From the IMG/VR virus record IMGVR_UViG_3300045988_011408, positions 1 through 5,895 of that record: DNA of 5,895 nt; one strand, given 5' to 3'. This document shows positions 1 through 5,895 of this stretch, piece after piece (the first letter of the stretch is position 1; each line of letters opens with the position of its first letter). The position numbers and the translations under genes were made by a program. Under the pieces are notes generated by a model that worked only from the letters and a program-made list of their open reading frames with translations, ran no database searches and had not been told where the DNA came from. Source of the stretch: a virus.

Positions 1-99
1 CGGAGCAATGCAGAAGGCACGCTAGACTTCTGGCACTATGCGGACAACTACAACAACGTACCGACACTAAGTCAAGAGTGGATGAATGAAGGCAAAAAC
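1..99. repeat. Terminal redundancy: 1..99 is base-for-base identical to 5797..5895. This is a circular genome written with an overlap, unit length 5796 bp
   Basis: Direct comparison of the first 99 nt with the last 99 nt of the window gives identical strings. The VP1 reading frame is continuous across this junction. Confidence 0.92.
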
Positions 100-219
100 G
101 AAATTGCAAGGACATTAATTGTTCAGAACGAGCCGCAGTTCTTTGGAGCAATCCGAGTAATGAATAAGACCACACGTTGCATGCCGCTGTACAGCGTGCC
201 GGGTCTGGAAAAGCTGTAA
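1..219 (+). CDS. VP1: Major capsid protein VP1, C-terminal part. This is the continuation of 4360..5895 and gives 551 aa in total on the 5796-bp circle
   Basis: Frame 1 is open from base 1 to TAA at 217..219: ...[65 protein letters not shown]. The tail ([17 protein letters not shown]) is typical of microvirus capsid C-termini. The frame is consistent with the 4360 start (1536 nt before the junction is a multiple of 3). Confidence 0.88.
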
Positions 220-230
220 AGAAAGGAGGA

Positions 231-255
231 AGCCCGCAGAAATGCGGGCTATTTT
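231..255 (+). terminator. Rho-independent-type hairpin. An 8-bp stem AGCCCGCA/TGCGGGCT with a GAAA (GNRA) tetraloop is followed by ATTTT. Likely a leaky terminator or attenuator after VP1
   Basis: Perfect inverted repeat at 231..238 and 243..250, loop at 239..242, T-run at 252..255. It sits 12 nt after the VP1 stop and contains the VP2 start codon (242..244). Confidence 0.55.
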
Positions 256-1087
256 AAAAATGGCAGGAATTGGAGCAATGTTAGCAAGTGGAGCGTCCAA
301 AGTAGGAACATGGTTAGCACAGAATCCGGCAGTCGTAACCGGAGCAATGCAACTACTAGGCGGTGGACTGTCGTCAATGTACGGCCAAAAAAGCGAAAAC
401 TTTAGCCAAGGAAGCAACGTAAGCACAGGAAAAGGCGGAGGGCAAAGTTTATCTGTAAGTGAAGGCGGCACAAATGACGAACAGATAATGAAATATCTCA
501 GTCAATACTACAACTGGCAAGGAGGACAAAATGCTTTTCAAAGTAAGACAAACCGCGAAAATATGCTCATGCAAATGGGATACAATACGTTGGGTGCAAT
601 CCAACAAGGAATATACAACCACATCGAGCAAAACGCAGCCATGTCTTACAACAGCGCAGAAGCGCTGGCAAACCGCAACTTCCAAGAAAGAATGAGCAAC
701 ACAGCATACCAAAGAGCTGTAGAAGATATGCGAAAGGCAGGACTTAATCCAATCTTAGCATATGCACAGGGCGGCGCAAGCACACCGGGAGGAGCAGGAG
801 CAACAATCACAGGCGCAAGCATGGGAATGCCAACATCAAGCGCTCTGGGAGTATCTGCGCTAAGCGGCAACGTGCCAAACAGCTACTACAATAAAAGCAT
901 TGCAAAATCAACGTGGTATCAGCTCAGCGAAGCCGTAGGAAGCCAAATGTCAAAAGGCTATACAAGCCCATACGAGCTAACGAAAGACTTGCTAAAAACA
1001 TACGAACAAATGGAAGATACAGAAAAAACAATTCCATTCAATGCAGGCGGAGGTAAATTCCATACAGGCGGAGGAAGAAAAAAATGA
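242..1087 (+). CDS. VP2: Minor capsid / DNA pilot protein VP2 (281 aa). An alternative start at ATG 260 is possible
   Basis: The SD AAAGGAGGA lies at 220..228. The protein has a Gly/Ala/Ser-rich N-terminal half and the conserved VP2 block [29 protein letters not shown] (nt 677..763), followed by a G/S/T-rich tail. The stop TGA 1085..1087 overlaps the VP4 ATG. Confidence 0.85.
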
Positions 1088-2103
1088 GTTGCTACAAGCC
1101 ACTAATCAGGCTGTACAACCCGGACAACAAAGAAATCAGCGGGCGGGTGTACTCACTCGCCCGCTTTTCTCAGTTAAGCGGGAAACAGTTAAGATATGAA
1201 GATTTGATGTATAATCCGAAAGTTATGTTAATACCATGCGGACAATGCATAGGATGCAGAATCAGACAACGAGAGGACTGGACAACGAGAATTGAATTAG
1301 AAGCAAGAGATTACCCAAAAGAACAAGTCTGGTTTATCACGCTAACTTATGATGATGATCATGTACCGGGCATGATAGTAAAAACAGGTGAAATCATGCG
1401 GAAGGTGCAGTACACATGGAAGCCGGGAGAGAAGCGCCCAGAAAGCGTTCAAATCCTGCTGTATGAAGATATTCAAAAGTTCTTAAAACGCCTCAGAAAG
1501 GCTTACAGGGGCAAATTACGCTATTTTGTAGCGGGTGAATACGGAGAACAAACAGCAAGGCCACATTATCACATGATTCTATACGGCTGGAAACCGACAG
1601 ACCTAAAAAATTTGTACAAGATTCACCACAATGGATACTATACCAGCGAGTGGTTAGCAAACCTATGGGGCATGGGTCAAATACAAATAGCACAAGCAGT
1701 TCCAGAAACCTATAGATATGTTGCAGGATACGTAACAAAAAAAATGTACGAAATAGACGGAAAGAAAGCCAATGCGTACTACGAATTGGGACAAACGAGA
1801 CCTTTTGCTTGCATGAGCCTAAAGCCGGGCCTTGGAGACCACTATTATCAAGAACACAAGGCAGAAATCTGGCGGCAAGGTTACATTCAATGCACCAACG
1901 GAAAACAGGCGCAGATTCCAAGATACTACGAAAAACAGATGGAAGCAGAAAACCCGGAAAGACTATGGAGAATCAAGAAAAACAGGCAAAAAAACGCAAT
2001 GGAGCAGAAGAGACTACAGTTAGAGGGCCAAGACTATAAAACAGTCCTAGAAACGAAAGAACGTGTCACCAAAAAACAAACGAAAAAACGTGGTATTTTA
2101 TAA
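1084..2103 (+). CDS. VP4: Replication initiation protein VP4 (rolling-circle HUH endonuclease, phiX174 gene A homologue), 339 aa
   Basis: Motif I FITLTY is at nt 1333..1350. Motif [11 protein letters not shown] (HUH; HYH at 1564..1572) is present. Motif [12 protein letters not shown] (two Tyr spaced 4, then KK; 1717..1743) parallels the phiX A protein YVAKYVNKK. There is an N-terminal CGQCIGC cysteine cluster. GGAGGA lies 9 nt upstream, and the ATGA overlaps VP2. Confidence 0.9.
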
Positions 2104-2116
2104 TTGGTGTCACCTA

Positions 2117-2157
2117 GCCCAGTACCTATCAAGTAAGGTACTGGGCATTATTATTCT
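2117..2157 (+). terminator. Rho-independent-type terminator after VP4. An 11-bp perfect stem GCCCAGTACCT/AGGTACTGGGC with an 8-nt loop is followed by ATTATTATTCT
   Basis: Inverted repeat at 2117..2127 and 2136..2146, starting 14 nt after the VP4 stop. A T/A-rich run follows. Confidence 0.6.
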
Positions 2158-2160
2158 AAT

Positions 2161-2214
2161 CGCGCACACACGTACACGCGAAAACTACACGCGCACGCGT
2201 GCGCACGTATTATA
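2161..2214. repeat. Two perfectly alternating pyrimidine-purine (CG/CA) tracts that are Z-DNA-prone. They carry a 14-bp perfect palindrome GCGCACGCGTGCGC (2191..2204) and repeated GCGCAC/TACACGCG motifs
   Basis: 2161..2180 CGCGCACACACGTACACGCG alternates py-pu over 20 nt. 2187..2214 alternates over about 28 nt. GCGCAC occurs at 2162, 2191 and 2201, with the inverted GTGCGC at 2199. TACACGCG occurs at 2173 and 2186. GC content here is far above the surrounding AT-rich intergenic DNA. Confidence 0.7.
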
Positions 2215-2246
2215 ATATAACTTGTTGTAGTCGTAGTAGTAGAGTA

Positions 2247-2411
2247 TGTTGAAAAGTTGAAAAGTATAATTTTAAAACGTTAGAGCGTTAAAAATAAACA
2301 AAAAACAATGTTGAAAGATTTGTTGAAAACTTGTTGAATTGTTGAAATACTCTATTATGCTAAAGTTTAACAATGTTGAAATGTTGAAAACTCTGTTGAA
2401 AATGTTGAAAA
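2247..2411 (+). repeat. Iteron-like array with at least 10 direct copies of (A)TGTTGAAA(A) in three clusters. This is a candidate protein-binding, origin or regulatory array
   Basis: The GTTGAA core starts at 2248, 2256, 2310, 2322, 2333, 2341, 2375, 2383, 2395 and 2404. All copies are in the same orientation, spaced 8-12 bp within clusters. A degenerate copy lies at 2224. The region has stops in all frames and no coding potential. Confidence 0.8.
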
Positions 2412-2449
2412 CCCAATAGAAGCAGTCCGGAATCGAACGGGAAAGTCAC

Positions 2450-2496
2450 GGCCGCGCTTCGCTGGAAGTTGCGCCGCGTAGCGCGCAACAGCGGCC
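2450..2496. other. GC-rich inverted-repeat island: GGCCGC...GCGGCC outer arms with internal GTTGCGC/GCGCAAC arms. A candidate ssDNA stem-loop such as a complementary-strand origin or primase/PriA-type entry site
   Basis: GGCCGC at 2450..2455 pairs with GCGGCC at 2491..2496. GTTGCGC at 2468..2474 pairs with GCGCAAC at 2483..2489. Local GC is about 65% inside an AT-rich intergenic region, with no ORF. Confidence 0.45.
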
Positions 2497-2504
2497 ATCT
2501 AATG

Positions 2505-2572
2505 AAAAATTCTGCAAAAAAACTTCAAAAAAAACTTGACAAAAACAAAAAAATATGATAGAATATAATCAG
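2505..2572 (+). promoter_or_regulatory. Strong sigma70-type promoter. It has an A-tract UP element (2505..2535), -35 TTGACA (2536..2541), a 17-bp spacer, and an extended -10 TGaTAGAAT (2556..2564). The predicted TSS is near 2571
   Basis: The -35 is a consensus hexamer. The TG is at the -15/-14 position, and the -10 is TAGAAT. Phased A5-8 tracts lie immediately upstream, with AAAAACTTC / AAAAAACTTG repeated. The site lies 20 nt upstream of the SD for the 2592 ORF. Confidence 0.65.
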
Positions 2573-2591
2573 AGAAAGGAAGGTGCAAAAG

Positions 2592-2780
2592 ATGACACAC
2601 ACATATGAACTTAGAAGATTTGAAGATGACGGGAGCATAACAACCGTACTAAAAATTGCGGCAGAACCAAAATACGCAAAACAGGACGCAAGGGCATATG
2701 CAAAACGAAATCCCGGACTATACACACTATACAAAATAGAAACAATAGAATCATTCTTCACTGAAAACCTTGACAAATAA
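2592..2780 (+). CDS. Hypothetical protein, 62 aa. It is the first gene behind the strong promoter
   Basis: ATG 2592 sits 8 nt after the SD AGGAAGG (2577..2583). The translation is MTHTYELRRFEDDGSITTVLKIAAEPKYAKQDARAYAKRNPGLYTLYKIETIESFFTENLDK, with stop TAA 2778..2780. I recognise no family. The track's GTG 2583 start is less likely than the ATG. Confidence 0.55.
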   Translation: MTHTYELRRFEDDGSITTVLKIAAEPKYAKQDARAYAKRNPGLYTLYKIETIESFFTENLDK

Positions 2781-2798
2781 GAAAAAACGCAATACAAT
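2770..2798 (+). promoter_or_regulatory. Possible second promoter: -35 TTGACA (2770..2775), 17-bp spacer, -10 TACAAT (2793..2798)
   Basis: The hexamers and spacing fit the consensus. The predicted TSS (about 2805) would leave almost no leader before the peptidase SD at 2807..2813, so function is doubtful. Confidence 0.3.
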
Positions 2799-2818
2799 AA
2801 AACCATGGGGTGGTAAAA

Positions 2819-3202
2819 ATGAGTACAGTAATCTTAAACCAAACAAACAGCGACCGATTAACGCAACACTTCAAAGCAGAAGAGTTTAGATGCAAAGACA
2901 AAACAAAAGAATTTCTATGGGCACCTGAACTACTCGCAGTACTGGAAACAATCAGAAACCACTTCAACGCACCAGTGATCATCAACAGCGGATACAGAAC
3001 GCCAAGCTGGAACAGCAAAGTAAACGGAGCACCAAACAGCTATCACTGCAAAGGGATGGCGGCAGATATCGTAGTAAAAGGGCACAGCAGTAGAGAAGTT
3101 GCAAAATACGCAGATAGCCTCATGGAAGAAGGCGGTGTAATAAGATACACAAACTTCACACACATTGATGTGCGCGAAAAACGATACAGAAAGGGGGTGT
3201 AA
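2819..3202 (+). CDS. Peptidase M15A family protein (zinc D-Ala-D-Ala carboxypeptidase / LAS fold, Peptidase_M15_3), 127 aa. Putative cell-wall hydrolase or endolysin
   Basis: The protein carries FKAEEFRCKD, then INSGYRTPSWNSKVNGAPNSYHCKGMAADI with a His-x6-Asp zinc-ligand pair (H at 3044..3046, D at 3065..3067). It ends with GGVIRYTNFTHIDVRE (His at 3161..3163). This is the canonical M15A domain layout. There is no signal peptide and no TM segment. ATG 2819 sits 5 nt after GGTGG. The track's GTG 2810 start is less likely. Confidence 0.8.
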   Translation: MSTVILNQTNSDRLTQHFKAEEFRCKDKTKEFLWAPELLAVLETIRNHFNAPVIINSGYRTPSWNSKVNGAPNSYHCKGMAADIVVKGHSSREVAKYADSLMEEGGVIRYTNFTHIDVREKRYRKGV

Positions 3203-3205
3203 CCC

Positions 3206-3310
3206 ATGGCATTAATTAAAGTCAAAGACCTGCGAGAGGCAATTCAGCTCATCAAGACCGTACTGGAAAAGCTCGACGAAATCTATCACATCATGAAGGA
3301 AAAGGAGTAA
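3206..3310 (+). CDS. Small hypothetical protein, 34 aa, predicted heptad-repeat coiled-coil peptide, translationally coupled to the peptidase
   Basis: ATG 3206 sits 6 nt after AAGGGGGTG (3191..3199) and 3 nt after the peptidase stop. The translation is MALIKVKDLREAIQLIKTVLEKLDEIYHIMKEKE, with hydrophobic residues at 3-4 spacing (L3,V6,L9,I13,I16,L20,L23,Y27,M30). It is too short for the ORF track. Confidence 0.35.
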   Translation: MALIKVKDLREAIQLIKTVLEKLDEIYHIMKEKE

Positions 3311-3403
3311 AACCAGAATGGCCAAACAGTACAACGCAAGAGACCGACCCTGACAAAAGCAAAAATCAATTCAAGTGAAAAAACGGAAAGCGAGAGATAA
3401 CTA

Positions 3404-3646
3404 TTGAAAAAAACATGGAATGTACGAGACCAGACCGAAGAAAGCCTCAGACTAGAGGCCGAAAGGCTATACAAGCAGATAGAAGCCGGATACGAAATGG
3501 TAAAAAAAGTATCCAACTTAGAAGATGCAAAAAATATCATTGACCGAATCTGGATAATGAAGAAATGGACCAATGACATCGAACTGGAACTACTCAGAAG
3601 GGAGTACACATATGAAGCACAGGAAGCGGATGCCAGTACGCGCTGA
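3404..3646 (+). CDS. Hypothetical acidic helical protein. It is an 80-codon open frame whose only start right after the upstream stop is TTG. The first in-frame ATG is at 3494 and would give 50 aa
   Basis: The frame is open from the stop at 3398..3400 to TGA 3644..3646. It reads KKTWNVRDQTEESLRLEAERLYKQIEAGYEMVKKVSNLEDAKNIIDRIWIMKKWTNDIELELLRREYTYEAQEADASTR. A purine-rich GGAAAG..GAGAG lies 7 nt upstream of the TTG. First codon positions are purine-rich (RNY-like). The start codon is uncertain. Confidence 0.4.
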   Translation: MKKTWNVRDQTEESLRLEAERLYKQIEAGYEMVKKVSNLEDAKNIIDRIWIMKKWTNDIELELLRREYTYEAQEADASTR

Positions 3647-3731
3647 CAAGAGGATGTTCAACGTAACGGCACGAAAAACGAAGAGTATCAACCTCAGCCA
3701 GAAGCCCATGCGGGGCGGCATCAGACTGTAA
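3630..3731 (+). CDS. Candidate small basic DNA-binding protein (phiX J / gokushovirus ORF8-like), 33 aa
   Basis: The translation is MPVRADKRMFNVTARKTKSINLSQKPMRGGIRL (5 R, 4 K, 1 D; net about +8). AGGAAG lies 3-5 nt upstream. It sits in the only otherwise non-coding gap (3647..3742) in the structural gene block, upstream of the scaffold and capsid genes. An alternative start is ATG 3654 (25 aa). Confidence 0.4.
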   Translation: MPVRADKRMFNVTARKTKSINLSQKPMRGGIRL

Positions 3732-3742
3732 AGGAGAAAAAC

Positions 3743-3985
3743 ATGATTCACGGATACTATGGCATCTATGACAGCGTAGCAAAGTGCTACTGCTACATCG
3801 GAGAAAGCAAGAGCGATGATACCTTCGCACGGATGTGCAGTATCATGGCAAAAGACGAGAAAACGTTCCTGGGCCAGTCACCCGAAGACTACAAGGGCTA
3901 CCATATCGCAAACTTCAACGATGAAAACGGCCAGTTCGAGAGCATCGTACTGGATAAAGTCTGGGAGGGCAAACCGAATGAATAA
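3743..3985 (+). CDS. Hypothetical protein, 80 aa
   Basis: A strong SD AAAGGAG (3730..3736) lies 6 nt before ATG 3743. The translation is MIHGYYGIYDSVAKCYCYIGESKSDDTFARMCSIMAKDEKTFLGQSPEDYKGYHIANFNDENGQFESIVLDKVWEGKPNE. The stop overlaps the VP3-like start in an ATGAATAA arrangement. I recognise no family. Confidence 0.55.
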   Translation: MIHGYYGIYDSVAKCYCYIGESKSDDTFARMCSIMAKDEKTFLGQSPEDYKGYHIANFNDENGQFESIVLDKVWEGKPNE

Positions 3986-4373
3986 AAGATACGAGGAAGG
4001 GCGCAAGCCCTTCTTTTCGAATCCAGGTGAAAAACTGCGTAAGCAGTACGTCTGGGGCAAAGACGAGAAAGGCAACGACAAGCTGATTGAGACCGAACCA
4101 ATCGACATTCAGGGCGAAATTGAAAGCTATGCAGATGAATGCGACATTAAAAACATTGTCCGAAAAGCAAGTTTCGACCCGGAGTTCGCCAAAACTCTAG
4201 TAGACAGCGCAAAAACAGATGAAATCGTGGATGTCACCGAATGGCCGACCAACATTCACGAGTATCACGCCATGATGGCAACGGCACAGGCCAACGCAAT
4301 GGAGCTGCAGAAGATGCAGGAAAAGGCCGCAAACGAGAAAAAGAAGCAGGAGGAAAGCAATGAACCGGAATAA
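3978..4373 (+). CDS. Putative internal scaffolding protein (VP3-like), 131 aa. Its 3' end overlaps the VP1 start by 14 nt
   Basis: ATG 3978 sits 8 nt after GGGAGGG. The translation is MNKRYEEGRKPFFSNPGEKLRKQYVWGKDEKGNDKLIETEPIDIQGEIESYADECDIKNIVRK... It is acidic overall, and the ECDI.NIV block resembles what I recall of gokushovirus VP3 (from memory, not verified). Its position abutting VP1 supports the call. The 185-codon in-frame extension back to ATG 3816 is low-complexity and S/T/R-rich, and reads like an alternate-frame product of the 3743 ORF. Confidence 0.55.
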   Translation: MNKRYEEGRKPFFSNPGEKLRKQYVWGKDEKGNDKLIETEPIDIQGEIESYADECDIKNIVRKASFDPEFAKTLVDSAKTDEIVDVTEWPTNIHEYHAMMATAQANAMELQKMQEKAANEKKKQEESNEPE

Positions 4374-5895
4374 TGAACGACACTTCAACCAAGTACCGGA
4401 AACGCACGTCAGCCGAACACGATTCAATCGAGACCAGAACATTCTCACGACTTTCGATGCAGGTAAACTGATTCCGTTCTATGTAGACGAAGTATTGCCC
4501 GGCGATACATTCAGCGTGGACACGGCGGCAATTATCCGAATGACAACGCCGAAATATCCTGTTTTCGATGATGCATTCATCGATTTCTACTATTTCTTCT
4601 GTCCGAACAGAATCCTTTGGGATAACTTCAAAAGCTTCATGGGAGAAGTTGAAAGCACACCATGGATGCCAACAAGAACATACACAGTACCAAAAATTAT
4701 CATAAATGGAAACTCAGAGAACAATGATAAAAAAGGGCCGAAAGAAGAAAGTATCCTCGACTACATGGGCGTGCCGACCAAAATCAAAGGAAAAGTAGAA
4801 ATCAACGCACTACCTATCAGAGCATACGTTAAAATCTGGAATGAATTTTTCAGAGACCAAAACGTAGGCAACCAAGCATCAATAATCACAAATGATGAAG
4901 ACGTCGAATACTATGAAAAGGAACAGGAAAATGAAGAAGAAATTCTTGGAGGAGCAAGAGTTGGAGGAAAATGTCTACCGGTTAGCCGCTTCCACGATTA
5001 CTTCTCAAGCTGTCTGCCGTATCCTCAGAGAGGGCCGGAAGTCACGATCGCACTAACAGGAAACGCTCCTATTAAAATGTTCGATGACAACGGAATCAAC
5101 GGGCCGACAAATCCAACAACAATCTGGATGAGTGGAGCCGCATCAAGTCTGGGACAGAACGATAAAAACGAAACAATCGTAGCACTAGGCTCAACAGAGC
5201 AGACGGGTGGAACATCCGTTGCAAGATACATTGCAACAGACCTGAGCAACATCGAAGCCGCAACCATCAACCAGTTGAGACAGGCTTTTGCAGTTCAGCA
5301 CTATTACGAAGCGCTGGCACGGGGCGGCAGTCGTTACCGTGAACAGGTAAGAGCAATTTTTGGTGTAAGCATTAGCGACAAAACCGTGCAGGTGCCGGAG
5401 TATCTGGGGGGTGGACGCTATCATGTCAACATTAACCAAATCGTTCAGACTTCTGGACAGCAGACCGAAAACGATACGCCTATCGGCGAAACCGGTGCAA
5501 TGTCTGTAACGCCTATCAACGAAAGTTCTTTCACCAAGAGCTTTGAAGAACACGGTTTCATAATCGGTGTTATGTGCGTACGCCACAATCATAGCTATCA
5601 GCAGGGCTTAGAGAGATTCTGGAGCCGCAGAGACAGACTGGACTACTATTTCCCGCAGTTTGCAAATCTGGGCGAACAGCCTGTCAAGAAAAAGGAAATC
5701 ATGCTCACCGGAACAGAAACAGATGAAGAGACCTTCGGATACCAGGAAGCATGGGCCGATTATCGCATGAAGCCTAACCGCGTGAGCGGTAAAATGCGGA
5801 GCAATGCAGAAGGCACGCTAGACTTCTGGCACTATGCGGACAACTACAACAACGTACCGACACTAAGTCAAGAGTGGATGAATGAAGGCAAAAAC
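4360..5895 (+). CDS. VP1: Major capsid protein VP1 (phiX F-like jelly-roll capsid), N-terminal 512 codons. The ORF has no stop in the window and continues across the circular junction into 100..219
   Basis: ATG at 4360 sits 6 nt after AGGAGG (4348..4353). The translation MNRNNERHFNQVPETHVSRTRFNRDQNILTTFDAGKLIPFYVDEVLPGDTFSVDTAAIIRMTTP... matches the conserved gokushovirus VP1 N-terminus (F.QVP..., TTFDAG.LIP, DEVLPGDTFS). Downstream blocks also match the family (FWSRRD.LDYYFPQFANLG, YQEAWADYRMKPNRVSG). The frame stays open to the window end, and 5797..5895 equals 1..99. Confidence 0.9.
   Translation, partial: MNRNNERHFNQVPETHVSRTRFNRDQNILTTFDAGKLIPFYVDEVLPGDTFSVDTAAIIRMTTPKYPVFDDAFIDFYYFFCPNRILWDNFKSFMGEVESTPWMPTRTYTVPKIIINGNSENNDKKGPKEESILDYMGVPTKIKGKVEINALPIRAYVKIWNEFFRDQNVGNQASIITNDEDVEYYEKEQENEEEILGGARVGGKCLPVSRFHDYFSSCLPYPQRGPEVTIALTGNAPIKMFDDNGINGPTNPTTIWMSGAASSLGQNDKNETIVALGSTEQTGGTSVARYIATDLSNIEAATINQLRQAFAVQHYYEALARGGSRYREQVRAIFGVSISDKTVQVPEYLGGGRYHVNINQIVQTSGQQTENDTPIGETGAMSVTPINESSFTKSFEEHGFIIGVMCVRHNHSYQQGLERFWSRRDRLDYYFPQFANLGEQPVKKKEIMLTGTETDEETFGYQEAWADYRMKPNRVSGKMRSNAEGTLDFWHYADNYNNVPTLSQEWMNEGKN
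5797..5895. repeat. Second copy of the 99-bp terminal redundancy (same DNA as 1..99)
   Basis: Identical to 1..99. Circular permutation or assembly overlap, not a biological repeat. Confidence 0.92.

What the first reader, a model, noticed from the sequence alone, without database searches (positions are those of the whole stretch)
2221..2411. Array of at least 10 direct TGTTGAAA iterons in the large intergenic region
Ten same-orientation copies of an 8-mer occur within about 165 bp, in three clusters with 8-12 bp spacing. This is far beyond chance, even in AT-rich DNA, and no annotated feature explains it. Microvirus rolling-circle origins are normally inside or next to the Rep gene and do not use iterons. 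Such an array suggests cooperative binding of a phage or host protein. It could be a complementary-strand origin, an RNAP or host-factor sink built from -35-like TTGAAA hexamers feeding the downstream consensus promoter, or a packaging or partition-like signal. The motif family continues as AAACTTCAAAA / ACTTGACAAAAAC into the -35 of the promoter at 2536.
Basis: seen in the sequence. Interest (0 to 1): 0.7.

Follow-up and report, generated by a model that had tools for sequence, protein, structure and literature searches.

The report
Host-type DnaA-box origin module in microvirus
The repeated TGTTGAAA words are binding sites for DnaA, the protein that starts bacterial chromosome replication, and with the adjacent TAG repeats and AT-rich stretch they copy the DNA-opening module of the chromosome origin of gut Oscillospiraceae, which I found reported nowhere for this family of tiny single-stranded DNA phages.

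Summary
There are 8 exact and 2 one-mismatch TGTTGAAA copies, all on the + strand at 2247-2410, and none elsewhere in a 5,796-nt circular gokushovirus genome (0.27 expected).

TGTTGAAAA is the complement of TTTTCAACA, an exact match to the low-GC DnaA-box consensus TT(T/A)TC(C/A)ACA. Just 5' of the first two boxes lie a 4-bp spacer, TAG-TCG-TAG-TAG-TAG (DnaA-trios, 3'-GAT-5') and an AT-rich tract. This is the order and spacing of the bacterial basal unwinding system (BUS).

A scan of bacterial genomes for the array hit the dnaA-dnaN intergenic origin in 16 of 120 loci. Fourteen of those are Clostridia, mostly Oscillospiraceae and Ruminococcus. They show the same box profile and identical multi-box strings up to 33 nt.

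The roughly 205-bp cassette occurs in more than 130 distinct gokushovirus contigs whose Rep is 35-97% identical. It is cleanly inverted in some. More distant microviruses carry canonical TTATCCACA boxes instead.

So the array is a host-DnaA binding array, not Rep iterons, a -35 sink or a single-strand origin. The most likely function is DnaA-driven opening and helicase loading on the double-stranded replicative form. This step is inferred, and DnaA titration is the main rival. I found no prior report.

The parts
2208..2411 (.). The whole cassette: an oriC-like module made of an AT-rich tract, DnaA-trios, a spacer and 10 DnaA-type boxes in three clusters.
   Evidence: It is conserved as a unit in 56 GenBank gokushovirus records and 139 distinct cassettes. 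It is cleanly inverted as a unit in L037, L056, L060 and L071 while both flanks keep their orientation. Similarity to relatives ends at 2411-2412.
2208..2221 (.). AT-rich tract TATTATAATATAAC, the candidate DNA-unwinding element. The unwound region would run on through 2227.
   Evidence: It occupies the position of the AT-rich region in the host dnaA-dnaN origins L119, L136, L154 and L156. An AT-rich tract is always present here in relatives but its sequence varies (mean column conservation 0.69). Its function is inferred.
2222..2227 (+). TTGTTG, a phage-specific invariant hexamer in frame with the trios. Its role is unexplained.
   Evidence: It is invariant across phage clades with VP4 35-97% identical. 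It is absent from the host origins and from the L286 cassette.
2228..2242 (+). DnaA-trio repeats TAG TCG TAG TAG TAG, where 5'-TAG-3' equals 3'-GAT-5'. The complement, CTA repeats, gives 5'-TnnT-3' motifs like the DnaD recognition element.
   Evidence: The trio consensus 3'-GAT-5' and its position next to the boxes come from PMC8287927. The DRE as the complement of the trios comes from PMC10201434. The same TAGTCGTAGTAGTAG string is found in the Anaerofilum oriC L177, and (TAG)5 in L119, L126 and L136. This is the most conserved part of the cassette (0.954).
2243..2246 (.). 4-bp spacer AGTA between the trios and the first box.
   Evidence: Its length is fixed at 4 bp while its sequence is free and G+C-rich in relatives: AGCC, GGGC, GGAG, GCAC. 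The hosts have GGGG, GGGC or GGTA. This matches the '4 bp on average GC-rich gap' of the BUS. Column conservation is 0.54.
2247..2263 (-). Tandem DnaA-type boxes next to the trios. On the - strand they read TTTTCAACT (2263-2255) and TTTTCAACA (2255-2247).
   Evidence: They have 0 and 1 mismatches to TT(T/A)TC(C/A)ACA, and 2 and 3 to TTATCCACA. There are 12 nt between the distal box and the first trio, against a BUS peak of 10-13. The identical string TGTTGAAAAGTTGAAAA occurs in the host origins L119 and L154.
2309..2348 (-). Second box cluster with 4 boxes, at 2309-2317, 2321-2329, 2332-2340 and 2340-2348 (+ strand coordinates).
   Evidence: AATGTTGAAAGATTTGTTGAAAACTTGTTGAA matches the Ruminococcus oriC L126 at 31 of 32 positions, spacers included. 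The positions are conserved in relatives.
2374..2411 (-). Third box cluster with 4 boxes, at 2374-2382, 2382-2390, 2394-2402 and 2403-2411.
   Evidence: It matches the Oscillospiraceae oriC L200 at 32 of 33 positions, and relatives L014, L017 and others match at 33 of 33. Some GenBank relatives lack this cluster, with matches ending at query position 143.
2160..2207 (.). G+C-rich (CG/CA)n quasi-palindromic block that bounds the cassette. It contains the left junction of the natural inversions.
   Evidence: The inversion junctions read ...ACGCGT|cassette|ACGCGC... in L035 versus L060. The block is dispensable, since L056 lacks it. It has no significant fold (z = +0.66).

Best explanation
The array is a cluster of ten binding sites (DnaA boxes) for the host replication initiator DnaA. 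They are written in the dialect used by the probable hosts, gut Oscillospirales: TTTTC(A/C)ACA, seen on the + strand as TGT(T/G)GAAAA. The array is joined to a copy of the bacterial basal unwinding system, which consists of two tandem boxes, a 4-bp spacer, DnaA-trios (TAG repeats) and an AT-rich tract.

Proposed mechanism, acting on the double-stranded replicative form:
1. DnaA-ATP fills the boxes.
2. It oligomerises from the tandem boxes onto the TAG-repeat strand.
3. This melts the adjacent AT-rich tract (2208-2227).
4. DnaD binds the complementary CTA/TnnT strand.
5. The host helicase and primase are loaded.

This would give the phage a Rep-independent, host-controlled way to start or boost replication of the replicative form, possibly plasmid-like maintenance. 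As a side effect it would soak up DnaA.

Shown here: the sequence identity of boxes, trios, spacing and order with real dnaA-dnaN origins; selective conservation of the boxes and trios; independence from the phage Rep; independence from orientation.

Inferred: DnaA binding itself, melting, helicase loading, and what the phage gains.
For: 1. Five of the ten units match the low-GC DnaA-box consensus 5'-TT(T/A)TC(C/A)ACA-3' exactly and four have one mismatch (consensus from PMC3322544; counts).
2. The - strand from 2263 to 2208 reads TTTTCAACT/TTTTCAACA - TACT - CTA CTA CTA CGA CTA - CAACAA - GTTATATTATAATA. That is tandem boxes, a 4-bp gap, at least 3 consensus trios, then an AT-rich tract, with 12 nt from the distal box to the first trio. 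This is the BUS definition of PMC8287927.
3. A blind scan of 185,579 bacterial genomes for three TGTTGAAA within short gaps returned 120 loci. In 16 of them the array sits between dnaA and dnaN. Pfam confirmed DnaA and the beta clamp in L136 and L119. About 0.05 would be expected by chance, by my own rough estimate. Fourteen of the 16 are Clostridia, mostly Oscillospiraceae, Ruminococcus and Anaerofilum. Many of them carry (TAG)n-GGGG/GGGC-TGTTGAAAC-TGTTGAAAA next to an AT-rich tract.
4. Box profiles are the same in host and phage. The T:G ratio at the variable position is 113:23 in host and 800:151 in phage. Multi-box strings including their spacers are shared at 33/33, 37/39 and 31/32.
5. 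Across 139 distinct cassettes, column conservation is 0.954 for the trios plus TTGTTG and 0.907 for the boxes, against 0.667 for the inter-box DNA.
6. The same cassette is present in phage clades whose VP4 (Rep) is 35-97% identical. Microviruses L286 (Rep 29% identical) and L406 (Rep 35%) carry canonical TGTGGATAA/TTATCCACA boxes instead, and L286 also has (TAG)5. The repeat therefore follows the DnaA dialect, not the Rep.
7. The cassette is cleanly inverted, or placed in another intergenic region, in several lineages. This fits an autonomous element that acts on double-stranded DNA.
Against: - No binding, unwinding or replication experiment exists. Everything downstream of sequence identity is inference.
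- Rolling-circle microviruses are not known to need DnaA (my own knowledge). A Rep gene and a separate candidate nick hairpin are present, so a second initiation system is not obviously required.
- In the phage, 8-bp and 12-bp box periods are common (267 and 127 of 773 close pairs). Host origins favour 9 and 11. At an 8-bp period, adjacent 9-bp boxes overlap by one base and may not be occupied together.
- The pure A+T tract in this window is only 13 bp. Host origins show roughly 25-40 bp by eye.
- The invariant TTGTTG between the AT tract and the trios has no counterpart in host origins and is unexplained.
- Host origins of this type are often bipartite and may need more than this module to fire (my own knowledge of B. 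subtilis oriC).
- The host assignment rests on metagenome-assembled genomes only.
Confidence: 0.72

Rival explanations
1. A pure DnaA sink. The boxes bind DnaA, but the purpose is titration. Hundreds of replicative-form copies with 10 boxes each would starve the host origin of DnaA, stop host initiation and free the replisome for the phage. No origin would fire on the phage DNA.
For: The box identity is as in the best explanation. There are many boxes per genome, and orientation and position are free. From my own knowledge, DnaA-box regions of B. subtilis oriC on multicopy plasmids interfere with chromosome initiation.
Against: Titration needs only boxes. Yet the most conserved part of the cassette is the trio block with its fixed 4-bp spacer and adjoining AT tract (0.954 versus 0.907 for the boxes). 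That block is the part specific to DNA opening. The two readings are not mutually exclusive.
Confidence: 0.14
2. DnaA-assisted rolling-circle initiation. DnaA melts the cassette only to expose a VP4 (Rep) nick site as single-stranded DNA. Candidates are the AACTTG/TTG at 2219-2227, which resembles the phiX174 core CAACTTG/A, or a nearby site. The cassette would then be the double-strand origin itself, and inverting it would switch which strand is packaged.
For: The phage-specific invariant TTGTTG, preceded in this clade by AAC, lies exactly in the region that would be melted. It is absent from host origins. In the 38-kb viral contig L237 a BUS-like element is followed directly by CTTGATATAG. 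CTTGATA ends the origin sequence shared by the pC194/pUB110 plasmid family (PMC5031790). The cassette moves and inverts as a self-contained unit.
Against: The C of ACTTG is T in the 53-58% VP4 clades, which read ATTTGTTG. A better nick candidate exists outside the cassette: the conserved hairpin at 2117-2146, whose loop reads CTTGATA on the - strand. It keeps its orientation and its place after VP4 while the cassette flips. TTGTTG lies on the trio strand, which DnaA itself would cover.
Confidence: 0.08
3. Iterons for a phage protein (VP4 Rep, or VP5), as in the pMV158 bind locus or the iterons of CRESS-DNA viruses.
For: The repeats are direct and lie in the main intergenic region next to the Rep gene and a conserved hairpin.
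Against: The identical arrays sit in bacterial dnaA-dnaN intergenic regions that carry no phage genes. The unit is unchanged across phages whose VP4 is only 35-47% identical. The unit changes to the canonical DnaA box in L286 and L406. Orientation and distance to the hairpin are not fixed.
Confidence: 0.03
4. A transcriptional element: a cluster of -35-like TTGAAA hexamers or an UP-like sink for RNA polymerase, or an array of Spo0A '0A boxes' (TGTCGAA) that couples the phage to sporulation.
For: TTGAAA resembles a -35 hexamer, and two weak 9/12 promoter-like matches fall inside the array. TGTTGAA differs from the 0A box by one base (consensus from memory), and many Oscillospirales form spores.
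Against: Those -10 partners are poor (AATACT, GAAAAT) and I saw no conserved -10 hexamer in the alignment of relatives. The cassette is inverted or elsewhere in many relatives. C at the diagnostic 0A position occurs in 1 of 953 phage units and 1 of 138 host units. The adjacent trios have no role in either model.
Confidence: 0.03

Closest known systems
Basal unwinding system (BUS) of bacterial chromosome origins: DnaA-boxes, DnaA-trios and an AT-rich region (B. subtilis incC; Richardson, Pelliciari and Murray)
   Same: The elements are the same, in the same order, polarity and spacing: tandem boxes, a 4-bp gap, 3'-GAT-5' trios strongest next to the boxes, then A+T-rich DNA, with the complement of the trios carrying TnnT motifs. 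The phage BUS is identical at 37 of 39 nt to that of a Ruminococcus origin.
   Different: It lies in a 5.8-kb rolling-circle ssDNA phage, not between dnaA and dnaN. The tandem boxes are 8 bp apart rather than 9-12. The AT tract is short. There is an extra invariant TTGTTG. Activity is untested.
dnaA-dnaN intergenic oriC of Oscillospiraceae and Ruminococcaceae (loci L119, L126, L136, L154, L177, L200 and others)
   Same: The box dialect TTTTC(A/C)ACA and the T:G ratio at the variable base are the same. Multi-box strings and spacers are shared. The (TAG)n-GGGN-box-box junction is the same.
   Different: Host origins are longer, mix both box orientations and favour 9- and 11-bp periods. The phage cassette has all ten boxes in one orientation, in three tidy clusters.
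DnaA-box clusters outside oriC that titrate DnaA (E. coli datA; the B. subtilis DnaA-box clusters), and DnaA boxes in plasmid and phage-plasmid origins (P1, F, pSC101, RK2). This comparison is from my own knowledge.
   Same: These are clusters of DnaA boxes on a replicon other than the chromosome origin. They use host DnaA as an accessory or as a sink.
   Different: Those clusters lack the trio and AT-tract unwinding unit, or they work together with a plasmid Rep bound to its own iterons. Here there are no Rep iterons, and the replicon is a rolling-circle ssDNA virus.
Iterons of rolling-circle replicons (pMV158 bind locus; iterons of CRESS-DNA and geminiviruses)
   Same: Direct repeats lie near a Rep gene and a hairpin in a small rolling-circle genome.
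   Different: Those repeats co-vary with their Rep and keep a fixed relation to the nick hairpin. These do neither, and they occur in bacterial chromosomes.

Membership tests
DnaA-box cluster / basal unwinding system (oriC-type) | A 9-bp asymmetric box within 2 mismatches of TTATCCACA or of the species-specific consensus | tested here: met
   Five boxes have 2 mismatches to TTATCCACA and 0 to TT(T/A)TC(C/A)ACA. Four more have 1 mismatch to the latter (consensus).
DnaA-box cluster / basal unwinding system (oriC-type) | A second, tandem box no more than 3 bp from the first and in the same orientation | tested here: met
   The boxes at 2247-2255 and 2255-2263 are in the same orientation with no gap. 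As 9-mers they overlap by one base, which is closer than the usual 9-12-bp period.
DnaA-box cluster / basal unwinding system (oriC-type) | A short (about 4 bp, often G+C-rich) gap, then repeated DnaA-trios 3'-GAT-5', strongest next to the box; 10-13 bp from the distal box to the trios | tested here: met
   The 4-bp gap is AGTA here and GGGC, GGAG or GCAC in relatives. There are three consecutive TAG repeats, then TCG, then TAG. There are 12 nt from the distal box to the first trio.
DnaA-box cluster / basal unwinding system (oriC-type) | An A+T-rich unwinding region beyond the trios | tested here: met
   2208-2220 is 13/13 A+T and 2208-2227 is 17/20 A+T. This is shorter than in the host origins.
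DnaA-box cluster / basal unwinding system (oriC-type) | The same motif marks genuine chromosome origins of some bacteria | tested here: met
   In 16 of 120 genome hits the array lies between dnaA and dnaN.
DnaA-box cluster / basal unwinding system (oriC-type) | DnaA-ATP binds the boxes and separates the strands | not testable with these tools
   This needs EMSA, footprinting or a strand-separation assay with host DnaA.
Bacterial chromosomal oriC | Located on the chromosome next to dnaA or dnaN and sufficient for chromosome initiation | tested here: not met
   The cassette lies between VP4 and a small ORF or peptidase gene of a 5.8-kb microvirus. It works like an oriC module but is not one.
Rep iterons of rolling-circle replicons | The repeat sequence co-varies with the Rep protein and keeps a fixed position and orientation relative to the nick site | tested here: not met
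   The unit is the same with VP4 35-97% identical. The orientation flips. The same arrays occur in bacterial origins.
Single-strand (complementary-strand) origin | Strand-specific, strongly structured ssDNA | tested here: not met
   The DNA fold of 2207-2350 gives z = -0.94. All boxes are direct repeats on a C-poor strand. Both orientations exist in nature.
Sigma-70 promoter or -35 cluster | A -35 hexamer paired with a -10 hexamer at 16-18 bp, with fixed polarity towards a gene | tested here: not met
   There are only two 9/12 matches, with poor -10 hexamers and no conserved -10 partner that I could see in the alignment of relatives, and the cassette is inverted in several relatives.
Spo0A 0A-box array | TGTCGAA core with C at position 4 (consensus from memory) | tested here: not met
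   C at that position occurs in 1 of 953 phage units and 1 of 138 host units.

The most novel reading that the evidence does not exclude
A large group of uncultivated gut gokushoviruses carries a functional miniature chromosome origin taken from, or moulded on, the oriC of their Oscillospirales hosts. With it, the double-stranded replicative form would replicate as a DnaA-dependent, cell-cycle-coupled episome. That would be a plasmid-like carrier state without integration, alongside classical Rep-driven rolling-circle replication. The 'dialect' of the boxes would then serve as a built-in host label for microviruses in general.
Probability: 0.3. Interest if true: 0.88.

Novelty: new variant of a known kind. 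Interest (0 to 1): 0.78.

Why it matters
Microviruses are the textbook case of Rep-driven rolling-circle replication with no role for DnaA. They are also among the most abundant and persistent phages of the mammalian gut, and almost none has a known host.

A conserved host-origin unwinding module in their main non-coding region implies an unrecognised, host-initiator-dependent step in their life cycle. That step could be replication of the replicative form, episomal persistence, or shut-off of host initiation.

It also gives a simple sequence-based host predictor, by matching box dialect and BUS to bacterial origins. Here that points to Oscillospiraceae and Ruminococcaceae.

It supplies a compact natural origin of about 205 bp that could be tested as a replicon for genetically intractable gut Clostridia. 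Finally, the natural inversions offer a ready-made experiment on which strand these phages package.

Tried and rejected
- tRNA and Rfam searches of the window found nothing. The T-loop-like GTTCGATTCC at 2428-2437 (- strand) is not a tRNA.
- A literature search for the 8-mer itself returned only primers.
- Searches pairing Microviridae, gokushovirus or microvirus with DnaA or DnaA box found nothing relevant.
- Rep iterons, a -35 sink, a single-strand origin and Spo0A boxes were each rejected. Reasons are given under the rival explanations and the membership test.
- A parS-like reading (TGTT...GAAACA) and OmpR/WalR-type direct repeats were considered from memory and dropped. The units match the DnaA consensus better, the spacing is not helical-phase, and the arrays sit at dnaA-dnaN.
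- A partner DNA-binding protein encoded just downstream (ORF 2583-2780) was rejected, because that ORF is not universal. L049 runs straight into the peptidase gene.
- A search of the plasmid collection gave only short chance-like hits and one 5-box cluster in a Subdoligranulum contig that is not next to dnaA.
- A scan for three canonical TGTGGATAA boxes in viral contigs mostly hit larger phages. Only 1 of 120 hits was a microvirus, so I could not show that canonical-box arrays are common in the family.
- I did not establish whether the cassette was captured from a host origin or converged on it. Similarity beyond the functional motifs and their spacers was not detectable.
Full report
**Context**

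The window carries a 99-nt terminal direct repeat, so it is a circular genome of 5,796 nt. All genes are on the + strand:
- the major capsid protein (about 4360 to the end, continuing to 219; Phage_F, E = 2e-132);
- a 281-aa VP2-like ORF (242-1087);
- VP4/Rep (1084-2103; REP_ORF2-G2P);
- a peptidase M15 (2810-3202);
- VP5 (Phage_ORF5) and the VP3 scaffold protein (Chlamy_scaf).

It is a gut gokushovirus. Its nearest GenBank relatives, from pig, human and monkey faeces, are 72-76% identical over the matched parts. The finding lies in the 480-nt intergenic region 2104-2582.

**The observation**

TGTTGAAA occurs 8 times exactly and twice with one mismatch. All copies are on the + strand between 2247 and 2410, and none lies elsewhere on either strand. 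Shuffling predicts 0.27 copies per window.

**Conservation and anatomy**

The first 309 nt of the intergenic region are better conserved among relatives (79-88%) than the genes are. Similarity stops exactly at the end of the array. Seven aligned relatives show a fixed layout:
- a hairpin right after the VP4 stop codon;
- a G+C-rich (CG/CA)n block;
- an AT-rich tract;
- an invariant AACTTGTTGTAGnCGTAGTAGTAG;
- the repeats, in which TGTTGAAA alternates with TGTGGAAA;
- a variable G+C-rich block;
- a strong promoter (TTGACA-17-TAGAAT).

Of 80 IMG/VR relatives with VP4 83-97% identical, about 70 have the repeats at the same offsets from that anchor.

**The cassette moves as a unit**

In L037, L056, L060 and L071 a roughly 210-bp piece is cleanly inverted. 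It consists of the AT tract, the anchor and the array. VP4, the hairpin, the upstream G+C block, the downstream region and the promoter all keep their orientation. The junctions lie in quasi-palindromic CG-rich DNA. GenBank records also match the cassette on both strands, but I did not check those against gene direction.

The element is therefore an autonomous unit whose function does not depend on its polarity towards the genes, the hairpin or the promoter. That already argues against a directional -35 sink and against a strand-specific ssDNA signal. Single-stranded folding of the cassette is unremarkable (z = -0.94), whereas the hairpin at 2117-2146 is highly significant (z = -5.25).

**Identification**

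A very distant microvirus, PQ007026 (Rep 27% identical), has the same 8-mer in both orientations in its own intergenic region. This suggested a factor other than Rep.

TGTTGAAAA is the complement of TTTTCAACA, and TGTGGAAAA is the complement of TTTTCCACA. Both match exactly the DnaA-box consensus reported for low-GC Mollicutes, 5'-TT(T/A)TC(C/A)ACA-3' (PMC3322544). Both are 1-2 mismatches from TTATCCACA.

The invariant anchor is a run of 5'-TAG-3' triplets, which is the DnaA-trio 3'-GAT-5'. The bacterial basal unwinding system (BUS) is defined as:
- tandem DnaA boxes no more than 3 bp apart;
- a gap of about 4 bp, often G+C-rich;
- trios that are strongest next to the boxes, 10-13 bp from the distal box;
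- DNA that gets unwound (PMC8287927).

The complement of the trios is the DnaD recognition element, made of TnnT motifs (PMC10201434).

The - strand from 2263 to 2208 reads TTTTCAACT/TTTTCAACA | TACT | CTA CTA CTA CGA CTA | CAA CAA | GTTATATTATAATA. Every sequence-level criterion is met (see the membership table). In relatives the 4-bp gap is G+C-rich: AGCC, GGGC, GGAG, GCAC.

**Decisive test**

I scanned one genome from each of 185,579 bacterial and archaeal species for three TGTTGAAA copies within short gaps. None of them contains the phage anchor, so none is a phage contig.

The densest arrays are in Oscillospiraceae and Ruminococcus genomes. In L136 the array fills the gap between a DnaA gene and a beta-clamp gene. 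It ends ...TTTTCCACTGTTTCAACA GCCC CTACTACTACTACTATTA followed by 40 nt of A+T. L119 has the mirror-image arrangement.

With those two proteins as probes, 16 of the 120 loci have the array between dnaA and dnaN. Fourteen of the 16 are Clostridia. I estimate about 0.05 such loci by chance, assuming 1 kb of origin per 2.5 Mb genome.

In the phage's orientation the host modules read, for example:
- L119: gtatatatgtt TAGTAGTAGTAGTAG GGGG TGTTGAAAC TGTTGAAAA
- L177 (Anaerofilum): cattataa TAGTCGTAGTAGTAG GGGC ...TGTTGAAAA
- Phage: tattataatataacttgttg TAGTCGTAGTAGTAG AGTA TGTTGAAAA GTTGAAAA

**Quantitative agreement between host and phage**

I compared 171 host boxes with 1,238 phage boxes. The free positions have the same composition:
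- T at position 0: 0.84 in host, 0.88 in phage;
- T:G at the variable position: 0.82:0.18 in host, 0.85:0.15 in phage;
- A at position 7: 0.94 in host, 0.89 in phage.

For TGTNGAAA, N is T 800, G 151, C 1, A 1 in phages, and T 113, G 23, C 1, A 1 in hosts.

Phage and host share strings of several boxes together with their spacers. AAATGTTGAAAACTATGTTGAAAATGTTGAAAA is 33/33 between several relatives and the Oscillospiraceae origin L200, and the window matches at 32/33. A 39-nt BUS is 37/39 between phage L265 and the Ruminococcus origin L126.

Across 139 distinct cassettes, column conservation is 0.954 for TTGTTG plus the trios, 0.907 for the boxes, 0.667 for the inter-box DNA and 0.54 for the 4-bp gap. 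Selection therefore acts on exactly the parts that DnaA would read.

**Independence from Rep**

Ninety-one of them encode a VP4 relative. The identity bands are about 84-96%, 51-59%, 45-49%, 35-40% and 28-29%, and the cassette layout is the same in all but the last band. In the 35-40% band the cassette lies upstream of VP4 in the opposite orientation.

In L286 (VP4 29% identical) the element reads (TAG)5 GCAT TGTGGAAA TGTGGAAA, followed by four TGTGGATAA, the canonical DnaA box. L406 (VP4 35% identical) has three TTATCCACA at an 11-bp period upstream of its Rep gene. The repeat therefore follows the DnaA dialect, not the phage Rep.

**Mechanism**

Shown: the cassette is, at sequence level, a DnaA-box cluster joined to a BUS of the type found in Oscillospirales chromosome origins. 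It is under selection in its DnaA-readable parts. It acts independently of orientation.

Inferred: on the replicative form, DnaA-ATP binds the boxes, extends onto the TAG strand and opens 2208-2227. DnaD, DnaB and DnaI then load the helicase. This gives host-driven initiation, either theta-type amplification or episomal maintenance. It would also titrate DnaA.

The main rival is titration alone. It is weakened because the unwinding-specific part of the cassette is the best conserved. A second rival is that DnaA opens the DNA for VP4 to nick. This is suggested by the unexplained invariant TTGTTG and by L237. It is weakened by the separate, orientation-fixed hairpin that carries a CTTGATA loop.

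**Weak points**

- There is no experiment.
- The 8-bp box period is commoner in the phage than in hosts.
- The AT tract is short.
- The hosts are known only from metagenome-assembled genomes.
- It is unresolved whether the cassette was captured from a host origin or converged on it.

**Comparison and novelty**

The element works like a chromosomal BUS and DnaA-box cluster. It meets all sequence-level criteria for that kind, but it is not a chromosomal oriC. Four literature searches pairing microvirus terms or phage genomes with DnaA or DnaA boxes found no report of this. I rate it a new variant of a known kind: a host-origin unwinding module resident in rolling-circle ssDNA phages.

Noticed in passing
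window 1-99 and 5797-5895: There is a 99-nt exact terminal direct repeat, so the window is a circular genome of 5,796 nt. The capsid gene runs across the junction, from about 4360 to the end and on to 219.
   Followed up: yes
window 2106-2146: A hairpin lies directly after the VP4 stop codon: GCCCAGTACC-TATCAAGTAA-GGTACTGGGC (z = -5.25). Its stem shows compensatory changes in relatives and its loop CTATCAAG is invariant. On the - strand the loop reads CTTGATA, the 3' end of the origin sequence shared by the pC194/pUB110 plasmid family (PMC5031790) and, from memory, of the phiX174 origin core. It is preceded by GGTGTCACC. The pair CTTGATA...AGGTGACAC also occurs on the coding strand in the distant microvirus L089 (about 2505-2530), and AGGTGACACC occurs in L406. 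If this is the VP4 nick site, this clade would nick and package the strand complementary to its genes.
   Followed up: partly
window 2411-2500: This is a variable G+C-rich block between the cassette and the promoter. Relatives share GAAGCAGTCCGG...GGAAAGTCAC and have a long stem with covarying arms (GGCCGC...GCGGCC here, GTCATGC...GCATGAC in KT264788 and MG945157). The - strand has a T-loop-like GTTCGATTCC, but ARAGORN and Rfam find nothing. The fold is not better than shuffles (z about -0.9). It could be a single-strand origin or a terminator.
   Followed up: partly
window 2160-2207; L035 versus L060 junctions: Alternating purine-pyrimidine (CG/CA)n blocks flank the cassette and contain the inversion breakpoints (ACGCGT|...|ACGCGC). 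Being self-complementary, they could mediate the inversions by recombination. They are also prone to forming Z-DNA or cruciforms. L056 lacks the upstream block.
   Followed up: partly
window 2222-2227: The invariant TTGTTG (AACTTGTTG in this clade, ATTTGTTG in the 53-58% VP4 clades) lies between the AT tract and the trios. It is present in all phage cassettes of this dialect but in none of the host origins.
   Followed up: partly
window 2536-2564 and 2770-2798: Two near-consensus sigma-70 promoters (TTGACA-17-TAGAAT with a TG extension, and TTGACA-17-TACAAT), each followed by a strong Shine-Dalgarno sequence. They precede a small non-universal ORF (2583-2780) and the peptidase M15 gene (2810-3202). 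This is Firmicutes-style expression signalling, consistent with the inferred host.
   Followed up: no
L237 3650-3725 (IMGVR_UViG_3300034030_000018, 38 kb): A much larger viral contig has ATTTCCACATTTCCACA GGCA CTACTACTACTA followed immediately by CTTGATATAG. That is a BUS-like element abutting a rolling-circle nick-like motif. No dnaA or dnaN lies within the 11.6 kb held.
   Followed up: partly
L286 (around 4258, - strand) and L406 2458-2488: Distant microviruses carry canonical DnaA boxes. L286 has (TAG)5-GCAT-TGTGGAAATGTGGAAA plus four TGTGGATAA. L406 has three TTATCCACA at an 11-bp period upstream of Rep. L089 (PQ007026) has three TTTTCAACA at a 12-bp period plus two boxes in the opposite orientation, with no trios.
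   Followed up: partly
L050 4060-4900 (IMGVR_UViG_3300045988_086966, 8.8 kb): This close relative (VP4 85% identical) has the hairpin followed by what looks like reverse-strand coding sequence instead of the cassette, within the part of the contig that is held. It may be an insertion or a chimeric assembly.
   Followed up: no
L188, L207, L112, L185 (genome-contig hits): Dense TGTTGAAA/TGTGGAAA arrays of 9-15 boxes, with TAG trios in L188, occur in Mesoaciditoga, Anaerolineae and Bipolaricaulota genomes with no dnaA or dnaN in the 8 kb held. They may be origins away from dnaA or other DnaA-box clusters.
   Followed up: no

Follow-up and report, generated by a model that had tools for sequence, protein, structure and literature searches.

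Gokushovirus lysis is mechanistically undefined, and the locus studied here raises the question of how a genome with a predicted murein-degrading enzyme and no detectable holin could release its progeny. The window, i.e. the whole stretch of 5895 bases that was analyzed, belongs to a lineage that represents a minimal system, having a single 127-aa enzyme but no gene for a membrane protein. The absence of a holin is part of the acknowledged ignorance on lysis in this group and not a new anomaly.

Genome organization and relatives

The window is a complete gokushovirus genome, circular and permuted, with every gene located on the + strand. The VP genes were found at the following positions.

4360 across the window ends to 219, + strand: VP1 (Phage_F, E=2.3e-132)
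242..1087, + strand: VP2 (PHROG pilot protein, 2e-99)
1084..2103, + strand: VP4 (PHROG replication initiator, 1e-108)
3612..3731, + strand: VP8, J-like basic DNA-binding protein (..MRGGIRL; from the translation, net charge +12)
3743..3985, + strand: VP5
within 3816..4373, + strand: VP3

Presence of the full VP set, including the Phage_F protein VP1 and the J-like VP8, on one strand of a circular genome of the ~4.5-6 kb class bears out the gokushovirus assignment of the original prediction, and the nearest records are Gokushovirinae. The closest public records are gut 'Gokushovirinae/Microviridae sp.' from faeces of pig, human and monkey; their nucleotide identity to the window is 74-81% in parts of the genome. 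In the phage collection searched, the best whole-genome nucleotide match had 58% coverage and 76% identity, and the exact sequence was absent there. Matches to VP8 were obtained by tblastn in nearly all related loci.

The peptidase gene

The peptidase gene and its predicted active-site codons lie as follows.

2819 (ATG) or 2810 (GTG)..3202, + strand: predicted zinc peptidoglycan peptidase, endolysin-type, 127 aa (Pfam, PHROG, dN/dS)
3044..3046, + strand: His76 codon, predicted Zn ligand (invariant in 139 sequences; aligned with the SRH motif of 1LBU)
3065..3067, + strand: Asp83 codon, predicted Zn ligand, H-x6-D (invariant in 139 sequences; aligned with AAD of 1LBU)
3161..3169, + strand: His115-Ile-Asp117 (HxD), predicted third Zn ligand and catalytic Asp (homologue alignment)

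The product matched Peptidase_M15_3 (PF08291) with E=1.4e-24, the alignment spanning 2-108 of the 108 model positions and scoring 86.8 bits, where the curated gathering cutoff is 23.2. This match, above cutoff over the whole domain, upholds the earlier claim of an M15A/LAS-type zinc peptidase. The protein also matched phrog_894 'endolysin' (E=1.8e-35) and, weakly, PF05951 (28.7 against a cutoff of 27). It contains the motif SGYR...N..GAPNSYHCKGMAADI...THID. The proposed zinc ligands were followed through an alignment of 139 distinct homologues (109 microviral, 29 from bacterial genomes, and the window): His76, Asp83 and His115 (codon 3161-3163) were kept in every sequence and Asp117 in 138. 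The dN/dS ratio against relatives was 0.20, which indicates that the gene is maintained by selection.

A search of the PDB by sequence found a single solved relative, 1LBU (profile E=3.6e-6), the match covering the ..NS.H..G.AAD.. zinc-site segment. This structure is the zinc D-Ala-D-Ala carboxypeptidase of Streptomyces albus G (MEROPS M15A), which has the SxHxxGxAxD zinc-site motif in common with the window peptidase. Identity is 27% over ~90 residues; 1LBU is secreted by its bacterium and has a PG-binding domain at the N-terminus, and its bond specificity should not be taken over for the phage protein. The AlphaFold2 model of the peptidase was of moderate confidence (pLDDT 77.9). Its top Foldseek match was again 1LBU (probability 1.00, a weak E=4.5e-3, TM 0.46), followed at lower ranks by VanY, Ply500, LdcB, ChiX and LysECD7 mixed with unrelated folds, all with weak E-values. 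The modelled fold is consistent with a LAS-type fold.

In the protein database 730 homologous clusters were found, the best 120 of which were mostly on contigs of microvirus size (~5.5 kb), and close homologues occurred on hundreds of microvirus contigs. Identity to the window peptidase was 42-68% in GenBank relatives and up to 92% in IMG/VR relatives. Judged from these matches, 2819..3202 probably encodes a catalytic-domain-only peptidoglycan peptidase, an endolysin-type accessory gene as commonly carried in a large clade of gut gokushoviruses.

The supposed novelty of a peptidase in such a virus was not sustained, as it was published in 2012 (PMC3394797) and is already annotated in GenBank, where KX513868, KX513877 and MG945781 carry 'peptidase M15' or 'similar to peptidase'. 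Roux et al. (2012, PMC3394797) described M15_3 peptidases in human-gut Gokushovirinae and Alpavirinae and proposed a horizontal origin and a likely endolysin role. The gut gokushovirus enzymes have been noted again since (PMC7062461), and peptidases are counted as one of the few kinds of accessory gene in microviruses (PMC9239249). The gut peptidases of Roux et al. (PMC3394797) and that of the window agree in Pfam family, in position between VP4 and VP5, in the endolysin proposal and in a Firmicutes (Faecalibacterium-type) origin. The window is thus a further genome of the group of Roux et al. 2012, from which it differs in nothing essential. The gene alone changes nothing: it is a well-documented, horizontally acquired peptidase of gut gokushoviruses.

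Promoters and translation start

2536..2564, + strand: distal sigma-70-type promoter, TTGACA-17-TAGAAT with TG extension, upstream of ORF62 (11/12 match)
2770..2798, + strand: proximal sigma-70-type promoter, TTGACA-17-TACAAT (11/12 match; 20 nt separate the end of the -10 box from the peptidase ATG)
2806..2812, + strand: Shine-Dalgarno-like GGGGTGG, 6 nt before ATG 2819 (read off the sequence)

Two promoter sites with an 11/12 match were observed against ~0.06 expected by chance at such composition (probability of at least two, ~0.0015). Of 98 distinct relatives, 74 have a promoter matching at least 10/12 in the 260 nt ahead of the peptidase, mostly 20-45 nt from the start; at the Shine-Dalgarno position relatives have GAGGTGG or AAGGAG. 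The consensus promoter placed by the original prediction ahead of a cassette corresponds to the distal site; the nearer promoter, that of the peptidase itself, had not been singled out. Of the two, 2770-2798 is the more relevant to the peptidase.

Neighbouring small genes

2592..2780, + strand: ORF62, 62 aa (65 aa from GTG 2583), optional accessory gene (dN/dS 0.26)
3206..3310, + strand: ORF34, amphipathic-helix miniprotein (dN/dS 0.27; hydrophobic moment 0.67; net charge 0)
3404..3646, + strand: ORF80, TTG start, conserved clade gene (dN/dS 0.30)

Both open reading frames said to flank the peptidase, of 62 and 34 aa, are present as described. The dN/dS values of 0.26-0.30 indicate that ORF62, ORF34 and ORF80 are genuine genes under purifying selection. 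A scan of IMG/VR with the peptidase yielded 49 microvirus loci sharing one gene layout: VP4, a variable 450-700 nt, peptidase, ORF34, ORF80, VP8, VP5, VP3, VP1 and VP2. Overall this layout recurs in ~117 related microvirus loci. ORF34 begins 6-8 nt past the peptidase stop in 47 loci and ORF80 was found in 48 peptidase loci; an ORF62 homologue was found in 14 of 53, and also in L059, which has no peptidase.

Relatives without the peptidase were compared in the same way. Six such GenBank genomes with VP4 ~55% identical (MG945657, KT264788-90, MG945381 and MG945780) all have ORF80 and VP8; three have an ORF34 homologue (..LDKIYH..) and one an ORF62 homologue. The ORF34 homologue (..LDKIYH..) also occurs in the peptidase-less loci L062-L064 and L144-L154. 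Twelve further peptidase-less IMG/VR loci contained ORF80 in 11 cases and ORF34 in 10, the twelfth locus beginning too near VP8 to judge. All three small genes were rejected as peptidase-specific partners since each is found in relatives without the peptidase. By the same comparison the idea of a three-gene lysis cassette was not supported: ORF62 is optional, and ORF34 and ORF80 are retained where the peptidase is missing. The cassette is a matter of gene order only and is not co-inherited; the peptidase was inserted alone and has a promoter to itself. Comparison of gene content places ORF34 as the first gene of a conserved block, ORF34-ORF80-VP8-VP5, which occurs with or without the peptidase. 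The ORF34 and ORF80 pair has been left unannotated in the GenBank relatives.

Search for a membrane partner or export signal

Screening for transmembrane (TM) and signal segments was by Kyte-Doolittle hydropathy scans only, covering all stop-to-stop segments of the + strand. These scans detected no TM-like or signal-like segment in ORF62, the peptidase, ORF34 or any + frame of the genome, in agreement with the earlier statement that holin, TM segment and signal peptide are absent. The peptidase N-terminus, MSTVILNQTNSDRLTQHFKAEEF, has no hydrophobic core, and the maximum 15-residue hydropathy of the protein is 1.11; no signal peptide or SAR domain was detected. A holin-endolysin cassette was not found either: there was no TM-like stretch in the + frames of the window and none in the ~117 related peptidase loci. 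With holin, signal peptide and SAR domain all lacking, the canonical endolysin pathway is incomplete. On the evidence of these scans, the peptidase genome appears to have no dedicated viral gene for a membrane protein.

Hydropathy of the + strand was highest in a pseudo-ORF and in the Gly/Ala-rich N-terminus of VP2, the latter being the most hydrophobic stretch among established coding-strand genes. The former, 'ORF50' (2063..2215), was rejected as a holin, its short hydrophobic run spanning the perfect hairpin 2117-2146 and an ATT repeat.

The lysis function of phiX174, protein E, is an amurin that inhibits MraY; it is an overprinted, non-enzymatic membrane protein and has no counterpart in the window. 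A conserved overprinted TM frame had been suggested as a place to look. The sole hydrophobic overprinted frame lies inside VP1 (window ~5489..5704). It contains three stops here, and in nearly all relatives between 1 and 6, so it is no conserved overprinted gene. In three loci (L010 349..567, L066 5092..5307 and L073 3676..3891) this +1-type frame is open as a hydrophobic, C-terminally basic ORF of 70-78 aa; the similarity is a by-product of the conservation of VP1 itself. Antisense genes over the module were also considered and rejected. The minus-strand ORFs are hydrophobic because the strand is T-rich, and they are open in merely 8/30, 6/30, 32/85 and 1/14 relatives. One more, 3043..3225, lacks promoter support although 23 of 30 close relatives keep it open; the minus strand yielded no strong promoter.

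A small membrane protein in peptidase-less sister genomes

Sister genomes lacking the peptidase have an unannotated gene for a 32-38-aa single-TM protein between VP8 and VP5, which we call TM38 (example sequence MNVIITVGAGATIIAMCSATFALIVMGIDIVKNWRKNK). The gene overlaps both neighbours, sharing GTGA with the end of VP8 and ATGA with the beginning of VP5, and has a pN/pS of 0.47. Neither TM38 nor ORF62, ORF34 and ORF80 had a significant family match in Pfam, PHROGs or NCBIfam. TM38 was located as follows.

L060: 4756..4872
L061: 4545..4661
L062: 5148..5264
L059: 2265..2363
L144-L155: for example L146, 3201..3317

None of the 16 loci with TM38 has the peptidase, and none of the ~117 peptidase loci has TM38. 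In the window VP8, which overlaps the 3′ end of ORF80, ends 12 nt before VP5, leaving no room for TM38 there. A third lineage (L014, L039 and L040) has VP1 and VP3 nearer to those of the TM38 clade, yet the peptidase is present (e.g. L014 3002..3400; 66-80% identity to that of the window) and TM38 is absent. This pattern indicates that recombination carries the peptidase module from one divergent gokushovirus backbone to another, as remarked earlier (PMC9239249), and that the exclusivity of peptidase and TM38 arose more than once, the independent events still being few. The distribution fits the two being alternative lysis functions, with few independent evolutionary events behind it, and makes TM38 a candidate membrane lysis protein of gokushoviruses.

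In the non-coding DNA that follows VP4, peptidase-less relatives also share a hydrophobic ORF of 27 aa with almost no variation, MLNTMNFYPWNDIFWLILMLILLWITC (L060 ~3689; L148 1763..1846; L150-L153; L063; L064), which could be a gene or a T-rich DNA element.

Origin of the peptidase and probable host

Among 185,579 species-representative genomes the nearest non-microviral homologues of the peptidase, with 41-52% identity, were nearly all from Clostridia: Eubacteriaceae, Christensenellaceae, Oscillospiraceae, Acutalibacteraceae, Ruminococcus, Papillibacter and Oscillibacter. In these the M15 domain forms the N-terminus of proteins of 216-242 aa, one of which (L161) also matches PG_binding_1, and the genes adjoin holin-like ORFs with 1-3 TM segments in a classical endolysin-holin arrangement. 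The catalytic domain of such modular endolysins (M15_3 plus PG_binding_1) has the same H/D/H residues as the microviral protein, which in contrast lacks the C-terminal wall-binding domain and an adjacent holin. The homology points to derivation of the peptidase from modular prophage endolysins of Clostridia, with the enzymatic domain alone kept.

The cultured strain Oscillibacter sp. PC13 carries an integrated gokushovirus-like prophage (L185 4834..10045, NZ_FOXE01000003.1) in the order VP4-VP8-M15 peptidase (127-aa)-VP5-VP3-VP1-VP2, with a 42-aa single-TM ORF at 9710..9838, after VP2. The prophage lies beside a xerC-like recombinase gene and has TTATTTTGTTCAAT repeats on its flanks, the left site being palindromic and dif-like. 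The Clostridia homologues, this prophage, the sigma-70/sigma-A promoters and the strong Shine-Dalgarno sites together point to Clostridia hosts, and a monoderm host of the Oscillospirales type is likely. A Clostridia-type host was suspected earlier from the Faecalibacterium affinity of gokushovirus peptidases (Roux et al. 2012, PMC3394797). The Oscillibacter prophage may possibly serve as a host handle for peptidase-bearing gokushoviruses.

Proposed lysis by the peptidase and other explanations

We put the probability that the peptidase is the lysis effector at about 0.7, and it would most likely act as a holin-less endolysin. The gene, situated in the variable region between VP4 and the ORF34-ORF80-VP8-VP5 block, would be transcribed from its own promoter 20 nt upstream and by read-through from the promoter at 2536. 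The soluble 14-kDa enzyme would build up in the cytoplasm and then cut murein peptide bonds, freeing the progeny. In a monoderm host the cytoplasmic membrane would be the sole barrier to the enzyme; our best guess is that it is passed through non-specific membrane failure late in infection or through a host-supplied lesion. Any specific version of such a holin-independent route is proposed only tentatively.

A comparable system is phage Ebor (Tainavirinae), in which Gp7 is a peptidoglycan hydrolase proven by zymogram and Gp1 is a 45-aa membrane protein (PMC11980548). Like the window, Ebor is a microvirus with an accessory murein hydrolase; it differs in belonging to another microvirus subfamily, in having a Gram-negative host and in encoding the small membrane protein.

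A canonical membrane partner might have been overlooked, and the candidates would be ORF34, the VP2 N-terminus, an antisense ORF, or a holin of the host or a resident prophage. ORF34 is strongly amphipathic and is translated directly after the peptidase, but it is also present in the TM38 clade and has a net charge of 0. The hydrophobicity of the VP2 N-terminus, the conservation of the antisense ORF 3043..3225 and the abundance of prophage holins in Clostridia genomes speak for a partner of this kind; the other antisense ORFs, however, are broken in most relatives, the minus strand has no strong promoter, and the hydrophobic frame overprinted in VP1 is broken. On balance an overlooked partner seems unlikely. 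We regard it as very improbable that the enzyme has a non-lytic role, either as a virion-associated or early enzyme that opens murein locally at entry or in wall remodelling for superinfection exclusion. Trace amounts of Ebor Gp7 are indeed present in virions (PMC11980548), and a strong, seemingly unregulated promoter would suit early expression. Yet the homologues belong to lysis modules and not to structural modules, a T=1 capsid is short of room, no fusion to VP2 or VP1 exists, and the exclusivity with a small membrane protein better suits lysis.

The peptidase could instead act in the cytoplasm as an 'enzymatic amurin', destroying D-Ala-D-Ala, UDP-MurNAc-pentapeptide or inner-face lipid II. 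Wall synthesis would then be blocked and growing cells would lyse without a holin, an outcome similar to that of phiX174 E but catalytic. We know of no precedent for phage lysis of this kind. It would suit a coding strand devoid of export signals and membrane partners, and the loss of the cell-wall-binding domain of the ancestral endolysin. The sole structure found by sequence, 1LBU, is a muramoyl-pentapeptide DD-carboxypeptidase, and VanX and VanXY, which are M15 relatives, act on cytoplasmic precursors. The peptidase also seems to replace the small membrane protein of the sister genomes. Against this, its nearest non-microviral homologues are classical endolysins beside holins, and both the peptidase-bearing prophage L185 and phage Ebor do encode a small TM protein (PMC11980548). 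An enzymatic amurin is accordingly improbable in our view. Equally improbable is the related proposal that the M15 peptidase replaced a TM38-type lysis protein and that lysis proceeds with no viral membrane partner, for example via precursor hydrolysis; if true, no phage has been described that lyses its host in this way.

How a holin-less endolysin, the preferred reading, would work is made experimentally testable by the contrast between the enzyme-only lineage, the sisters with TM38 only (38-aa) and the Oscillibacter relative with both, together with a culturable candidate host genus. Two leads are of use here, the peptidase/TM38 contrast and the prophage in Oscillibacter.

Non-coding elements

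Three elements were observed between VP4 and the peptidase. About 11 copies of (T)GTTGAAA(A) with an iteron-like look are present at 2246..2412, after VP4, and GTTGAAA/GTGGAAA repeats sit at the same place in distant relatives, including those without the peptidase.

A GC-rich block of ~80 nt at 2420..2500 stands within an otherwise AT-rich genome. The block is present in 21 relatives, whose 14 distinct sequences of it show 92-100% nucleotide identity, and ~44% of synonymous sites differ in the coding regions of those relatives. The TM38 clade has equivalent GC-rich blocks of different sequence. A tRNA or attP at 2420-2500 was rejected: ARAGORN and Rfam returned nothing, folding was no better than that of shuffled sequences (z = -0.97), and the cross-clade alignment was out of structural register. 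The block is possibly a complementary-strand origin or another ssDNA element.

Finally, a perfect 11-bp hairpin right after the VP4 stop (2117..2146) is kept in relatives, and the ATT repeat 3′ of it is expanded in L006. The mechanical 50-aa ORF at 2063..2215 that runs over this hairpin is weakly hydrophobic. The region 2063..2215 is probably a DNA-level feature, either a terminator or an origin.
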